This document shows positions 1-64,000 of a DNA stretch of 64,000 bases, in pieces. This DNA comes from Escherichia coli (GTDB lineage: Bacteria > Pseudomonadota > Gammaproteobacteria > Enterobacterales > Enterobacteriaceae). The stretch lies in the NCBI RefSeq assembly GCF_003018235.1, contig NZ_CP027437.1. The stretch is one strand, 5' to 3'. The notes under the pieces were generated by a model. The model had not been told where the DNA came from, did no database searches, and saw only the letters and a list, made by a program, of their open reading frames with translations. How positions within the stretch are numbered: position 1 is the stretch's first letter; each line of letters begins with the position of its first letter. Both the position numbers and the translations under genes were made by a program.

Positions 1-23
1 GCCCAGGCGTCAGGAGATAAAAG

Positions 24-959
24 ATGGCTAATCCGCTATATCAGAAACATATCATTTCCATAAACGACCTTAGTCGCGATGACCTTAATCTGGTGCTGGC
101 GACAGCGGCGAAACTGAAAGCAAACCCGCAACCAGAGCTGTTGAAGCACAAAGTCATTGCCAGCTGTTTCTTCGAAGCTTCTACCCGTACCCGCCTCTCT
201 TTCGAAACTTCCATGCACCGCCTGGGTGCCAGCGTGGTGGGCTTCTCCGACAGCGCCAATACATCACTGGGTAAAAAGGGCGAAACGCTGGCCGATACCA
301 TTTCGGTTATCAGCACTTACGTCGATGCGATAGTGATGCGTCATCCGCAGGAAGGTGCGGCGCGCCTGGCCACCGAATTTTCCGGCAATGTACCGGTACT
401 GAATGCCGGTGATGGCTCCAACCAACATCCGACGCAAACCTTGCTGGACTTATTCACCATTCAGGAAACCCAGGGGCGTCTGGACAATCTCCACGTCGCA
501 ATGGTTGGTGACCTGAAATATGGCCGCACCGTTCACTCCCTGACTCAGGCGTTAGCGAAGTTCGACGGCAACCGTTTTTACTTCATCGCGCCGGACGCGT
601 TGGCAATGCCGCAATACATCCTTGATATGCTCGATGAAAAAGGGATCGCCTGGAGTCTGCACAGCTCTATTGAAGAAGTGATGGCGGAAGTAGACATCCT
701 GTACATGACTCGCGTGCAAAAAGAGCGTCTGGACCCGTCCGAGTACGCCAACGTGAAAGCGCAGTTTGTTCTTCGCGCCAGCGATCTCCACAACGCCAAA
801 GCCAATATGAAAGTGCTGCATCCGCTGCCGCGTGTTGATGAGATTGCCACCGATGTTGATAAAACGCCGCACGCCTGGTACTTCCAGCAGGCAGGCAACG
901 GGATTTTCGCTCGCCAGGCGTTACTGGCACTGGTTCTGAATCGCGATCTGGTACTGTAA
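24..959 (+). CDS. pyrB: aspartate carbamoyltransferase catalytic subunit
   Basis: 311-aa ORF; carbamoyl-phosphate binding motif STRTR and HPLPR motif visible in translation; followed 12 bp later by pyrI. Confidence 0.95.
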
Positions 960-971
960 GGGGAAATAGAG

Positions 972-1433
972 ATGACACACGATAATAAATTGCAGGTTGA
1001 AGCTATTAAACGCGGCACGGTAATTGACCATATCCCCGCCCAGATCGGTTTTAAGCTGTTGAGTTTGTTCAAGCTGACCGAAACGGATCAGCGCATCACC
1101 ATTGGTCTGAACCTGCCTTCTGGCGAGATGGGCCGCAAAGATCTGATCAAAATCGAAAATACCTTTTTGAGTGAAGATCAAGTAGACCAACTGGCATTGT
1201 ATGCACCGCAAGCCACGGTTAACCGTATCGACAACTATGAAGTGGTGGGTAAATCGCGCCCAAGTCTGCCGGAGCGCATCGACAATGTGCTGGTCTGCCC
1301 GAACAGCAACTGTATCAGCCATGCCGAACCGGTTTCATCCAGCTTTGCCGTGCGAAAACGCGCCAATGACATCGCGCTCAAATGCAAATACTGTGAAAAA
1401 GAGTTTTCTCATAATGTGGTGCTGGCCAATTAA
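972..1433 (+). CDS. pyrI: aspartate carbamoyltransferase regulatory subunit
   Basis: 153-aa ORF immediately downstream of pyrB; C-terminal zinc-binding cysteines (CPNSNC...CKYC) visible. Confidence 0.95.
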
Positions 1434-1450
1434 TTGCGGTTGGTAATAAA

Positions 1451-1482
1451 AGTCTGGCTCCCTATAATGAGCCAGACTTTTT
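1451..1482 (+). terminator. intrinsic terminator after pyrBI (10-bp stem AGTCTGGCTC/GAGCCAGACT, then T-run)
   Basis: Perfect inverted repeat 1451-1460 / 1469-1478 followed by TTTTT; read directly from sequence. Confidence 0.55.
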
Positions 1483-1505
1483 ACCGCTGTAATAAAGGAG
1501 AAATC

Positions 1506-1892
1506 ATGAGCAAAACTATCGCGACGGAAAATGCACCGGCAGCTATCGGTCCTTACGTACAGGGCGTTGATCTGGGCAATATGATCATCACCTCCGGTCA
1601 GATCCCGGTAAATCCGAAAACGGGCGAAGTACCGGCAGACGTCGCTGCACAGGCACGTCAGTCGCTGGATAACGTAAAAGCGATCGTCGAAGCCGCAGGC
1701 CTGAAAGTGGGCGACATCGTTAAAACCACCGTGTTTGTGAAAGATCTGAACGACTTCGCAACCGTTAATGCTACCTACGAAGCCTTCTTCACCGAACACA
1801 ATGCCACCTTCCCGGCACGTTCTTGCGTTGAAGTTGCCCGTCTGCCGAAAGACGTGAAGATTGAGATCGAAGCGATCGCTGTTCGTCGCTAA
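1506..1892 (+). CDS. ridA: RidA (YjgF) enamine/imine deaminase
   Basis: 128-aa product starting MSKTIATENAPAAIGPY; ORF track start 1434 is an upstream in-frame extension; RBS AGGAG before the ATG at 1506. Confidence 0.9.
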   Translation: MSKTIATENAPAAIGPYVQGVDLGNMIITSGQIPVNPKTGEVPADVAAQARQSLDNVKAIVEAAGLKVGDIVKTTVFVKDLNDFATVNATYEAFFTEHNATFPARSCVEVARLPKDVKIEIEAIAVRR

Positions 1893-1950
1893 TCTTGACG
1901 GAAATCCGGGCTATCATGCCCGGATTAAGTCTGATGACAAAAGCAAAATC

Positions 1951-3259
<1,309 letters not shown>

Positions 3260-3284
3260 GTGATTCCTGCAATTTATTGAATTT

Positions 3285-3319
3285 GTAGGCCGGATTGGGC
3301 GTTTACGCCGCATCCGGCA
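3285..3319. repeat. REP palindrome (GTAGGCCGGATTGGGCGTTTACGCCGCATCCGGCA)
   Basis: Imperfect palindrome with GCCGGAT/ATCCGGC arms. Confidence 0.45.
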
Positions 3320-3377
3320 TGAACAAAGCTCACTTTGTCTGCAATCTGAATCCGGGCCACCATGCCCAGTTTATTCT

Positions 3378-6074
3378 TTACTGCCAGCCGTAACGACGGC
3401 TATAGAACCCTTTCACCAACTGGGTTAACGTCATATACCCTGCCAGAATCGCAACCAGCCACGGGAAATAGCTTAACGGCAGCGCCTGCAGCTGCAGATA
3501 ACTGGCCAGCGGTGAAAACGGCAATGCGATCCCGACAATCATCACGATCACGGTCATGATCATTAACGGCCACGATGCACAGCTCTGAATAAACGGTACA
3601 CGACGGGTGCGGATCATATGCACAATCAGCGTTTGCGACAGTAAGCCCACCACAAACCAGCCCGACTGGAACAGCGTTTGCGTTTCCGGCGTGTTGGCAT
3701 GGAATACCCACCACATCAGGCAAAACGTCAGAATATCGAAGATCGAGCTGATCGGTCCGAAGAAGATCATAAAGCGCCCCAGATCCGCCGGATTCCAACG
3801 CTGCGGCTTTTGAATTTGCTCATCGTCGACGTTATCAAACGGGATCGCCACCTGTGACACATCGTACAGCAGGTTCTGAATAAGCAAGTGTAACGGCAAC
3901 ATCGGCAGGAAGGGCAAGAAAGCACTCGCCACCAGCACGCTGAACACATTACCGAAGTTAGAGCTCGCCGTCATTTTGATGTATTTCAGCATGTTGGCGA
4001 AAGTGCGACGTCCCTCAATAACCCCCTCTTCCAGCACCATCAGGCTTTTTTCCAGCAGGATGATATCAGCCGCTTCACGGGCAATATCTACCGCGCCGTC
4101 CACAGAAATGCCGATATCCGCAGCACGTAAGGCGGGCGCATCATTTATACCATCGCCCATAAAGCCAACCACATGCCCTTCGCGCTTCAGTAAGGTCACA
4201 ATGCGTTCTTTATGCATCGGCGTCAGGCGAGCAAACAGCGTGGTGCGCTGTGCGAGATTTGCCAGTTCATCGTCAGATAGCGTTTCAATATCACTACCAA
4301 TGACCACCTCTCCCGCGTCCAGCCCCACTTCATGGCACACTTTCGCTGCAACTAACTCACTGTCGCCAGTAAGGATTTTTACGGTAATGCCACTCGCTTT
4401 TAATGCCTTCAGTGCCGGAGCAGTTGTCTCTTTTGGCGGATCAAGGAAAGCAATATATCCTTCGAGGATCAGGTCGGATTCATCCGCTCGCTGGTAATCG
4501 CCTTCACGCGCTGGCAGGTATTTCGTCGCCACCGCAACCACGCGCAGCCCCTGACGATTCAGCGTATCGGTAACCCGCTTAATCTTACGCAGCATGATGT
4601 CATCGAGTGGTACAATCTCGCCATTGTGACGCACCTGCGAACACACATTGAGGATTTCCTGCAATGCACCTTTGCAAACCAGCTGATGGTGCTCGGTATT
4701 TTCTGCCACTACCACCGACATCCGGCGACGCTCGAAATCAAACGGAATCTCATCAATTTTTTGCCAACGGCTGGCCAGCGAGCGCGCTGACTCTTCATCC
4801 GTACGTTCGAGCACCGCGGTATCAAGCAGGTTTTTAAGTCCGGTCTGGTAATGACTGTTCAACCACGCGCTATGCAGCACGCGTTCGCTGGTTTTACCGG
4901 AGATATCGGTATGATTCTCCAGCACAATTTTGTCCTGCGTCAGGGTGCCGGTTTTATCAGTGCACAGAATATCCATTGCGCCAAAGTTCTGAATGGCATC
5001 CAGATGCTTGACGATCACTTTCTGTTTCGACAGCTTTACTGCGCCGCGCGCCAGCGTCGAGGTAACAATCATCGGCAACATTTCTGGCGTTAAGCCTACC
5101 GCGACCGAAAGCGCAAACAGTGCCGCTTCCCACCAGTCACCTTTGGTGTAACCGTTGATAAGCAACACCACCGGAGCCATCACCAGCATAAAGCGAATCA
5201 GCAGCATACTGACGCGGCTGATCCCTTGCTGAAAGGCATTCGGCTCGCTTTCCTGCTCACTAACACGCCCCGCCAGTTGACCAAACCAAGTGTTGGCTCC
5301 TGTAGCAATCACCATTGCTTGTGCCGTGCCGCTCACCACGGTGGTGCCCATAAAACACAGGGTGTCGCACTCCAGCGGATTGCTGTGCTCCGGCTGGCGA
5401 GTGGTTGCAGCTTTTTCTACGGGCAGAGACTCGCCGGTTAACGACGCCTGAGCGACGAACAGATCCCGCGCCTGCAAGATACGTAAATCTGCCGGGATCA
5501 TATCTCCCGCCGCCAGTTTTATAATATCGCCGGGCACCAGCTGGTCGATCGGGATCTCCAGCCAGCCATTTTCGCCTTTGTCGTTAATTACGCGCAGCAC
5601 CGTCGCGGTATTGCTGACCATCGCTTTCAGGGCATCTGCCGCTTTAGTGGAACGTGCTTCCTGAATAAAGTTCAGCAACGTAGAAATAGCGACCATTAGC
5701 GCGATAACACCCGCGGCAAATAAATCTTCCGTGGCGTAAGAAATAGCGCCGAGAATGGTGAGTAAAATATTAAAGGGGTTGCGATAGCAGACCCATAAAT
5801 GAACCCACCACGGCGACGGTTGTTGTGCGGGTAATTTATTTTCACCATGTTGTTCGCGGGCAGATTCCACTTCCGCCTGATTTAATCCTTCCGGATGGGT
5901 GTCGAACGTTTTCCACAATTCTTCTTCGGGCATCACCGCCATTTTCAGGCAATGCGCACTTAAGGACGGCGGGACCGCCGTATTCACTGTCTGCTGCGCG
6001 CCAGGCAATGGATCGCGATGAACCAGACGGGAAGGTAAATGGCGAATGAACCGGGTAAAAATTTCTTTAAACAT
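3378..6074 (-). CDS. mgtA: Mg2+-importing P-type ATPase
   Basis: 898-aa ORF; P-type ATPase motifs DKTGTLT and GDGINDAPAL visible in translation. Confidence 0.95.
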   Translation of the reverse strand: MFKEIFTRFIRHLPSRLVHRDPLPGAQQTVNTAVPPSLSAHCLKMAVMPEEELWKTFDTHPEGLNQAEVESAREQHGENKLPAQQPSPWWVHLWVCYRNPFNILLTILGAISYATEDLFAAGVIALMVAISTLLNFIQEARSTKAADALKAMVSNTATVLRVINDKGENGWLEIPIDQLVPGDIIKLAAGDMIPADLRILQARDLFVAQASLTGESLPVEKAATTRQPEHSNPLECDTLCFMGTTVVSGTAQAMVIATGANTWFGQLAGRVSEQESEPNAFQQGISRVSMLLIRFMLVMAPVVLLINGYTKGDWWEAALFALSVAVGLTPEMLPMIVTSTLARGAVKLSKQKVIVKHLDAIQNFGAMDILCTDKTGTLTQDKIVLENHTDISGKTSERVLHSAWLNSHYQTGLKNLLDTAVLERTDEESARSLASRWQKIDEIPFDFERRRMSVVVAENTEHHQLVCKGALQEILNVCSQVRHNGEIVPLDDIMLRKIKRVTDTLNRQGLRVVAVATKYLPAREGDYQRADESDLILEGYIAFLDPPKETTAPALKALKASGITVKILTGDSELVAAKVCHEVGLDAGEVVIGSDIETLSDDELANLAQRTTLFARLTPMHKERIVTLLKREGHVVGFMGDGINDAPALRAADIGISVDGAVDIAREAADIILLEKSLMVLEEGVIEGRRTFANMLKYIKMTASSNFGNVFSVLVASAFLPFLPMLPLHLLIQNLLYDVSQVAIPFDNVDDEQIQKPQRWNPADLGRFMIFFGPISSIFDILTFCLMWWVFHANTPETQTLFQSGWFVVGLLSQTLIVHMIRTRRVPFIQSCASWPLMIMTVIVMIVGIALPFSPLASYLQLQALPLSYFPWLVAILAGYMTLTQLVKGFYSRRYGWQ

Positions 6075-6340
6075 AAGGAGTCCCTCCGCACTGTCTGAAA
6101 CAGTACAGAAATGTCTTCAGGCGTGGCGAAGCCTTACCTGAAGGTAATAAAGCTGAGCAGGGACGTTAAAACGTCACGGCCTTACGCATCCGGTAACGCC
6201 GTGAAAAGACGGGCTTACCGGAAAAGTTTTAATCTCCGTCGAGGGAGAGGCGTGGGATCAGGTTCCATATAACCTCCGGTAAGTGAAAAAAGCGCCGCAA
6301 ATAATAAGGAGAATCCAATAATATTCGTAGCATCTATGGC
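6075..6340 (-). promoter_or_regulatory. mgtA 5' leader (Mg2+/proline-responsive attenuator region)
   Basis: Long untranslated leader upstream of mgtA containing the mgtL leader ORF; extent approximate. Confidence 0.5.
6215..6268 (-). CDS. mgtL: mgtA leader peptide (17 aa, [17 protein letters not shown])
   Basis: Last 17 codons of the spurious 113-aa ORF 6215..6556; ATG at 6268-6266; proline-rich. Confidence 0.7.
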
Positions 6341-6452
6341 GATATAATACCTGCTGGCAACTAAACCAACGATAAACCAGACTTTACCCATTGCTGAATG
6401 CACGGGTAAAGTTAGGCTCAAATAATTAAACAACACGTTACGGGACAACAGG

Positions 6453-7400
6453 ATGCAAAATCGGCTGACCATCAAAGACATCGCGCGCTTAAGCGGCGTG
6501 GGGAAATCTACGGTTTCCCGGGTGCTGAATAACGAAAGCGGCGTGAGCCAGCGCACGCGCGAGCGTGTTGAAGCAGTGATGAATCAGCATGGATTTTCCC
6601 CTTCCCGCTCTGCGCGCGCTATGCGTGGGCAAAGCGATAAAGTGGTCGCCATCATTGTTACCCGTCTGGATTCGTTGTCAGAAAATCTCGCCGTTCAAAC
6701 CATGCTGCCAGCGTTCTATGAACAAGGTTACGATCCAATCATGATGGAAAGTCAGTTTTCCCCGCAATTAGTTGCCGAACATTTGGGGGTGCTGAAACGG
6801 CGTAATATCGACGGCGTAGTGCTGTTCGGTTTTACCGGCATAACAGAAGAAATGTTAGCCCACTGGCAGTCATCGCTGGTTCTGCTGGCGCGTGACGCAA
6901 AAGGCTTTGCTTCGGTCTGTTATGACGACGAAGGGGCAATCAAGATCCTGATGCAACGGCTGTATGACCAGGGACATCGTAATATCAGTTATCTCGGCGT
7001 GCCGCACAGTGACGTGACGACCGGTAAGCGACGTCACGAAGCCTACCTGGCGTTCTGCAAAGCGCATAAACTGCATCCCGTTGCCGCCCTGCCAGGCCTT
7101 GCTATGAAGCAAGGCTATGAGAACGTAGCAAAAGTGATTACGCCTGAAACTACCGCCTTACTGTGCGCAACCGACACGCTGGCACTTGGTGCAAGTAAAT
7201 ACCTGCAAGAGCAACGCATCGACACCTTGCAACTGGCGAGCGTCGGTAATACGCCGTTAATGAAATTCCTCCATCCGGAGATCGTCACCGTAGATCCTGG
7301 TTACGCCGAAGCTGGACGCCAGGCGGCCTGCCAGTTGATCGCGCAGGTAACCGGGCGCAGCGAACCGCAACAAATCATCATCCCCGCCACCCTGTCCTGA
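6453..7400 (+). CDS. treR: trehalose operon repressor (LacI family)
   Basis: 315-aa ORF; N-terminal HTH IKDIARLSGVGKSTVSRVLN. Confidence 0.9.
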   Translation: MQNRLTIKDIARLSGVGKSTVSRVLNNESGVSQRTRERVEAVMNQHGFSPSRSARAMRGQSDKVVAIIVTRLDSLSENLAVQTMLPAFYEQGYDPIMMESQFSPQLVAEHLGVLKRRNIDGVVLFGFTGITEEMLAHWQSSLVLLARDAKGFASVCYDDEGAIKILMQRLYDQGHRNISYLGVPHSDVTTGKRRHEAYLAFCKAHKLHPVAALPGLAMKQGYENVAKVITPETTALLCATDTLALGASKYLQEQRIDTLQLASVGNTPLMKFLHPEIVTVDPGYAEAGRQAACQLIAQVTGRSEPQQIIIPATLS

Positions 7401-7439
7401 TCGTTTCCTGAACGATAAATTGTGATCTTCGCTGCGTTT

Positions 7440-7453
7440 CGGGAACGTTCCCG
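7440..7453. promoter_or_regulatory. candidate TreR operator (perfect palindrome CGGGAACGTTCCCG)
   Basis: 14-bp perfect palindrome centred on CG, 65 bp upstream of treB; LacI-family operators are typically of this form. Confidence 0.4.
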
Positions 7454-7518
7454 TTTTTAAATTTTTCCGCGCAATATATTCTGCAGCCAACCAAAAATGT
7501 CATCTGCCATGGGGCTTT

Positions 7519-8940
7519 ATGATGAGCAAAATAAACCAAACGGATATCGATCGGTTGATTGAACTGGTCGGCGGGCGCGGCAATATTGCGACGGTGAGCC
7601 ACTGTATTACTCGCCTGCGCTTTGTCCTCAACCAACCGGCCAATGCCAGACCGAAAGAAATTGAGCAACTCCCCATGGTGAAAGGCTGTTTCACCAATGC
7701 CGGGCAATTTCAGGTGGTGATTGGCACCAACGTGGGTGATTACTATCAAGCACTGATTGCGTCAACCGGACAGGCGCAGGTTGATAAAGAGCAGGTAAAA
7801 AAAGCCGCACGGCAGAATATGAAATGGCATGAGCAGTTGATCTCTCATTTCGCGGAGATCTTCTTCCCGTTGCTGCCCGCGCTGATTAGCGGCGGTTTGA
7901 TCCTCGGGTTTCGCAATGTGATCGGCGATTTGCCCATGAGCAACGGTCAAACGCTGGCGCAAATGTACCCTTCCCTGCAAACGATCTACGATTTTCTGTG
8001 GTTGATCGGTGAAGCGATCTTCTTCTACCTGCCGGTCGGGATTTGCTGGTCAGCGGTGAAAAAAATGGGCGGCACGCCGATCCTTGGTATCGTGCTTGGC
8101 GTAACGCTGGTTTCTCCACAGCTGATGAACGCTTATCTGCTCGGGCAGCAGCTGCCAGAAGTGTGGGACTTTGGCATGTTCAGCATCGCCAAAGTGGGCT
8201 ATCAGGCGCAGGTGATCCCGGCACTGTTAGCCGGGCTGGCGCTGGGCGTTATTGAAACTCGCCTTAAACGCATCGTGCCGGATTACCTCTATCTGGTGGT
8301 GGTGCCCGTCTGTTCGCTGATCCTCGCGGTGTTCCTCGCCCATGCGCTGATTGGTCCGTTTGGTCGCATGATTGGCGATGGCGTTGCCTTTGCGGTACGT
8401 CACCTGATGACCGGCAGCTTTGCTCCGATTGGCGCGGCATTGTTTGGCTTCCTGTACGCCCCACTGGTGATCACCGGCGTACACCAGACCACGCTTGCTA
8501 TTGATTTGCAGATGATTCAAAGCATGGGTGGCACGCCAGTGTGGCCGCTGATTGCACTGTCGAATATCGCTCAGGGCTCCGCCGTGATAGGTATTATCAT
8601 TTCCAGCCGCAAGCACAATGAACGCGAGATCTCCGTGCCTGCCGCTATCTCCGCCTGGCTTGGAGTCACTGAGCCTGCTATGTACGGCATCAACCTGAAA
8701 TATCGCTTCCCGATGCTGTGCGCGATGATTGGTTCTGGTCTGGCAGGATTGCTATGCGGCCTGAACGGCGTTATGGCGAATGGCATCGGCGTAGGCGGCC
8801 TGCCGGGAATTCTCTCGATTCAACCGAGCTACTGGCAGGTGTTTGCGCTGGCAATGGCTATCGCCATCATCATCCCGATTGTACTCACCTCGTTTATCTA
8901 TCAGCGGAAATACCGCCTGGGCACGCTGGACATTGTTTAA
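7519..8940 (+). CDS. treB: PTS trehalose-specific EIIBC component
   Basis: 473-aa ORF; EIIB cysteine motif VSHCITRLR near the N-terminus; polytopic membrane domain. Confidence 0.9.
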   Translation: MMSKINQTDIDRLIELVGGRGNIATVSHCITRLRFVLNQPANARPKEIEQLPMVKGCFTNAGQFQVVIGTNVGDYYQALIASTGQAQVDKEQVKKAARQNMKWHEQLISHFAEIFFPLLPALISGGLILGFRNVIGDLPMSNGQTLAQMYPSLQTIYDFLWLIGEAIFFYLPVGICWSAVKKMGGTPILGIVLGVTLVSPQLMNAYLLGQQLPEVWDFGMFSIAKVGYQAQVIPALLAGLALGVIETRLKRIVPDYLYLVVVPVCSLILAVFLAHALIGPFGRMIGDGVAFAVRHLMTGSFAPIGAALFGFLYAPLVITGVHQTTLAIDLQMIQSMGGTPVWPLIALSNIAQGSAVIGIIISSRKHNEREISVPAAISAWLGVTEPAMYGINLKYRFPMLCAMIGSGLAGLLCGLNGVMANGIGVGGLPGILSIQPSYWQVFALAMAIAIIIPIVLTSFIYQRKYRLGTLDIV

Positions 8941-8989
8941 TTTTCTTCGGGGCGCAATTGCGCCCCCTCGCATTTGCAGGAATAACGTA

Positions 8990-10645
8990 ATGACTCATCT
9001 TCCCCACTGGTGGCAAAACGGCGTTATCTACCAGATTTATCCAAAAAGTTTTCAGGACACCACGGGTAGCGGCACCGGCGATTTACGTGGCGTTATCCAA
9101 CGCCTGGATTATCTGCATAAACTGGGCGTTGATGCCATCTGGCTAACCCCCTTTTATGTCTCTCCCCAGGTCGATAACGGTTACGACGTAGCGAATTATA
9201 CGGCGATTGATCCCACCTATGGCACGCTGGACGATTTTGACGAACTGGTGACACAGGCAAAATCGCGCGGGATTCGTATCATTCTCGATATGGTGTTTAA
9301 CCATACCTCTACCCAACATGCCTGGTTTCGCGAGGCGCTGAACAAAGCAAGCCCTTACCGCCAGTTTTATATCTGGCGCGATGGAGAACCAGAAACACCA
9401 CCGAACAACTGGCGTTCAAAATTTGGCGGTAGTGCGTGGCGCTGGCATGCGGAAAGCGAACAGTACTATTTGCATCTCTTTGCACCAGAACAGGCGGATC
9501 TCAACTGGGAGAATCCAGCGGTACGCGCAGAGCTGAAAAAAGTCTGTGAGTTCTGGGCCGATCGTGGGGTCGACGGGTTGCGCCTGGATGTGGTGAATCT
9601 GATCTCCAAAGATCCGCGTTACCCTGAAGACCAGGATGGCGACGGGCGTCGCTTCTACACCGACGGGCCACGAGCACACGAGTTTTTGCACGAGATGAAC
9701 CGCGATGTGTTTACGCCACGCGGGTTAATGACCGTAGGTGAAATGTCCTCCACCAGCCTTGAGCATTGCCAGCGATACGCGGCTCTGACAGGCAGTGAAT
9801 TGTCGATGACCTTTAATTTTCATCACCTGAAGGTCGATTATCCCGGTGGTGAGAAATGGACGCTGGCTAAACCTGACTTTGTGGCGTTGAAAACATTGTT
9901 CCGCCACTGGCAACAAGGAATGCACAACGTGGCATGGAATGCCTTGTTCTGGTGTAACCACGATCAGCCGCGCATTGTTTCTCGCTTTGGTGATGAAGGT
10001 GAATACCGCGTGCCTGCGGCAAAAATGCTGGCGATGGTGCTGCATGGCATGCAGGGAACGCCGTATATCTACCAGGGCGAAGAGATTGGCATGACCAACC
10101 CGCATTTCACGCGCATTACTGACTATCGCGACGTGGAGAGCCTCAATATGTTTGCCGAGCTGCGCAACGATGGGCGTGATGCCGACGAGTTATTGGCAAT
10201 CCTCGCCAGTAAATCCCGTGACAACAGTCGCACACCCATGCAATGGAGCAACGACGATAATGCCGGGTTTACGGCTGGCGAACCGTGGATTGGCCTGGGC
10301 GATAACTATCAACAAATCAACGTAGAAGCCGCGCTGGCCGATGAGTCCTCGGTGTTTTACACCTACCAAAAGTTAATCGCACTGCGTAAGCAAGAAGCCG
10401 TTCTGACATGGGGCGATTACCAGGATCTGCTGCCAAACAGCCCTGTATTGTGGTGCTATCGCCGTGAATGGAAGGGGCAAACCTTACTGGTCATTGCCAA
10501 CCTTAGCCGTGAGACCCAACCCTGGCAGCCAGGGAAAATGCTCGGCAACTGGCAGCTTGTGATGCATAACTACGAAGAAGCCTCACCACAACCCTGTGCC
10601 ATGACTTTACGGCCTTTTGAGGCTGTCTGGTGGTTACAGAAGTAA
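8990..10645 (+). CDS. treC: trehalose-6-phosphate hydrolase (GH13)
   Basis: 551-aa product from ATG 8990 (MTHLPHWWQNGVIYQIYPKSF); ORF-track start 8843 is an upstream extension overlapping treB. Confidence 0.9.
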   Translation: MTHLPHWWQNGVIYQIYPKSFQDTTGSGTGDLRGVIQRLDYLHKLGVDAIWLTPFYVSPQVDNGYDVANYTAIDPTYGTLDDFDELVTQAKSRGIRIILDMVFNHTSTQHAWFREALNKASPYRQFYIWRDGEPETPPNNWRSKFGGSAWRWHAESEQYYLHLFAPEQADLNWENPAVRAELKKVCEFWADRGVDGLRLDVVNLISKDPRYPEDQDGDGRRFYTDGPRAHEFLHEMNRDVFTPRGLMTVGEMSSTSLEHCQRYAALTGSELSMTFNFHHLKVDYPGGEKWTLAKPDFVALKTLFRHWQQGMHNVAWNALFWCNHDQPRIVSRFGDEGEYRVPAAKMLAMVLHGMQGTPYIYQGEEIGMTNPHFTRITDYRDVESLNMFAELRNDGRDADELLAILASKSRDNSRTPMQWSNDDNAGFTAGEPWIGLGDNYQQINVEAALADESSVFYTYQKLIALRKQEAVLTWGDYQDLLPNSPVLWCYRREWKGQTLLVIANLSRETQPWQPGKMLGNWQLVMHNYEEASPQPCAMTLRPFEAVWWLQK

Positions 10646-10788
10646 ATCTTCGCTAAGCCCCGGTAATGCCTGTCATTCCGGGGTTTTGCCTGTCAGTATG
10701 TTGTTTTTGTTGATTTTATAATCAAAAAATTCATTAAAAAATTTACATATCGCTGTAGCGCCCGTCATCCGTACGCTCTGCTTTTTAC

Positions 10789-10802
10789 TTTGAGCTACAT
10801 CA
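10789..10802. promoter_or_regulatory. candidate FNR site (TTGAGCTACATCAA)
   Basis: Matches TTGAT-N4-ATCAA with one mismatch, about 240 bp upstream of the anaerobic nrdD gene. Confidence 0.35.
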
Positions 10803-10829
10803 AAAAAAGTTCAAACATCCTTGATGCAA

Positions 10830-10877
10830 AGCACTATATATAGACTTTAAAATGCGTCCCAACCCAATATGTTGTAT
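10830..10877. promoter_or_regulatory. two candidate NrdR boxes (CACTATATATAG and CAATATGTTG)
   Basis: Palindromic AT-rich boxes about 31 bp apart upstream of nrdD; resemble NrdR-box consensus as recalled. Confidence 0.35.
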
Positions 10878-11038
10878 TAATCGACTATAATTGCTACTAC
10901 AGCTCCCCACGAAAAAGGTGCGGCGTTGTGGATAAGCGGATGGCGATTGCGGAAAGCACCGGAAAACGAAACAAAAAAACCGGAAAACGTCTTTCCCAAT
11001 TTCTGTGGATAACCTGTTCTTAAAAATATGGAGCGATC

Positions 11039-13177
11039 ATGACACCGCATGTGATGAAACGAGACGGCTGCAAAGTGCCGTTTAAATCAGAGCGCATCAA
11101 AGAAGCGATTCTGCGTGCAGCTAAAGCAGCGGAAGTCGATGATGCCGATTATTGCGCCACTGTTGCTGCGGTTGTCAGCGAGCAGATGCAGGGCCGCAAC
11201 CAGGTGGATATCAATGAGATCCAGACCGCAGTTGAAAACCAGCTGATGTCGGGTCCATACAAACAACTGGCTCGTGCTTACATCGAGTACCGTCACGATC
11301 GCGACATTGAACGTGAAAAACGCGGTCGCCTGAACCAGGAGATCCGTGGTCTGGTCGAGCAGACCAACTCCTCGTTACTCAACGAAAACGCCAACAAAGA
11401 CAGCAAGGTGATTCCAACCCAGCGCGACCTGCTGGCCGGGATCGTGGCTAAACACTATGCACGCCAGCACCTGCTGCCGCGTGACGTGGTGCAGGCACAT
11501 GAACGTGGTGATATTCACTATCACGATCTCGATTACTCACCGTTCTTCCCGATGTTCAACTGCATGTTGATCGACCTGAAAGGCATGCTGACCCAGGGCT
11601 TTAAAATGGGGAACGCCGAGATTGAACCGCCGAAGTCGATCTCTACGGCAACCGCGGTAACTGCGCAGATTATTGCCCAGGTCGCCAGCCATATTTATGG
11701 CGGCACCACCATTAACCGTATCGATGAAGTGCTGGCACCGTTTGTCACCGCCAGCTACAACAAACATCGCAAGACCGCAGAAGAGTGGAACATCCCGGAC
11801 GCCGAAGGCTACGCTAACTCTCGTACCATCAAAGAGTGCTACGATGCCTTCCAGTCGCTGGAGTACGAAGTAAACACCCTGCATACCGCCAACGGTCAAA
11901 CGCCGTTTGTAACCTTTGGTTTTGGTCTGGGCACCAGCTGGGAGTCGCGCCTGATTCAGGAATCGATCCTGCGTAACCGTATCGCCGGCCTCGGTAAAAA
12001 CCGTAAAACGGCGGTGTTCCCGAAACTGGTGTTTGCGATTCGCGATGGCCTGAACCATAAAAAAGGCGATCCGAACTACGACATCAAACAGCTGGCGCTG
12101 GAGTGCGCAAGCAAGCGCATGTATCCGGATATCCTGAACTACGATCAGGTAGTGAAAGTCACCGGTTCGTTTAAAACCCCGATGGGCTGCCGCAGCTTCC
12201 TCGGCGTGTGGGAAAATGAAAACGGCGAGCAGATCCACGATGGTCGTAACAACCTCGGCGTGATCAGCCTGAACCTGCCGCGTATTGCGCTGGAAGCAAA
12301 AGGCGATGAAGCCACCTTCTGGAAGCTGCTGGATGAACGTCTGGTGCTGGCACGTAAGGCGCTGATGACCCGTATCGCCCGTCTGGAAGGCGTGAAGGCA
12401 CGCGTAGCTCCTATCCTCTATATGGAAGGTGCTTGTGGCGTGCGTCTGAATGCTGACGATGATGTTTCTGAAATCTTCAAAAACGGTCGTGCATCTATTT
12501 CGCTGGGTTACATCGGCATCCACGAAACCATTAACGCGCTGTTCGGCGGCGAGCATGTTTATGACAACGAGCAGCTTCGCGCGAAAGGTATCGCGATTGT
12601 TGAACGTCTGCGTCAGGCAGTGGATCAGTGGAAAGAAGAAACGGGTTATGGTTTCAGTCTCTACAGCACGCCGAGTGAAAACCTGTGCGACCGCTTCTGC
12701 CGTCTCGATACCGCTGAGTTTGGCGTGGTGCCGGGCGTGACCGATAAAGGTTACTACACCAACAGTTTCCACCTTGATGTGGAGAAAAAGGTGAACCCGT
12801 ATGACAAGATCGACTTTGAAGCGCCTTACCCGCCGCTGGCGAACGGTGGTTTCATTTGCTACGGCGAGTATCCAAACATTCAGCACAACCTGAAGGCGCT
12901 GGAAGATGTCTGGGATTACAGCTATCAGCATGTACCGTATTACGGCACCAATACGCCGATCGATGAGTGCTACGAGTGTGGCTTTACTGGCGAGTTCGAG
13001 TGCACCAGCAAAGGCTTCACTTGCCCGAAATGTGGTAACCATGACGCCTCCCGTGTGTCGGTAACTCGCCGCGTGTGCGGATATTTAGGTAGCCCGGATG
13101 CACGTCCATTTAACGCCGGTAAGCAGGAAGAAGTTAAGCGCCGCGTTAAACATTTGGGGAATGGGCAGATAGGTTAA
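11039..13177 (+). CDS. nrdD: anaerobic ribonucleoside-triphosphate reductase
   Basis: 712-aa ORF; C-terminal glycyl-radical region and zinc-ribbon cysteines (CYECG...CPKCG) visible. Confidence 0.95.
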   Translation: MTPHVMKRDGCKVPFKSERIKEAILRAAKAAEVDDADYCATVAAVVSEQMQGRNQVDINEIQTAVENQLMSGPYKQLARAYIEYRHDRDIEREKRGRLNQEIRGLVEQTNSSLLNENANKDSKVIPTQRDLLAGIVAKHYARQHLLPRDVVQAHERGDIHYHDLDYSPFFPMFNCMLIDLKGMLTQGFKMGNAEIEPPKSISTATAVTAQIIAQVASHIYGGTTINRIDEVLAPFVTASYNKHRKTAEEWNIPDAEGYANSRTIKECYDAFQSLEYEVNTLHTANGQTPFVTFGFGLGTSWESRLIQESILRNRIAGLGKNRKTAVFPKLVFAIRDGLNHKKGDPNYDIKQLALECASKRMYPDILNYDQVVKVTGSFKTPMGCRSFLGVWENENGEQIHDGRNNLGVISLNLPRIALEAKGDEATFWKLLDERLVLARKALMTRIARLEGVKARVAPILYMEGACGVRLNADDDVSEIFKNGRASISLGYIGIHETINALFGGEHVYDNEQLRAKGIAIVERLRQAVDQWKEETGYGFSLYSTPSENLCDRFCRLDTAEFGVVPGVTDKGYYTNSFHLDVEKKVNPYDKIDFEAPYPPLANGGFICYGEYPNIQHNLKALEDVWDYSYQHVPYYGTNTPIDECYECGFTGEFECTSKGFTCPKCGNHDASRVSVTRRVCGYLGSPDARPFNAGKQEEVKRRVKHLGNGQIG

Positions 13178-13196
13178 TCCTTCCCCCTCACCCTAA

Positions 13197-13218
13197 CCCT
13201 CTCCCTCAAGGGAGAGGG
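13197..13218 (+). terminator. hairpin CCCTCTCCC-TCAA-GGGAGAGGG between nrdD and nrdG (no T-run)
   Basis: 9-bp perfect stem read from sequence; lacks a U-tract so probably a stability or attenuation element rather than a full terminator. Confidence 0.3.
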
Positions 13219-13361
13219 TACCGTTCCGTGCCCCTTCCTGATTCCCGACATAATGAATTGCCTCTGGCCAGTTGGTGTCGTCGCAAGGTGGCAAATGCGT
13301 AGCATCGGGGGACTTCGCCCGTACGCACCAGAGCAGTCATGGCGTCAATTGAGAATCGAAA

Positions 13362-13826
13362 ATGAACTTTCATCAGTACTATCCTGTCGACATCGTCAAC
13401 GGCCCCGGCACTCGCTGCACCCTGTTTGTCTCCGGGTGTGTTCATGAATGCCCCGGTTGCTATAACAAAAGCACCTGGCGGGTAAATTCCGGTCAGCCAT
13501 TTACCAAAGCAATGGAAGACCAGATCATTAACGATCTAAATGACACTCGCATCAAACGCCAGGGGATTTCCCTCTCCGGCGGCGATCCGCTGCATCCGCA
13601 AAACGTGCCGGATATTCTGAAACTGGTACAACGAATCCGCGCCGAATGTCCGGGTAAAGACATTTGGGTGTGGACAGGCTATAAACTCGACGAACTCAAC
13701 GCTGCGCAAATGCAGGTTGTTGATTTGATTAACGTACTGGTCGACGGCAAATTTGTGCAGGATTTAAAAGACCCTTCCCTGATCTGGCGCGGCAGCAGCA
13801 ATCAGGTGGTGCATCATTTGCGTTAG
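13362..13826 (+). CDS. nrdG: anaerobic ribonucleotide reductase activating protein (radical SAM)
   Basis: 154-aa ORF; cysteine cluster CTLFVSGCVHECPGC. Confidence 0.9.
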   Translation: MNFHQYYPVDIVNGPGTRCTLFVSGCVHECPGCYNKSTWRVNSGQPFTKAMEDQIINDLNDTRIKRQGISLSGGDPLHPQNVPDILKLVQRIRAECPGKDIWVWTGYKLDELNAAQMQVVDLINVLVDGKFVQDLKDPSLIWRGSSNQVVHHLR

Positions 13827-14117
13827 TCACTCATCCAGCCGTTTAGTCGCGTCTTCATAAACGGCTGAGTTCTCTCTCTTACCAATAGCTATCACCAACA
13901 CGAGCAACTCTTTATCGTTAACCTGATAAACCAGGCGATATCCCTGTGTGCGCAGCTTAATTTTGTAGCAGTCCGGTAAATCCCGCAGTTTAGCCGATGG
14001 ATTGCGCGGCCTTTTCAGCACATCCTCAAGCTTTTTTTTAAATTGTTCCCGGACTGTCACGCCCAGTTTTTGCCACTCTTTCAGCGCCCGCGGATCAAAC
14101 GCCAGCTCATAGTTCAT
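13827..14117 (-). CDS. RelE/ParE-family mRNA interferase toxin
   Basis: 96-aa product from ATG 14117 (MNYELAFDPRALKEWQKLG...CYKIKLRTQGYRLVYQV...IGKRE); about 60% identical by eye to K-12 RelE as recalled; overlaps the antitoxin stop by 11 nt. Confidence 0.8.
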   Translation of the reverse strand: MNYELAFDPRALKEWQKLGVTVREQFKKKLEDVLKRPRNPSAKLRDLPDCYKIKLRTQGYRLVYQVNDKELLVLVIAIGKRENSAVYEDATKRLDE

Positions 14118-14349
14118 CCAGTCGGACCTTAATGGCCTCTTGTGGGTTGGCCAGTCGTTCCCTGACAGTGCGTAACAAGGCTTCTTCACTATCACTGACA
14201 GTGAGCGTTTTTACCGGCATTCGTCCATTTTCCGCAACGTACTGAAACAGCAGTCGCACTGCTTCAGTAGGCGTGATATTTAATTTTTCCAGCACCGCAT
14301 AAGCCTCATTTTTCAGTTTGTCATCCAGGCGGACGTTAAGTGTGGCCAT
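14107..14349 (-). CDS. RelB/DinJ-family antitoxin
   Basis: 80-aa ORF MATLNVRLDDKLKNEAYAVLEKLNITPTEAVRLL...; strong resemblance to K-12 RelB as recalled; RBS GGAGG upstream. Confidence 0.8.
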   Translation of the reverse strand: MATLNVRLDDKLKNEAYAVLEKLNITPTEAVRLLFQYVAENGRMPVKTLTVSDSEEALLRTVRERLANPQEAIKVRLDEL

Positions 14350-14373
14350 TATGCCTCCGGTAATTATGAAAAG

Positions 14374-14406
14374 TGTAATGCATTATAGCATTACATATGC
14401 ATTACA
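14374..14406. promoter_or_regulatory. candidate RelB/RelE operator: three copies of TGTAATGC/GCATTACA
   Basis: TGTAATGC at 14374-14381, GCATTACA at 14388-14395 and 14399-14406 (direct repeats one helical turn apart), 25-57 bp upstream of the antitoxin ATG. Confidence 0.45.
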
Positions 14407-14507
14407 TTCATTTCTGGAAAACGCCTCGCAAAAATGAGGACGACACGCAGGAATATGCCGTGGTGAAGATAGATATTGCGGTGATTTTACGAAGGGAGAA
14501 GAAAGCG

Positions 14508-14533
14508 TTGGGCGGTAACGTTTCACCGCCCAA
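14508..14533 (-). terminator. hairpin TTGGGCGGT/ACCGCCCAA downstream of cybC
   Basis: 9-bp stem with 8-nt loop immediately after the cybC stop; U-rich tract on the minus-strand transcript is imperfect. Confidence 0.35.
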
Positions 14534-14540
14534 TAAGGAA

Positions 14541-14930
<390 letters not shown>

Positions 14931-14982
14931 TCACTTCCTTTTTTATTATGAAGATTTGGCGCGGCAGGTCGCGCCAGTTTTT

Positions 14983-16335
14983 TTACTGCCCGGCGATTTT
15001 CATCTCCGGCAACAGCACAGAACCACACTGTATATTACTGCGTGTTTCAATATCGTTACCGACGGTGACAATATTGCGCCACATATCTTTCAAATTACCT
15101 GCGATGGTGATTTCACTAACAGGATACTGAATTTCGCCATTCTCTACCCAGAAGCCCGCTGCACCACGGGAATAATCACCGGTAATGGCACTCACGCCCT
15201 GGCCCATCAGCTCCGTCACCACCAGCCCGGTGCCCATCTCTTTAAGCATTTGTTCGAAGCTTAGCCCTTGTCCGGCAATCCGCCAGTTGTGAATACCGCC
15301 CGCATGTCCGGTGCTTTTCAGCCCCAGTTTCCGCGCCGAGTAGCTGGTCAGCAGCCACTGAGTCAGGATGCCATCTTTGACGATATCGCGGCGCTCGGTG
15401 CGCACACCTTCGCTGTCGAATGGCGTCGACGCCAGCCCTTTCAGCAGATGCGGATGCTCTTCAATGGTCAGCCAGTCCGGCAGAATTTGTTTACCCAGCG
15501 AATCCAGCAGGAAGGTAGATTTACGGTAAACCGATCCACCCGCTATCGCCCCCACCAGATGGCCAAAAAGCCCGGTTGCCACTTCATTGGCAAAAATGAC
15601 CGGCGCTTTCATGGTGGAGAGTTTACGCGGTGACAGGCGCGATAAAGTACGGCGAGCACAGTCGGCCCCAACCCACTCTGGCGTTTGCAGATCGCTCATC
15701 GCACGACCAATGGTGTAGGCGTAATCACGCTCCATATCGCCATTTTCTTCAGCAATTACACAGCTGGAGAGCGAATGACGCGTAGAGCAGTAACCCTGCA
15801 ACATGCCGTGGCTGTTGCCAAAAACTTTGACACCGTAGTGGCTGTTAAAGCTGCCACCTTCGGTATTGGTGATGCGTTTGTCCGCCTGCAATGCTGCCTG
15901 TTCTGCGCGGGCCGCCAGTTCAATGGCTTCATCCGGGGAAACTTCCGCAGGGTGGAACAAGTCGAGATCCGGTGCGTCAAAGGCCAGCAGCTCTTTGTCT
16001 GCCACGCCGGCACAGGGATCTGGCGAGGTATAACGGGCAATATCCAGCGCCGCCTGTACGGTGCGGGCAATGGCCTGCGGGCTTAAATCGGTAGACGATG
16101 CGCTACCTTTACGGTTCTGGTGATAAACGGTGATCCCCAGCGCGCCATCGCTATTGAATTCAACATTCTCCACTTCACCATAACGCGTGCTTACGCTAAT
16201 GCCGGTGGTCTTGCTGACGGCAACTTCTGCACCGTCCGATTTGACTGAGGCCAACTCCAGCGCAGTGGAAACTGCTTCTTCCAGAATCTTGCGCTGCGCT
16301 TCAACTTGAGAGATTACTTTCATTGCAAGTGCCAT
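14983..16335 (-). CDS. pmbA: metalloprotease PmbA (TldE)
   Basis: 450-aa ORF recognised by similarity to PmbA/TldD family. Confidence 0.9.
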
Positions 16336-16428
16336 AATGTAGAGAGTTTCTCTGAAGTCTAACAGAGAACCGTTTTTCAGTGCGCATCTTAACTGGTAAC
16401 ATTAGCCTCTTTTTTTAAGGAGCCTGAG

Positions 16429-16980
16429 ATGACTAAGCAGCCCGAAGACTGGCTCGACGACGTTCCCGGTGATGACATCGAAGACGAAGACGATGAAATT
16501 ATCTGGGTCAGTAAAAGTGAAATTAAACGTGATGCCGAGGAGCTAAAACGCCTTGGCGCGGAAATTGTTGATCTGGGGAAAAACGCGCTGGATAAGATCC
16601 CGTTAGATGCGGATCTGCGCGCGGCTATTGAGCTCGCCCAGCGTATTAAGATGGAAGGTCGCCGCCGCCAGTTGCAGCTCATCGGTAAGATGCTGCGCCA
16701 GCGCGACGTAGAGCCTATTCGTCAGGCGCTGGATAAGCTGAAAAACCGTCACAACCAGCAGGTGGTGCTGTTCCATAAACTGGAAAACCTGCGCGATCGT
16801 CTGATCGACCAGGGTGATGACGCCATCGCTGAAGTATTGAATCTGTGGCCCGATGCCGATCGTCAGCAACTGCGTACTCTGATCCGTAACGCGAAGAAAG
16901 AGAAAGAAGGGAATAAGCCGCCGAAATCCGCACGCCAGATTTTCCAGTATCTGCGCGAGTTAGCGGAGAATGAAGGGTAA
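16429..16980 (+). CDS. yjgA: ribosome-associated protein YjgA (DUF615)
   Basis: 183-aa highly charged ORF, divergent from pmbA. Confidence 0.85.
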
Positions 16981-17007
16981 TTTTCGTTGTTGATGTGAGT
17001 ATGGTTT

Positions 17008-17037
17008 GCCGGATGCGGCGTAAACGCCTTATCCGGC
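17008..17037. repeat. REP palindrome (GCCGGATGCGGCGTAAACGCCTTATCCGGC)
   Basis: Canonical REP inverted repeat between yjgA and mpl. Confidence 0.5.
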
Positions 17038-17062
17038 AATGCTATATCATGCTGAAGCCGAA

Positions 17063-18436
17063 TTACTGCGCAGCTTCCGCCTTCTTCGCCAGTCCATCCA
17101 GCAGTTTCTGATGGATCCCACCAAAACCGCCGTTGCTCATCACCAGAATATGGTCGCCAGGCTGAGCGGTTTTCACCACCATATCTGCCAGCGTATCCAC
17201 ATCGCCACTCCAGTGTGCAGGCTGAACGCAGGCTTCTGCCACTTCTGCCACCTGCCATGGAATATGCGCCGGTTGCAGCAGGAAGACTTCATCGGCACGA
17301 CCTAATGAAGGTGCCAGATCGTCTTTGCAGATCCCCATTTTCATGGTATTCGAGCGCGGTTCCAGCACAGCAATAATGCGCGCCGTACCACCAACTTTGC
17401 CACGCAGCGCCGCCAGCGTTGCCAGAATCGCCGTCGGGTGATGGGCAAAATCGTCATATACCGTGACGCCATTCGCTTCACCACGCAACTCCAGACGGCG
17501 ACGAGCATTAATAAACGAACCCAGCGCGTTAGCGGCATCTGCCGGCGCTACACCAACATGGCGAGCCGCCGCAATCGCCATCAGGCCATTGTGCATATTA
17601 TGTTCGCCTACCAGCGACCATTTCACTTCGCCCACTTTTTCGCCATCCAGCAAGACTTCCCATTCGGAAGCATCGGTGGTCAGCTTTTTCGCCTGCCAGT
17701 GACCCTGCTCGCCCACCAGCTCCTGCTCGCTCCAGCAGCCCATCGCCATGGTCTGTTTCAGGTTGATGTCGTTTTCCGGCCAGATAATACGGCCCTGCCC
17801 CGGAACGATACGCACCAGATGGTGGAACTGTTTCTGGATCGCTTTCAGGTCGTCAAAGATATCGGCGTGATCGAACTCAAGGTTGTTGAGGATCAGCGTA
17901 CGCGGGCAGTAATGGACAAATTTAGAGCGTTTGTCGAAGAAGGCGCAGTCATACTCATCCGCTTCGATAACAAAGAAGTCGCTTTCGCCCAGACGCGCCG
18001 AGACCTCAAAGTTCCCCGGCACACCGCCGATCACAAATCCGGGTTTGTAACCGCACTGTTCCAGAATCCAGGTCGCCATTCCCGCTGTAGTCGTTTTACC
18101 GTGTGTACCGGCGACGGCCAGCACCCAACGGTCACGCAGTACAAAATCGTGCAGCCACTGCGGACCTGACATATAAGGGATGTTTTTTTCCAGTACCGCT
18201 TCCACACACGGATTTCCACGGGTCATGGCGTTGCCAATAATCACCAGATCCGGCTGCGGGTCGAGCTGGCTGGCATCGTAACCCTGAATCAGTTCAATGC
18301 CTTGCTTCTCAAGTAAGGTGCTCATCGGCGGATACACATTGGCGTCCGAACCCGTTACTTCATGGCCTAACTGGCGCGCCAGCATCGCCAGACCGCCCAT
18401 AAACGTGCCACAAATTCCTAAAATATGAATGCGCAT
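17063..18436 (-). CDS. mpl: UDP-N-acetylmuramate:L-alanyl-gamma-D-glutamyl-meso-DAP ligase
   Basis: 457-aa Mur ligase family ORF; P-loop GTHGKTT. Confidence 0.9.
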   Translation of the reverse strand: MRIHILGICGTFMGGLAMLARQLGHEVTGSDANVYPPMSTLLEKQGIELIQGYDASQLDPQPDLVIIGNAMTRGNPCVEAVLEKNIPYMSGPQWLHDFVLRDRWVLAVAGTHGKTTTAGMATWILEQCGYKPGFVIGGVPGNFEVSARLGESDFFVIEADEYDCAFFDKRSKFVHYCPRTLILNNLEFDHADIFDDLKAIQKQFHHLVRIVPGQGRIIWPENDINLKQTMAMGCWSEQELVGEQGHWQAKKLTTDASEWEVLLDGEKVGEVKWSLVGEHNMHNGLMAIAAARHVGVAPADAANALGSFINARRRLELRGEANGVTVYDDFAHHPTAILATLAALRGKVGGTARIIAVLEPRSNTMKMGICKDDLAPSLGRADEVFLLQPAHIPWQVAEVAEACVQPAHWSGDVDTLADMVVKTAQPGDHILVMSNGGFGGIHQKLLDGLAKKAEAAQ

Positions 18437-18611
18437 ACGTCACTATCCTTTTTTAATCTGCCGCTCATTTTACGCATATGTCGGGCAAGTGAGAAACGCA
18501 TTTCAGGATAATCCTTAATTTGCTGGCGCGATTCACCTGAGCGCAACATTGAGATTATTTGTTAAGATTGTTGCGGTCGCTTTACTCCATAAACATTGCA
18601 GGGAAAGTTTT

Positions 18612-19610
18612 ATGAAAACGTTAGGTGAATTTATTGTCGAAAAGCAGCACGAGTTTTCTCATGCTACCGGTGAGCTCACTGCTTTGCTGTCGGCAATAAA
18701 ACTGGGCGCCAAGATTATCCATCGCGATATCAACAAAGCAGGACTGGTTGATATCCTGGGTGCCAGCGGTGCTGAGAACGTGCAGGGCGAGGTTCAGCAG
18801 AAACTCGACTTGTTCGCTAATGAAAAACTGAAAGCCGCACTGAAAGCACGCGATATCGTTGCGGGCATTGCCTCTGAAGAAGAAGATGAGATTGTCGTCT
18901 TTGAAGGCTGTGAACACGCAAAATACGTGGTGCTGATGGACCCCCTGGATGGCTCGTCCAACATCGATGTTAACGTCTCTGTCGGTACCATTTTCTCCAT
19001 CTACCGCCGCGTTACGCCTGTCGGCACGCCGGTAACGGAAGAAGATTTCCTCCAGCCTGGTAACAAACAGGTTGCGGCAGGTTACGTGGTATACGGCTCC
19101 TCTACCATGCTGGTTTACACCACCGGATGCGGTGTTCACGCCTTTACTTACGATCCTTCGCTCGGCGTTTTCTGCCTGTGCCAGGAACGGATGCGCTTCC
19201 CGGAGAAAGGCAAAACCTACTCCATCAACGAAGGAAACTACATTAAGTTTCCGAACGGGGTGAAGAAGTACATTAAATTCTGCCAGGAAGAAGATAAGTC
19301 CACCAACCGCCCTTATACCTCACGTTATATCGGTTCACTGGTCGCGGATTTCCACCGTAACCTGCTGAAAGGCGGTATTTATCTCTACCCAAGCACCGCC
19401 AGCCACCCGGACGGTAAACTGCGTTTACTGTATGAGTGCAACCCGATGGCATTCCTGGCGGAACAAGCGGGCGGTAAAGCGAGCGATGGCAAAGAGCGTA
19501 TTCTGGATATCATCCCGGAAACCCTGCACCAGCGCCGTTCGTTCTTTGTCGGCAACGACCATATGGTTGAAGATGTCGAACGCTTTATCCGTGAGTTCCC
19601 GGACGCGTAA
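18612..19610 (+). CDS. fbp: fructose-1,6-bisphosphatase class I
   Basis: 332-aa product from [11 protein letters not shown]; ORF-track start 18549 is an upstream extension. Confidence 0.9.
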
Positions 19611-19642
19611 TCTCCTGCGCCTCTCCACACGGAGAGGCGTTT

Positions 19643-20638
19643 TTATCGCTGCGCAATATTGACTCTTGTCACTGGCGAACTCTGGCGATTCTCCCACAGC
19701 ACCGTTAATCCACGCTGTAATGCTATAAAAATAAACAACAAAATACCGATGGCGATTTTCGTCCACCATGAGCTCAGCGTGCCATCAAAGTTTATGTAAG
19801 TCTGAATCAGTCCCTGAATCGCCACGCCAAAAAGCGTTCCCAGCACCGTTCCTACCCCACCACTTAACAACGTACCACCAATCACCACCGACGCGATGGC
19901 GTCCAGTTCCACACCTACGCCCGCCAGCGCATATCCTGCCTGGGTATAAATCGAGAAGACAATTCCTGCCAGTGTCGCCAGTCCGGTAGAGAGCATATAA
20001 ATGCGAATTGTAGTGCTGCGAGTGGAAATCCCCATCAGGTTTGCCGACGTCGCGTTGCCGCCAATGGCGTATACCTGATTACCAAAACGGGTACGATGCG
20101 CGAGGAAAATGCCGATAACCACCACCGCCAGCATCAGCAGTCCCATCGCACTTAAGCGACCGCCGCCAGGGATTTTCCATGCAAGGCTTGAGAGCGTGTC
20201 ATAAACAGGATGATTTATCGGGATCGACTCTTCCGAAACGAGATAGCTGACGCCACGCAAAAAGAACATTCCCGCCAGAGTAATAATAAACGCCGGGATC
20301 TTCAGGGCGTCGATCAAAAGCCCCATAAATGCGCCGAAGGCACAGCCCATCACCAGCACTAGCGGAAACGCCAGCAACGGCGAGAGGCCGAAATCGCCAA
20401 TCACTTTTGCCAGAAACACGCCGGTAAAGGCGATCACCGAACCGACGGAGAGATCGATCCCACCGGAGAGGATCACAAAGGTCATGCCAACAGCGATGAT
20501 CCCAAGGAAAGCATTATCGGTCAGGATATTGCAGATCACTCTTGTAGAAGCGAAACCGGGAAACTGCGTCAGGCAGTAGAGATAGCCCAGCACAAAGACG
20601 CCGATGGTGATCATAAGCGGTAGGTTACGTTTTATCAC
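19643..20638 (-). CDS. yjfF: sugar ABC transporter permease
   Basis: 331-aa polytopic membrane ORF, last gene of the ytfQRT-yjfF cluster. Confidence 0.85.
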   Translation of the reverse strand: MIKRNLPLMITIGVFVLGYLYCLTQFPGFASTRVICNILTDNAFLGIIAVGMTFVILSGGIDLSVGSVIAFTGVFLAKVIGDFGLSPLLAFPLVLVMGCAFGAFMGLLIDALKIPAFIITLAGMFFLRGVSYLVSEESIPINHPVYDTLSSLAWKIPGGGRLSAMGLLMLAVVVIGIFLAHRTRFGNQVYAIGGNATSANLMGISTRSTTIRIYMLSTGLATLAGIVFSIYTQAGYALAGVGVELDAIASVVIGGTLLSGGVGTVLGTLFGVAIQGLIQTYINFDGTLSSWWTKIAIGILLFIFIALQRGLTVLWENRQSSPVTRVNIAQR

Positions 20639-21647
20639 GGCTACGCACTCCTTTAATCAGACTGATAAAGCGTTGCGACTGAACAATCAGCACGCAAAGC
20701 ACCACTACCGCTTTCACCACCTGGTTCATCTCTGGCGGAAAGCCCGAAAGCAAAATTCCGGTGTTCATTCCCTGAATAATCAGCGCCCCTACCACTGAGA
20801 GCAGCAGGTTAAAACGCCCGCCCATCAGCGATCCGCCGCCAATCACCACCGCAAGAATGGCGTCCAGCTCCAGCCATAATCCGGCGTTGTTGGCATCGGC
20901 ACCGCGAATATCCGCCGCCACGATAATGCCCGCAATCGCCGCACACAGCCCGCTCAACACGTAGGTGAGCATGACGATGATTCGCGTGTTGACTCCGGCA
21001 TTTTTTGCCGCCCGAATGTTGATACCAACGGCTTCGATAAACATCCCCAGCGCCGTTTTGCGGGTCAACAGCCAGAACAGGAGAAGCGTCAGCACCGCGA
21101 TAATGACCGGCGTTGGCAGGAACAATAGCGATCCGCTGCCAAACCATGAGAGATCCGGCGAGTTAAACGTGACGATCTGTCCGGAGGTGATCAGTTGCGC
21201 CACGCCGCGCCCGGCGACCATCAGGATCAGGGTGGCAACAAACGGCTGAATTTTGAGGATCGCTACCAGTATGCCGTTCCACAATCCCGCCAGGATGCCA
21301 GTGCCCAGGGCGCTTAACAAAACAATCGGCAGGCTGAATCCCGCGACCGTCATCGCAGCCGTTGTGGCTCCGGCGATAGCCATCACCGCCCCTACGGAGA
21401 GATCGATACCACCAGTGGCGATCACCAGCGTCATGCCAATCGCCAGTAACGCAACGGGAGCTGCACGGTTAAGGATGTCGATAGGGCTACCGAACAAACG
21501 CCCATCCTGAAGCACAACCTGCCAGAAATGCGGGGCCACCAGACTGTCGACCAGCAGCACCAGCAATAGCGCTACCAGTTGCGGCATTCCTGTTGGCCAG
21601 CGAAAGCGCCTTTTCGGCGGCGTAGTGTCCGGGAGAGATTGAGGCAT
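20625..21647 (-). CDS. ytfT: sugar ABC transporter permease
   Basis: 341-aa membrane product from the internal Met (MPQSLPDTTPP); overlaps yjfF. Confidence 0.8.
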   Translation of the reverse strand: MPQSLPDTTPPKRRFRWPTGMPQLVALLLVLLVDSLVAPHFWQVVLQDGRLFGSPIDILNRAAPVALLAIGMTLVIATGGIDLSVGAVMAIAGATTAAMTVAGFSLPIVLLSALGTGILAGLWNGILVAILKIQPFVATLILMVAGRGVAQLITSGQIVTFNSPDLSWFGSGSLLFLPTPVIIAVLTLLLFWLLTRKTALGMFIEAVGINIRAAKNAGVNTRIIVMLTYVLSGLCAAIAGIIVAADIRGADANNAGLWLELDAILAVVIGGGSLMGGRFNLLLSVVGALIIQGMNTGILLSGFPPEMNQVVKAVVVLCVLIVQSQRFISLIKGVRSRDKT

Positions 21648-21660
21648 CACACTGTTCTCC

Positions 21661-23163
21661 TTACGCCGCAATGGCGTTCATGATCGCCGGAACGGAAAGC
21701 TCTGCCAGCGGGATCTCCGCCACCTGTTTGCGATCGCGCATGATAATCACCCGGTCGGCATAGCCCACCAGCTCTTCCAGTTCAGAGGAGATCACCAGCA
21801 GCGCCAGACCATCAGCGCACAGCGTTTCAATCAGGCGGATGATCTCGGCATGCGCACCAACGTCAATGCCGCGCGTTGGCTCATCGAGGATCAGAAATTG
21901 CGGTCGGGTCAGTAGCCAACGTGAAAGCAACACTTTTTGCTGATTGCCGCCGGAGAGAAATTCAATCGGTTGTTCAGTTGAAGGTGTGCGAATGCCAAGC
22001 TGGCGGATAAAGCGTTGGGCAATCTCTTGCTGTTCTTTGCGGGAAATCGGTCGTAGCCAGCCGCGCTGGGCCTGGAGAGCGAGGATGATATTTTCCCGCA
22101 CCGAGGCGGCGGCGATAATGCCATCGGTTTTCCTGTCTTCCGGGCAGAAGCCAATGCCAAGAACCGAAGCCTGATGTGGCGAGCGTAGCGTTTGCGCTTT
22201 GCCTTTTATCAACGCCGTGCCGCTATCAGCAGGTTTGATACCGAAGATCACTTCGGCGGTTTCGGTACGTCCTGATCCCAGCAAGCCTGCCAGACCGACG
22301 ATCTCGCCGGGGCGTACTTCGAGATCAAACGGTGCGATCGTTCCTTTTTTGCCGTAATTTTTGAACGCGGCAACGGGTTTGTCGCTCAGCAATGTTCGTC
22401 CGGCACGCTGTAGCGCGTGGGTGTCCAGCTCGCGCCCCAGCATCATTTTTACCAGTTCGATCTGCGGTAGCTCGCGGGTTTCCCGACAGCCTACGAAACT
22501 GCCGTTGCGTAAGACGGTGATCCGATCGCTGACCTGATAGACCTGATCGAGAAAGTGAGTGACAAAGATCAGGCTGACGCCGCGATCGCGCAACTGACGC
22601 ATCAGGCCAAACAGTAACTCTACTTCCTGAGTGTCGAGGCTGGCGGTGGGTTCATCGAGGATCAGCACTTTGGCAGAGAGATCGATAGCCCGGCAAATGG
22701 CGACGATTTGCTGCATCGCGACTGAAAAGCGGTTGAGCGGTTCCCGCACGTCGAGAGAGAAACCGTAAGATGCCATCAGTTCGGTGGCGCGCTTTTCCAT
22801 CTCTTTACGGCGTAGAAGGCCGAAACGTTTGGGTTCGCGACCTATGAATAGATTATCAGCGACCGACATATTGGGTAGCAGGTTGACTTCCTGATAGACG
22901 GTGCCGATGCCGAGTTGTTGTGCGTGGGCGGTATTTTTCGGTGAGATAGTCTGGCCTTCCAGCCAGATGGTGCCACGATCGGCGTGGTAGACACCGGTTA
23001 ATGCTTTGATTAGCGTTGATTTTCCCGCCCCGTTTTCACCGAGCAGCGCCATAATTTCGCCACAGCGCAGGCTGAAATCAACGTTGTCTAACGCTTTGAC
23101 GCCGGGGAAAAATTTACTTAATCCTTCGGTGCGGAGGATTTCCTGGTGTTGGTTAGTATTCAT
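21661..23163 (-). CDS. ytfR: sugar ABC transporter ATP-binding protein (two ABC domains)
   Basis: 500-aa product from MNTNQHQEIL with RBS GGGGG upstream; Walker A GENGAGKST and a second ABC domain. Confidence 0.85.
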   Translation of the reverse strand: MNTNQHQEILRTEGLSKFFPGVKALDNVDFSLRCGEIMALLGENGAGKSTLIKALTGVYHADRGTIWLEGQTISPKNTAHAQQLGIGTVYQEVNLLPNMSVADNLFIGREPKRFGLLRRKEMEKRATELMASYGFSLDVREPLNRFSVAMQQIVAICRAIDLSAKVLILDEPTASLDTQEVELLFGLMRQLRDRGVSLIFVTHFLDQVYQVSDRITVLRNGSFVGCRETRELPQIELVKMMLGRELDTHALQRAGRTLLSDKPVAAFKNYGKKGTIAPFDLEVRPGEIVGLAGLLGSGRTETAEVIFGIKPADSGTALIKGKAQTLRSPHQASVLGIGFCPEDRKTDGIIAAASVRENIILALQAQRGWLRPISRKEQQEIAQRFIRQLGIRTPSTEQPIEFLSGGNQQKVLLSRWLLTRPQFLILDEPTRGIDVGAHAEIIRLIETLCADGLALLVISSELEELVGYADRVIIMRDRKQVAEIPLAELSVPAIMNAIAA

Positions 23164-23186
23164 AGTTTCCCCCGTTGTAAAGCGTG

Positions 23187-23290
23187 CGCCAGATAAGACA
23201 CAACTGCGTCGCATCAGGCATCTCGCACAACCGCCGGATGCGGCGTGAATGCCTTATCCGGCGGCCCACAAGTCGGCATCAGGCATTGAT
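23187..23290. repeat. BIME (cluster of REP palindromes)
   Basis: GCCAGATAAGACA...GCATCAGGC, GCCGGATGCGGCGTGAATGCCTTATCCGGC and GGCATCAGGCATTGATGCCC palindromes in tandem. Confidence 0.5.
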
Positions 23291-23295
23291 GCCCC

Positions 23296-24252
23296 TCAAT
23301 ACCCCATGTTTTTCTTCTTCTCTAACTCTTCTTTTGCGGTATCAGGCAGGTAAAGGGTGGACTTGGTCAGCGTCAGCTTTTCAGGCATGGTGCCGTCTTT
23401 TTTGTATTTCTCCAGCGCGTCGAAAGCAGGACCTGCCATGTTCGGCGTCAGTTCAACACTGGCGTTCGCTTCGCCATCAATCATCGCTTTGTAGATATCC
23501 GGTACGCCATCAATGGAACCCGTGAGGATATCTTTACCCGGCTTCAGGCCCGCTTCTTTAATTGCCTGAATTGCGCCAATCACCATGTCATCGTTATGGG
23601 CGTAAACCATGCAGATGTTTTTGCCGTTGTTTTCTGCTTTGATAAAGCTCTCCATGACTTCTTTGCCTTTACTGCGGGTGAAGTCACCTGACTGCGAGCG
23701 GATAATTTTGATGTTTGGCGCATTCTTAATGGCTTCGGCAAAGCCTTTCTTACGGTCAATGGCGACGCTGGCCCCAACAGTGCCCTGCAACTCCACCACG
23801 TTGCATGGTTTGCCATTCACTTCTTTTACCAGCCAGTCACCAATCAACTTGCCTTCGAGGATGTTGTCGGCGGTGACAGTGGTCATATAGAGAGATTTGT
23901 CTTTCACATCGATGGAACGGTCAAGCAAGAAGACCGGGATTTCGGCATCTTTCGCCTCTTTTAATACCGGCTCCCAACCCGTCGCTACCACCGGAGCGAT
24001 AAAGATCGCATCCACCCCTTGCGCGACGAAGGAACGTACCGCTTTAATCTGGTTTTCCTGCTTTTGCTGACCATCGGCAATTTTCAACGTAATTCCGCGC
24101 TTTTCGGCTTCACTTTTCGCCACATTGGTTTCTGCGGCGCGCCAGCCGGATTCCGATCCGACCTGCGAAAATCCAACGGTTAATGGAGCGGCCAACGCCA
24201 TAGACGACATGGCTGCCGAGACTGCAGAGACTACAAGTAAGCGTTTCCACAT
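23296..24252 (-). CDS. ytfQ: periplasmic sugar (galactofuranose)-binding protein
   Basis: 318-aa ORF with signal peptide; periplasmic binding protein fold. Confidence 0.9.
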   Translation of the reverse strand: MWKRLLVVSAVSAAMSSMALAAPLTVGFSQVGSESGWRAAETNVAKSEAEKRGITLKIADGQQKQENQIKAVRSFVAQGVDAIFIAPVVATGWEPVLKEAKDAEIPVFLLDRSIDVKDKSLYMTTVTADNILEGKLIGDWLVKEVNGKPCNVVELQGTVGASVAIDRKKGFAEAIKNAPNIKIIRSQSGDFTRSKGKEVMESFIKAENNGKNICMVYAHNDDMVIGAIQAIKEAGLKPGKDILTGSIDGVPDIYKAMIDGEANASVELTPNMAGPAFDALEKYKKDGTMPEKLTLTKSTLYLPDTAKEELEKKKNMGY

Positions 24253-24561
24253 AGGGTTGTCCTCGTCGGGGTAATTATTATTGGTGAAAAGATGTTCGCG
24301 AAAAAACTATAGACAATTCGTTATGTAACGGATTGCGTTACATCACACTTCAAAAAAGTAAATAAAACGTTAATCACAAGTTTGTAATCGCTTTCATCTC
24401 ACTATGAAAAATGCGGCTACGGTTATGGATTTTCCTGCTCTTTAAACCATCTTAAAACTGGCTAAAAAGGAAAATGAAGAAGAAAACAAGCGAAGACATT
24501 CGGCGCGAGTTGGCTATAATACTCGGCACTTGTTTGCCACATATTTTTAAAGGAAACAGAC

Positions 24562-25092
24562 ATGAGCTTACTCAACGTCCCTGCGGGTAAAGATCTGCCG
24601 GAAGACATCTACGTTGTTATTGAGATCCCGGCTAACGCAGATCCGATCAAATACGAAATCGACAAAGAGAGCGGCGCACTGTTCGTTGACCGCTTCATGT
24701 CCACCGCGATGTTCTATCCGTGCAACTACGGTTACATCAACCACACCCTGTCTCTGGACGGTGACCCGGTTGACGTACTGGTCCCGACTCCGTACCCGCT
24801 GCAGCCGGGTTCTGTGATCCGTTGCCGTCCGGTTGGCGTTCTGAAAATGACCGACGAAGCCGGTGAAGATGCGAAACTGGTTGCGGTTCCGCACAGCAAG
24901 CTGAGCAAAGAATACGATCACATTAAAGACGTTAACGATCTGCCTGAACTGCTGAAAGCACAGATCGCTCACTTCTTCGAGCACTACAAAGACCTCGAAA
25001 AAGGCAAGTGGGTGAAAGTTGAAGGCTGGGAAAACGCAGAAGCCGCTAAAGCTGAAATCGTTGCCTCCTTCGAGCGCGCAAAGAATAAATAA
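24562..25092 (+). CDS. ppa: inorganic pyrophosphatase
   Basis: 176-aa ORF; family I pyrophosphatase sequence. Confidence 0.95.
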
Positions 25093-25170
25093 GTTCTTCT
25101 AGCGTAATAACCCTGAACGCCGGGCTTCGGTTAGTAGGGGTTTTTTATGCCCGCGATAAATAAACACACC

Positions 25171-25521
25171 TTATTCCACCACCGCCTGCAAACGTAATAA
25201 CGCCTCTTCCACCACCTCACCCGCAGCCAGACCAATACGCTTTGCCAGCCGGGCGCGTAGATCCATCATCCGCACCTGATTCACCAGCACCACGCCGTGC
25301 ACATCGCCTTCTTCGCAATGTAAAGGAACGCTAAATCCGGCATAACGGGCAAAATTTCCGCCCTGCGTAATGGGGGCCACCAGCGTCATTCCCAGTTGAT
25401 TAAAGGCTTGAACGGAGAGCACAAGCGCAGGTCGACCAGCACCTTGCTGTTCATGGCCGCTTGCTGGATCAAAGCCAACCAGCACAATGTCTCCCCGTTC
25501 AAATTCACTTTTCTTTACCAT
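25171..25521 (-). CDS. chpB: MazF-family endoribonuclease toxin ChpB
   Basis: 116-aa ORF with PemK/MazF-like sequence, overlapping the upstream antitoxin by 7 nt. Confidence 0.85.
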   Translation of the reverse strand: MVKKSEFERGDIVLVGFDPASGHEQQGAGRPALVLSVQAFNQLGMTLVAPITQGGNFARYAGFSVPLHCEEGDVHGVVLVNQVRMMDLRARLAKRIGLAAGEVVEEALLRLQAVVE

Positions 25522-25766
25522 ATTTCGTCACCCGCAGGGGTGGATTTACCCCAGACATCCTGCTCGCTAAGTTCCGTGGCGTTCATGTCACACTGTGCCA
25601 GCAGTTCATCAAGCGAGTAGCGCCTGGAGATGGGTGTCAGAATCAGTTGATTGTTGCTCACTTGCGCCTCCACGCTCTGCCCCGGCCGTAAGTTAAGTTC
25701 TTTCATCACAACATTAGGAATGACCATACCTGAACTATTCCCCCATCTTTTTATGGTAATACGCAT
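25515..25766 (-). CDS. chpS: antitoxin ChpS (AbrB/MazE-like)
   Basis: 83-aa product from MRITIKRWGNSSGMVIP; start could be 2 codons upstream at 25772. Confidence 0.8.
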   Translation of the reverse strand: MRITIKRWGNSSGMVIPNVVMKELNLRPGQSVEAQVSNNQLILTPISRRYSLDELLAQCDMNATELSEQDVWGKSTPAGDEIW

Positions 25767-25977
25767 CTGCACCTCCTTAAGTTATACAAAGTATAACTCA
25801 CGGTGCTACAGGAAACGTTTTACCCCTGCGCATTTGTGAACGCCAGCAGAGTTTTTTATGCGTTAACAGATATGGAAAGCGGCTCGGAGAGAAAAGCAAA
25901 AGGTGAGGGAATTACAAAACAGAATGCGAGTCGTCTCGCAAAAAACAACGCCACCCGAAGGTGGCGTATGCATATGG

Positions 25978-26319
25978 TTACTTATCCCTGTCTAACCAGT
26001 CGCCGCTTTCAATTAGCTTTAATCCATCGACGGGTCGTTGATAAACGTACATCCATGCACTCCCGTACGGCGTCTGAATCAACTGGCGCGCGTATTCACC
26101 GCCCCTGGTGCGCAAGGCATCAAGTTCGGCCAGCGTGGCGTTGTCAATACGATAAACTTCACCGTGTACTGTTCCGTTCCCCGGAACTGCGCCTGGATAG
26201 TGGCCCAGGCTATACAACTGGTAGTTATCGATACTGAAATCGCCCAGTAACTGGGCATTGGTCATCCAGTGACTGTTGCCTTGTTTGTGGCGTAAACTGC
26301 CGTAGACAAATATTCGCAT
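25978..26319 (-). CDS. ytfP: gamma-glutamylcyclotransferase-family protein
   Basis: 113-aa ORF; AIG2-like YGSL motif. Confidence 0.8.
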   Translation of the reverse strand: MRIFVYGSLRHKQGNSHWMTNAQLLGDFSIDNYQLYSLGHYPGAVPGNGTVHGEVYRIDNATLAELDALRTRGGEYARQLIQTPYGSAWMYVYQRPVDGLKLIESGDWLDRDK

Positions 26320-26321
26320 TG

Positions 26322-31873
<5,552 letters not shown>

Positions 31874-32036
31874 TTAAACGGCTTAACAAAAATCCAGTAA
31901 TATGGATTAAAAAGCAGACTAAACCCCAAATATTTCTTATGTTTTACTTTAGACCTATTCACAGCGGTTATTGTGTGCAAATACGCCTCTTGTTACAACC
32001 TTAACCCCAATGACCGATTTTCGGGAGAGCGACACC

Positions 32037-32675
32037 ATGAGTTTATTTGATAAAAAGCATCTGGTTTCCCCCGCCGATGCCCTGCCTGGACGTAACACCC
32101 CGATGCCCGTAGCCACGCTGCATGCGGTCAACGGTCACTCAATGACCAATGTACCTGACGGAATGGAGATTGCCATTTTTGCGATGGGTTGTTTCTGGGG
32201 TGTGGAGCGACTGTTCTGGCAGTTACCCGGCGTTTACAGCACCGCCGCAGGCTATACCGGCGGCTATACGCCAAATCCGACTTATCGGGAAGTGTGCTCC
32301 GGTGATACGGGTCATGCCGAAGCGGTACGCATTGTTTACGATCCTTCCGTCATCAGCTATGAGCAGTTGCTACAGGTATTTTGGGAGAATCACGATCCCG
32401 CCCAGGGAATGCGTCAGGGCAATGACCACGGCACGCAGTATCGTTCAGCGATTTATCCGCTGACCCCAGAACAGGATGCCGCAGCTCGCGCCAGTCTGGA
32501 ACGTTTTCAGGCGGCGATGCTTGCCGCCGATGACGATCGTCGCATCACCACGGAAATCGCGAACGCCACACCGTTTTATTATGCCGAAGATGACCACCAG
32601 CAATATCTGCATAAAAACCCGTATGGTTACTGTGGAATTGGCGGAATTGGCGTCTGTCTGCCGCCGGAAGCATAG
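32037..32675 (+). CDS. msrA: peptide methionine sulfoxide reductase A
   Basis: 212-aa product from [10 protein letters not shown]; active-site GCFWG motif. Confidence 0.9.
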
Positions 32676-32721
32676 CGTTACGGGTACAAATGTAGATTGT
32701 TGATAAAGTGCTATTTGTCTA

Positions 32722-32820
32722 TGCCGGATGCGGCGTAAACGCCTTGCCAGGCCTACAAAATCGTCCAAAATCAATATATTGTGGGGACTGCGTAGGCCTG
32801 ATCGGCATAGCGCATCAGCC
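32722..32820. repeat. BIME (two REP palindromes)
   Basis: GCCGGATGCGGCGTAAACGCCTTGCCAGGCCTAC and GTAGGCCTGATCGGCATAGCGCATCAGCC. Confidence 0.5.
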
Positions 32821-32997
32821 AGTTTTTCATTTATCAGCAGTCTGAATTTTAACCCTCTGGCGGCTTTACAGTACCTTACGCTATACTAGCCACTGAAAAT
32901 GCCGGTTCACTTTCTTCGAATCGGCTTTCAATGTGTATTTCACACAAATTAATCAACTTCCCCTTCCGAGGATCTGGCCTGAAAGGTCGGATAAGAT

Positions 32998-34341
32998 ATG
33001 TTAAACAGTATTTTAGTCATACTCTGCTTGATCGCTGTAAGTGCGTTCTTCTCGATGTCCGAGATCTCGCTTGCCGCCTCACGCAAAATCAAACTTAAAC
33101 TGCTGGCTGATGAAGGCAATATAAATGCCCAACGCGTTCTGAATATGCAGGAAAATCCCGGCATGTTCTTTACCGTGGTCCAAATCGGTCTGAACGCAGT
33201 GGCGATTCTCGGCGGTATCGTCGGTGATGCGGCATTTTCTCCAGCTTTTCACAGCCTGTTCTCCCGCTATATGTCGGCAGAACTCTCTGAGCAACTGAGC
33301 TTTATTCTCTCTTTCTCGTTAGTGACTGGCATGTTTATCCTGTTTGCGGATTTAACCCCGAAACGCATCGGTATGATTGCGCCAGAAGCGGTGGCTTTGC
33401 GTATCATCAACCCGATGCGCTTCTGCCTGTACGTTTGCACCCCGCTGGTGTGGTTCTTCAACGGCCTGGCGAACATAATCTTCCGTATTTTCAAACTGCC
33501 AATGGTACGTAAAGATGACATCACTTCTGATGACATCTACGCGGTAGTGGAAGCCGGTGCGCTGGCGGGCGTGTTACGTAAACAGGAACACGAGCTGATT
33601 GAAAACGTCTTTGAGCTGGAATCCCGTACCGTTCCGTCGTCAATGACACCACGTGAAAACGTGATTTGGTTTGATCTCCACGAAGATGAGCAAAGTCTGA
33701 AGAATAAGGTGGCGGAACATCCGCACTCTAAGTTCCTCGTCTGTAATGAAGATATTGACCACATCATCGGCTATGTCGATTCTAAAGACCTGCTGAACCG
33801 CGTGCTGGCTAACCAAAGCCTGGCACTGAACAGCGGCGTACAAATTCGCAACACGCTGATTGTGCCGGATACGTTAACCCTTTCAGAAGCGTTGGAAAGT
33901 TTTAAAACCGCAGGTGAAGACTTCGCGGTGATCATGAACGAGTACGCGCTGGTAGTGGGGATCATCACCCTCAACGACGTGATGACCACGCTGATGGGCG
34001 ATCTGGTCGGTCAGGGGCTGGAAGAGCAGATTGTCGCCCGTGATGAGAACTCATGGCTGATTGACGGCGGCACCCCGATTGACGACGTCATGCGCGTGCT
34101 GGATATTGACGAGTTCCCGCAGTCGGGCAACTACGAAACCATCGGCGGCTTTATGATGTTTATGCTGCGTAAGATCCCGAAACGCACCGATTCGGTGAAA
34201 TTCGCCGGCTACAAATTTGAAGTGGTGGATATCGATAACTACCGCATCGACCAGCTGCTGGTGACCCGAATCGACAGCAAGGCCACCGCCCTTTCGCCAA
34301 AACTGCCTGACGCTAAAGATAAAGAAGAAAGCGTCGCGTAA
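32998..34341 (+). CDS. ytfL: HlyC/CorC-family inner membrane protein (CNNM/CBS domains)
   Basis: 447-aa ORF; N-terminal DUF21 membrane domain then CBS pair and CorC_HlyC C-terminus. Confidence 0.85.
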   Translation: MLNSILVILCLIAVSAFFSMSEISLAASRKIKLKLLADEGNINAQRVLNMQENPGMFFTVVQIGLNAVAILGGIVGDAAFSPAFHSLFSRYMSAELSEQLSFILSFSLVTGMFILFADLTPKRIGMIAPEAVALRIINPMRFCLYVCTPLVWFFNGLANIIFRIFKLPMVRKDDITSDDIYAVVEAGALAGVLRKQEHELIENVFELESRTVPSSMTPRENVIWFDLHEDEQSLKNKVAEHPHSKFLVCNEDIDHIIGYVDSKDLLNRVLANQSLALNSGVQIRNTLIVPDTLTLSEALESFKTAGEDFAVIMNEYALVVGIITLNDVMTTLMGDLVGQGLEEQIVARDENSWLIDGGTPIDDVMRVLDIDEFPQSGNYETIGGFMMFMLRKIPKRTDSVKFAGYKFEVVDIDNYRIDQLLVTRIDSKATALSPKLPDAKDKEESVA

Positions 34342-34402
34342 CCCCCAGAAACATCAACGGCTCCTGAATCAGGAGCCGTCTTATTACTGCATAGCACTTT
34401 GG

Positions 34403-34609
34403 TTAAGCCATCTCTGTTTGCAGACGCATAACCTGACGGTTAACTTCGGACATCACTGACAAATGCAGCTTATCCTTCACTTTTGGGATAAGAATCTTAC
34501 CCTTATCAAATTCAAAAGCGCCAACGTCCTTGATGTATAACCGTCCACGGAACAGGATCTTTACGTACTTCGCCACCTGAAGTGGGTTGTACCGTTGGAA
34601 AATTTTCAT
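34403..34609 (-). CDS. ytfK: small protein YtfK (DUF1107)
   Basis: 68-aa product from [19 protein letters not shown]; ORF-track start is an upstream extension. Confidence 0.7.
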
Positions 34610-34933
34610 TGTTATCTCCTGCTGAGTATTACGCCTGTGCGGTGCCACAATCGGCCCAACTATTATGAGGCGCAAATTTTAATGCTTAGTGACTATAGAC
34701 TATCCGGGCAATGTTTCCACCGCGTATAACTTTTTTTACCTAAAGGTTACAATTATTCAGAATTATCTTTTTACCGAAGCGCGGTCTTCAGTATAAGCAT
34801 TCATTTTTCATATGATTTGTGCGCTTGACCGCAAACTGGCATCACACTTGCGGGAAATTCGATAAATAGCACATATGATTAAAACTCAGACCCAAGTGGT
34901 CGGATCACCTGCATATCATAAGAAGGAAACACC

Positions 34934-35488
34934 ATGACCCTACGCAAGATTCTGGCACTCACCTGCCTGCTGTTGCCGATGATGGCTTCCGCACATCAGT
35001 TCGAAACCGGTCAGCGAGTGCCGCCGATTGGCATTACCGATCGGGGCGAGTTGGTGCTTGATAAAGATCAGTTTAGCTACAAAACCTGGAACAGCGCGCA
35101 GTTAGTGGGAAAAGTGCGAGTACTGCAACATATTGCTGGTCGCACCTCTGCAAAAGAGAAAAACGCGACGCTGATTGAAGCGATTAAATCAGCAAAGTTA
35201 CCGCACGATCGTTACCAGACCACCACCATTGTTAACACCGACGACGCAATTCCGGGTTCCGGCATGTTTGTGCGCAGCAGTCTGGAAAGTAATAAAAAGC
35301 TTTATCCCTGGTCGCAGTTTATTGTCGATAGCAATGGCGTCGCGCGCGGTGCCTGGCAGCTGGATGAAGAAAGTTCCGCTGTAGTGGTGCTGGATAAAGA
35401 CGGTCGCGTGCAATGGGCCAAAGACGGGGCGCTCACACAGGAAGAGGTGCAGCAAGTGATGGACCTGCTGCAAAAGTTGCTCAAATAA
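34934..35488 (+). CDS. ytfJ: periplasmic protein YtfJ
   Basis: 184-aa ORF with signal peptide. Confidence 0.8.
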   Translation: MTLRKILALTCLLLPMMASAHQFETGQRVPPIGITDRGELVLDKDQFSYKTWNSAQLVGKVRVLQHIAGRTSAKEKNATLIEAIKSAKLPHDRYQTTTIVNTDDAIPGSGMFVRSSLESNKKLYPWSQFIVDSNGVARGAWQLDEESSAVVVLDKDGRVQWAKDGALTQEEVQQVMDLLQKLLK

Positions 35489-35520
35489 TGGCAATAACAT
35501 AAATTCTGCAAAATAATTTT

Positions 35521-35547
35521 CCCCTATCGTTATCTATGGGATAGGGG
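35521..35547. terminator. bidirectional terminator hairpin (CCCCTATC/GATAGGGG) between convergent ytfJ and ytfI
   Basis: 8-bp stem flanked by A/T runs on both sides. Confidence 0.5.
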
Positions 35548-35576
35548 AATTAAGCCTCTGAGTTCTTACGCCGAAC

Positions 35577-36488
35577 TCATACTGGTAACGCTAGTTGCTT
35601 TTTTTTAAACGCCTCAATGGTCGATTTATATTTCTCGCAAATCTTTTCTTCGGTAATATCACTATCTGCGGCCAGATTCGCACTTACTATCGCATCCACT
35701 TGTTCGGCTAATTCGACTTGTTGGCAACCTGCATTAACCAGAAAATTATAAATAAGAGAGTAATCTTCATCCTTCAAAAAAACAGAGGAACCATTACGAA
35801 AACGTTCATCCCCTCCATAGATTTTAAGCGCAAAGCCCAAAGATTCTATGACTATGGCAAAATTATCATCAATTATTTTTTCGTAAATATACCATCCATC
35901 GCATTCTTTAATTCCACCTCCTGGAATTTGGAGGTCAAATTTACCCCGTTTTAATTTGCTTACTATATCCTCCAATAAGGCATAACCTAAAGACACGTCA
36001 CCAATCGCCTGGCGAATATAACCTTTAATCCTTTCCGGTATGTCAGACTGTTTTTTCTGCAGAATATCCCGGGCATACAATCTTCTGTTTTGTTCTAACG
36101 GAAACTCGCGGTTTTTGAAATCCATGAATGAGTTATACTTATTTATTGTTATGGGAATTTCTTCGTATTCAAACCCACTGCCTCGCAATGTCATTATATA
36201 TTCGGCACCGTTATCTTTAATGCTGAAACTGATAAGAAACTTATCCATGGCGTGAACATTTTCATTTTTTGATGAAAGCACCTGATAACTACTTTTATCA
36301 ATCTGAGTTGCGCAACGAAAGAACTCCCGCAAAGTTAACAGGCTATCATAATTCGAAATCCAATCTTTTTTCTTAAATGCATGCTGGATATTGTTAAAAA
36401 AATTGTTTGAATGTGTTTTTGTATGCGATGATTTTACGAATAACTCCACCGCACCAATAAAATTATTGTGTCTGATCCTGGGTAACAT
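35577..36488 (-). CDS. ytfI: uncharacterised protein (AT-rich gene)
   Basis: 303-aa ORF, markedly AT-rich relative to neighbours; no recognisable domain by eye. Confidence 0.65.
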   Translation of the reverse strand: MLPRIRHNNFIGAVELFVKSSHTKTHSNNFFNNIQHAFKKKDWISNYDSLLTLREFFRCATQIDKSSYQVLSSKNENVHAMDKFLISFSIKDNGAEYIMTLRGSGFEYEEIPITINKYNSFMDFKNREFPLEQNRRLYARDILQKKQSDIPERIKGYIRQAIGDVSLGYALLEDIVSKLKRGKFDLQIPGGGIKECDGWYIYEKIIDDNFAIVIESLGFALKIYGGDERFRNGSSVFLKDEDYSLIYNFLVNAGCQQVELAEQVDAIVSANLAADSDITEEKICEKYKSTIEAFKKKQLALPV

Positions 36489-36699
36489 ATGGCTACCTTA
36501 TTTTATTTGGTTATTTTATGTCGCCATTAAATATCTCATTATAGAAGTAAACTATCAAAAAACGCTCATTATTAAAATGTAACTTATTAGCAATTGAATT
36601 TTTGCACTTTAAATACAATCTCTTTTTATTTATAACTTTTTAGGTTGGGAGAAATCAGGATGGCAGAATCAGGAAATACACTGTTTCTGCCATCTGAAT

Positions 36700-37440
36700 T
36701 TAGTAAATAGACACTCTGAATCCCGGATTCAGGAACGACTCGCGCGGAGTGTAATCCAGCGGTTTACCCTGCCAGTCGTGAACGTGCGCTCCGGCAGCTG
36801 CGGCCACAGCATGTCCAGCGGCGGTGTCCCAAATATTCGTTGGTCCGAAGCGCGGGTACAGCTGCGCCTGCCCTTCCGCCACCAGGCAGAATTTCAGCGA
36901 AGAGCCGATGGACGTGGTCTGATGTTCGCCAAGCTGTTGCAGATACTCTTTCAGCTCCGCATCTGCATGGGAACGGCTGATAACCACCAGCGGCGGGCGC
37001 GCATCACGGACCTGAATCTGCTTGCGCACGCCGCACTCTTCTTTCCACGCTTTGCCTTCTGCCGCGCTGTACATTACGTTCATTACCGGCGCATACACCA
37101 CACCTAAAATCGGTTTGCCGTGGTCGATGAGCGCAATGTTAACGGTAAATTCGCCATTACGTTTAATAAACTCTTTAGTACCATCCAGCGGGTCTACCAG
37201 CCAGTAACGCTGCCAGTGCTGACGGACTTCCCAACCGGGAGGATCTTCTTCAGAAAGCACCGGAATATCCGGTGTCAGCGTACGTAAACCGTCCATGATA
37301 ACGGTGTGTGCGGCAATATCCGCTGCCGTTACCGGAGAATTGTCCGCTTTGCTGACGACGTCCATCGGTTTCGTCCCGTCGTAGACCTGCATAATGGCAT
37401 CGCCTGCATTCCGTGCAAGCTGGCATACTTGATCTAACAT
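36700..37440 (-). CDS. cysQ: 3'(2'),5'-bisphosphate nucleotidase
   Basis: 246-aa ORF; inositol monophosphatase family motifs DPLDGT and WDTAAG. Confidence 0.9.
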
Positions 37441-37629
37441 TTCTCCACCTCGTCTCTGTGAGCGGTGTTAACTTATTGTTTTACTTATACCCTATCGTTA
37501 ATGAATGCGCCAACTGTGATAGTGTCATCATTTTCAAAGCGTAAAATTGTGGCATTCTTCACTGTTCTATAAGTAAGACGTTTATTCTCTCTTTTCTTTC
37601 GTATTCCCGATGATAAAAGGATGTCCCTG

Positions 37630-39573
37630 ATGATTAAGTTTAGCGCAACGCTCCTGGCCACGCTGATTGCCGCCAGTGTGAATGCAGCGACGGTCGATCT
37701 GCGTATCATGGAAACCACTGATCTGCATAGCAACATGATGGATTTCGATTATTACAAAGACACCGCCACGGAAAAATTCGGACTGGTACGTACGGCAAGC
37801 CTGATTAACGATGCCCGCAATGAAGTGAAAAACAGCGTACTGGTGGATAACGGCGATTTGATTCAGGGGAGTCCGCTTGCAGATTACATGTCGGCGAAAG
37901 GTTTAAAAGCAGGCGATATTCATCCGGTCTATAAGGCATTAAATACGCTGGACTATACCGTCGGCACGCTTGGCAACCACGAGTTTAACTACGGTCTGGA
38001 TTACCTGAAAAATGCGCTGGCGGGAGCGAAATTCCCTTATGTAAATGCCAACGTCATTGACGCCAGAACCAAACAGCCAATGTTTACACCGTATTTAATT
38101 AAAGACACCGAAGTGGTCGATAAAGACGGAAAAAAACAGACGCTGAAGATTGGCTATATTGGCGTCGTGCCGCCGCAAATCATGGGCTGGGATAAAGCTA
38201 ATTTATCCGGGAAAGTGACGGTGAATGATATTACCGAAACCGTGCGCAAATACGTGCCTGAAATGCGCGAGAAAGGTGCCGATGTCGTTGTCGTTCTGGC
38301 GCATTCCGGGCTGTCTGCCGATCCGTATAAAGTGATGGCGGAAAACTCAGTTTATTACCTCAGTGAAATTCCGGGCGTTAACGCCATTATGTTTGGCCAT
38401 GCTCACGCCGTTTTCCCAGGTAAAGATTTTGCTGATATCGAAGGGGCTGATATCGCGAAAGGCACGCTGAATGGTGTTCCGGCGGTAATGCCAGGCATGT
38501 GGGGCGATCATCTTGGTGTGGTCGACTTACAACTCAGTAATGACAGCGGTAAATGGCAGGTGACGCAGGCGAAAGCGGAAGCAAGACCGATTTACGACAT
38601 CGCTAATAAAAAATCCCTCGCGGCGGAAGACAGCAAGCTGGTAGAAACACTCAAAGCCGATCACGATGCCACACGCCAGTTCGTCAGCAAGCCAATCGGT
38701 AAATCCGCCGACAATATGTATAGCTATCTGGCGCTAGTGCAAGACGATCCGACCGTGCAGGTAGTGAACAACGCGCAAAAAGCATATGTCGAGCATTACA
38801 TTCAGGGCGATCCGGATCTGGCAAAACTGCCGGTGCTTTCAGCTGCCGCACCGTTTAAAGTTGGTGGTCGCAAAAATGACCCGGCAAGCTATGTGGAGGT
38901 GGAAAAAGGCCAGTTGACCTTCCGTAATGCCGCCGATCTTTATCTCTACCCCAATACGCTGATTGTGGTGAAAGCCAGCGGTAAAGAGGTGAAAGAGTGG
39001 CTGGAGTGCTCCGCCGGACAGTTTAACCAGATTGATCCTAACAGCACGAAACCACAGTCACTCATCAACTGGGATGGTTTCCGCACCTATAACTTTGATG
39101 TTATTGATGGTGTGAATTATCAGATTGATGTTACCCAACCCGCCCGTTATGACGGCGAGTGCCAGATGATTAATGCCAATGCGGAAAGGATTAAGAACCT
39201 GACCTTTAATGGCAAACCGATTGATCCGAACGCCATGTTCCTCGTTGCCACCAATAACTATCGCGCTTACGGCGGCAAATTTGCCGGTACGGGCGACAGC
39301 CATATCGCTTTTGCTTCACCGGATGAGAACCGCTCGGTGCTGGCAGCGTGGATTGCTGATGAGTCGAAACGTGCGGGGGAAATTCACCCGGCGGCAGATA
39401 ACAACTGGCGTTTAGCACCAATAGCTGGCGATAAGAAACTGGATATCCGTTTCGAAACCTCTCCATCAGATAAAGCCGCGGCGTTTATTAAAGAGAAAGG
39501 GCAATATCCGATGAATAAAGTCGCGACCGATGATATCGGGTTTGCGATTTATCAGGTGGATTTGAGTAAGTAA
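37630..39573 (+). CDS. cpdB: 2',3'-cyclic-nucleotide 2'-phosphodiesterase / 3'-nucleotidase
   Basis: 647-aa product from [10 protein letters not shown] with signal peptide; metallophosphatase GNHEF motif. Confidence 0.9.
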
Positions 39574-39587
39574 TACACTTCTTTTTC

Positions 39588-39689
39588 GGCCTACAAATCA
39601 TCAACCGCATCCGACACTTTTGTCGGATGCGATGCTGGCGCATCTTATCCGTCCTACAAGTCATACACCGTAGGCCGCGCATCCTGCAG
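39588..39689. repeat. REP-like palindromes between cpdB and ytfH
   Basis: CGGCCTACAA...GCATCCGACA...TGTCGGATGC...GTAGGCCGCGCATCC inverted repeats. Confidence 0.4.
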
Positions 39690-40070
39690 TTACGCCGCAC
39701 GTTCATCCCGCACCGCCAACACCTCGGGCAAATTCAACTCAATCCAGTCCGCCAGTGCAGCAACCTTTTCGCTCACCTGCTCGCCCAGCGGCGTGAGGCT
39801 ATATTCCACATGCGGCGGCACCACCGGATACGCGATACGGTTAAGAAAACCATCCTGCTCTAGCGCCTGTAACGACTGCGCAAGCATCTTTTCACTCACC
39901 CCGCCCATTTTGCGCCGCAGGTCGCTAAAGCGATGAGTACCTTCGCGTAGCGCCACCAGAATCAACACCCCCCAACGGCTGGTGACGTGTTTCAAAACCT
40001 CGCGCGACGGACACTGTTCAGCGAAGAGATTTCCCTCTTTCAGTTGTTGCGACAGGCTAACCTGACTCAT
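39690..40070 (-). CDS. ytfH: HxlR-family transcriptional regulator
   Basis: 126-aa product from MSQVSLSQQLKEG; winged-helix HxlR-type sequence; ORF-track start is an upstream extension. Confidence 0.8.
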   Translation of the reverse strand: MSQVSLSQQLKEGNLFAEQCPSREVLKHVTSRWGVLILVALREGTHRFSDLRRKMGGVSEKMLAQSLQALEQDGFLNRIAYPVVPPHVEYSLTPLGEQVSEKVAALADWIELNLPEVLAVRDERAA

Positions 40071-40158
40071 CTCATACTTACCTTTTTGTACGTACTTACT
40101 AAAAGTAAGTTTAGGTGTTAGCGTATTTAAACACAAGACAAAACGATGGAGACTTCCC

Positions 40159-41019
40159 ATGATCGCTATTACTGGTGCCACTGGCCAACTTGGTCACTAT
40201 GTTATTGAATCCTTGATGAAAACGGTTCCTGCCAGCCAAATAGTGGCTATTGTTCGTAATCCGGCAAAAGCCCAGGCCCTGGCAGCACAAGGCATTACCG
40301 TGCGTCAGGCTGACTACGGCGATGAAGCCGCACTGACATCTGCACTTCAGGGAGTGGAAAAACTACTGCTGATCTCTTCCAGCGAAGTGGGTCAACGTGC
40401 CCCGCAGCATCGTAATGTTATTAATGCCGCAAAGGCGGCTGGCGTGAAATTTATCGCTTATACCAGCCTGCTACATGCAGATACCTCCCCGCTCGGCCTC
40501 GCCGATGAGCACATCGAGACGGAGAAAATGCTGGCTGATTCTGGCATCGTTTACACCCTGCTGCGCAACGGCTGGTACACCGAAAACTACCTCGCCAGCG
40601 CCCCGGCAGCACTGGAACACGGCGTATTTATCGGTGCGGCGGGCGATGGCAAAATCGCCTCAGCAACGCGGGCAGATTATGCGGCAGCTGCGGCACGCGT
40701 GATTAGCGAAGCCGGTCACGAAGGCAAGGTTTACGAACTGGCGGGCGATAGTGCCTGGACGTTGACACAGTTAGCGGCAGAGCTGACCAAACAGAGCGGA
40801 AAATCCGTTACCTATCAAAATCTGAGCGAAGCCGATTTCGCCGCGGCACTGAAAAGCGTCGGACTGCCCGACGGACTGGCGGATATGCTGGCGGATTCTG
40901 ACGTTGGCGCATCGAAAGGTGGTCTGTTTGATAACAGCAAAACGCTTAGCAAATTGATTGGCCGCCCAACGACAACGTTAGCCGAAAGCGTAAGCCATCT
41001 TTTTAATGTTAATAACTAG
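40159..41019 (+). CDS. qorB: NAD(P)H:quinone oxidoreductase (NmrA-like)
   Basis: 286-aa ORF; Rossmann GATGQLG at N-terminus; divergent from ytfH. Confidence 0.85.
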   Translation: MIAITGATGQLGHYVIESLMKTVPASQIVAIVRNPAKAQALAAQGITVRQADYGDEAALTSALQGVEKLLLISSSEVGQRAPQHRNVINAAKAAGVKFIAYTSLLHADTSPLGLADEHIETEKMLADSGIVYTLLRNGWYTENYLASAPAALEHGVFIGAAGDGKIASATRADYAAAAARVISEAGHEGKVYELAGDSAWTLTQLAAELTKQSGKSVTYQNLSEADFAAALKSVGLPDGLADMLADSDVGASKGGLFDNSKTLSKLIGRPTTTLAESVSHLFNVNN

Positions 41020-41118
41020 TTAATTAAAGTGGCATCCTCCCGCATCCTCTCTGATAATGACGGGATGCCGGGAGCAATCATATCTGCTTCCTGAACGTTT
41101 CTTCTGACAGACCAATGG

Positions 41119-42093
41119 ATGCCAGTAATGATTAGCGGCGTGCTGTACGCCCTGTTAGCAGGGTTGATGTGGGGGCTTATTTTTGTCGGGCCGTTGATCG
41201 TGCCGGAATACCCGGCGATGTTGCAGTCTATGGGGCGTTATCTGGCGTTAGGGTTAATTGCGCTGCCCATTGCCTGGCTGGGACGCGTGCGTCTGCGTCA
41301 GTTGGCGCGTCGCGACTGGCTTACCGCCTTGATGCTCACCATGATGGGCAACCTCATCTATTACTTCTGCCTTGCCAGTGCCATTCAACGTACTGGCGCG
41401 CCTGTTTCCACGATGATTATCGGCACCCTGCCGGTGGTCATTCCTGTCTTTGCCAATCTGCTTTATAGCCAGCGCGACGGCAAACTCGCGTGGGGAAAAC
41501 TCGCCCCGGCACTGATTTGTATTGGCATCGGCCTGGCGAGTGTGAATATTGCTGAGTTAAACCACGGACTCCCCGATTTTGACTGGGCACGTTATACCTC
41601 TGGCATCGTGCTGGCGTTAGTTTCCGTGGTCTGCTGGGCATGGTATGCCCTGCGCAACGCCCGCTGGCTGCGGGAAAATCCCGACAAACATCCGATGATG
41701 TGGGCGACGGCGCAGGCGCTGGTCACGCTGCCGGTTTCGCTTATCGGCTATCTCGTCGCTTGTTACTGGCTGAATACGCAAACGCCGGACTTCTCCCTAC
41801 CTTTTGGCCCCCGTCCGCTTGTATTTGTTAGCCTGATGATTGCGATAGCTGTGCTTTGCTCATGGGTTGGCGCACTCTGCTGGAACGTCGCCAGCCAGCG
41901 ATTACCGACAGTGATTCTCGGGCCGCTGATTGTTTTCGAAACGCTGGCAGGCTTGCTGTACACCTTTTTGTTACGCCAGCAAATGCCGCCGCTAATGACG
42001 CTAAGCGGTATCGCGCTGTTAGTGGTTGGCGTGGTCATTGCGGTCAGAGCAAAACCAGAAAAACCTTTAACTGAATCTGTCTCAGAAAGTTGA
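41119..42093 (+). CDS. ytfF: DMT-superfamily inner membrane transporter
   Basis: 324-aa polytopic membrane ORF. Confidence 0.8.
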   Translation: MPVMISGVLYALLAGLMWGLIFVGPLIVPEYPAMLQSMGRYLALGLIALPIAWLGRVRLRQLARRDWLTALMLTMMGNLIYYFCLASAIQRTGAPVSTMIIGTLPVVIPVFANLLYSQRDGKLAWGKLAPALICIGIGLASVNIAELNHGLPDFDWARYTSGIVLALVSVVCWAWYALRNARWLRENPDKHPMMWATAQALVTLPVSLIGYLVACYWLNTQTPDFSLPFGPRPLVFVSLMIAIAVLCSWVGALCWNVASQRLPTVILGPLIVFETLAGLLYTFLLRQQMPPLMTLSGIALLVVGVVIAVRAKPEKPLTESVSES

Positions 42094-42200
42094 CACGCTG
42101 GCAGTGAGTTAAATAAGCCTCTGCTACGTAAGGGTTATAGCTTTTGCCTTAAAGGTGCATTTAAAATGCATCTTATCTTATTAAGAATGAGGTATCAGCT

Positions 42201-42863
42201 ATGGCTTATCGCGACCAACCTTTAGGTGAACTGGCGCTCTCTATTCCTCGCGCTTCAGCTCTGTTTCGTAAATATGATATGGATTACTGCTGCGGCGGTA
42301 AGCAAACGCTGGCGCGTGCGGCGGCACGTAAAGAACTGGATGTTGAGGTCATTGAAGCTGAGCTGGCAAAGCTTGCTGAACAACCGATTGAGAAAGACTG
42401 GCGTAGCGCCCCGCTGGCAGAAATCATCGACCATATCATCGTGCGCTACCACGATCGTCACCGCGAGCAACTGCCGGAGCTGATCCTGCAAGCGACTAAA
42501 GTCGAACGCGTTCACGCCGACAAACCGAGCGTGCCAAAAGGGCTGACAAAATACCTGACTATGCTGCATGAAGAGCTTTCCAGCCACATGATGAAAGAAG
42601 AGCAGATCCTCTTCCCGATGATCAAACAAGGCATGGGCAGCCAGGCAATGGGACCAATCAGCGTGATGGAAAGCGAGCACGATGAAGCGGGCGAACTGCT
42701 GGAAGTGATTAAACACACCACCAATAACGTCACACCGCCGCCAGAAGCCTGCACCACCTGGAAAGCGATGTATAACGGTATTAATGAACTGATTGATGAC
42801 CTGATGGATCACATCAGTCTGGAAAACAATGTACTGTTCCCACGCGCCCTGGCGGGTGAGTGA
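42201..42863 (+). CDS. ytfE: iron-sulfur cluster repair di-iron protein (RIC)
   Basis: 220-aa ORF; hemerythrin-like histidine/glutamate ligands. Confidence 0.9.
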
Positions 42864-42870
42864 TCTAAAA

Positions 42871-42895
42871 GCTGGATGGCATTGCGCCATCCAGC
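42871..42895. terminator. bidirectional terminator hairpin (GCTGGATGGC/GCCATCCAGC) between convergent ytfE and cycA
   Basis: 10-bp perfect stem, 5-nt loop. Confidence 0.5.
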
Positions 42896-42907
42896 ATGAT
42901 AATGCGG

Positions 42908-44320
42908 TTATTTCCGCAGTTCAGCAGCCCGCTTCTTACCAATAAACAACCAGCCCAGCCCCAGAGCGATAAACCACAGCGGGGTAACCAGCAGCGCCTG
43001 GCGGGTATCATCTTCCAGTGTCAGCAGCACGACCACGAACACAAAGAATGCCATACATACCCAGCACATCAGCTTGCCGAGCGGCATCTTGTAGATTGAT
43101 TTCTCATGCAGGTGCGGACGCTGTTTGCGATACACCAGGTACGAGCAAAGGATAATCGTCCAGACGAACATAAACAGAATCGCGGAAACGGTCGTGATCA
43201 TCGTGAACGCACCAATCACGCTGGGATTCACATACAGCATCACCACGCCGCCGAGCAGGCAGATGCAGGAGAAGGTCAGCCCTTTCGCGGGTACGGCGCG
43301 CTTAGAGAGTTTAGCGAACGCTTTCGGTGCCACACCTTCCTGCGCCAGACCAAACAGCATACGACTGGTAGAGAAGACGCCGCTGTTAGCGGAAGAAGCG
43401 GCAGAGGTCAGCACCACAAAGTTAATCACGCTGGCGGCAGCAGGCAGACCCACCAACACGAACAGTTCAACAAACGGGCTTTTCTCCGGGACTACCGAAC
43501 TCCACGGCGTCACGGACATAATCACAATTAGCGCGAAGACGTAGAACATAATGATACGGATCGGAATGGAGTTAATCGCGCGTGGCAGTGATTTCTCTGG
43601 ATCTTTGGTTTCCGCAGCTGTTGTACCTACCAGCTCAATCCCTACGAAAGCGAAAACCGCTATCTGGAATCCGGCAAAGAAGCCACTTAAACCTTTCGGG
43701 AACCAGCCGCCATCATTCCACAAATGCGCGAATGACGCTTCCACACCGGTCGGTGACTGAAAGTGCATCGCCACCATGACCAGGCCGACGACAATCAGCG
43801 ACACAATGGCGACGATTTTGATCATCGCAAACCAGAACTCCATCTCACCGAACATTTTCACGGTGGCGAGGTTGAGCGTCAGCAGCAGCACTATCACCGC
43901 CAGCGAGGCGACCCAGTCGGAGAGATCGGGGAACCAGAACTGAGCATAAGCCGTGATCGCCACCACGTCTGCCATACCGGTTACAACCCAGCAGAACCAG
44001 TAGGTCCAGCCGGTGAAATATCCTGCCCACGGCCCGAGTAAATCGGAAGCGAAGTCACTAAAAGATTTGTATTCCAGATTCGAAAGCAGCAATTCCCCCA
44101 TTGCCCGCATCACGAAAAAGAGCATAAAACCGATGATCATATAAACGAAAATGATCGACGGCCCGGCAAGGCTAATCGTTTTGCCGGACCCCATAAACAA
44201 CCCCGTACCAATGGCACCGCCAATGGCAATAAGCTGAATATGTCGGTTTGTGAGATTGCGCCGTAGCGACTGTTCAGCCGGAGCCTGATCATCGGCAACG
44301 ACTTTTACCTGATCTACCAT
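42908..44320 (-). CDS. cycA: D-serine/D-alanine/glycine transporter (APC family)
   Basis: 470-aa amino-acid permease ORF. Confidence 0.9.
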   Translation of the reverse strand: MVDQVKVVADDQAPAEQSLRRNLTNRHIQLIAIGGAIGTGLFMGSGKTISLAGPSIIFVYMIIGFMLFFVMRAMGELLLSNLEYKSFSDFASDLLGPWAGYFTGWTYWFCWVVTGMADVVAITAYAQFWFPDLSDWVASLAVIVLLLTLNLATVKMFGEMEFWFAMIKIVAIVSLIVVGLVMVAMHFQSPTGVEASFAHLWNDGGWFPKGLSGFFAGFQIAVFAFVGIELVGTTAAETKDPEKSLPRAINSIPIRIIMFYVFALIVIMSVTPWSSVVPEKSPFVELFVLVGLPAAASVINFVVLTSAASSANSGVFSTSRMLFGLAQEGVAPKAFAKLSKRAVPAKGLTFSCICLLGGVVMLYVNPSVIGAFTMITTVSAILFMFVWTIILCSYLVYRKQRPHLHEKSIYKMPLGKLMCWVCMAFFVFVVVLLTLEDDTRQALLVTPLWFIALGLGWLFIGKKRAAELRK

Positions 44321-44628
44321 GTTTTTTTCTTCCTGTACCTGTCTGTGTTGTTCAGGCTCTACGGCCTTTAGTCAGTCTATGATACGACGAATCTGTATCG
44401 GGACTCATCGATATTAGGTAACAATACGCGGGATGAATACTAAGATTTAGATCTAATGTTAATTTTATGTTTAAAGTGAGTGTCATATCACGGTGATAAC
44501 GCGAAACAGCTCACAAAAATACACGCTTACGGGGTCTTTGCAACACAAAATAGCGCCGTTTGGCAAACTGAAGGGTTTATTGCTGAATGTCTGCTCCCCT
44601 CTGGTTCGAGGGGAACAGAATGCGCTGC

Positions 44629-45249
44629 TTAGAGGATTTCCAGCAGTTCGACTTCAAACACCAGGGTGCTGAACGGAGGGATGGACGCGCCTGCGCCACG
44701 CTCGCCATATGCCAGTTCCTGCGGGATAGTCAGTTCCCATTTAGAACCTACCGGCATCAGAGTCAGTGCTTCAATCCAGCCAGGGATCACGCCGTTAACC
44801 GGGAATTCAGCTGGCTCGCCGCGAGCGACGGAGCTGTCAAACACGGTGCCGTCGATCAGTTTTCCGGTGTAATGAACACGAACGCGGTCGGTACGTGCCG
44901 GAATTGCGCCTTCGCCCTGGTTGATCACGCGGAATTGCAGGCCAGATTCGGTGCTATTCACACCTTCTTTTTTGGCGTTTTCTTCCAGGTATTTCACACC
45001 TTCAGCAGCCATCGCCTGGAAACGCTGACGACGAACGGCATCGGCGCGTTCGTGGATTTCACGCAGCGCGCGGTGCACCACATCAACCGGAACAGCCGGA
45101 TGTTTGCCTTCCAGCGCATCAGCAATGCCTGCAACCAGTGCTTCTGGCAGCAGCCCTTCCAGGCCAGATTCACTCAGTTGTTGCCCTACCTGCAAACCAA
45201 TGCCGTAGCTTGCTTGCGCTTCGATGGTGTCAAAAGTTGGGGTGGTCAT
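44629..45249 (-). CDS. fklB: FKBP-type peptidyl-prolyl cis-trans isomerase
   Basis: 206-aa product from [12 protein letters not shown]; ORF-track start is an upstream extension. Confidence 0.9.
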
Positions 45250-45466
45250 CGTATTTCCTTTCTTAGGGTATAAAGTAGCGGGCAGCATATCAGCCACACT
45301 TCTTTGGGTAAAACTTTGTCGCGGGAATGATGACAAATCCCGGGGAAAAAGAAACAATAGCAATATCCCGTATGAATATAATAAAGGCGGGTTTACCACG
45401 GACATCATAGCGTTAGCTTATTCATAGGCTATGATTGAGGAACAAGACGCGGAGCAGGAGGAAACC

Positions 45467-46105
45467 ATGCCCGGGCGCTTTGAACTAAAACCAACCCTGG
45501 AGAAAGTCTGGCACGCGCCGGACAATTTTCGCTTCATGGACCCGCTGCCGCCGATGCATCGTCGGGGGATCATTATTGCCGCCATTGTATTGGTGGTCGG
45601 ATTTCTGCTTCCATCTGATGATACGCCCAACGCGCCGGTGGTGACGCGTGAAGCGCAGTTAGATATTCAGTCGCAATCACAACCGCCGACAGAAGAACAG
45701 CTGCGGGCGCAATTAGTCACCCCACAAAATGATCCTGATCAGGTGGCTCCGGTCGCTCCAGAACCTATACAGGAAGGCCAGCCAGAAGAGCAGCCGCAAA
45801 CTACCCAAACGCAACCATTCCAGCCAGATAGCGGAATTGATAATCAATGGCGCTCTTACCGTGTCGAACCCGGTAAAACGATGGCGCAGCTGTTCCGCGA
45901 CCACGGACTGCCCGCTACCGATGTCTATGCAATGGCGCAGGTAGAAGGCGCGGATAAGCCGCTGAGTAATTTGCAAAACGGGCAGATGGTGAAAATCCGC
46001 CAGAACGCCAGCGGCGTGGTGACGGGCTTAACCATTGATACGGGGAATAATCAACAGGTCCTGTTTACCCGCCAGTCGGATGGCAGTTTTATTCGTGCGC
46101 GGTAG
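45467..46105 (+). CDS. ytfB: OapA/LysM-domain protein YtfB
   Basis: 212-aa product from [13 protein letters not shown]; transmembrane segment then Pro/Gln-rich linker and C-terminal OapA-like domain. Confidence 0.8.
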
Positions 46106-46544
46106 TAGATGAAGGGTCAACCAAAAGCCAGCTAAGGAGCGTCTCTTTGATGACCTTACGTCTGGCTTCCAGTGCCTGGGGGGAAACCATACTGATATGA
46201 TAAACCAGGCCAAGCGTATGCTGGTTGATCAAATAATATCCCCCAAGCGCAGCAATATTAATATACACCTGCAATGGGTCGATATCTGGCTTAAAAATAT
46301 TGTGTTTCTTCCCTTCATCCAATAAGGATTCCATTAACTGCAAGTGCGCATGATTAATTTCTAAGAGACGCTGTGATTTTGCATAATGCACACCTTTACT
46401 TTGGTTTTCACTATGCACAATTTTTAAAAACCAGGGATTAGCAATATAATAACCCCAGGTAAAATCGATGATTTTTTCAATGGCTTTTTGTGGCTGGTTA
46501 ACCTGCTGATTAACGAACGCACCGATACCGACAGCGTAGAATAA
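46089..46544 (-). pseudogene. ytfA: TetR-family regulator remnant (C-terminal domain only, no start codon, no HTH)
   Basis: Reading frame runs open from a stop at 46545-46547 with no ATG; GTG at 46418 is the only candidate start; product lacks the N-terminal HTH. Confidence 0.6.
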
Positions 46545-46767
46545 TTACATACCGCACAACAAGAATGTATGGTGTAAGGCGTTGTCAGTCATCTCCCTCC
46601 CTGGGTGCATCGTTATATCCGTGATGAGCGATTTTTGATATTAATATCTTTTACTATCCGCTATTTTCACCACTTCAGAAAACAAACTTATTTTTATTAA
46701 TATCAACTCTTTTTCTTTGAACATTCAACTGCGATATTTGTAAAAATATTAAACAGGCAACAATAAA

Positions 46768-47562
46768 ATGACATTACCAACAACTATTTATTCATTTCCT
46801 GCATATTCACCCCGTTTTTCGTCCACCGACAAACCAGTAAAATTAAAATTTCATCAATACGCACGCGCTACATTACTTTCAAATCGTGGAAGAGACCATA
46901 ATTGCGATGGCAGACATACTGTTGAGATCCACAAACTAGATCTCTCAGACTGGCAAGCATTCAATAAGTTAGCGACGAGGTGTAATACTTACGATGGAAT
47001 AACAATGAATGGTGATAATTCTTTTGGATGGAACCATGAAGCTACATTAGATAATATTCACGCCCAGAAATACAATAAAGCTTACGCGGGTGCGAGGTTA
47101 ACCGCAGAACTGAAATATTTATTGCAAGATGTCGAATCCTTCGAACCCAACAGTAAATACACAATACACGAGGTTGTTTTGGGTCCAGGTTATGGTACTC
47201 CAGACTATACCGGCCAAACGATAGGATACGTTGTAACCCTTCCTGCCCAAATGCCTAATTGCTGGTCATCTGAACTACCAACAATCGATCTTTATATCGA
47301 CCAACTTCGCACTGTTACAGGCGTTTCTAATGCCCTCGGATTCATCATTGCTGCATTGCTAAACGCGTATTCTGATTTACCCCATGATTTGAAAATTGGT
47401 CTGCGTTCCTTATCAAGTTCAGCAGCAATCTACTCGGGTTTGGGTTTCGAACGAGTGCCACAGGACCGAGACATAAGGTGCGATCATATGCATCTAACGC
47501 CAGCAAACCATCCTGAATTATGGACACAGGAGAATGGTGAATGGATCTACTTGCGAAACTAA
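46768..47562 (+). CDS. yjfZ: uncharacterised protein (AT-rich gene)
   Basis: 264-aa ORF in an AT-rich block; no recognisable domain by eye. Confidence 0.7.
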   Translation: MTLPTTIYSFPAYSPRFSSTDKPVKLKFHQYARATLLSNRGRDHNCDGRHTVEIHKLDLSDWQAFNKLATRCNTYDGITMNGDNSFGWNHEATLDNIHAQKYNKAYAGARLTAELKYLLQDVESFEPNSKYTIHEVVLGPGYGTPDYTGQTIGYVVTLPAQMPNCWSSELPTIDLYIDQLRTVTGVSNALGFIIAALLNAYSDLPHDLKIGLRSLSSSAAIYSGLGFERVPQDRDIRCDHMHLTPANHPELWTQENGEWIYLRN

Positions 47563-47587
47563 TACCTGACGAAAAATAGAAAGCAAA

Positions 47588-47612
47588 ACGCCGACCAATG
47601 GTCGGCGTTTTT
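47588..47612. terminator. bidirectional intrinsic terminator between yjfZ and rplI (ACGCCGACC-AATG-GGTCGGCGT then TTTT)
   Basis: 9-bp stem flanked by A-run upstream and T-run downstream. Confidence 0.6.
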
Positions 47613-47632
47613 ACGTCTCGTTGAATAACGAA

Positions 47633-48094
<462 letters not shown>

Positions 48095-48123
48095 TCAAAG
48101 TCGTATTAATGGACCGTGACCGA

Positions 48124-48670
<547 letters not shown>

Positions 48671-48676
48671 CAGAAA

Positions 48677-49190
<514 letters not shown>

Positions 49191-49398
49191 TAAACTCAAG
49201 GCCAGCCGACAAATAAATCTCATCTTTCACCAAATCGTACTAACACGCTGATTTGAAGTTCATCACACTTCATCATGGTGTTTTTTTGAACAACTGCATC
49301 AGAAATGGTCACCATCAACTTCTTTATCATTGATTAAAATTAAATCAGAAGATCATCACAGAGGAGAGCACACAAAGTCAGCCGTTGAGGAGGTATCT

Positions 49399-49674
49399 AT
49401 GTTCAGTCGTGTTTTAGCCCTTCTGGCTGTGCTTTTGCTAAGTGCAAATACATGGGCAGCCATTGAAATTAATAACCACCAGGCCAGAAATATGGACGAT
49501 GTGCAAAGCTTAGGCGTGATTTATATCAACCATAACTTCGCCACTGAAAGTGAAGCACGTCAGGCATTAAATGAAGAGACAGATGCGCAGGGCGCAACGT
49601 ACTACCACGTGATTCTGATGCGGGAACCGGGAAGTAACGGCAATATGCACGCCAGCGCGGATATTTATCGCTAG
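49399..49674 (+). CDS. yjfY: DUF1471 (BhsA/YdgH-like) small secreted protein
   Basis: 91-aa product from MFSRVLALLAVLLLSANTWA (signal peptide). Confidence 0.8.
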   Translation: MFSRVLALLAVLLLSANTWAAIEINNHQARNMDDVQSLGVIYINHNFATESEARQALNEETDAQGATYYHVILMREPGSNGNMHASADIYR

Positions 49675-49802
49675 CACCAGGTATAACCAACGAAACATTG
49701 CCATAGTTTGCTTTGCCCCCTTCGCAGGGGGCTTTTTTTGAAAAACGGCTGCGGAATTAGACCAGTTATCTCCCGAAGAAGGAAATTTCCGCAGCGCGTG
49801 TT

Positions 49803-50489
49803 TTACTTCTGCCCGTAATAAGCGTTGGGACCATGCTTACGCATGAAGTGTTTATTCATCAGGAAGCTGTCGATGTGATTCAGTTGTGGGTTAATGCCGC
49901 GGGCAATCCACGCCATTTTTGCCACTTCTTCCATCACCACCGCGTTATGCACCGCATCGTGAGCATCTTTCCCCCAGGCGAACGGCCCGTGCTGGTACAC
50001 CACAATCCCCGGTGTATGCAGCGGCTCGGCGTTGCCCAGCGTTTCGATAATCACTTTGCCGGTGTTCAGTTCGTACTCACCCTGCACCTCTTCTTCGCTT
50101 AATCCGCGCGTACACGGGATATCACCAAAGAAGTAGTCGGCGTGCGTAGTGCCTAACGCCGGGATCGCCAGCCCCGCCTGCGCCCATGCGGTAGCATGAG
50201 TGGAGTGGGTATGGACAATACCACCAAGCGACGGATAACGACGGTAGAGTTCAAGATGCGTCGCGGTGTCGGAAGACGGACGATATTCCCCTTCCACCAC
50301 CTTGCCGCTCATATCGACCACTACCATATCGTCTGCTTTCATGGTTTCGTAGGCGACACCGCTGGGCTTGATCACCACCAGCCCGCGTTCGCGGTCAATG
50401 GCACTGACGTTGCCCCAGGTAAAGGTCACCAGCCCGTAGCGCGGCAGATCCATGTTGGCTTCAAACACCTGCTGTTTTAGCTTTTGCAT
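49803..50489 (-). CDS. ulaF: L-ribulose-5-phosphate 4-epimerase
   Basis: 228-aa product from [15 protein letters not shown]; class II aldolase/adducin fold. Confidence 0.9.
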
Positions 50490-51343
50490 TATGCCGCCTC
50501 CACCATGCCCGCTTTCGCCATGCGCGCTTTCACCCAATCACGCGCTTTCGCCACTTCTGCCGCCGGGTCTTCCGCCGTTTCGCTCCACATCTCAATCAGG
50601 TACGGCCCGCAATAGCCACTCTGTTTGAGCGTTTCGAAGCAACGTTCGAAATCCACTACGCCTTCGCCAAATGGCACATTTTTGAAGACGCCTGGTTTGG
50701 TGTCTTTCACATGCACCGCGACGATATGCCCAATTCCGGCCTGCAATTCCATCTGCACGTCGTTGTCCCACGCCGACAGGTTGCCGATATCCGGGTAGAG
50801 CTGGAACCACGGATTGTTGAGATAGTGCGCGTAGCCCAGCGCCTTGCTGATGGAGTTCATCAACGGATAATCCATGATCTCCATCGCCAGCGTCACCTGC
50901 GCGCGGCTTGCCATCTCAACGCTCTCTTTCAGGCCGTCACGGAAACGACGACGCGTTTCGTTATTGGCTTCCTGATAGTAAACGTCATAGCCCGCCAGCT
51001 GGATCACGCGAATGCCGACGTCCTGGGCGAACTGGATAGCTTTACGCATAATCTCCAGCCCCTGCGCCCGCACCGCGTCATCTTCGCTACCCAGCGGGAA
51101 ACGACGATGAGCAGAAAGGCACATAGACGGTACACGCACGCCGGTTTCAACAATCGCATTCACCAGCGCCAGACGCTGCTCGCGGCTCCAGTCGAGGCGC
51201 GACAGGCGATCGTCAGTTTCATCTACCGACATCTCGACAAAATCGAAGCCTAACGTTTTTGCCAGTTGCAGCCGTTCCAGCCAGCACTCCCCGGCGGGGA
51301 GCGCTTTTTCATAGATGCCAAGCGGGATTTGTTTGGACAACAT
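50489..51343 (-). CDS. ulaE: L-ribulose-5-phosphate 3-epimerase
   Basis: 284-aa xylose-isomerase-like TIM-barrel ORF. Confidence 0.9.
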
Positions 51344-51352
51344 ATCCGCTCC

Positions 51353-52003
51353 TTAGCCCCACAGTTCGGCGATGGAACGTTTGAACTGACGCGCGGCTTC
51401 AACCGGAGAAGCGGCATCACGGATACTACGGCCCGCGATAAAGACGTGAATCGGAATGCCTTTGAACAGCGGCAGATCTTCCAGCGCCAGGCCACCGGTG
51501 ACGGTGACTTTGAAGCCCATATCGGAAAGACGTTTGATCGCGGTAATGTCCGCTTCGCCCCACGCCACGCCAGCGGCCTGTGCGTCACGGCTGCGGTGAT
51601 AAACCACCTGCTGAATACCTGCGTCGCGCCACTGTTGCGCCTGTTCCCAGGTCCAGTAGCCAGTCAGTTCGATCTGCACGTCGCCGTTAAACTCTTTTGC
51701 CACGTCCAGCGCGCCTTTGGCGGTGTTGATATCCGCACAGCAAATCACGGTCACCCAGTCAGCGTTGGCTTCGAAGCACATACGCGAAAGGATTTTGCCT
51801 GCATCGGCAATTTTGGCGTCTGCCAGCACGATTTTGTGCGGGTAAAGCGCTTTCAGATCGCGAACCGCACGCACGCCTTCGCCCACGCACAGAATGGTAC
51901 CCACTTCGATAATGTCGACTTCTTCGGCAATCAGGCGAGTGGTTTCATAGGCGCTATCCATAGTCTGGTTGTCCAGCGCGACCTGCAACATCGGTAATGA
52001 CAT
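51353..52003 (-). CDS. ulaD: 3-keto-L-gulonate-6-phosphate decarboxylase
   Basis: 216-aa product from [16 protein letters not shown]; ORF-track start is an upstream extension. Confidence 0.9.
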
Positions 52004-52016
52004 TTTCAATTCCTTC

Positions 52017-52481
52017 TTAAGCTGCCGCGTTGGTGCGGTCAATGAGATCCAGTACTTCCTGCTCGGTACGGCAGGCACGTAAACGGTCGAAATTCTCTTC
52101 ATCTTCAAACAGATTGACGATCTGCATGATGCCCACTTCCTGGTGAGTGTTGGCATCGACCGCCGCCATGGTGATGAGGATATCCACCGGATCGTTATCT
52201 TCGTGGTTGAACTCCAGCGGCTTTTTCAACGTTACCAGAGAGAAACCGGTTTTCTTAACGCCCTCTTCCGGGCGACCGTGCGGCATTGCCAGGCCTGGTG
52301 CGATAACGAAATAAGGACCAAACTGTTCAACGCCATCCAGAATCGCCTGGTAGTAACGCGGCTCTACCACATCTGCCGCTACCAGCAGGTCAACACCGAT
52401 TTTCACCGCTTCCTGCCAGGTATTTGCTTCGGCCTGCAGGCGGATAGATTTATTTTCAGCCAGCGAATCACGTAATTTCAT
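52017..52481 (-). CDS. ulaC: PTS ascorbate-specific EIIA
   Basis: 154-aa ORF. Confidence 0.9.
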
Positions 52482-52490
52482 GGCGCGTCC

Positions 52491-52796
52491 TTACTTCACA
52501 TCCTGCGGGAAATGCGCTTTGATCACTTCCAGCAGTTTCGGGCCAAAGTCAGCAGGAGAGAGCATGTTGCGCACGCCAACCACATATTTGTTGCCGGTCA
52601 CGGTGATTTCGCCCGCAATGTGCGTAGAAGCGATGATGATATCCGCGCCGCTCAACTCGCTTTTGTATTCGCCAACCGCGCAGCTGTTTACCGTGTGGTC
52701 AATGTTTGATTGGGTTAAAAACTGGTCCACTTTCATTTTCATGATCATGGAACTGCCTTGTCCGTTGCCACACACAGCCAGAATACGTACGGTCAT
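52491..52796 (-). CDS. ulaB: PTS ascorbate-specific EIIB
   Basis: 101-aa product [16 protein letters not shown] with phospho-cysteine motif. Confidence 0.9.
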
Positions 52797-52811
52797 AATC
52801 AAAACTCCTTA

Positions 52812-54266
<1,455 letters not shown>

Positions 54267-54563
54267 TCACTCTAATTTTCAAAAGTAATCACAACAAGAT
54301 TATTTATGATTAAATGTGACGCGACCCGCAAATAATTCCACATGGATAGAGTGGGATTCACACAACGAAATAATTATTCATTTAAATTCATTTAGTTAAT
54401 TGAATTACACATTCCATTAAATCTTTCCACACTCAAAATAAACAACAACTTCCCTGGCAAAAAGTCAAAAAATGGTCATTGCCTTCCTGAAAAAATAGTG
54501 TCAGGATTAATCAAAACCAATCACATGTTGATTCGAATTGAACTATCATGAAGGTAAATGGCG

Positions 54564-55628
54564 ATGAGTAAAGTGAAAAGTATCACCCGAGAATCCTGGA
54601 TCCTGAGCACTTTCCCGGAGTGGGGTAGCTGGTTGAATGAAGAAATTGAACAAGAACAGGTCGCCCCTGGCACATTTGCGATGTGGTGGCTAGGCTGCAC
54701 CGGGATCTGGTTGAAATCAGAAGGTGGCACCAACGTTTGCGTTGATTTCTGGTGCGGCACTGGCAAACAAAGTCACGGTAACCCGTTAATGAAACAGGGT
54801 CACCAGATGCAGCGCATGGCTGGCGTGAAAAAACTGCAGCCAAACCTGCGCACCACCCCGTTTGTTCTTGATCCGTTTGCGATTCGCCAGATCGACGCGG
54901 TACTGGCGACTCACGATCACAACGATCATATCGACGTTAACGTCGCTGCTGCCGTGATGCAGAACTGTGCTGATGACGTACCATTCATTGGACCGAAAAC
55001 CTGCGTTGATTTGTGGATTGGCTGGGGCGTACCGAAAGAGCGTTGCATCGTGGTCAAACCGGGCGATGTTGTAAAAGTGAAAGACATTGAAATTCATGCG
55101 CTTGACGCTTTCGACCGTACTGCACTGATCACCCTACCTGCCGATCAAAAAGCGGCTGGCGTACTGCCAGATGGCATGGACGATCGCGCAGTAAACTACC
55201 TGTTCAAAACCCCTGGCGGTTCCCTGTATCACAGTGGCGATTCCCACTACTCTAACTATTATGCGAAGCACGGTAACGAACATCAGATCGATGTGGCGTT
55301 AGGCTCGTACGGAGAGAACCCGCGCGGTATTACCGACAAAATGACCAGCGCCGATATGCTGCGTATGGGTGAAGCCCTGAATGCGAAAGTGGTTATCCCG
55401 TTCCACCACGACATCTGGTCAAACTTCCAGGCCGATCCGCAAGAAATCCGCGTGCTGTGGGAGATGAAAAAAGATCGTCTGAAGTATGGCTTCAAGCCGT
55501 TTATCTGGCAGGTGGGCGGCAAATTTACCTGGCCGTTGGATAAAGACAACTTCGAGTACCACTATCCGCGTGGTTTCGATGATTGCTTCACTATTGAACC
55601 GGATCTGCCGTTCAAGTCATTCCTGTAA
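54564..55628 (+). CDS. ulaG: L-ascorbate-6-phosphate lactonase (metallo-beta-lactamase fold)
   Basis: 354-aa product from [12 protein letters not shown]; HDHNDH metal-binding motif. Confidence 0.9.
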
Positions 55629-55641
55629 TCTGTCGTTTATA

Positions 55642-55675
55642 CCGGATAGCGTGGAGTAGTTCGCGCTATCCGGCG
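55642..55675 (+). terminator. hairpin CCGGATAGCG/CGCTATCCGG after ulaG
   Basis: 10-bp perfect stem about 15 bp after the ulaG stop; no clear T-run. Confidence 0.35.
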
Positions 55676-55735
55676 TAGTATTTCCTGGCTATTTCAAATA
55701 TCATCTAAAAAAATCAAATTTTATCGGAATAGCTC

Positions 55736-56491
55736 ATGACTGAAGCACAAAGACATCAAATCCTCCTGGAAATGCTCGCACAATTGGGCTTTGTGACCGT
55801 TGAGAAAGTCGTTGAGCGTCTGGGAATTTCGCCTGCCACTGCGCGACGCGATATCAATAAACTTGACGAAAGCGGCAAACTGAAAAAAGTGCGCAATGGC
55901 GCAGAAGCTATTACCCAGCAGCGCCCACGCTGGACGCCGATGAATCTGCATCAGGCGCAGAATCACGATGAAAAAGTACGTATTGCTAAAGCGGCCTCGC
56001 AGCTGGTTAATCCGGGCGAAAGCGTAGTCATCAACTGCGGCTCCACCGCGTTTCTGCTTGGGCGGGAAATGTGTGGCAAGCCAGTGCAAATCATCACTAA
56101 TTATCTACCGCTGGCAAATTACCTGATCGATCAGGAGCATGACAGCGTGATCATTATGGGCGGACAATACAACAAAAGTCAGTCCATCACTTTAAGCCCG
56201 CAAGGCAGCGAAAACAGTCTCTATGCCGGGCACTGGATGTTTACCAGCGGCAAAGGGCTGACAGCAGAAGGGTTGTATAAAACCGATATGCTGACGGCAA
56301 TGGCAGAGCAGAAGATGCTAAGCGTGGTAGGGAAACTGGTGGTACTGGTTGATAGCAGTAAGATTGGCGAACGCGCGGGAATGCTTTTTAGCCGTGCCGA
56401 TCAAATCGATATGCTGATCACCGGCAAAAATGCTAACCCGGAAATCCTGCAACAACTGGAAGCGCAAGGGGTCAGCATTCTGCGTGTTTAA
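55736..56491 (+). CDS. ulaR: DeoR-family repressor of the ula operon
   Basis: 251-aa ORF with N-terminal HTH and DeoR C-terminal sugar-phosphate domain. Confidence 0.9.
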
Positions 56492-57237
56492 AGATGCTGG
56501 CGGAAAAATGTCACGGCAGCATCTAACGCCTCAGGCGTAATGCGGTGACGCACGCCTGGCTGCCATGAACAGGTTAGCAGTTTATCTCGTCCCGTCTCGC
56601 TTAAGGCCTGCTGCAAACGTAGTGATTCGTCGGCAGGCACGACGTCATCGTCAAGGCCATGCCACAGCAGTAGAGGTCTGTCACCAAGTTGTTCCAGGTG
56701 GTTTGTCGCTTCCCACTCTGCCAGCGGCGCGACAATGTTATTGAATTCATTCTGCTGTGCTGCCGTTTCAGGTATCAGCGGTGGAAACAGTGAACGGGCG
56801 AGCGATGTAAAATAGCCCGATCCCATCATGCTGGCGGTACATTTCACCGTGGGGTGGCGAGCGGTAATTCCCAGTGCCGTCATCGCGCCCATCGACGCGC
56901 CACCGACTGCCAGACGGTCATCACGCAGCCAGTTTTCTTCGGCTATTGCCGCACGTAAGGTAGTGAATTCCTGCATACTTTGTAGCAAGATTTGCCAGAA
57001 TTGATTTAACCGCCGCGCTGCGTCGCCACTAAAACGGCTACCGTGATCGGGCGCATCCGGCATGATCACCCGCAAACCAGCCTGCGCCAGCGCAACGGCA
57101 AAATAGCTATACACCAGACTGGACGAAGTAAAGCCGTGATAAAAAATCACACACGGTAACGGGGTATCTTTTTGCCCGACAGGATAAGCATGAAGAACGG
57201 GAATATCTGCCAGCTCGCGTGATTCTATTTCAATCAT
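56488..57237 (-). CDS. yjfP: alpha/beta-hydrolase esterase
   Basis: 249-aa ORF with GASMG nucleophile-elbow motif. Confidence 0.85.
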
Positions 57238-57418
57238 CTGTCTCTCCTTTTTGTCTGGTATGACATGAAGAAATCCTTAGCACAAGTTTCTGCTGGCGGT
57301 ATTAGTTCATAATGTTGAGATGTGGGTTACGCTTTCGTCACGTTTTCATTCGAAAATCGCGTACCAGGTAACAATTCGGGAACATTCCCCCAAAGTTAAA
57401 TTAATAAGGCACTACACT

Positions 57419-57748
57419 ATGGTTAGCAGGAAACGTAATAGCGTTATTTACCGGTTTGCCAGTTTATTATTGGTGTTGATGTTAAGTGCCTGTAGCGCAC
57501 TGCAAGGTACGCCACAGCCAGCACCGCCAGTAACCGACCATCCGCAAGAGATTCGCCGCGACCAGACGCAAGGGTTACAGCGAATAGGTAGCGTAAGCAC
57601 GATGGTTCGGGGTTCTCCGGATGACGCATTAGCAGAAATCAGAGCGAAAGCTGTCGCTGCAAAAGCTGATTATTACGTTGTCGTCATGGTGGACGAAACC
57701 ATCGTGACAGGACAGTGGTATTCACAAGCCATTTTGTACCGTAAATAA
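57419..57748 (+). CDS. bsmA: lipoprotein BsmA (DUF1471)
   Basis: 109-aa product from MVSRKRNSVIYRFASLLLVLMLSAC (lipobox). Confidence 0.8.
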   Translation: MVSRKRNSVIYRFASLLLVLMLSACSALQGTPQPAPPVTDHPQEIRRDQTQGLQRIGSVSTMVRGSPDDALAEIRAKAVAAKADYYVVVMVDETIVTGQWYSQAILYRK

Positions 57749-57896
57749 ATCAGACAACTTACATAGTCAGCTTTACATTGCTTTGCGTCCCTATGCGTTT
57801 ACCTGTGCACAATAAATTACCGGCTGGAAGCTCGGGCGTTTATTACCGCGATGGAATGCCCTGCAACATGTGGGGAAACGAAAAATGGAGCTGACG

Positions 57897-58172
57897 ATGA
57901 AACAATTACTTGCCTCACCCTCGCTGCAATTAGTGACTTATCCTGCGAGCGCCACGGCACAGTCTGCAGAATTCGCCAGTGCTGACTGCGTGACGGGCCT
58001 GAATGAAATAGGTCAGATCTCAGTTAGCAATATTTCAGGGGATCCGCAGGACGTGGAACGTATCGTGGCGTTAAAGGCCGATGAACAAGGTGCGTCATGG
58101 TACCGCATTATTACCATGTACGAAGACCAGCAGCCTGATAACTGGCGCGTACAGGCGATACTGTATGCATGA
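57897..58172 (+). CDS. yjfN: DUF1471 small periplasmic protein
   Basis: 91-aa product from MKQLLASPSLQLVTYPASA; same C-terminal pattern (ILYA) as yjfY and bsmA. Confidence 0.75.
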   Translation: MKQLLASPSLQLVTYPASATAQSAEFASADCVTGLNEIGQISVSNISGDPQDVERIVALKADEQGASWYRIITMYEDQQPDNWRVQAILYA

Positions 58173-58197
58173 GTATCATCTACAGCAAATGAACAAT

Positions 58198-58231
58198 GCC
58201 GGATGCGGCGCGAGCGCCTTGTCCGGCCTAT
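58198..58231. repeat. REP palindrome (GCCGGATGCGGCGCGAGCGCCTTGTCCGGCCTAT)
   Basis: Canonical REP inverted repeat between yjfN and aidB. Confidence 0.5.
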
Positions 58232-58288
58232 AATTTTCACATATTTCATTGAGTTAATTGAAACCAGCGTTGCATCAGTCGTATACGC

Positions 58289-59914
58289 TTACACACACAC
58301 TCCCCCCGTCGCCCGCAGCAATAAATCATTCTGGATCTGCTCTGACAACCGTACGCCGCCGCGCGTATCTAACATCACCTGACACCACGCCTGCGCCATT
58401 GGCGGAGAGGCATATTTCAACATTTGCGCACCGCAGCCCAGCAGGAATAGCTGATGAGTAATCTCTCGCCCCAGTTCTTCAGCAGGCTTACGCAGCTGCT
58501 GCTGTAAACGACGAACCGCGCGATCAAAATAGCGATCCTGCCCTTTCACTTCCACAAATGCTTCCGACAATAAGTCGTATACACCCGCTTGCTTATTGAG
58601 AACGCGCAGCACATCCAGGCACATAATATTACCGGAACCTTCCCAAATACTGTTTACCGGCATCTCCCGGTAAAGCCGCGGCAGCTCGCTCTCCTCGCAA
58701 TAACCAATGCCGCCCAGCACCTCCATCGCTTCGGCCACAAACGGCATACCTCGTTTGCAGATCACAAATTTCGCCGCAGGCGTAAATAAACGCGCCCACA
58801 GGGCTTCTTTGGCATCGGCACGCCGGTCCCACGCTCGCGCAAGACGAAACAGCAACGCCGTTTGCCCTTCAAGCTGAAGTGCCATGCGACTTAAGACATG
58901 ACGCATAAGGGGCTGTTGGATCAATGGATTACCAAAAACATGGCGTTGATGTGCATGATAAATCGCCAGCGAAAATGCACGGCGCATCATGGCATGGCTA
59001 CCCAGGGCGCAATCAAAACGCGTCATCCCCCCCATTTTCAGGATCAGACGAATTCCTTCCCCTTCCTGCCCCAACAACCAGCCAATGGCATCCTGAAACT
59101 CCACTTCGCAGCTGGCGTTAGAGCGATTACCCAGCTTATCTTTCAGCCGCTCGAGGCGAATCGCGTTGCGTTGCCCGTCAGGCAAAAAGCGCGGCACAAA
59201 AAAGCAGGACAAACCGCCCGTAGTCTGCGCCAGCACCAGATGCGCATCGCTTTGCGGCACCGAGAAAAACCATTTATGCCCCACCAGCCGATAAGAGCCA
59301 TCTTCCAGACGCTCTGCGCGGGTGGTGTTGCTCATGACATCGGAACCGCCCTGCTTTTCCGTCATTCCCATGCCAATCAACAAACCGCGTTTTTGCCCAC
59401 CTGGCAATAAGTGAGAATCGTAGCGATCGCTCAACAGCGGCGTGGTCCAGTCCTGAAACGGCGTGGGTAACATCTGTAACAACAATGGCGTGGCGGCAAA
59501 GGTCATGGTTATCGGACATAACGACCCTGCCTCAACCTGTGCGTGCAACATAAAACGCGCTGCGCGCGCCACAAATGCGCCGGAGCGAGCGTCTTCTTCC
59601 CAGGCAAGATTGTGCACCCGGTTGGTACATAGCGCCTGCATCAGCAAGTGCCAGGCGGGGTGAAAACGCACATCGTCCAGATGGCGTCCTTGCGCATCGT
59701 AGCGCAATAATTCAGGCGGATTCACATTCGCCAGCCGCCCCAGTTCAAGGGATTCAGCCGTTCCTAACTGCTGACCAATACTGGCTAGAAAATCGCTATC
59801 CCAGCCAGCACCTTCACGCGTTACCGCTTCGCAGAGCGCGCCATCAGACAGGTATAAGTTGCTGTTATTTAATGGTATAGGTTGATTAAAAACGGTGTGA
59901 GTTTGCCAGTGCAC
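58289..59914 (-). CDS. aidB: acyl-CoA dehydrogenase-like adaptive-response protein AidB
   Basis: 541-aa product from a GTG start (VHWQTHTVFNQ); acyl-CoA dehydrogenase fold. Confidence 0.85.
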   Translation of the reverse strand: MHWQTHTVFNQPIPLNNSNLYLSDGALCEAVTREGAGWDSDFLASIGQQLGTAESLELGRLANVNPPELLRYDAQGRHLDDVRFHPAWHLLMQALCTNRVHNLAWEEDARSGAFVARAARFMLHAQVEAGSLCPITMTFAATPLLLQMLPTPFQDWTTPLLSDRYDSHLLPGGQKRGLLIGMGMTEKQGGSDVMSNTTRAERLEDGSYRLVGHKWFFSVPQSDAHLVLAQTTGGLSCFFVPRFLPDGQRNAIRLERLKDKLGNRSNASCEVEFQDAIGWLLGQEGEGIRLILKMGGMTRFDCALGSHAMMRRAFSLAIYHAHQRHVFGNPLIQQPLMRHVLSRMALQLEGQTALLFRLARAWDRRADAKEALWARLFTPAAKFVICKRGMPFVAEAMEVLGGIGYCEESELPRLYREMPVNSIWEGSGNIMCLDVLRVLNKQAGVYDLLSEAFVEVKGQDRYFDRAVRRLQQQLRKPAEELGREITHQLFLLGCGAQMLKYASPPMAQAWCQVMLDTRGGVRLSEQIQNDLLLRATGGVCV

Positions 59915-59997
59915 TGTGTCTCCCTCCATCAATGGCAGTCACCCTTAGTATGGTCACTGCCATGGATTCCTGACAGAAAGAGATTGCTAAAACATTC

Positions 59998-61161
59998 TTA
60001 TCCAGCAATGTAATGCGGAACGAAACGTGAGGTGTCTTTGGTGATCAGCGTGTTATCTTCACGGATCCCCATTCCGCACGCTTCATCATCGACAATCCAG
60101 CTACCGATGAGTGTGTAGCTATCGCCAAATCGCGGCAGAGGTTGAAACGCCTGGTAGATCATCGGTTCATCGGCGTAATCACCATCAGCGTGGTCAACGA
60201 CGTTATTCTGACCGTCGAAAATGGTGACATTGCCGCCTTCGCGCGAGTAGATCGGTTTACGCACATAGCTTTCGCCAGCGGCAATCTGCGGTTTTTCGCC
60301 CTCAAACCAGGATGCAAGAAGGTTAGGATGACCAGGGAAGAAGCGCCAAAGCAGTGGCATTAGCCCTTTATTACTCAAGATACTTTTCCATAACGGCTCC
60401 ACCCATTGCTCGCGACGCTTGCGCAGCAGCGGACCGTTATCGTCACGCATCATCCACTCTAGCGGATACAGCTTAAATGCACGCTGGATGACATTATCAT
60501 CAAGATCGGTCAGTACACCGCCGACGCCCAAACCGAGATCTTCAATGTAGATAAACCGCGACTCCTGCCCTGCCTGCTGGGCGCAGTCCTGCAAATACAG
60601 CACGGTAGTCCTGTCTTCATCGGTGTCCTGACAGCAGCAAAAATAAAACGGTTCCCGACTGTAAAGCTCGCTAAAGCGTGAAATCAGGCGTTCCTGAATA
60701 GCATTGTACTGATCGGCATCACGCGGAATAATGCCGCTGCGCCGGGCATCTTCCAGCCACAGCCACTGGAAATAAGCCGATTCATACAACGAGGTTGGCG
60801 TATCGGCGTTGTACTCCAGCAGCTTCACCGGCGCATTGCCACACCAGGCAAAATCCATCCGGCCATACAGCGAAGGATCGCGTGCGCGCCAGCTTTCGGC
60901 GATCACATCCCAGTACAACGGAGGGATCGCCAGTTGCGTCAGGATTTCTTCGTCTTTAACCGCGCGATCCACCACCTCAAGGCACATCTGATGCAGTTCC
61001 GCAGTCGGTTTTTCGATCTGCTCTTCAATCTGGCGCAGGGTAAAGCGGTAAGCCCGACTCTCATCCCAATAGATTTCATTGTCGATGATATGAAAGTCGA
61101 AACCGTTGTCAGCGGCGATCTGGTCCAGATCCCGCCGTACAGGAACGTTGTGTCTCAGCAT
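59998..61161 (-). CDS. yjfC: glutathionylspermidine synthase-like ATP-grasp protein
   Basis: 387-aa product from MLRHNVPVRRD. Confidence 0.85.
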   Translation of the reverse strand: MLRHNVPVRRDLDQIAADNGFDFHIIDNEIYWDESRAYRFTLRQIEEQIEKPTAELHQMCLEVVDRAVKDEEILTQLAIPPLYWDVIAESWRARDPSLYGRMDFAWCGNAPVKLLEYNADTPTSLYESAYFQWLWLEDARRSGIIPRDADQYNAIQERLISRFSELYSREPFYFCCCQDTDEDRTTVLYLQDCAQQAGQESRFIYIEDLGLGVGGVLTDLDDNVIQRAFKLYPLEWMMRDDNGPLLRKRREQWVEPLWKSILSNKGLMPLLWRFFPGHPNLLASWFEGEKPQIAAGESYVRKPIYSREGGNVTIFDGQNNVVDHADGDYADEPMIYQAFQPLPRFGDSYTLIGSWIVDDEACGMGIREDNTLITKDTSRFVPHYIAG

Positions 61162-61163
61162 GA

Positions 61164-61802
61164 TTAGCCTCCCCAATGCCCACGGGCGCTGGAAGAACGA
61201 CCATAGCCGCCGCGAGAAACGGTTGACGCTTTTTTGGTGGTAAAGCCGCCCGAAGAGTAAGACTCTTTTTTGCCAGAACCGGAGCGCCAGGAGTAATCAC
61301 CGGAAGTGTTGCGCCAGACGGGGCGCGAAGCAAAAGAGGAACCGCCGCTGTTATAAACAAACTGCTCATCGCGATCTTTACGAATAACCCGGCTTAACAA
61401 AAATCCAGAAACGACCGGGATCCAACTCTGTTCAACGTTGTCGTAGTAACAATTTTCATACTTAGACTGGCAATTCTGCTGAGTCATATTCTTCGGAACA
61501 TCGGCATAAAACGCCGCTTTAGCGTTGTTCCAGCCATGAGCACAGATATCTGAATTATTACCGTCATCAATACAATCCTGCACAGTCGAGTAAAACGTTC
61601 CGTCGCCGTCGTTATCGACATCGCCACTATCGCCACAACCTTTCAATACGAAAAAAGCGGCTCCGCCCATTAGCGCCAACGTTAAGTATTTTTGTGCGTA
61701 GCGATTGCGACGCGGTTCAAAAGGATTATTCGGTCTGCCAATGCGACTGATCGCTCCGTGACCAATTTTACTGTTATTTCTTGATTTGCGTTTTCTGGCC
61801 AT
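61164..61802 (-). CDS. yjfM: uncharacterised protein (DUF1190)
   Basis: 212-aa ORF with Gly/Ser-rich C-terminus. Confidence 0.75.
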   Translation of the reverse strand: MARKRKSRNNSKIGHGAISRIGRPNNPFEPRRNRYAQKYLTLALMGGAAFFVLKGCGDSGDVDNDGDGTFYSTVQDCIDDGNNSDICAHGWNNAKAAFYADVPKNMTQQNCQSKYENCYYDNVEQSWIPVVSGFLLSRVIRKDRDEQFVYNSGGSSFASRPVWRNTSGDYSWRSGSGKKESYSSGGFTTKKASTVSRGGYGRSSSARGHWGG

Positions 61803-61811
61803 GATCGTCCA

Positions 61812-62210
61812 TTACCATGTCATACAAGCTGCGTTAAAAATACCACCAGCCAGTGCGGCGGTTCCCATAAACATTCCTGCTGCGGTATTGTGATTAATAA
61901 TTTTTTCGCTTAATGCGGGCATATAAAGTCTGACGCCAGCAAAAACGAGTAACTGAATCACCAGTGCGATCCCGCCCCAGGCAAAATAGTCTGGAATACT
62001 CACCGCATTGATTGCCGCACTGGATAAGGGGATCACGTAACCCAACAATGTACCGCTGAACGCCAGTGACGCCGCGGTATTATTGTTTTTGATTAACTGC
62101 CATTCGTTGTGCGGTGTAATTTTAGAATAGATAAACAGAAAAATAATCACCATAGCCACGCCAATAAAAAAATAGGCACTAAAGGCAAGAAGAGAATCCA
62201 GTATATGCAT
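61812..62210 (-). CDS. yjfL: DUF350 inner membrane protein
   Basis: 132-aa hydrophobic product from MHILDSLLAFSAYFFIG. Confidence 0.75.
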   Translation of the reverse strand: MHILDSLLAFSAYFFIGVAMVIIFLFIYSKITPHNEWQLIKNNNTAASLAFSGTLLGYVIPLSSAAINAVSIPDYFAWGGIALVIQLLVFAGVRLYMPALSEKIINHNTAAGMFMGTAALAGGIFNAACMTW

Positions 62211-62227
62211 TGTAAACGTCCTTGTAA

Positions 62228-62887
62228 TTAACCAATAATATGAAGTGATGTCAGCGGGATATCGACACCCAACGCGCGCGAAAATAACCACTCTGGCTCG
62301 CCGAGATCGTTAAAAGATTCCTCACCATTTAGCAGCAAATATTCGTAAGTATCTTCGGTTACTTGCCGTTGGTAGCCCATGGTAAAATTATGAACCTCCC
62401 ATTTGGCATGGTTTTGATTTTCTACTTTTTCCAGCATGTAGACGGGTTCGATATTTCCCGGTTCTTCGCTGTTAAAAAATCGCTGCCAGCGTTTTTCCTG
62501 CCAGTTTAAGGTCATTGCCCCTATCGCTTTGGCGTTGATCGTCTCGCGCCAGTGACTCTCTTTACTAATACCGTAGCTCTCTTCATAGACAAAGAGCTTG
62601 ATATCATCAATGTCATCAATATTTTCGCCGCCGGTGGTATTGATTTGCAGAAATTCATCGCCCGAAGTGTAGTAGCGGAAAATCTGGCTACCGCCGCCCA
62701 GATCGATGCGGCTGACGGCGGCTACCGTAAATTCCTCACCCGGCAGCGCAATCAGCAATTCATCTTCCAGCAAACGAAACGCTAACGTGTCGAGCGTAAA
62801 ACCACTATTGAGATGCAGACCCAGCGGACCGCGAGCGATAGCAGGCTTATTATCCTTGCCAAACAGACGCTGGAAAAAACCAGACAT
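62228..62887 (-). CDS. yjfK: uncharacterised protein (DUF2491)
   Basis: 219-aa ORF. Confidence 0.75.
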   Translation of the reverse strand: MSGFFQRLFGKDNKPAIARGPLGLHLNSGFTLDTLAFRLLEDELLIALPGEEFTVAAVSRIDLGGGSQIFRYYTSGDEFLQINTTGGENIDDIDDIKLFVYEESYGISKESHWRETINAKAIGAMTLNWQEKRWQRFFNSEEPGNIEPVYMLEKVENQNHAKWEVHNFTMGYQRQVTEDTYEYLLLNGEESFNDLGEPEWLFSRALGVDIPLTSLHIIG

Positions 62888-62937
62888 ATTTTATCCTTAA
62901 AATAGTTGCCAGCCTTGCAGTGAGGCTGGCAAAAAAA

Positions 62938-63636
62938 TTACTCGCCCTGTTGGCGTTGCAGTCTTGCTAATACATCCTGGGCGCTACTTTTATTGCTACC
63001 GCCTATTCCGGCTTCCGCCAGCTTTTCATCAAGATCGCGACCGTCTGCGACTTTTTCCAACTGTGCAGCAGCATCCAGACGAGCCTGACGTTCGGCCTGA
63101 CGCGTTTGCAGGCGTTTTAAGGATTCTGCCGCTGTCGAAACGCTGGAAGATGCGCCAACGGTAGAGGTCGTTACAGCCTGTTGTGCACGCTGCATGGCTT
63201 CAGTGGCTTTAACGACTTCCATTTGCTGCTCAAACTGAGCGATACGCTGCGCTGTCGCTGTAACTGCTTTTTCCACGCCATCACGAGAGACTTCCAGATT
63301 CGACAACACTTGCTCTTCAGCGGTAATGAGATTCTCGAGGCGCGCGATTTCTTCAGCAACTTCGTTAATCAACGACGGATTAACGTTCTTGCTTAACGCT
63401 TTCAGCGCACGAGCTTCCAGACTGGCTTTGCGCTCACGTAAATCTTTCAGCTTATCGTGACTTAATTTCACCCGCGCCAGCAGATCAACGCGAGATTTTC
63501 CGGCTTTATCGAGTTCAGCTTTAGCGTCACGAATATGCTGTTCCAGCATGCGCACGCCCTGGGTTTCTTCAATGGATTCTTCCGCCTGGGAGATAAACGA
63601 TTTCCCCAGCGTAAATAAACTTTTTAAAATTCCCAT
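62938..63636 (-). CDS. yjfJ: PspA/IM30 (ESCRT-III-like) family protein
   Basis: 232-aa coiled-coil ORF with PspA-like heptad pattern. Confidence 0.8.
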   Translation of the reverse strand: MGILKSLFTLGKSFISQAEESIEETQGVRMLEQHIRDAKAELDKAGKSRVDLLARVKLSHDKLKDLRERKASLEARALKALSKNVNPSLINEVAEEIARLENLITAEEQVLSNLEVSRDGVEKAVTATAQRIAQFEQQMEVVKATEAMQRAQQAVTTSTVGASSSVSTAAESLKRLQTRQAERQARLDAAAQLEKVADGRDLDEKLAEAGIGGSNKSSAQDVLARLQRQQGE

Positions 63637-63654
63637 AAATACCCGTCCTTGTAA

Positions 63655-64000
63655 TTAGTGTGAATATTCTTCTGTAATTTCAGCCAGATCCAATGCGTTA
63701 TCTACCAGCGAGGTTATCTCAAGCAGGATATCTTCAAGAGAAGATTTAAGCGATAACGCCCCGAAAACAATGTAATACTCTTCCTGTTGTACGCTGGAGA
63801 TCCCTACCGATGACAACGGCATCATCTTCTGATTTCTTAATAAGAAGGTATTAAATTCATCTGGATTGCTGATACTACTCACCGGACAAATAAAGGTTTC
63901 GATAATCATTTGGCGGGAAGTAAAAAGAATATTGATTTGCAAATCGCCATAATCATTCATTTTAATAATTAATGCGTTCTCGCTATTTGTTACATCAATA
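63655..64000 (-). CDS. yjfI: uncharacterised protein (DUF2170), 5' end beyond window
   Basis: Reading frame is open through the window edge at 64000; the Met at 63960 is probably internal. Confidence 0.7.
   Translation of the reverse strand, partial: IDVTNSENALIIKMNDYGDLQINILFTSRQMIIETFICPVSSISNPDEFNTFLLRNQKMMPLSSVGISSVQQEEYYIVFGALSLKSSLEDILLEITSLVDNALDLAEITEEYSH

Follow-up and report, generated by a model that had tools for sequence, protein, structure and literature searches.

A conserved three-copy repeat array overlapping a predicted promoter as the candidate autoregulatory operator of an nrdG-linked relBE paralogue in Escherichia coli

Introduction

The locus considered here raises a simple question: what is the function of three copies of the same 8-bp sequence that lie just upstream of an antitoxin gene? 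The gene is found in a 64,000-nucleotide stretch of Escherichia coli DNA (hereafter the window) that contains the region around nrdD-nrdG-cybC-pmbA, with a relBE gene pair situated between nrdG and cybC on the minus strand. The repeats could form an operator through which the antitoxin represses its own operon, they could act as RNA, they could bind some other regulator, they could be conserved merely as parts of a promoter, or they could have arisen by chance. Here we present a computational analysis of the array, its conservation and its likeness to the operator of the E. coli K-12 relBE operon. The findings suggest that the array is very likely an operator for autoregulation, the predicted ligand being RelB, and that the bound repressor would occlude the promoter.

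Results and Discussion

A second relBE locus linked to nrdG

The antitoxin gene (14107..14349, minus strand) encodes an 80-aa protein of the RelB family with a ribbon-helix-helix (RHH) fold, the predicted repressor that binds the array. The protein matches the Pfam RelB family (E = 6e-16) and the NCBIfam E. coli RelB equivalog NF008412 at 130 bits (cut-off 96), and it is 48% identical to K-12 RelB over its full length. The toxin gene (13827..14117, minus strand), which starts with ATG and is intact here, encodes a 96-aa member of the RelE family, the predicted co-repressor, with matches to Pfam PF05016 (ParE/RelE) and to TIGR02385 (RelE_StbE). Because the toxin aligns without gaps to K-12 RelE (65% identity; both comparisons are with K-12 locus L036), residues K52, K54, R61, R81 and Y87 align identically, and the first three of these we take to be catalytic residues of RelE. 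Catalytic roles for R81 and Y87 are described in the literature (PMC2812701, PMC3507626). The two genes overlap by 11 nt (ATGAACTATGA). The RelB and RelE identities implied by the original prediction are borne out by these matches, and the locus has the composition of a RelBE module, namely a RelB-type antitoxin, a RelE-fold toxin with its catalytic residues, and an antitoxin-first bicistronic operon in which the genes overlap. As judged by sequence, this is a second, uncharacterised chromosomal relBE paralogue, linked to nrdG.

The relBE region of the window is 100% identical to several complete genomes. The promoter and the 5' end of relB were found in 452 of 5,426 complete E. coli genomes (about 8%), and at least 80% of a 901-bp query spanning the module was found in 390 of them; in E. 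coli genomes that do not carry the module, nrdG and cybC are adjacent. An orthologue is found at the corresponding position next to nrdG in 31 Enterobacteriaceae species, in genera that include Citrobacter, Enterobacter, Klebsiella, Kluyvera, Kosakonia, Trabulsiella and Pluralibacter, and also in Salmonella subsp. arizonae and diarizonae. The fact that the position is shared by 31 species argues that the module is not a recent insertion. In a search of plasmids, only 3 of 2,300 matching records exceeded 80% identity, all other plasmid RelBs falling below 60%; H26, the one listed record above 80%, is an entry of 4.9 Mb in the plasmid collection, and among the plasmid matches listed, full-length RelBs were about 38-49% identical. 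These data suggest that the nrdG-linked clade of relBE is essentially chromosomal.

In some relatives within Escherichia (L001-L004) relE has been inactivated while relB and the operator are intact. L001 carries a 2-bp deletion that shifts the reading frame of relE (86 aa), L002 and L003 have lost relE by a clean deletion between CTGGATGA repeats, one at the end of relB and the other at the end of relE, and relE of L004 has a premature stop after 26 aa. Moreover, the difference between the 452 genomes with operator and relB and the 390 genomes with most of the module suggests loss of the toxin in roughly 60 of the 452 E. coli carriers. Between genera (L005-L035), RelE (about 59-75% identical to the protein of the window) diverges faster than RelB (about 80-91%). 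Type II toxin-antitoxin pairs usually show the reverse, with the antitoxin diverging faster than the toxin.

A clustered array of three near-invariant repeats

An exact-match search of the window located TGTAATGC at 14374-14381 on the plus strand and at 14388-14395 and 14399-14406 on the minus strand. Thus all three copies that had been reported are present, in two orientations, and the array does lie 25-57 bp upstream of the antitoxin start (ATG at 14349, minus strand). The 11-bp spacing that had been remarked on, measured start to start, is correct for the two minus-strand copies, and it is only between these two direct copies that a spacing of one helical turn exists. Read in the orientation of the genes, the array is GAA-TGTAATGC-ATA-TGTAATGC-TATAAT-GCATTACA-C, that is, two direct copies followed by an inverted one. 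The last two copies, with the 6 bp between them as its centre, make up a perfect 22-bp palindrome, of which the proximal copy (14388..14395) is the upstream arm and the inverted copy (14374..14381, plus strand; GCATTACA in gene orientation) the downstream arm. The inverted copy covers the predicted transcription start, and the distal copy (14399..14406, minus strand) is located at roughly -31..-24 relative to it.

Could such a cluster have formed by chance in AT-rich intergenic DNA? In keeping with this idea, TGTAATGC on its own is not significantly enriched in the window: 2.5 matches are expected and 6 occur, a number that is attained in 6 of 100 shuffles. It is therefore the clustering, rather than the number of copies, that matters. 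We used a cluster test that is agnostic to the motif, in which any 8-mer, on either strand, counts if at least three non-overlapping copies fall within 40 bp. By this test the array is the sole such site in 64 kb, and only 1 of 300 dinucleotide shuffles contained any triple cluster of this kind. Moreover, the 8-mers are near-invariant in 31 species while the bases adjacent to them vary. A chance origin of the cluster is excluded.

The conservation of the array was measured region by region in an alignment (-110..+60) of 31 nrdG-linked enterobacterial loci. Mean pairwise identity was 1.00 for the proximal copy, 0.99 for the inverted copy and 0.95 for the distal copy. The proximal TGTAATGC is invariant (31/31 orthologues), and the inverted GCATTACA is kept in 30 of 31. 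The distal copy, the least conserved of the three, reads TGTAATGC in 24 of 31, the remainder having TGTAATTC (four), TGTAATGT (two) or CGTAATGC (one), variants that differ at positions 1, 7 or 8 only. For comparison, mean pairwise identity in the same 31 loci was 0.56 for the 3-nt spacer, which occurs in nine variants, 0.53 for the 3 nt upstream of the array, 0.47 for the 14-nt 5' UTR and 0.63 for third codon positions of relB. The alignment shows strong purifying selection on the three TGTAATGC units in 31 enterobacterial species. Two genomes in which the module is not linked to nrdG, those of an Erwinia (L030) and a Volucribacter (L035), also carry the palindrome with it, and these are the two of four non-syntenic relatives from which the distal copy is absent. 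That both genomes keep the palindrome without the distal copy argues that the palindrome is the core of the array and that the distal copy is auxiliary.

A predicted extended -10 promoter at the palindrome dyad

The original prediction held that the array overlaps the likely promoter. Consistent with this, the only plausible promoter that we found is inside the array: an extended -10 element of the form TGC-TATAAT (TGCTATAAT; 14382..14390, minus strand) sits at the dyad of the palindrome, with the final three bases of the proximal copy, TGC, providing the TGn. This element, read from 14390 to 14382, is the one and only match to TGNTANNNT in the intergenic region between relB and cybC, and it has the TGnTATAAT-like form, upstream of the gene, of an extended -10 sigma-70 promoter. 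Note that a rule-based -35/-10 scan called no sigma-70 promoter here, the -35 being poor, and that there is no canonical -35; the case for the promoter thus rests on the extended -10 element together with its pattern of conservation. Among the 31 orthologues the 6-bp centre reads TATAAT, TAAACT, TATATT, TATTAT, TAAAAT or TATACT. Positions T1, A2 and T6 of the hexamer (TAnnnT) and the preceding TG are invariant in the 31 orthologues, and positions 3-5 drift. An asymmetry of this kind marks a -10 hexamer and is unlike the pattern of a symmetric protein contact. We regard the extended -10 promoter as a well-supported prediction from sequence, and transcription is predicted to start near 14375, in which case the array would span about -32 to +2. 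Downstream, a Shine-Dalgarno sequence, GGAGG (14354..14358, minus strand), ends 4 nt before the ATG within a GGAGGCATAATG block that is conserved across orthologues. (Of note, the TGNTANNNT extended -10 pattern is strongly under-represented across the window, with 56 matches against 95 +/- 10 from shuffles.)

Comparison with the K-12 relBE operator

Overgaard et al. (2008/2009, PMC2812701) defined relO, the operator of K-12 relBE, by hydroxyl-radical footprinting together with scanning mutagenesis. It reads TTGTAATGACAT abutting TTGTAATTACAA, and consists of four [A/T]TGT[A/C]A hexads arranged as two abutting 12-bp half-sites at about -10 to +17; one RelB dimer binds each half-site on a common face of the helix, and no spacing between the half-sites is tolerated (PMC2812701). 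The actual K-12 sequence agrees with the published relO and places the -10 (GATACT) immediately upstream of it. The original prediction had noted a likeness between the array and the K-12 operator, and the likeness is real, relO being built of [A/T]TGT[A/C]A hexads (PMC2812701 and the K-12 sequence). The repeated hexad of relO also recurs in the window: ATGTAA is found at 14407 to 14402 and at 14396 to 14391 on the minus strand, and GTGTAA, which deviates at position 1 only, at 14373-14378 on the plus strand.

When relO is aligned without gaps to the upstream region, it fits best to a 24-bp core, ATGTAATGCTAT abutting AATGCATTACAC (14373..14396, minus strand), which comprises two abutting inverted 12-bp sites and agrees with relO at 15 of 24 positions, a score that is modestly significant by itself (about 3% of random 120-bp segments of the window reach 15, p about 0.03). 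The outer TGTAA hexads of the core have the K-12 spacing, with 12 bp between them, and the sites are 12 bp apart centre to centre, a figure that depends on adopting the K-12 register; measured from the middles of the 8-mers, the inverted pair is 14 bp apart and hence off-phase. The differences from relO cluster in the inner 12 bp, and two of its features are not reproduced. In place of four hexads in two abutting half-sites, the inner hexads here are TGCTAT/AATGCA, which leaves one consensus hexad per presumed site, and in place of a location from -10 to about +17, the array lies at about -32 to +2 and contains the -10.

Operators that bridge the two arrangements are found in other genomes. 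The operator of Volucribacter L035, TTGTAATGC-CAAATT-GCATTACAA, matches relO at 18 of 24 positions and the core of the window at 19 of 24, and that of a member of the Thiotrichaceae (L034), TTGTATGTACAC abutting TTGTCATTACAA, matches relO at 19 of 24; the N-termini of both RelBs are nearly identical to that of the window RelB. These intermediates argue for homology rather than coincidence.

The protein side of the comparison is concordant. In K-12 RelB, positions 3, 5 and 7 of the beta-sheet are assigned base contacts, printed as 'S3, D5 and R7' (PMC2812701), whereas residue 5 is N by the K-12 sequence. K13 and S28 are assigned contacts with the backbone, and the substitutions R7A, K13A and S28L abolish binding (PMC2812701). 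The window RelB has T3, N5, R7, K13 and T28 at the contact positions, so that the base-contacting positions are conserved or, in the case of S3 to T3, conservatively changed. It also has both D53 and R65, residues proposed to mediate contact between RelB dimers (Boggild et al. 2012, PMC3507626). Of 35 orthologous loci, 29 have all seven residues (T3, N5, R7, K13, T28, D53 and R65), and four of the residues, N5, R7, K13 and R65, are invariant in all 35.

Taken as a whole, the locus resembles K-12 relBE, which is carried by the Qin prophage, in having a homologous RHH repressor with its toxin as co-repressor, a core of TGTAA hexads, and an operator overlapping the promoter of an operon in which the antitoxin gene comes first and the genes overlap. 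It differs in several respects. The K-12 operator has four consensus hexads (in the orientations > < > <) at -10 to +17, downstream of its -10, whereas here the inner two hexads are replaced by GC-TATAAT-GC, with the result that the -10 sits at the operator dyad; an extra direct copy 11 bp upstream brings the number of sites to three; the conserved unit is 8 bp (TGTAATGC) rather than 6 bp; and the locus lies in the chromosome beside nrdG and is ancient in Enterobacteriaceae, whereas K-12 relBE is prophage-borne.

Alternative explanations for the array

Might the conservation of the array reflect the promoter and nothing else, with the -10, the extended -10 and the spacer under constraint and no repressor bound? 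The TGCTATAAT element, with its T1/A2/T6 pattern, is indeed promoter-like. A promoter, though, requires no three identical 8-mers, and it would leave unexplained both the invariant GCATTACA downstream of the -10 and the fixation of TGTAA within a promoter spacer, a region that normally tolerates sequence change; meanwhile, free drift is seen in the 3-nt spacer and at the -35 position. We consider this explanation highly improbable. Only slight credence, likewise, can be given to the idea that the inverted repeats act as RNA, either as an intrinsic terminator for an upstream gene or as a structured leader, even though several observations are compatible with it: a terminator scan flags 14395 to 14374 (minus strand) as an 8-bp stem with a 6-nt loop and the tail CTTTTCATAA, the RNA from 14412 to 14360 folds at -14.8 kcal/mol (z = -4.4), and other genera have a co-oriented gene whose end lies about 77 bp ahead of relB. 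Because the arms are invariant, a covariation test is unable to separate a DNA site from an RNA hairpin. Of the 8 base pairs in the stem only 3 are G-C, unlike the G+C-rich stem and conserved U-tract of an intrinsic terminator, and the T-tail is replaced by ACATTCGATT, AATAATATT and others in orthologues. The predicted -10 lies in the hairpin loop, so that most of the hairpin would not be transcribed from that promoter. Changes in the distal copy (TGTAATTC in four loci) are uncompensated in a partner arm, and a hairpin does not account for the third, direct copy 11 bp away. Furthermore, E. coli has no co-oriented upstream gene left to terminate, cybC having a strong terminator of its own (14533 to 14508), and there was no Rfam match at E <= 1.

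A host-encoded regulator other than RelB is a very unlikely ligand for the repeats. TGTAA-type half-sites are known in other regulons, TyrR boxes among them, and a scan of viral contigs for the palindrome pattern (TGTAATGC-N6-GCATTACA, 22 bp) returned 8 matches, none of them beside a relative of RelB or RelE, with iteron-like arrays in L038 and L039; the palindrome alone is thus not diagnostic outside the clade. However, no TyrR-box-like match was found at the locus with up to 3 mismatches. The palindrome, moreover, stays with relB in non-syntenic genomes of different families (L030 and L035), which is better explained by a binder encoded within the module, and the repeat agrees with the hexad that experiments defined in K-12 relO, the closest homologue to have been characterised.

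Proposed mechanism and implications

The reading that we favour, and hold to be very likely correct, is that the array is the autoregulatory operator of the nrdG-linked relBE paralogue, bound by RelB. We propose that RelB dimers would bind the TGTAA(TGC) units through the N-terminal beta-ribbon (T3, N5 and R7), with two dimers on the 24-bp palindromic core (14373-14396) and a third dimer binding more weakly to the distal unit, 11 bp upstream and on about the same face of the helix. The bound repressor would extend over the spacer, the extended -10 (TGCTATAAT) and the transcription start, and in this way would block RNA polymerase. According to the model for K-12, neighbouring sites are occupied cooperatively by two RelB2E trimers, whereas two RelB2E2 tetramers clash (PMC3507626). 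By homology with K-12, sub-stoichiometric RelE is expected to strengthen cooperative binding here and excess RelE to release the complex, so repression is probably subject to conditional cooperativity tuned by RelE. Loss of RelB through Lon proteolysis would derepress the operon.

As a kind of element, an RHH-antitoxin operator that overlaps its own promoter is well known, and no new kind of mechanism is involved; as far as the sequence goes, what sets this one apart is a variant layout, with the -10 embedded at the dyad, an 8-bp conserved unit and a third site upstream. The operator of P22 Arc, the RHH protein that served as template for models of RelB on DNA (PMC2812701, PMC3507626), is likewise palindromic and about 21-22 bp long, and two RHH dimers bind it cooperatively, each on an asymmetric half-site, in neighbouring major grooves separated by about one helical turn; it differs from the array in that its recognition sequence is unrelated and that it lacks both a toxin co-repressor and a third site. 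In Phd/Doc, CcdAB, KacAT (PMC6698736) and VapBC (PMC3378870), as proposed here, the antitoxin binds repeats that overlap its own promoter, and how strongly the operon is repressed is expected to follow from the toxin:antitoxin ratio. Those systems differ in DNA-binding fold or in recognition sequence, and the dependence on the ratio has been demonstrated there, whereas here we infer it. A literature search, from whose coverage most subscription journals are absent so that absence of a report is not proof, returned no paper that links relBE with nrdG and none that contains the operator sequence.

The analysis provides a precise, testable map of operator and promoter for an uncharacterised relBE paralogue that is widespread next to nrdG. 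It also places relO-type operators in a series, from K-12 through L034 and L035 to the nrdG-linked clade, in which the RHH contact residues are essentially the same. With this series one can ask how operator geometry sets conditional cooperativity, the contrasts being four hexads against a palindrome around the -10, and two sites against three. A more speculative idea, which we think unlikely, is that the RelB of the nrdG-linked locus, together with the three sites of its operator, makes up a repressor unit that is complete in itself and outlives the toxin, with cross-talk or a shifted ratio for derepression. Because the operator shares the TGTAA hexad, and RelB the beta-ribbon contact residues, with K-12-type systems, cross-talk with prophage- or plasmid-borne relBE is possible, and if it occurs it would amount to cross-repression of relO or to anti-addiction against incoming RelE. 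Alternatively, owing to the third site, derepression could set in at a RelE:RelB ratio shifted from about 1:2 towards 1:3.

Neighbouring sequence and arrays in viral contigs

In other Enterobacteriaceae a gene for a PRD/EIIA-type regulator of about 450 aa (47/74..1423 in L016 and L026) ends (...SRF and stop, TTTTGA) about 77 bp upstream of relB. Of this gene, only a remnant of about 30 bp (TTTTGCGAGGCGTTTTCCAGAA; the window counterpart lies at about 14410-14440) is left in E. coli, before the cybC terminator. The non-coding block GAGGCGTT.TCCAGAA upstream of the array is unusually conserved, with a pairwise identity of 0.75. We considered the block (TTTTGAGAGGCGTT.TCCAGAA) as a further regulatory site; part of it is the stop-codon region of the neighbouring gene in other genera, which does not account for the other 20 bp or so. 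Beyond it, a terminator-like hairpin (ACGGCATATTCCTGCGTGTCGT and CCTCATTTTT; 14440-14461, minus strand) lies between the cybC terminator and the relB promoter, and a 10-nt inverted repeat, CCTCATTTTT/AAAAATGAGG (14304-14313 and 14430-14439), ties this hairpin to the relB coding region. Not being conserved in L003 or L004, this feature is probably a chance occurrence or a remnant. The cybC gene itself, for cytochrome b562, is an intact ORF of 128 aa (14541-14927, minus strand) followed by its strong terminator hairpin.

The iteron-like array in viral contig L038 (10770-10985), which recurs in L039, is unrelated and has no relative of RelB or RelE nearby. It consists of one TGTAATGC-N6-GCATTACA palindrome, three tandem 9-bp units (TGTAATGCt), two inverted copies and one more direct copy, and is probably an origin or the site of another regulator.

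What the first reader, a model, noticed from the sequence alone, without database searches (positions are those of the whole stretch)
23187..23290. REP/BIME density: at least seven REP-type palindromes in the window, one of them used as the IS target
REP palindromes occur at 1951-1977, 3285-3319, 17008-17037, 23187-23290, 32722-32820, 39588-39689 and 58198-58231. The IS110-family element chose one of them, so the remaining REPs are potential landing sites for the same RNA-guided element if their sequence matches the target-loop guides (ATCAGGCCT-ACG type ends occur at 32746-32757 and 58222-58231).
Basis: partly seen in the sequence, partly recalled or inferred. Interest (0 to 1): 0.2.

Follow-up and report, generated by a model that had tools for sequence, protein, structure and literature searches.

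The report
E. coli REPs; one hosts IS621

Summary
The window is E. coli chromosome, pyrB to rlmB, collinear with K-12. All seven listed intervals are genuine REP/BIME repeats in intergenic DNA. They make six ancestral loci, against about 4.9 expected from the genome average, so the density is ordinary.

The flagged interval 23187-23290 is the BIME between ytfQ and ytfR. It forms three hairpins and gives a threshold-level Rfam naRNA4 hit, which is a generic two-REP signature.

An intact 1,280-bp IS621-family element (1978-3257) sits in the tail of the ridA-mgtA REP. K-12 has the empty site ATCAGGC-CT-ACGTG. Its bridge RNA (1992-2169) has all four guide segments identical to the published IS621 bridge RNA.

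The only free exact target is 32792-32802 on the minus strand, ATCAGGCCTAC followed by GCA.

Junction searches in 5,426 complete E. coli genomes agree. IS621 occupies that exact site in 124 genomes, the ridA-mgtA site in 295, the ortholog of 32746-56 in 4, and the other tested REPs in 0. It does not occupy any REP unit that the flagged BIME has in this window. Ten other copies examined in other genomes sit at nine distinct sites: eight Y-REP tails and one guide-like non-REP site.

Everything matches published IS621 and REP biology.

The parts
1951..1977 (+). Y-type REP (GCCTGATGCGCTACGCTTATCAGGCCT) of the ridA-mgtA BIME. Its tail ATCAGGC-CT is the left half of the IS621 target.
   Evidence: intact in K-12
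1978..3257 (+). IS621-family (IS110) insertion sequence, 1,280 bp including one copy of the CT core. It is 97.5% identical to canonical IS621.
1992..2169 (+). Bridge RNA gene in the left end. It differs from the published 177-nt wild-type bridge RNA at 4 positions, none of them in a guide segment.
   Evidence: against the sequence in the Durrant supplement
2041..2049 (+). Left target guide ATCGGGCCT. It has the same sense as the target top strand ATCAGGCCT, with a G:T wobble at position 4.
   Evidence: mechanism from PMC11208160
2066..2072 (+). Right target guide TGCGTAG, the reverse complement of CTACGCA. GTAG is the core 4 nt and UGC is the extension.
   Evidence: PMC11208160
2115..2123 (+). 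Left donor guide ACAGTATCA, matching the right-end terminus ACAGTATCT.
2150..2157 (+). Right donor guide region (TTTGCAAG). CAAG complements the CTTG of the circle junction CT-TGTAT.
2170..3150 (+). IS110-type DEDD recombinase, 326 aa, with 4 aa differences from canonical IS621.
   Evidence: Pfam PF01548 and PF02371
3285..3319 (-). Z-type REP, second unit of the split ridA-mgtA BIME. Its tail ATCCGGCCTAC (3285-3295, minus strand) is a 1-mismatch near-cognate site.
   Evidence: 0 of 5,426 genomes have IS621 here
17008..17037 (+). Single Z-type REP between yjgA and mpl. It has no CT-core tail. K-12 has two more REP units here.
23164..23295 (-). ytfQ-ytfR intercistronic BIME (the flagged interval): Y-type REP 23188-23219, Z-type REP 23233-23262, and a half-REP mini-hairpin 23270-23293. 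It contains no IS621 target.
32723..32756 (+). msrA-proximal REP with tail GCCAGGCCTAC (2 mismatches). The ortholog ACCAGGCCTAC is occupied by IS621 in 4 genomes.
32792..32819 (-). Y-type REP whose tail (32792-32802, minus strand) is the only free exact IS621 target in the window, ATCAGGCCTAC followed by GCA.
   Evidence: occupied in 124 of 5,426 genomes
39588..39689 (.). Degenerate three-unit BIME between cpdB and ytfH. The best site is ATCCGTCCTAC (2 mismatches).
   Evidence: 0 genomes occupied
58198..58231 (+). Single Z-type REP between aidB and yjfN with tail GTCCGGCCTAT (3 mismatches).
   Evidence: 0 genomes occupied

Best explanation
The seven intervals are ordinary E. coli REP/BIME elements: short GC-rich imperfect palindromes in the 3' or intercistronic spacers of genes.

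The flagged one lies within the galactofuranose ABC-transporter operon, between the binding-protein gene ytfQ and the ATPase gene ytfR. By analogy with REP325 in yjdMN, it most likely acts in the transcript as a 3' hairpin block and partial terminator. That would favour ytfQ mRNA over the downstream genes. This step is inferred and was not tested here.

One REP, the ridA-mgtA Y-type unit, carries an intact IS621-family element. IS621 chooses its site through its bridge RNA, not through the hairpin. [quoted passage not shown] The element recombines at the CT core with its own circle junction ACAGTAT-CT-TGTAT.

Only REPs whose tail reads ATC(A/G)GGCCTAC are therefore good landing sites. In this window that means one free site, 32792-32802 on the minus strand. 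Z-type or mutated tails are poor targets or not targets at all.
For: - Insertion anatomy and the empty K-12 site.
- The guide segments are identical to the published wild-type IS621 bridge RNA: against the supplement text.
- The base-pairing rules, the natural target ATCAGGCCTAC, the tolerated position-4 mismatch and the GCA flank preference were shown experimentally in PMC11208160.
- Nine distinct sites of the identical recombinase in other genomes: eight are Y-REP tails reading ATCAGGCCT|AC or one mismatch from it. One is a non-REP site inside a gene, ATCGGGTCT|AT, which carries the guide-encoded G at position 4. A further copy in the closest genome lies at ATCAGGCCT.
- Site occupancy in 5,426 genomes tracks guide match: 295 (ridA-mgtA, exact), 124 (32792-32802, exact plus GCA), 4 (ACCAGGCCTAC ortholog), and 0, 0, 0 for the sites with 1 (position-4 C), 2 and 3 mismatches.
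- Both the variant and the canonical IS621 sit at the identical msrA-paeA position, which implies at least two independent insertions.
- The focal BIME gives three stable hairpins on the mRNA strand (MFE -59.7 kcal/mol, z = -3.05) and matches a generic Z+Y REP covariance model.
- REP325 acts as both terminator and stabiliser in a tandem operon (bioRxiv 10.64898/2026.03.23.713779).
Against: - The regulatory role of the ytfQ-ytfR BIME rests on analogy only. The same preprint stresses that REP effects depend on context.
- Occupancy counts are not corrected for phylogeny. Most of the 295 and 124 genomes could descend from a few insertion events.
- Z-type tails (ATCCGGCCTAC) are used occasionally elsewhere: in NT1N25 and in entries of the Durrant supplement. 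The zero at 3285-3295 therefore does not prove that site cannot be used.
- The variant apical hairpin between the two target guides has not been tested for function.
Confidence: 0.9

Rival explanations
1. The recombinase protein recognises the REP hairpin structure itself, as proposed before 2024 for REP-targeting IS elements. Every REP in the window would then be an equivalent landing site.
For: Nearly all natural copies lie in REPs. Older literature framed REP targeting as recognition of a palindrome (PMC1525189).
Against: - Insertion is always at the same nucleotide of the tail sequence, outside the stem.
- Structurally equivalent Z-type or mutated REPs at 3285, 39622 and 58198 are empty in 5,426 genomes. 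The units of the focal BIME present in this window are also empty.
- One copy lies in a coding sequence with no REP but a guide-like 11-mer.
- Reprogramming the loop retargets the enzyme (PMC11208160).
Confidence: 0.02
2. The element at 23187-23263 is a dedicated naRNA4-type nucleoid-associated non-coding RNA gene that organises the chromosome with HU.
For: Rfam RF02564 hit at 61.6 bits against a gathering score of 59.5. PMC4550694 proposed such a role for REP325 transcripts.
Against: - The model is simply a Z-REP hairpin, a linker and a Y-REP hairpin, and the score barely passes.
- The locus is ytfQ-ytfR, not yjdM-yjdN.
Confidence: 0.05
3. The occupancy numbers (295, 124, 4, 0) reflect clonal inheritance of a few old insertions and say little about site preference.
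For: Many of the top hits have identical identity values, which suggests related lineages. The two ytfR-ytfQ cases are sister isolates.
Against: Two sequence types of the element (1,280-bp variant and 1,279-bp canonical) occupy the identical msrA-paeA position. The ranking agrees with the independent experimental insertion profile in BL21(DE3), where 129 of the 173 insertion sites read ATCAGGCCTAC and, together with the two ATCGGGCCTAC sites, took 96% of detected insertions.
Confidence: 0.3

Closest known systems
IS621 (IS110 family) of E. coli: REP-specific insertion (Choi, Ohta & Ohtsubo 2003, cited in PMC1525189) and bridge-RNA mechanism (Durrant et al. 2024, PMC11208160; Hiraizumi et al. 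2024, PMC11208158)
   Same: The ends, the CT core, the donor junction ACAGTATCT|TGTAT, the natural target ATCAGGCCTAC and all four guide segments are the same. The recombinase has the two-domain DEDD/Tnp architecture. This window's exact insertion site (TACGCTTATCAGGCCTACGTGATTCCTGCAA) is already listed among the natural targets in the Durrant supplement.
   Different: This is a 97.5%-identical allele with 4 amino-acid changes. The apical hairpin between the left and right target guides is 1 nt longer and has 2 substitutions, and the first bridge-RNA nucleotide is T instead of A. No change of specificity is expected or seen.
E. coli REP / BIME (palindromic units of Y and Z types)
   Same: Arm consensus, imperfect stem, extragenic location, alternating orientation within clusters, and orthology with K-12 BIMEs.
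   Different: Nothing of substance. Copy number per locus differs from K-12 at yjgA-mpl, ytfQ-ytfR, cpdB-ytfH and nrdD-nrdG, which is normal strain-to-strain turnover.
REP325 / naRNA4 (yjdM-yjdN)
   Same: Z+Y REP pair inside an operon between two tandem genes. Passes the Rfam naRNA4 model.
   Different: Different locus. It has two and a half units rather than six repeats of a pair. No experimental data exist for this one.
IS1397 (IS3 family) and ISPpu9/ISPpu10 (IS110 family, Pseudomonas putida), other REP-targeting insertion sequences
   Same: They use REPs as abundant, harmless intergenic landing pads.
   Different: From general knowledge, not tested here: IS1397 is a DDE element that inserts into the REP loop. 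ISPpu9 and ISPpu10 target Pseudomonas REPs with their own guide RNAs.

Membership tests
E. coli REP/BIME | An imperfect palindrome of about 30-40 nt with GCC(G/T)GATG ... CATC(A/C)GGC arms | tested here: met
   Strict scan: 9 hits against 0.36 expected.
E. coli REP/BIME | Extragenic location: 3' of genes or intercistronic | tested here: met
   All seven intervals fall between ORFs or K-12 gene orthologs.
E. coli REP/BIME | Alternating orientation of units within a cluster | tested here: met
   23188-23219 is canonical on the minus strand and 23233-23262 on the plus strand. 32723-32756 (+) faces 32792-32819 (-).
E. coli REP/BIME | Dispersed multicopy family across the genome | tested here: met
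   The same units occur at six loci in the window, at K-12 orthologs, and at the flanks of IS621 copies in nine unrelated loci.
IS110 family / IS621 | Recombinase with an N-terminal DEDD (RuvC-like) domain and a C-terminal Tnp domain | tested here: met
   PF01548 (87 bits) and PF02371 (90.5 bits).
IS110 family / IS621 | No terminal inverted repeats. A short core (CT) is shared by target and donor and flanks the element. | tested here: met
   The junctions read ...GGCCT|TGTATT and ...GTATCT|ACGTG. The K-12 empty site has a single CT.
IS110 family / IS621 | The left end encodes a bridge RNA whose two internal loops are complementary to the target and to the donor | tested here: met
   174 of 178 aligned positions match the published wild-type bridge RNA, and all guide segments are identical. 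Complementarity to the flanks was read directly.
IS110 family / IS621 | A sigma-70 promoter is rebuilt across the RE-LE circle junction | tested here: met
   Sequence level only. Joining 3257 to 1978 gives TTGCAG-N17-TATTAT (read), consistent with PMC11208160. Expression was not tested.
IS110 family / IS621 | Transposition activity of this particular copy | not testable with these tools
   Indirect only: the ORF is intact and the identical protein occurs at nine or more distinct sites in other genomes.
naRNA4 (RF02564) | Covariance-model score above the gathering threshold | tested here: met
   61.6 bits against 59.5. This is marginal.
naRNA4 (RF02564) | Derivation from REP325 in the yjdM-yjdN spacer, and HU binding | tested here: not met
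   The locus is ytfQ-ytfR. HU binding cannot be tested here.

The most novel reading that the evidence does not exclude
Target erosion. The K-12 syntenic 64 kb carries eight ATC[ACG]GGCCTAC REP tails, while this IS621-bearing strain keeps only three (one occupied, two free). The others are deleted or mutated precisely in the tail: for example CCGGCCTAC has become CCGGCGGCCCAC at 23259-23269, and units have been lost at yjgA-mpl and nrdD-nrdG. This could reflect selection on hosts of active IS621 to lose landing sites, or IS-mediated REP-REP deletions, rather than neutral BIME turnover.
Probability: 0.05. Interest if true: 0.4.

Novelty: already known. Interest (0 to 1): 0.08.

Why it matters
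It matters little beyond annotation. The window is a textbook natural example of bridge-RNA-guided insertion into a REP.

The useful outcome is a corrected map. There is one real free IS621 landing site in the window (32792-32802, minus strand), and it is independently occupied in 124 sequenced E. coli genomes.

The junction-query method gives a quick way to test whether any predicted landing site is actually used in nature.

Tried and rejected
- A loose fuzzy REP regex returned mostly coding-sequence noise. It was replaced by an arm-plus-stem scan with shuffles and a motif-cluster scan.
- The K-12 RefSeq tables do not list REP features, so curated REP names could not be used. The K-12 DNA was aligned instead.
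- The '>=80% coverage' count (1,587 genomes) is not locus-specific, because the IS alone makes up 86% of that query. It was discarded in favour of 320-nt flank-plus-left-end junction queries.
- Choi et al. 2003 (PMC166490) is not held. It is cited only through PMC1525189.
- A literature search for classical malE REP mRNA-stability papers gave nothing useful.
- The full genome of the source strain is not available. All copies of the element in that genome could therefore not be enumerated, and the closest genome and identical-protein loci were used as substitutes.

Full report
**Identity of the window.** The window is E. coli chromosome. It is collinear, in reverse orientation, with K-12 MG1655 4,410,189-4,472,418 at 96-98.5% identity and runs from pyrB to rlmB. 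Rfam finds the expected landmarks: the mgtA Mg riboswitch, the rpsF leader, STnc450 and ES239.

**Checking the observation.**
- Each of the seven intervals contains REP-type imperfect palindromes with the arms GCC(G/T)GATG...CATC(A/C)GGC.
- A strict scan (each 7-nt arm with at most 1 mismatch, at least 9 of 12 stem complementarity) gives 9 hits against 0.36 expected in Markov shuffles, maximum 3. Seven of the nine are REPs. The two others (42871, 55641) are unrelated hairpins.
- A motif-cluster scan recovers the more degenerate units at 32722-32820 and 39588-39689 and shows that no REP locus was overlooked.
- All intervals lie between genes and are orthologous to K-12 BIMEs, with some units gained or lost.
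- 1951-1977 and 3285-3319 are two halves of one BIME split by the IS, so there are six ancestral loci.
- K-12 has 355 annotated REP elements (PMC4550694), which gives 4.9 expected per 64 kb and P(>=6) = 0.37. The repeats are real and far above chance for random sequence, but the density is the normal E. coli density.

**The flagged interval.**
- Positions 23164-23295 are the spacer between ytfQ (stop at 23296-23298) and ytfR (start at 23163), both on the minus strand. The two genes belong to the galactofuranose ABC-transporter operon.
- On the mRNA strand the spacer folds into three hairpins: a half-REP mini-hairpin, a Z-type REP and a Y-type REP. The MFE is -59.7 kcal/mol, z = -3.05, and 0 of 200 shuffles fold as well.
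- The Rfam naRNA4 hit (61.6 bits against a gathering score of 59.5) aligns to exactly this Z-hairpin, linker, Y-hairpin pattern. It is a generic BIME signature, not an ortholog of REP325, which lies between yjdM and yjdN.
- Recent work on REP325 found no measurable nucleoid compaction. [quoted passage not shown]
- The same role, more ytfQ binding-protein mRNA than downstream transporter mRNA, is the best inference for this BIME. It was not tested here.

**The insertion sequence.**
- Positions 1978-3257 are an IS621-family element annotated as such in many RefSeq genomes. It has a 326-aa recombinase carrying PF01548 and PF02371.
- K-12 has the empty site ...GCCTGATGCGCTACGCTTATCAGGCCTACGTGATTCC.... 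The window alignment breaks at 1977/3256 with the CT duplicated.
- The junctions are ATCAGGCCT|TGTATTAT and ACAGTATCT|ACGTG. The target was therefore ATCAGGC-CT-AC(GTG) in the tail of a Y-type REP, and the donor (circle) junction is ACAGTAT-CT-TGTAT.
- Joining the ends gives TTGCAG-N17-TATTAT. This is the promoter that is reconstituted only in the excised circle (read; described in PMC11208160).
- The element is 97.5% identical to canonical IS621, with 4 amino-acid changes.

**Guides.**
- The published 177-nt wild-type IS621 bridge RNA (Durrant supplement) aligns to window 1992-2169 with four differences. These are the first nucleotide, and two substitutions plus a 1-nt insertion in the apical hairpin between the two target guides.
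- The four guide segments are identical: LTG ATCGGGCCT (2041-2049), RTG (TGC)GTAG (2066-2072), LDG ACAGTATCA (2115-2123) and the RDG region (2150-2157).
- Durrant et al. established the following:
  - The natural target is ATCAGGCCTAC. Position 4 forms a tolerated rG:dT pair against the guide-encoded ATCGGGCCTAC.
  - A GCA flank on the 3' side is preferred.
  - In BL21(DE3), 144 of 173 insertion sites were in REPs and 129 read ATCAGGCCTAC.
- That frequency predicts about 1.8 exact sites per 64 kb. The window has two, one occupied and one free.

**Which REPs in the window are targets?**

| Site (strand) | Sequence | Mismatches to ATCRGGCCTAC | Genomes with IS621 here (of 5,426) |
|---|---|---|---|
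| ridA-mgtA, 1969-1977 + 3258-3259 (+), occupied in the window | ATCAGGCCT\|AC | 0 | 295 |
| 32792-32802 (-) | ATCAGGCCTAC + GCA | 0 | 124 |
| 3285-3295 (-) | ATCCGGCCTAC | 1 | 0 |
| 32746-32756 (+) | GCCAGGCCTAC | 2 | 4 (target there reads ACCAGGCCT\|AC) |
| 39647-39657 (+) | ATCCGTCCTAC | 2 | 0 |
| 58221-58231 (+) | GTCCGGCCTAT | 3 | 0 |
| 17008-17037 | best ATCCGGCAAAC, no CT core | 3 | not tested |
| 23164-23295 (flagged BIME) | best sites, none with a CT core | 3 | 0 in any unit present in the window |

- Searching ATCRGGCCTAC gives exactly one free perfect site, 32792-32802 on the minus strand.

**How natural occupancy was tested.**
- Each query was 160 nt of unique flank running up to the core T, fused to the first 160 nt of the element. 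I searched it against 5,426 complete E. coli genomes and counted the genomes in which one place covers at least 80% of the query.
- The msrA-paeA exact site was verified in three strains:
  - GPEC856 carries the variant element (100% identical junction, annotated IS621-family transposase between paeA and msrA).
  - Strain 1585m1 carries the canonical element.
  - RM11911 carries a canonical-type element (1,326 bp).
  - All three show ATCAGGCCT|ACGCA.
- For the flagged BIME I used flank-only queries that would catch an insertion anywhere in the spacer.
  - In the minus orientation no genome has an insertion.
  - In the plus orientation two sister isolates do. There the IS sits in an additional Z-type REP (ATCCGGCCT|ACACA) within an expanded spacer that the window does not have.
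- Occupancy follows guide complementarity, not 'REP-ness'.
- The same site is occupied by two sequence types of the element. This implies at least two independent insertions, although most of the counts are probably clonal.

- The full source genome is not available. I therefore looked up the exact recombinase sequence in public assemblies and read the junctions.
- That gave ten places and nine distinct sites.
  - Six sites have ATCAGGCCT|AC at Y-REP tails.
  - Two are Y-REP tails with one mismatch (ATCAGTCCT and ATCATGCCT).
  - One lies inside a FUSC-family gene with no REP but with ATCGGGTCT|AT.
- That last site carries the guide-encoded G at position 4 and is already in the Durrant natural-target list.
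- The second copy in the closest genome, CFSAN018748, follows mtr at ...TTATCAGGCCT.
- No copy lies at a site unrelated to the loop sequences.

**Comparison with what is known, and verdict.**
- Every defining feature tested for E. coli REP/BIME and for IS621/IS110 is met (see the membership table).
- This window's own insertion site is among the natural targets in the Durrant supplement.
- REP targeting by IS621 has been known since 2003, and its RNA-guided basis since 2024.
- The finding is a correct recognition of ordinary repeats plus a known mechanism, with wrong specifics about which REPs match. Novelty: already known. Interest: low.

**The one speculative thread.** This IS621-bearing strain keeps only 3 of the 8 ATC[ACG]GGCCTAC tails present in the K-12 syntenic region. 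This is most likely ordinary BIME turnover.

Noticed in passing
window 13822-14532: About 0.7 kb between nrdG and cybC is absent from K-12. It encodes a ParE/YafQ-like toxin (13830-14195, minus strand, PF05016) preceded by a RelB/DinJ-like antitoxin ORF. It also contains a non-REP 1-mismatch IS621-like 11-mer, ATCACGCCTAC, at 14267-14277 (minus strand) inside the antitoxin ORF.
   Followed up: partly
window 14544-14927 (-): cybC (cytochrome b562, PF07361) is an intact 128-aa ORF here, whereas it is annotated as a pseudogene in K-12.
   Followed up: partly
window 13183-13361: The nrdD-nrdG spacer is unrelated to the K-12 spacer. K-12 has a two-REP BIME there. The window has a CCCTCACCCTAACCCTCTCCC...GGGAGAGGG palindromic repeat instead (Box C-like, named from memory). 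The same repeat type occurs in the expanded ytfR-ytfQ spacer of strain NT1N25 (L016).
   Followed up: partly
window 17008-17037 vs K-12 4457185-4457270: K-12 has additional REP units at yjgA-mpl, including an exact ATCAGGCCTAC and an ATCCGGCCTACGCA tail. Overall the K-12 syntenic region has 8 ATC[ACG]GGCCTAC tails against 3 in the window, counting the occupied one.
   Followed up: partly
L019 (E. coli RM11911, msrA-paeA IS621): This IS621 copy is 1,326 bp, about 47 bp longer than canonical. A repeat of bridge-RNA 5' sequence appears within the left end.
   Followed up: no
L017 (E. coli CFSAN018748, downstream of mtr): The second IS621 copy of the closest genome is itself interrupted by an IS3-family ISEc31, which leaves the transposase annotated as a C-terminally truncated pseudogene.
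   Followed up: no
window 2053-2064: The apical hairpin between the two target guides of the bridge RNA is AGGUUUUCAACCU here and GGGUUCUAACC in canonical IS621. Both fold as a small stem-loop. The variant allele is widespread: its exact protein is indexed in 2,565 blocks of the public-assembly collection.
   Followed up: partly
window 42871-42895 and 55641-55674: Two GC-rich perfect hairpins passed the REP-arm filter but are not REPs. They are probably intrinsic terminators after ytfE/cycA and ulaG/ulaR respectively.
   Followed up: no

Follow-up and report, generated by a model that had tools for sequence, protein, structure and literature searches.

Genetic organization of the locus

The locus lies in a 64,000-nucleotide stretch of Escherichia coli DNA, referred to below as the window. 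It consists of two overlapping genes, chpS and chpB, in the chromosomal slot between ppa and ytfP, convergent with ppa (Table 1). The spacers measure 211 nt between ytfP and chpS and 78 nt between chpB and ppa, and the values published for K-12 are 211 and 79 nt (PMC5120126). [quoted passage not shown] In the overlap, ATGGTAA, the chpB ATG is set within the TGG-TAA that ends chpS; this architecture implies that translation of the two genes would be coupled.

Table 1. Features of the chpSB locus and of related sites. Positions are those of the window unless stated otherwise.
Feature	Position	Strand	Remarks
RelE/RelB-type pair	13827-14349	minus	Between nrdG and cybC
ppa	24562-25092	plus	Flank of chpSB
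chpB	25171..25521	minus	116-aa ORF, ATG start; MazF/PemK-family endoribonuclease toxin; intact
chpS/chpB overlap	25515..25521	minus	7 nt, ATGGTAA
chpS	25515..25766	minus	83-aa MazE/AbrB-type antitoxin; intact
Imperfect 21-nt inverted repeat	25767..25811		Repeat search; candidate operator for ChpS or ChpS-ChpB
chpS Shine-Dalgarno AAGGAGG	25772..25778	minus	Read from the sequence
Perfect palindrome core GTTATAC-AAA-GTATAAC	25781-25797		Inside the 25767..25811 repeat
TATACT, -10-like hexamer	25790-25795	minus	Beneath the palindrome core
Perfect CRP-S core palindrome TGCGA-N6-TCGCA	25925..25940		In the ytfP-chpS spacer, 159 nt 5' of the chpS ATG
ytfP	25978-26319	minus	Flank of chpSB
chpB remnant	L002:1556-1712 (E. 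coli S43)		About 160 nt; compared with window 25157-25815

The list of open reading frames gives the chpS frame as 25515..25772, 85 aa from a GTG at 25772. Translation almost certainly begins instead at the ATG at 25766 and yields 83 aa, because the Shine-Dalgarno sequence lies 5 nt 5' of this ATG and overlaps the GTG, because the 83-position NCBIfam ChpS model covers residues 3-85 of the GTG-started ORF, and because chpS in RefSeq is 252 nt long. The original prediction had proposed an antitoxin of 83-85 aa and a toxin of 116 aa, overlapping by 7 nt and sited between ppa and ytfP. The overlap, the toxin length and both flanks were found as described; for the antitoxin the lower length stands and the 85-aa form is set aside.

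Identity of the gene pair

Family searches assigned both products to the MazEF/PemIK type, as had been predicted. ChpB matched Pfam PF02452 (PemK_toxin) at E=3.7e-25, with 88.7 bits against a gathering threshold of 23.1 and an alignment over positions 1-108 of 109. ChpS matched PF04014 (MazE_antitoxin) at E=1.6e-11, with 44.4 bits against 24.7, over residues 7-51 of the 85-aa ORF. The NCBIfam equivalogs were more specific. The ChpB model NF007320 scored 226.8 bits (cut-off 129), with residues 1-116 on model positions 1-116, and the ChpS model NF008463 scored 192.7 bits (cut-off 101) over model positions 1-83. Scored with the MazF equivalog, ChpB reached 62.7 bits where 120 are required, and ChpS reached 34.9 of the 113 required by the MazE equivalog. 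Both values fall well short, so the pair consists of the chpB-type paralogues and not of mazEF.

A megablast search against 5426 complete E. coli genomes found DNA 100% identical across 801 nt in strain 2021CK-01784, whose two genes are called chpB (WP_000239581.1) and chpS (WP_001223213.1) in RefSeq. The RefSeq annotation agreed in all full-length genomes sampled. The exact ChpB and ChpS protein alleles were each present on at least 1000 public contigs, and about 540 genomes were at least 99% identical to the window chpSB at the DNA level. The exact sequences are common natural alleles.

ChpS aligned end to end, including the C-terminal W, with the MazE chains of PDB entries 1mvf and 1ub4 (E about 7e-07). 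The protein thus keeps the N-terminal swapped-hairpin DNA-binding domain of the AbrB/MazE kind and the acidic C-terminal toxin-binding tail, and its calculated pI is 4.93. Neither protein matched a defence-system family at E<=0.001 in a scan with PADLOC-DB v2.

With both equivalogs above cut-off and the K-12 identities given below, the feature can be named with very high confidence as the intact chromosomal type II toxin-antitoxin operon chpS-chpB (chpBI-chpBK) of Escherichia coli. Since it is chpSB itself, the module is already known; it is undamaged and ordinary. ChpS and ChpB of K-12 were reportedly described in 1993 by Masuda and colleagues, and the biochemistry of ChpB is said to have followed in 2005 from Zhang and colleagues. 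On its own the finding matters little, the module being long known and the allele a common natural one. The value of the check is that it confirms identity and integrity, and sets the antitoxin at 83 aa.

Comparison with K-12 and with related toxins

The operons of the window and of K-12 are alike in protein lengths (83 and 116 aa), in the 7-nt overlap, in the ppa-ytfP slot, and in the palindrome and Shine-Dalgarno sequence of the promoter region. The gene order ytfQ-ppa-chpB-chpS-ytfP-tamB is shared with a K-12-lineage strain. ChpB is identical to the K-12-lineage protein at 114 of 116 residues (98%), the window carrying the differences H89R and D101G, and ChpS at 79 of 83 (95%), with A12S, I19V, Q27R and A64T. 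The prediction that the pair is known from K-12 is borne out by orthologues at these identities in the same slot. The substitutions are ordinary allelic differences, both alleles being widespread. ChpS S12, V19, R27 and T64 and ChpB G101 are specific to the lineage of the window. At ChpB residue 89 the window shares its arginine with four other Escherichia lineages, so that the histidine of K-12 is the departure. At residue 101 the window has glycine, and K-12 and all four of these lineages have aspartate.

The calculated pI of ChpB is 5.90 in the window and 5.51 in K-12, and through R89 and G101 the window protein is about two charge units less acidic. This difference is possibly relevant, because the weak toxicity of ChpB, which inhibits translation more mildly than MazF, has been ascribed to its acidic pI (PMC5408214).

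MazE/MazF (ChpAI/ChpAK) of E. coli and chpSB share the domains PF04014 and PF02452, the order of antitoxin and then toxin, and the catalytic Arg/Thr pair. By the equivalog scores, however, MazE/MazF is a paralogue and not an orthologue. Their specificities also differ, with ACA for MazF and ACY for ChpB, the weaker toxin; the specificity given for Kid is UAH / UUACU (comparison in PMC5408214). Kis/Kid are the PemI/PemK proteins of plasmids R1 and R100 and are plasmid-borne, unlike the chromosomal chpSB.

Integrity and catalytic residues

The chpB and chpS frames are open over their full length, with no frameshift and no stop. The PDB contained no ChpB structure. The nearest chain was Kid/PemK, 1m1f (E=6.3e-21), and several MazF proteins came next. 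The 1m1f chain aligned with ChpB across 107 residues, with the motifs GHEQQG and GGNFAR in common, and Kid H17 corresponds to ChpB H23. In a HMMER alignment with E. coli MazF (3nfc_A), ChpB R30 and T52 aligned with MazF R29 and T52. The conserved catalytic arginine of the beta1-beta2 loop and the threonine (R29/T52 in MazF-ec, R25/T48 in MazF-bs) are present in ChpB; among MazF homologues these two residues show high conservation and are essential (PMC10893535). Decay of the module, named beforehand as the finding that would count against the prediction, was looked for as a frameshift or a loss of conserved residues. The frames were intact and R30/T52 and H23 were kept.

One candidate for decay was considered and rejected. 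Kid R73 and D75, reportedly proposed by Kamphuis and colleagues in 2006 as the catalytic acid and base, are replaced in ChpB by L79 and N81, and K-12 ChpB has the same two residues. Judged from the alignment, L79/N81 is a trait of the ChpB lineage rather than decay, and because these residues replace Kid R73/D75, ChpB is a relative of Kid and not a Kid-type enzyme.

Regulatory DNA and proposed mode of action

The inverted repeat upstream of chpS contains a perfect palindromic core that covers the -10-like hexamer. The core was identical in K-12, E. whittamii, Escherichia sp. E1V33 and Escherichia sp. MOD1-EC7003 and had one change in the divergent 'E. coli' E69. By analogy with other MazE-type antitoxins, the palindrome is probably both operator and -10 region, where ChpS would repress its own operon. 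A scan with the sigma-70 consensus called no promoter on the minus strand, and no convincing -35 box was seen by eye. We infer the position of the chpS promoter from TATACT and the palindrome only, the -35 being poor. The Shine-Dalgarno sequence AAGGAGG was kept in K-12 and in three of the four other Escherichia lineages; in E. whittamii it reads GAGGAGG. The 116 nt upstream of chpS (25767-25882) were almost invariant across Escherichia lineages, while the coding dS was 0.18-0.42. Such near-invariance suggests a regulatory constraint that extends beyond the palindrome.

An Rfam scan of positions 24400-26500 at E<=1 returned no RNA family, and hence no known sRNA or riboswitch is placed in the intergenic regions. 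When the 83 nt that follow chpB on the minus strand were folded, nothing resembling a terminator appeared (z = 0.67), and the ppa terminator hairpin probably serves the plus strand only.

In K-12, ChpS is published to bind and neutralise ChpB. According to the review PMC5408214, which cites Zhang et al. 2005, K-12 ChpB (ChpBK) cleaves single-stranded RNA at ACY (Y = U, A or G), on either side of the A, and a 2',3'-cyclic phosphate remains at the product end. Its action is independent of the ribosome (PMC2814082). For the operon in the window, one mRNA would yield ChpS and ChpB by translational coupling via ATGGTAA. ChpS, alone or with ChpB, would repress transcription at GTTATAC-N3-GTATAAC over the -10 region and start site. 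When the labile ChpS is degraded or no longer synthesised, free ChpB would transiently slow translation. The chpSB mRNA was not depleted in ACY sites, with 25 against 24.4 +/- 4.2 in shuffled sequences.

chpSB in other Escherichia

To locate the same site in other Escherichia, representative genomes were searched for the 3' end of ppa by means of a degenerate pattern. An intact chpSB between ppa and ytfP was found in E. whittamii, Escherichia sp. E1V33, Escherichia sp. MOD1-EC7003 and E69. These four loci showed 89-93.5% nucleotide identity to the window. In Nei-Gojobori comparisons with the four lineages (dS 0.18-0.42), dN/dS was 0.08-0.17 for both genes, which indicates that chpS and chpB are under purifying selection across Escherichia species.

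Polymorphism of the ppa-ytfP site

Full-length chpSB DNA was present in 3097 of the 5426 complete E. coli genomes (57%), a figure that measures DNA coverage and is not proof of intact ORFs in every copy. The original prediction that the module is known from K-12 and not novel holds, with the qualification that it is not universal in E. coli.

A short allele replaces chpSB in 2321/5426 genomes. It is not an empty site and contains a decayed remnant of chpB. In this remnant about 160 nt match, at 72-77% identity, the N-terminal ~42 codons of chpB, with a local alignment score of 53 against 10.2 +/- 1.2 in shuffled sequences. Two frameshifts and stop codons are present, and an internal deletion fuses about codon 48 with the final two codons and the stop; chpS and the promoter are lost from the remnant alleles. 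Identical junctions were seen in all five remnant alleles compared, which came from different backgrounds and included that of the B2 strain ATCC 25922; the alleles therefore go back to one decay event.

The same remnant was observed in E. albertii NBRC 107761, with 89% identity across 377 nt. This divergence between E. coli and E. albertii fits the local synonymous divergence (ppa dS 0.19), and set against ppa dS the identity of the remnant gave no sign of selective conservation or of recent transfer. In B2-type strains such as ATCC 25922 (L004:301-968) the remnant is followed by esiB, encoding a secretory IgA-binding protein, inserted before ytfP. The variant with remnant and esiB was counted in 185/5426 genomes. 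A locus with three states, chpBS, esiB or neither, has been described for 47 genomes (PMC3735183); the passage of that paper on the locus terms the third state 'absent', with no mention of a remnant there.

The ytfP-proximal flank (window 25816-25977) occurs as two diverged haplotypes of about 85-95% identity. In strain 2000-3039, chpSB is joined to the right flank otherwise seen with the remnant, and this mixture shows recombination within the intergenic region in at least one strain.

A candidate CRP-S site

The CRP-S core palindrome in the ytfP-chpS spacer was the sole perfect match in the 64-kb window; 0.13 were expected, and at least one occurred in 13 of 100 shuffled sequences. A terminator scan also scored the palindrome as a terminator-like hairpin after ytfP. 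Overexpression of sxy upregulates chpSB according to a statement in the review PMC11951105, which cites Sinha et al. 2009; Cameron and Redfield 2006 make no mention of chpS, ytfP or ppa. No mismatch to the core was seen in the window, K-12 or Escherichia sp. E1V33, and a single one was seen in remnant-type flanks and in each of three further lineages with chpSB. A perfect core does not cleanly track the presence of chpSB, as strain 2000-3039 with its remnant-type flank illustrates. Induction of chpSB by Sxy, as published, may act through this site. The link rests on the review statement and the motif match and, because conservation is mixed, is offered as a lead.

Evaluation of alternative explanations

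A negligible probability can be given to the view that both ORFs are open by chance or were read on the wrong strand. Antisense ORFs of 74-76 aa do run across the same DNA on the plus strand. Strong family matches were nevertheless obtained for the minus-strand products only, RefSeq agrees in the sampled full-length genomes, and the substitutions show purifying selection. A module inactivated by point substitutions in toxin or antitoxin is somewhat less far-fetched and still very improbable. It would draw on the two ChpB and four ChpS substitutions relative to K-12, and on G101, where K-12 and the four other Escherichia lineages have D. Against it stand the open frames and the retained R30, T52 and H23, equivalog scores that are full length and far above cut-off, and the finding that R89 is the state of the four other lineages. 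The frequency of the exact alleles on public contigs, and of closely matching chpSB DNA among complete genomes, argues in the same direction, and an inactive antitoxin beside an active toxin would be lethal. The intact chpS-chpB operon remains the preferred identification.

A different objection disputes the role of chpSB and not its identity. The operon could be intact and yet a dispensable passenger, selfish or near-neutral, acting at most as an anti-addiction device against plasmid pemIK/kis-kid and not as a stress device. We regard this as a possibility to be taken seriously, though not the likelier one. Of the complete E. coli genomes, 43% lack the module and have the decayed remnant instead; the locus is published as having three states, chpBS, esiB or neither (PMC3735183); and among solved structures ChpB comes closest to a plasmid toxin, Kid/PemK (E=6e-21). 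No fitness gain has been attributed to chpB, and a physiological benefit is disputed (PMC2654758). The low dN/dS and the near-invariant 116-nt upstream region, on the other hand, show that selection keeps both genes functional wherever the operon is retained, although addiction itself can yield such a signal in toxin-antitoxin pairs. Statistical links of chpB/chpS are also published, one to healthcare-associated bacteraemia isolates (PMC6096937), the other to commensals of phylogroup B1 (PMC5422975), and both may simply reflect phylogeny.

The intact and decayed alleles both appear to be as old as the Escherichia species or to have moved between them. Intact copies, kept under purifying selection, occur in E. 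coli, E. whittamii and further Escherichia lineages, and the remnant in about 43% of E. coli and in E. albertii. On this basis the ppa-ytfP site could tentatively be read as a very old cross-species polymorphism of presence and decay, maintained through balancing selection or through recurrent replacement by recombination, with wiring into the Sxy/CRP-S competence regulon through the CRP-S site as a further possibility; we consider this reading rather unlikely as it stands. The shared remnant beside intact operons at one fixed site offers a natural paired comparison, of possible interest for the study of how chromosomal toxin-antitoxin modules come, stay and go.

A second toxin-antitoxin pair in the window

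The original prediction placed two type II modules within 12 kb, and family matches show that the RelE/RelB-type pair is real. Its toxin, of about 96 aa from an internal ATG, belongs to the ParE/RelE superfamily (1.3e-14), and its antitoxin of 80 aa matches RelB (6.1e-16). In the DNA-identical strain 2021CK-01784 the two genes are annotated as RelE family and RelB/DinJ family. Nothing was found that links chpSB and this pair functionally. The K-12-lineage genomes sampled matched only the nrdG flank of the pair. It was full length in only 390 of the 5426 complete E. coli genomes (7%), and for this reason the layout with two modules within about 11 kb is a feature of a minority lineage.

Follow-up and report, generated by a model that had tools for sequence, protein, structure and literature searches.

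The window (the whole 64,000-nucleotide stretch of Escherichia coli DNA analysed here) carries the gene order of the E. coli paeA(ytfL)-ytfK-ytfJ-ytfI-cysQ-cpdB region. Between the stop codon of ytfJ (34934..35488, plus strand; 184 aa, YtfJ_HI0045 family) and that of cysQ (36700..37440, minus strand; 3'(2'),5'-bisphosphate nucleotidase, intact whether the site is occupied or empty) lies an AT-rich inserted islet of ~1.2 kb (~35489..36699). Its boundaries come from alignments of the junctions with those of empty-site genomes and are accurate to a few bases. The only ORF inside the islet is ytfI (35577..36488, minus strand, 303 aa), and its reading frame is intact in alleles down to 69% amino acid identity. 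The gene name given by a first-pass annotation, which had been made from the sequence alone, is right: the K-12 orthologue is annotated as ytfI and its product as YtfI. The window allele ends at a TGA, and the K-12 allele continues for 9 residues (312 aa). YtfI has a calculated mass of ~34.9 kDa, a pI of 6.6 and no hydrophobic segment.

The region upstream of ytfI (36489..36699, minus strand, ~27% GC) is better conserved between alleles than the coding sequence itself. Mean column identity is 94% across alleles whose coding sequences are 78–97% identical, and among the divergent alleles the upstream region is 87–89% identical versus 78–86% for the coding sequence. A consensus scan combined with positional conservation picked out a candidate sigma-70 promoter, TTGATA-N17-GATATT with a TG extension (36530..36558, minus strand). 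On its scan score alone the site does not exceed what shuffled sequence gives; all ytfI alleles share the same -35 hexamer, and we infer that the site may act as the ytfI promoter. Direct reading of the sequence identifies a Shine-Dalgarno-like AAGGTAG (36493..36499, minus strand) 4 nt 5' of the ATG, the AGGT core of which is invariant in the allele alignment.

Three hairpins are found in the islet. The strongest (inverted repeat I1, 36652..36701; -21.4 kcal/mol, z = -5.6) is located directly past the cysQ stop codon, is part of the insert and has a stem that is identical in all alleles; it is likely to be a cysQ terminator or insulator. A second hairpin (inverted repeat I15, 35519..35549; z = -3.3 to -3.4) has a perfect 10-bp stem, TTCCCCTATC...GATAGGGGAA, and is placed between the convergent ytfJ and ytfI. 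As AAAAUUAUUUUG comes next on the minus strand, this hairpin is likely to be the ytfI terminator and is possibly bidirectional. The third, a small hairpin (GAGTTC...GAACTC, 35559..35579) detected by fold analysis, spans the ytfI stop codon. Together, the hairpins of the insert would supply terminators or insulators for the three genes that now converge there. An Rfam scan of 34300–37700 gave no RNA family inside the islet.

The first-pass annotation had described ytfI as a strongly AT-rich gene behind an AT-rich upstream region, both far richer in AT than the flanking genes, with a codon usage rich in AAA, AAT and ATT, and calculation bears this out on every point. The coding sequence has a GC content of 0.363 and a GC3 of 0.349, versus 0.525±0.036 and 0.585±0.070 for the long ORFs of the window (whole-window GC 0.513); this is ~4.4 and ~3.4 standard deviations under the respective means and the lowest value among 46 ORFs. 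In 200-bp windows GC is 0.34–0.40 along ytfI, 0.27–0.29 over 36400–36699 and 0.595–0.61 inside cysQ. The 211 bp 5' of ytfI are ~27% GC, and the whole segment between ytfJ and cysQ is 0.34. AAA makes up 6.9% of ytfI codons versus 3.7% in the other ORFs of the window, AAT 4.3% versus 1.6% and ATT 5.6% versus 2.9%; ATA rises from 0.3% to 3.0% and CTG drops from 5.5% to 1.3%. A CAI-like index, calculated with the window's other ORFs as the reference set, is 0.571 for ytfI versus 0.678±0.055 and is the second lowest of the 46. Both GC content and codon usage thus lie far beyond the local range. All ytfI alleles are still 34–36% GC, and there is no drift towards the genome average although alleles are separated by dS values of ~0.7.

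The ytfI segment is present in 1603–1604 of 5,426 complete E. coli genomes (~30%, in a set that over-represents K-12 derivatives and O157:H7), and occupies the identical junction in K-12, O157:H7, O55:H7 and many other lineages. In the remaining ~70% the convergent ytfJ and cysQ share 11 bp at their stop codons, such that ytfJ encodes 185 aa and its last 11 nt overlap cysQ. The junction sequences of these E. coli empty sites are by themselves compatible with both the ancestral state and a secondary deletion. One genome per species was scanned for YtfJ and the best 80 loci were inspected. Nearly all of the 70-odd non-Escherichia loci among these 80 (Citrobacter, Salmonella, Klebsiella, Raoultella, Enterobacter, Kluyvera, Kosakonia, Trabulsiella and others) have a ytfJ–cysQ gap of ~0–30 bp, with the two genes abutting or overlapping, and none of them has a ytfI homologue at this position; family-wide orthologues with conserved synteny, which would have spoken against the foreign origin proposed by the first-pass annotation, are absent from the sampled loci. 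The empty loci have a common junction architecture, ...CTGCTGCAyAArYTrCTCArTAAATAG. Because nearly all sampled loci from other genera abut or overlap and lack a ytfI homologue, the empty, overlapping arrangement of ytfJ and cysQ is, judged by these alignments, ancestral and ytfI a derived insertion confined to Escherichia.

One could argue instead that ytfI dates back to an enterobacterial ancestor, was lost outside some Escherichia and is intrinsically AT-rich, with no foreign mark to explain. The synonymous divergence of ytfI does match that of its flanks, as if the gene had been inherited vertically within Escherichia (see below). Given, however, that nearly all of the sampled non-Escherichia genera are empty with the same 21-nt junction architecture, this model needs dozens of identical scarless deletions, and no homologue is found elsewhere, either in the outgroup genomes or among 1.84 billion representative proteins; we consider it effectively refuted. 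Horizontal acquisition, as suggested in the first-pass annotation, is supported by the outlying composition, the empty site in the 70-odd outgroup loci and the lack of a homologue elsewhere. Within Escherichia, a scarless empty site is present in three species-level lineages (E. whittamii, sp. E1V33 and strain E69) and also in a closer relative, Escherichia sp. MOD1-EC7003. As ytfI is found in one lineage at the level of a cryptic clade and is absent from three others, its history must include a polymorphism that persisted over a long time, scarless loss on several occasions, or homologous recombination that exchanged the locus in its entirety.

The ytfJ|cysQ junction has received other cargo. 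In E. albertii it contains an unrelated insert that encodes a pentapeptide-repeat protein, in Citrobacter youngae a membrane protein together with a radical-SAM/SPASM enzyme, and in Kluyvera an S11 peptidase. We rejected the possibility that YtfI is homologous to the pentapeptide-repeat protein of E. albertii (E = 0.6). The junction resembles integration hotspots between convergent core genes in that it takes unrelated cargo in several taxa. The inserts are, however, tiny, with one or two genes, and lack an integrase, a tRNA, recognisable att sites or inverted-repeat ends, so they fit neither classic genomic islands nor IS/MITE elements. In the islet itself, no transposase or integrase was found (ytfI, its only ORF, has no family match) and there is no tRNA at the insert. 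A search of repeats and junctions gave neither convincing terminal repeats nor a clear target-site duplication at the islet ends: end-to-end inverted repeats are weak (72–75% over 16–18 nt), and AATAAATAG may be duplicated in degenerate form at the junctions, in a way not distinguishable from chance. Searches of phage collections and true plasmids gave no ytfI and hence no donor; four matches to records labelled 'plasmid' are chromosome-sized or engineered E. coli records.

The same junction carries divergent ytfI alleles in divergent Escherichia genomes. The P0008-type allele is 78% identical to the window protein, with flanking DNA at 94–96%, and the P0010-type allele is 69% identical, with flanks at 89–93%, a distance typical of cryptic clades or species. 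We calculated dS and dN/dS (Nei-Gojobori) between the window allele and the K-12, P0008-type and P0010-type genomes. For ytfI, dS is 0.087, 0.36 and 0.68 respectively (dN/dS 0.23–0.37). In the same order, the values are 0.092, 0.21 and 0.63 for cysQ (dN/dS 0.01–0.02) and 0.057, 0.11 and 0.59 for ytfJ (dN/dS 0.02–0.09); for cpdB they are 0.28 and 0.33 in the P0008-type and P0010-type comparisons (dN/dS 0.03), with none available for K-12. Overall, flank dS spans 0.06–0.09, 0.11–0.28 and 0.33–0.63 in the three genome pairs. By this measure the insert has co-diverged with its flanks and is as old as the split of the lineages that carry it: ytfI dS tracks flank dS out to lineages that are ~90% identical in DNA, which argues for an ancient rather than a recent acquisition.

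These values bear directly on the idea that ytfI is a recent, strain-specific insertion, in keeping with the label 'K-12-specific segment' in the literature. Its absence from strains SE11 and SE15 (PMC4720273) and from most E. coli genomes, together with a GC content still far under the genome average, could be read in this way. However, the same junction is occupied in K-12, O157:H7, O55:H7 and many further lineages, and the gene is present where flanks are just 89–96% identical with its dS in step with theirs. A recent insertion is thus most improbable and already contradicted by the data.

The pattern of substitution further indicates that the old insert encodes a protein under constraint. 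The deficit of nonsynonymous relative to synonymous differences in ytfI is highly significant (Fisher P = 2.5e-14), and dN/dS reaches 0.45 at most once a mosaic allele found within E. coli (P0003) is added. This allele is 87% identical to the window in protein, with flanks at 97–99%; its ytfI is 92.5% identical in nucleotides, with the differences clustered in aa 141–300. The frame is intact (303–312 aa) in alleles that are 0.7–0.86 apart in dS, and the motif KNREFPLxQNxRLYA is invariant. Constraint is uneven: pN/pS is ~0.1–0.3 in aa 1–140 and near 1 in the fast-evolving aa 141–240, and the protein as a whole evolves 10–20 times faster than its neighbours. On these comparisons ytfI is a selected protein-coding gene under purifying selection and not silent junk.

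A different interpretation of the same ORF is that it is non-functional, a spurious frame or a decaying remnant in AT-rich junk that is tolerated as H-NS-quieted DNA. Several observations point that way: ~70% of E. coli lack ytfI with no visible consequence, an IS1 element breaks the gene in H1, the window's closest relative, truncated forms are common in the database (P0007, 251 aa and 729 members; P0009; P0018), the predicted structure reaches a pLDDT of just 35–40, and pN approximates pS in aa 141–240. A spurious or decaying frame would not, however, be expected to stay open at 303–312 aa over a dS of 0.7–0.86, with a dN/dS of 0.23–0.45 (P = 2.5e-14), a pN/pS of ~0.1–0.3 in its N-terminal half and conservation of both the promoter region and the Shine-Dalgarno sequence. 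We regard this interpretation as very unlikely and retain that of a selected gene.

The first-pass annotation had called the product an orphan with no domain recognisable by eye, and systematic searches agree. Sequence searches with YtfI against Pfam, NCBIfam and the PDB were all empty. Neither 5.8 billion clustered proteins, searched by word index, nor 1.84 billion representatives, searched exhaustively with HMMER, contained a homologue beyond Escherichia/Shigella YtfI and its fragments; all credible matches are from these two genera, with at least 69% identity. Two matches to repeat proteins (E ~1e-5 to 1e-4) were discarded as low-complexity. AlphaFold2 gave no confident fold (pLDDT 35.1 for full-length YtfI and 39.5 for aa 120–303), a Foldseek search of the PDB with this poor model returned nothing at E <= 0.001 and its top matches are meaningless, and comparison of the N- and C-terminal halves showed no internal duplication. 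A LisH motif was also rejected: the highest score of any allele is 20.0 bits (aa 244–257), under the Pfam gathering threshold of 21.6, and the window allele has no match. YtfI thus resembles the taxonomically restricted ORFan y-genes of E. coli K-12, being likewise without a homologue outside the genus, a Pfam or NCBIfam domain, a confidently predicted structure or an assigned function, and AT-rich in codon usage. It differs from many ORFans in the clear selection on its protein and in a regulatory region that is better conserved than the coding sequence.

Could YtfI be a conflict protein, such as a toxin, an effector or a stand-alone factor for phage defence or abortive infection, whose presence/absence polymorphism is kept by fluctuating selection? 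The gene is patchy, accessory and H-NS-bound, its product is a taxonomically restricted orphan with a localised fast-evolving region (aa 141–240, pN ~ pS), and the P0003 allele is a mosaic within E. coli (ytfI 92.5% identical in nucleotides versus 98–99% for the flanks). A marginal match to a Cas6b/RAMP model of PADLOC (aa 111–152 against model positions 83–124 of 240) covers 42 aa, includes the KNREFPLxQNxRLYA motif and is found in 7 of 8 alleles with a best E of 2.6e-4. This match is nevertheless short (16.5 bits) and stands outside any CRISPR or cas context, and it was rejected, as was a marginal short match at aa 82–138 to phrog_3250 (PHROGs), a family with no assigned function; because the alleles are near-identical, the recurrence of both matches across them is not independent support, and we treat them as compositional or due to chance. 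None of 5,027 PADLOC defence models gave a credible match. In addition, ytfI lies outside a defence island among housekeeping neighbours, has no partner gene and, phrog_3250 apart, has no phage homologue. We regard a conflict function of this kind as rather unlikely.

A broader proposal has two separate parts: that the presence or absence of ytfI is a long-lived, possibly trans-specific polymorphism under fluctuating or balancing selection, with aa 141–240 engaged in molecular conflict, and that small AT-rich genes are preferentially captured at the overlapping-stop ytfJ|cysQ junction, by a mechanism that needs neither an integrase nor repeats. We think this unlikely. As to function, our best guess, made with low confidence, is that YtfI is an accessory factor, conditionally expressed and linked to a niche or a conflict, and not a core metabolic protein.

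The link between this locus and H-NS has been described before. Higashi et al. (2016, PLoS Genet, PMC4720273, S10 Fig) list ytfI as an 'H-NS-bound specific segment' of K-12 that arose by insertion and is absent from SE11 and SE15. In their K-12 ChAP-seq data the signal spreads over cpdB, cysQ, ytfJ and ytfK, and it is missing in SE11 and SE15, which lack ytfI, so that binding depends on the insert (PMC4720273). Among the xenogeneic-silencing targets of H-NS in E. coli and Salmonella, the gene studied here is therefore the same gene at the same locus as the Higashi example. It shares with the H-NS targets of that work AT-richness, absence from the syntenic site in relatives, spreading of H-NS and an elevated dN, the last of which, relative to core genes, is the general thesis put forward for H-NS-bound genes (PMC4720273). 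A scan for the 10-bp high-affinity H-NS motif gave no enrichment (61 matches versus 64 expected) and speaks neither for nor against binding.

Taken together, we consider it highly probable that ytfI is an old, horizontally acquired islet of ~1.2 kb, bound by H-NS in one published K-12 dataset and encoding a selected, Escherichia-only protein. In our model, an early Escherichia lineage would have received the islet exactly where the stop codons of the convergent ytfJ and cysQ had overlapped, and the islet would then have been inherited together with its flanks, to become the accessory locus now carried by ~30% of complete E. coli genomes. With 27–36% GC in a 51% GC context, the AT-rich DNA of the islet would be a substrate for binding by H-NS, a xenogeneic silencer, which, as the K-12 ChAP-seq signal suggests, coats the insert, spreads to neighbouring genes and presumably keeps ytfI repressed under standard conditions. 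The insert appears to bring its own conserved promoter region, and its hairpins now separate, and probably terminate, ytfJ, ytfI and cysQ. The predicted product is a soluble protein of ~35 kDa, restricted to Escherichia/Shigella and constrained in its N-terminal half.

Both the foreign origin of ytfI and its binding by H-NS are published (PMC4720273), and in this respect the first-pass annotation was correct but not new. Since this very gene had been reported as a case of xenogeneic silencing, from which nothing differs here in kind, the finding matters little alone. Our additions are small steps: overlapping stops as the ancestral state of the junction, an estimate of how old the insert is, purifying selection on the protein with a fast aa 141–240 region, a regulatory region that is better conserved than its gene, and the independent use of the junction by the cargo of E. 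albertii, C. youngae and Kluyvera. The locus does provide a clean teaching case, in which a single orphan gene at the overlapping stops of two core genes, with what seem to be its own promoter and hairpins, recruits H-NS to the neighbouring genes as well and has remained AT-rich and under selection while the Escherichia lineages diverged. If a function of YtfI were found, there would be one fewer uncharacterised gene in E. coli, and the retention of the gene by ~30% of strains might be explained.

The papers examined that name ytfI assign it no function and contain no expression data; two observations touch on the gene. It is among the strongest but disputed σ32 ChIP-chip sites (PMC3870955, PMC2996942), in a list on which the yfj cluster, ygcI, yjhI and further uncharacterised y-genes also stand; these signals may reflect promiscuous binding of RNA polymerase or σ, or a ChIP artefact. 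In a screen of the ASKA library, over-expression of ytfI gave tolerance to HOCl (PMC8228696).

The ytfI allele of the window ends in TGA (35577-35579) at the position where K-12 (L003) has TTA; this substitution terminates the window's YtfI at ...LALPV, giving a protein of 303 aa, whereas the K-12 protein continues for a further LVRRKNSET to a total of 312 aa. YtfI alleles of 303, 306, 307 and 312 aa were found. At this locus the nearest relative of the window is NZ_AP043641.1 (4771812-4773990, matches H1/H31, 99.8-99.9% identity), in which an IS1A element lies within ytfI, leaving two 'hypothetical proteins'. A further E. coli allele, P0003 (L089:3001-3912), is mosaic, with 92.5% identity to the window in ytfI versus 97-99% in the flanks. 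Its substitutions are concentrated in amino acids 141-300 of YtfI, and pN is equal to or greater than pS across residues 141-220. This pattern suggests intragenic recombination or local diversification.

The ytfJ-cysQ junction carries other cargo in related species. Escherichia albertii NBRC 107761 has an AT-rich insert of 1.5 kb (L014:4556-6059, GC 0.33), distinct from that of ytfI. Its gene lies on the ytfJ strand and specifies a pentapeptide-repeat protein of 385 aa, which matches PF00805 in Pfam at E = 7.6e-12. Kinship of this protein with YtfI was considered and rejected; the two are unrelated (BLASTP E = 0.6). The 2.1 kb insert of Citrobacter youngae ATCC 29220 (L042:4559-6678) contains a gene for a predicted membrane protein of 298 aa whose tail is rich in Ser, Gly and Cys (…SSCGGSSCGGSSCSGSSCGGSGCGGCGGD); after it comes a gene for a radical-SAM/SPASM enzyme, and these two could form a small peptide-maturation pair. 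Kluyvera genomosp. 1 and K. cryocrescens (L066 and L069:4544-5460) share an insert of 0.9 kb with a normal GC content (0.55), whose product resembles S11 D-Ala-D-Ala carboxypeptidases, with a match to PF00768 at E = 1.5e-19.

The cysQ-proximal hairpin arm of the ytfI insert (TCAGGATGGCAGAATCAGGAA, 36655-36675) and the palindromic CTGAATCCCGGATTCAGGAA located within the 3' end of cysQ (36715-36735) share 71% identity. The likeness may be a coincidence or a leftover from rebuilding of the junction. Directly upstream of cysQ, in the cpdB-cysQ intergenic region and on the cysQ strand, there is a full-length match to the Rfam sRNA ES239 (37507-37629, minus strand; 151.9 bits, E = 1e-30).

The window contains a second AT-rich outlier ORF, encoding a DUF2686 protein (46768-47562, plus strand; PF10887, E = 5e-152). 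With a GC content of 0.419, a GC3 of 0.355 and a CAI-like value of 0.474, the minimum among the 46 window ORFs, it is probably a further accessory gene of the H-NS type. The ytfK-ytfJ intergenic region (34600-34900) is AT-rich as well (GC 0.39-0.40) and falls inside a K-12 zone with published H-NS coverage (PMC4720273).

Follow-up and report, generated by a model that had tools for sequence, protein, structure and literature searches.

The ytfA' fragment between ytfB and rplI is very likely the dead tail of a TetR repressor, left by an old deletion of its HTH half, its operator and an operon of ~9 kb, with the neighboring yjfZ as a separate matter. The window, that is, the whole 64,000-nucleotide stretch of Escherichia coli DNA analyzed here, carries at this place the E. 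coli region cycA-fklB-ytfB-ytfA'-yjfZ-rplI-rpsR-priB-rpsF, with the following features.

46089..46494, minus strand: ytfA', TetR/AcrR-family remnant, encoding residues 83-215 of the intact 215-aa protein and ending in the stop codon
46196..46199: IS609 insertion site in the remnant, empty in the window (collinearity with locus L002 breaks at 46196/46199)
46494..46495: left deletion junction, 545 bp missing relative to intact alleles
46495..~46603, plus strand: relic of a short-chain dehydrogenase/reductase (SDR) gene, annotated "3-ketoacyl-ACP reductase" in the intact form, ~codons 30-66, ~109 bp
46604..46767: AT-rich spacer upstream of yjfZ, GC 0.33-0.35
46731..47574: 844-bp segment absent from the E1V33 deletion allele, consisting of yjfZ with 37 bp upstream and 12 bp downstream
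46768..47562, plus strand: yjfZ ORF, 264 aa, DUF2686 (YjfZ/YjiC) family, Pfam PF10887
47585..47611: hairpin with perfect 13-bp arms between the convergent yjfZ and rplI, from terminator and inverted-repeat scans

The minus-strand frame at 46089-46544 has 151 open codons between a stop just upstream of 46544 and the stop at 46089. No ATG lies near its 5' end, and the first listed start is a GTG at 46418, which yields a 109-aa ORF. The original prediction had described this frame as encoding only a TetR C-terminal domain without the HTH, and both translation and Pfam agreed: TetR_C_29 alone was matched (E 1.6e-30, profile positions 1-118 of 119), with no Pfam match in the frame to the TetR_N HTH (PF00440), which the intact homologue carries at residues 19-61. 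In BLASTP, the remnant was identical to the intact AR_0069 protein at 130 of 134 positions (97%) over residues 83-215. The domain content, the alignment start at residue 83 and the K-12 pseudogene ytfA at the same place all bear out the view of a decayed gene. Its 3' end overlaps the 3' end of ytfB by 17 nt (the ytfB ORF ends at 46105), and relative to MG1655 the window has an extra in-frame Thr codon near the C-terminus. The predicted extent of the frame held only in part, since alignment to intact TetR homologues placed the truncation at 46494, not 46544: positions 46089-46494 are TetR-derived, and the opening 50 nt of the frame (46495-46544) come from the relic of another gene, read antisense. 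The blastn collinearity of the window with intact loci stops at 46494, the sequence past this point is SDR-derived, and neither an in-frame TetR continuation nor an upstream in-frame start with an HTH was found, so that the gene still counts as decayed. Among the attributes of a functional TetR/AcrR regulator, the all-helical C-terminal ligand-binding/dimerisation domain is present, and the HTH, a complete ORF, the operator and the targets are missing. A remnant with no DNA-binding domain, operator or target is therefore inert as a regulator.

The junction itself could be mapped against intact alleles. By blastn, window position 46494 corresponds to position 4048 of locus L004 (an allele with operon, MFS gene and yjfZ) and 46498 to position 4594, and the 545 bp lost hold codons 1-82 of the TetR gene, the spacer with the divergent promoters and the operator, and ~88 bp from the start of the SDR gene. 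A microhomology, GTGGCGGA, is present at both parental sites, and the window junction reads GTGGCTGG. The SDR relic that begins here is a piece of the lost operon's first gene, lies antisense to the remnant frame and contains two in-frame stops; it is 82-85% identical to the SDR gene of L001, L004 and L006 (blastn), and its translation aligned against NLLINDLPDADSVEKLHITQQECIAEGV of the intact SDR. In a multiple alignment of the MG1655 and E1V33 relics with eight intact alleles, a derived GAATAA stop was common to the relics. The right-hand junction is placed only approximately, because the sequence at 46579-46603 has diverged. An old, microhomology-mediated deletion of 545 bp took away the HTH, both promoters and the operator together with the beginning of the SDR gene, and a second loss took the remaining operon, leaving the 133 C-terminal TetR codons, the ~109-bp SDR relic, the AT-rich spacer and yjfZ. 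A derivation of the K-12-type allele from L004 by simple double deletion was considered and, in this direction, dismissed: downstream of the MFS gene in L004 lies an SDR-relic 3' end that has diverged as in the window. More probably, L004 arose by secondary recombination and acquired its yjfZ segment from an allele with the deletion.

The intact regulator lies between ytfB and rplI in other E. coli, and tblastn found it there in E. whittamii, Klebsiella spallanzanii and Entomohabitans; in E. albertii it adjoins ytfB, and the contig ends inside the operon. The intact configuration is annotated in E. coli AR_0069, QA-1986 83 and S1-CAM-01-A. The 215-aa regulator is divergent from a ~9-kb operon for five enzymes (the SDR, a xylose-isomerase-like TIM-barrel enzyme, an enoyl-CoA hydratase, a fused family-I CoA transferase and a 693-aa FAD flavoprotein) and a transporter of either the MFS (anion:cation symporter type) or the TRAP class. 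The lost operon appears to be a nutrient-use, catabolic one, presumably under TetR repressor control, and the ancestral Escherichia ytfB-rplI interval held the 215-aa TetR/AcrR repressor divergent from it. A 22-bp palindrome, ATCAACCA-N6-TGGTTGAT, lies between regulator and operon and is exact in seven intact loci, including that of Entomohabitans; no copy occurs anywhere in the window, even with 3 mismatches allowed. The sequence ATCAACCAACCAGATGGTTGAT is a putative DNA target of the intact regulator. By analogy with standard TetR-family behavior, a repressor dimer would bind the palindrome and be freed by a substrate or intermediate of the pathway. Close relatives of the TetR protein were found in no more than seven species-level genomes, and beyond these the best matches, in alphaproteobacteria, have 38-40% identity; horizontal acquisition of the operon is plausible, though not proven.

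In a literature search on the function of the operon, we found only a comparative-genomics table entry. In CFT073, c5298-c5303 are listed as "SAC 18, 3-ketoacid metabolism", an uncharacterised metabolic set of uropathogenic E. coli, comprising six colinear genes that are present in uropathogenic strains and missing from several of the genomes compared (PMC2831201). This set is probably the same operon, as judged from the locus-tag position near rplI and the functional label only.

We took a census of 5426 complete E. coli genomes. The 5' part of the operon was present in 3158 (58%), with the TRAP version in 1446 and the MFS version in 1674-1693, and the deletion junction of the window in 2226 (41%). 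With the junction query covered at >=80%, IS609 was located inside the remnant in 1744 genomes, or 78% of those bearing the junction. This element (IS200/IS605 family, tnpA + tnpB/insQ) is annotated in the remnants of L002, L095 and L096, and IS609 and IS1 occur at the locus in other strains only. The junction also occurs in the divergent Escherichia sp. E1V33, whose flanks match the window at ~94% identity and whose relic has the derived stop too; bases 46480-46730 are common to E1V33 and the window. The deletion is old, because so divergent a lineage carries it. The relics differ from one another by 10-20% and from any intact Escherichia allele by 14-27%, and the intact Escherichia alleles are 4-11% apart.

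The composition changes sharply along this interval. GC is 0.33-0.38 over 46200-46950, 0.40-0.45 in yjfZ and 0.50-0.57 in the flanking genes, and the ytfB-rplI interval is an accessory-gene slot of atypical composition; the GC profile and the ORF list confirmed that an AT-rich region followed by the 264-aa yjfZ lies beyond the TetR frame. The yjfZ promoter and DNA bound by H-NS very probably lie in the spacer at 46604..46767. In K-12, the spacer between yjfZ and ytfA had a peak for the RpoD holoenzyme and was flagged for H-NS in genomic SELEX in vitro, and a promoter for ytfA was predicted there from the RpoD data (PMC3946193). Our own promoter scan gave no more sites than shuffled sequence did. 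Short AT-rich inverted repeats, TTGATATTAATA / TATTAATATCAA, lie in the spacer at 46635-46706, and two deletion alleles share 85.9% identity over the spacer. Rfam at E<=1 returned no non-coding RNA in the spacer, its only results being the RpsF leader (49070-49154) and sub-threshold matches on the rplI terminator. The hairpin at 47585..47611 has the features of a bidirectional intrinsic terminator and forms the right end of the variable slot; all structural alleles are collinear again from ~47575-47580.

The yjfZ product had been thought to contain no recognizable domain, which proved incorrect: residues 5-264 match profile positions 17-285 of 285 of PF10887 (E 5e-152; 505 bits, cutoff 25), and it has a paralogue, YjiC, at 39% identity in K-12 and 39-40% in E. 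coli and E. albertii. Among five alleles, the yjfZ dN/dS was 0.10-0.28 (about 0.2), so that the gene is under purifying selection. Core-genome conservation, which would have spoken against an accessory gene, was not seen; yjfZ is present in 2538 of the 5426 genomes (47%). We detected no DUF2686 member outside Escherichia, a word-indexed search giving only E. coli, Shigella and E. albertii proteins, and a HMMER search of 1.84 billion representatives with YjfZ gave only fragments of the same family. No match was obtained in PHROGs, PADLOC or NCBIfam, and nothing meaningful in a profile search of PDB sequences. AlphaFold2 models had a mean pLDDT of 37.6 and 34.1 (alignments of 3 and 17 sequences), so that the structure prediction, though run, allowed no fold to be assigned. 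Foldseek with these low-pLDDT models retrieved nothing from the PDB at E<=0.001; its top non-significant matches (E ~2-7) included four GNAT-type entries, which carry no weight. A by-eye resemblance to GNAT motifs A and B, ...TGVSNALGF...(37 aa)...AAIYSGLGFERV, lacks support as well: YjfZ had no GNAT Pfam match at E<=10, isolated C-terminal halves included, the profile search of PDB sequences gave no GNAT, and hhalign of the family profile against the RimI profile returned a probability of 0.3-0.4%, both profiles being shallow (Neff below 2). YahL and YdjO, "E. coli-specific" proteins of similar length, were also rejected as paralogues, with no BLASTP similarity and no DUF2686 match.

Did yjfZ arrive as a horizontally transferred AT-rich islet whose insertion caused the loss of the operon or replaced it, with ytfA' as collateral damage? 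The low GC, the confinement of the family to Escherichia, the presence of the gene in under half of the genomes and the binding of H-NS to the spacer would fit such a history, as would the clean 844-bp indel between the window and E1V33, where blastn aligned 46480-46730 and 47575-47640 of the window to locus L020 and nothing between. However, the deletion does not require yjfZ, since E1V33 shows both it and the same AT-rich spacer in the absence of the gene, and ~312 genomes carry operon and yjfZ together. From these two combinations, yjfZ and the deletion are separable events; either yjfZ entered after the deletion or E1V33 lost it. Moreover, neither terminal repeats nor a target-site duplication bracket the 844-bp segment, the ytfB-rplI interval of the window has no mobility gene, and no IS element, integrase or tRNA surrounds yjfZ. 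No phage match and no PHROG or PADLOC family was found for yjfZ, nor any true plasmid homologue: its "plasmid" matches were only in records of 0.37-4.9 Mb predicted to be non-mobilizable, which we take to be mislabelled chromosomal sequence. The nearest relative is the resident paralogue yjiC. An islet that displaced the operon is thus unlikely. The original prediction of an eroded edge of an old horizontal islet keeps its accessory slot and atypical composition, but the thing that eroded is the ~9-kb TetR-controlled operon, intact in 58% of the genomes. We instead regard yjfZ as probably a separate, H-NS-targeted accessory gene, a diverged paralogue of yjiC whose soluble product is kept by purifying selection.

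The remnant frame is unexpectedly clean for dead sequence, its 134 codons being free of stops and frameshifts in the window, in MG1655 and in the divergent E1V33, and its dN/dS being 0.06-0.17 while the neighboring relic decayed. Such conservation, together with the SELEX-predicted ytfA promoter, would suit an HTH-less domain acting as a ligand-binding "sponge" or dimerisation partner, translated from an internal start such as GTG 46418 and maintained by selection. We consider this very improbable. In most genomes with the deletion allele (1744 of 2226), IS609 splits the remnant, and the resulting pieces show equal conservation of their protein sequence; besides the missing 5' ATG, no Shine-Dalgarno-like sequence was seen upstream of GTG 46418, and deletion-allele strains have no intact partner. 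The MG1655 remnant is 99.3% identical to intact L001 with zero amino-acid changes, and the adjacent MG1655 relic 78%, which points to conversion. Gene conversion from intact alleles, rather than function, is the best explanation of the clean frame on the evidence of a dozen sequences: the remnant beside ytfB would have been repeatedly overwritten through homologous recombination with circulating intact alleles, and the relic would have drifted because it lies beyond the deletion junction, out of reach of the overwriting.

That the short arrangement was ancestral and a TetR-operon cassette was inserted later, extending a short ORF, is almost certainly wrong despite the few enterobacterial species with close relatives of the regulator, as the window holds a piece from the interior of the SDR gene, out of context and riddled with stops, the remnant begins mid-domain at residue 83, both junctions are at microhomologies within genes, and the full operon occupies the same slot in four other species.

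The ytfB-rplI slot may be a very old, possibly trans-species presence/absence polymorphism in which the dead TetR half is continuously refreshed by gene conversion and so would retain protein-like substitutions much longer than the relic beside it, a tentative view to which we give slightly less than even chances. A bolder version would have the operon and deletion haplotypes kept by balancing selection on a gut substrate. If the refreshing is real, the TetR half would be a clear case in nature of a non-functional pseudogene that appears to be under selection, and a caution for evolutionary screens, in which an open frame and low dN/dS in a gene fragment may stem from gene conversion.

Comparison with known systems places these findings. 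Standard annotation already gives ytfA as a pseudogene and labels yjfZ as DUF2686. K-12 ytfA (b4205, annotated as a pseudogene) has the same locus, the same junction and a TetR_C_29-encoding remnant of 402-405 nt beside ytfB; compared with MG1655, the window is 96.5% identical in the remnant, 90% in the relic and 97.1% in yjfZ. The intact form of K-12 ytfA is the TetR/AcrR regulator of the WP_001299246 family, "ytfA" in Colclough et al. 2019 (PMC6790063), where it is a variable TetR-family regulator in E. coli and occurs in each of the five E. fergusonii and E. albertii strains studied. With the classical divergent repressors (TetR/TetA, AcrR/AcrAB and catabolic examples such as RutR and the Bacillus FadR of the NCBIfam matches), the intact allele shares the HTH, the C-terminal domain, the divergent operon and the palindrome, whereas the window has lost the HTH, operator and operon. 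Every NCBIfam match of the intact allele lay far under its cutoff, the best reaching 47 bits against 250, so it is an orthologue of no named regulator. What is added here is the precise anatomy of the scar, namely the 545-bp microhomology deletion, the unannotated SDR relic and the empty IS609 site, and the lost target of the regulator, an as yet uncharacterised catabolic operon that depends on CoA, in which MFS and TRAP transporters can replace each other and which has a candidate operator. This operon has been overlooked in laboratory-strain biology because it is absent from K-12, though present in more than half of E. coli genomes. The mechanistic importance of the locus is little.

YjiC (b4325, beside iraD) belongs to the same Pfam family as YjfZ, is 276 aa long against 264 aa, and shares 39% identity over the C-terminal ~220 residues and many invariant residues; it is likewise restricted to Escherichia. 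The two genes differ in distribution and place: yjiC is near-core (4895 of 5426 genomes) and lies in the uxuR-iraD interval, also in E. albertii, and yjfZ, in the ytfB-rplI slot, occurs in only 47% of complete E. coli genomes, which calls for caution in diagnostics. A published "YjfZ" qPCR assay in fact targets the paralogue yjiC.

The window carries cycA, fklB, ytfB, the ytfA remnant (ytfA′), yjfZ and rplI-rpsR-priB-rpsF in this order, with an RpsF leader (Rfam RF02893, 110 bits, E 5e-26; 49070-49154, minus strand) upstream of rpsF, as expected in the rpsF operon. The strain is not K-12; its yjfZ shares 97.1% identity with the MG1655 gene and 100% with the gene from an O169:H41 strain. Translation, the ORF list and Pfam agreed with the original prediction of an open minus-strand frame that lacks an ATG and encodes only a TetR C-terminal domain: 151 open codons run from a stop just upstream of 46544 to a stop at 46089, no ATG lies near the 5′ end (the first listed start codon is a GTG at 46418), and Pfam detected TetR_C_29 alone (E 1.6e-30), with no HTH domain. 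The AT-rich region said to lie beyond the frame was also found, the GC content being 0.33-0.38 across 46200-46950, 0.40-0.45 in yjfZ and 0.50-0.57 in the flanking genes.

A megablast search with 46000-47700 matched 5425 of 5426 complete E. coli genomes, only 2227 of which contained most of the query, and the partial matches revealed other arrangements of the ytfB-rplI interval. Strains with an intact regulator, whose neighbors the original prediction had proposed to inspect, were among them. In AR_0069 (locus L001) and QA-1986 83 (L006), the gene next after ytfB encodes an intact 215-aa TetR/AcrR protein and is divergent from eight genes that are directly followed by rplI:

Gene 1, SDR (short-chain dehydrogenase/reductase), annotated '3-ketoacyl-ACP reductase'
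Gene 2, sugar-phosphate-isomerase-type TIM barrel
Gene 3, enoyl-CoA hydratase
Gene 4, CoA transferase, 513 aa
Gene 5, FAD-dependent oxidoreductase, 693 aa
Genes 6-8, TRAP transporter DctQ, DctM and DctP

S1-CAM-01-A (L004) has the same five enzymes, then an MFS transporter, yjfZ and rplI. Pfam and NCBIfam supported these domain assignments, and neither gave a characterized equivalog above cutoff for the operon proteins or the regulator, except for the generic SDR model PRK12745.

Alignment to the intact TetR placed the truncation point at residue 83, window position 46494. Residues 83-215 align with the window frame (130/134 identical, with one additional Thr codon), whereas the frame lacks residues 1-82 and with them the HTH (19-61), confirming the gene as decayed; K-12 ytfA (b4205, 402 nt) is likewise annotated as a pseudogene. 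Nucleotide collinearity with the intact loci ends at 46494 and restarts at 46498 inside the SDR gene, 545 bp further along. Since both parental sites contain GTGGCGGA and the window junction reads GTGGCTGG, the truncation is a microhomology deletion. The features from the remnant onward are:

46089-46494, minus strand, TetR C-terminal codons
46495 to about 46603, SDR relic (~codons 30-66), with two in-frame stops and substitutions at all codon positions
AT-rich spacer
46768-47562, yjfZ
47585-47611, perfect hairpin with 13-bp arms, shared with rplI, where every allele regains collinearity

The TetR assignment of 46089-46544 therefore stands for 46089-46494, but the first 50 nt of that frame (46495-46544) are the antisense of the relic. 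The remnant is an ordinary pseudogene, rightly spotted, beside the lineage-restricted yjfZ.

The spacer between TetR and the operon contains a perfect palindrome, ATCAACCA-N6-TGGTTGAT, ~70 bp upstream of the SDR start (L001 12860-12881). Seven intact loci, ranging from E. coli to Entomohabitans (L001, L004, L006, L015, L016, L018 and L021), carry it unchanged; neither the E. albertii nor the K. spallanzanii locus yielded an exact copy, and the window has no match to it. It is a candidate operator of the intact TetR, lost from the window. The 3′ end of the operon occurs as two cassettes, TRAP QMP or MFS (L001 16927-21873 versus L004 8483-11925 and L016 2377-5813), and the FAD-oxidoreductase shares ~88-91% amino-acid identity with that of L001 in MFS-type or divergent-species loci versus 96.5% in another TRAP-type locus, which suggests that the distal part may be swapped as a block, with the oxidoreductase co-varying with the transporter cassette. 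In QA-1986 83, ytfB (annotated as a LysM-like protein) and TetR are only ~80-82% identical to the window (L006 1541-2809) and rplI is 99.8% identical, so that the former look like an imported divergent segment; this strain also has an additional YagU-family gene between yjfY and ulaF (L006 14170-14721).

The intact TetR was then used as query against 100,044 species, each represented by a single genome. Close relatives occurred in only seven genomes: four species-level Escherichia genomes in which the gene is intact, plus Escherichia sp. E1V33, Klebsiella spallanzanii and Entomohabitans teleogrylli. Below these, the best matches were alphaproteobacterial, at 38-40% identity. By tblastn, E. whittamii, K. 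spallanzanii and Entomohabitans have ytfB-TetR-five enzymes-MFS-rplI, the latter two with an additional EamA-type transporter gene ahead of rplI; E. albertii has ytfB-TetR-enzymes on a contig that stops within the operon, and in the divergent 'E. coli' genome SCPM-O-B-8794 the transporter is of the TRAP type. yjfZ is absent from all five of these loci. From these arrangements, the operon is the older occupant of the ytfB-rplI slot and the window state the derived one. The narrow distribution of the operon among enterobacteria makes its original horizontal acquisition plausible. In an Albidovulum sp. MAG (L022 500-10612), a TetR 38% identical to the intact regulator lies <10 kb from homologues of the CoA transferase (36%), SDR (41%) and TIM-barrel enzyme (41%), which hints that the enterobacterial operon may have distant alphaproteobacterial counterparts.

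Among the 5426 complete genomes, the 5′ part of the operon was present in 3158 (TRAP in 1446, MFS in 1674-1693), the TetR′/relic junction in 2226 and yjfZ in 2538; the difference between the last two corresponds to ~312 genomes with operon, MFS and yjfZ together. IS609 interrupts the remnant at about 46197 in 1744 genomes, O157:H7 included. These represent 78% of the deletion alleles, and thus the uninterrupted form of the window and K-12 is a minority. This IS200/IS605-family element carries tnpA and a TnpB/InsQ RNA-guided nuclease gene (L095 2297-3944; L002 10297-11938). It sits at the same remnant position across genomes (window ~46196-46199, empty) with flanks differing by up to 7%, so the insertion either is old and inherited widely or recombines.

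Escherichia sp. E1V33, ~94% identical to the window over cycA-TetR′, has the same junction and AT-rich spacer and lacks 46731-47574, corresponding to yjfZ. A derived GAATAA stop is common to the window, MG1655 and E1V33 relics. Relics differ by 10-20% from each other and by 14-27% from any intact Escherichia allele, while intact Escherichia alleles are 4-11% apart. Together, these points show the deletion to be old, and indicate a single event whose haplotype persists beside the intact operon.

No stop or frameshift interrupts the remnant in the window, in MG1655 or in E1V33, and comparisons with intact alleles or other remnants give it a dN/dS of 0.06-0.17, despite the decay of the relic just bases away. 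On its own, this pattern would speak for a selected, HTH-less protein made from the remnant. However, the MG1655 remnant shares 99.3% identity with the intact allele of AR_0069, with zero amino-acid differences, whereas the MG1655 relic is only 78% identical to the AR_0069 SDR gene, the divergence leaping sharply exactly at the junction. The remnants do not group together, that of the window being 97.3% identical to intact L001 and 96.5% to the MG1655 remnant, and the IS609-split remnants, unable to make the protein, retain the same near-perfect amino-acid sequence. These observations argue for gene conversion from intact alleles as the likely source of the clean frame; remnant variation would have been filtered by selection during residence in intact alleles. 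The TetR fragment is very probably non-functional. In Colclough et al., ytfA is one of the TetR-family regulators that vary across E. coli, and all E. fergusonii and E. albertii strains examined there had it (PMC6790063). The intact operon probably corresponds to CFT073 c5298-c5303, a set entered in a table as uncharacterised '3-ketoacid metabolism' genes (PMC2831201). Given the K-12 pseudogene annotation as well, a finding of this type is already known; the refinements here are the relic, the junctions, the census, the deletion in common with E1V33 and the conversion signature.

In L004, GCGTTGTCAGTCATCTCCC...CCCTGG, the 3′ end of a window-type diverged SDR relic, lies ~75 bp past the MFS stop codon. 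Most probably, this allele acquired its yjfZ segment from the deletion haplotype by illegitimate recombination; the same relic end disfavors L004 as the ancestor of that haplotype. IS1-mediated variants of the locus occur in other strains. The yjfZ upstream spacer (46583-46767) is only 85.9% identical between the window and the K-12-type allele of PJ-T13, with flanking ytfB and rplI at 99.4-99.6%, and AT-rich inverted repeats, TTGATATTAATA / TATTAATATCAA, lie at 46635-46706.

YjfZ, described earlier as lacking a recognisable domain, matches Pfam DUF2686 over its full length, in line with its K-12 annotation as a DUF2686 protein. It is 39% identical to K-12 YjiC, encoded between uxuR and iraD, and the homologue that the searches retrieved from E. 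albertii is the YjiC orthologue, in the same uxuR-yjiC-iraD context. Outside Escherichia/Shigella, no family member was found, not even when 1.84 billion representatives were scanned by HMMER with filters off. yjiC is near-core (4895/5426 genomes) and yjfZ accessory, showing neither core-genome conservation (47% of genomes) nor typical composition. Alleles of yjfZ have dS of 0.02-0.09 and dN/dS of 0.10-0.28, so the protein is maintained. By genomic SELEX in K-12, the yjfZ/ytfA spacer has an RpoD-holoenzyme site and bears an H-NS flag (PMC3946193), which fits an H-NS-silenced accessory gene. No mobile-element signature was found around yjfZ. AlphaFold2 models of YjfZ reached pLDDT 34-38, and Foldseek returned nothing significant for them, so no fold was assigned. 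A by-eye likeness to GNAT motifs A and B was unsupported by hhalign or Pfam. An acyltransferase-type enzyme that modifies small molecules or proteins is a doubtful guess, offered as a lead.

In both E. coli (L014, MG1655, 5491-7386) and E. albertii (L010 8960-10822), yjiC adjoins iraD, which encodes an anti-adaptor, GPW_gp25-like protein. Published 'YjfZ' qPCR primers (114-bp amplicon), for which the gene ID and length of yjfZ are cited (PMC11057252), have no match within 3 mismatches in the whole window and match exactly inside MG1655 yjiC (L014 5937-6050); what the assay targets is therefore yjiC (90% of complete genomes) rather than yjfZ (47%).
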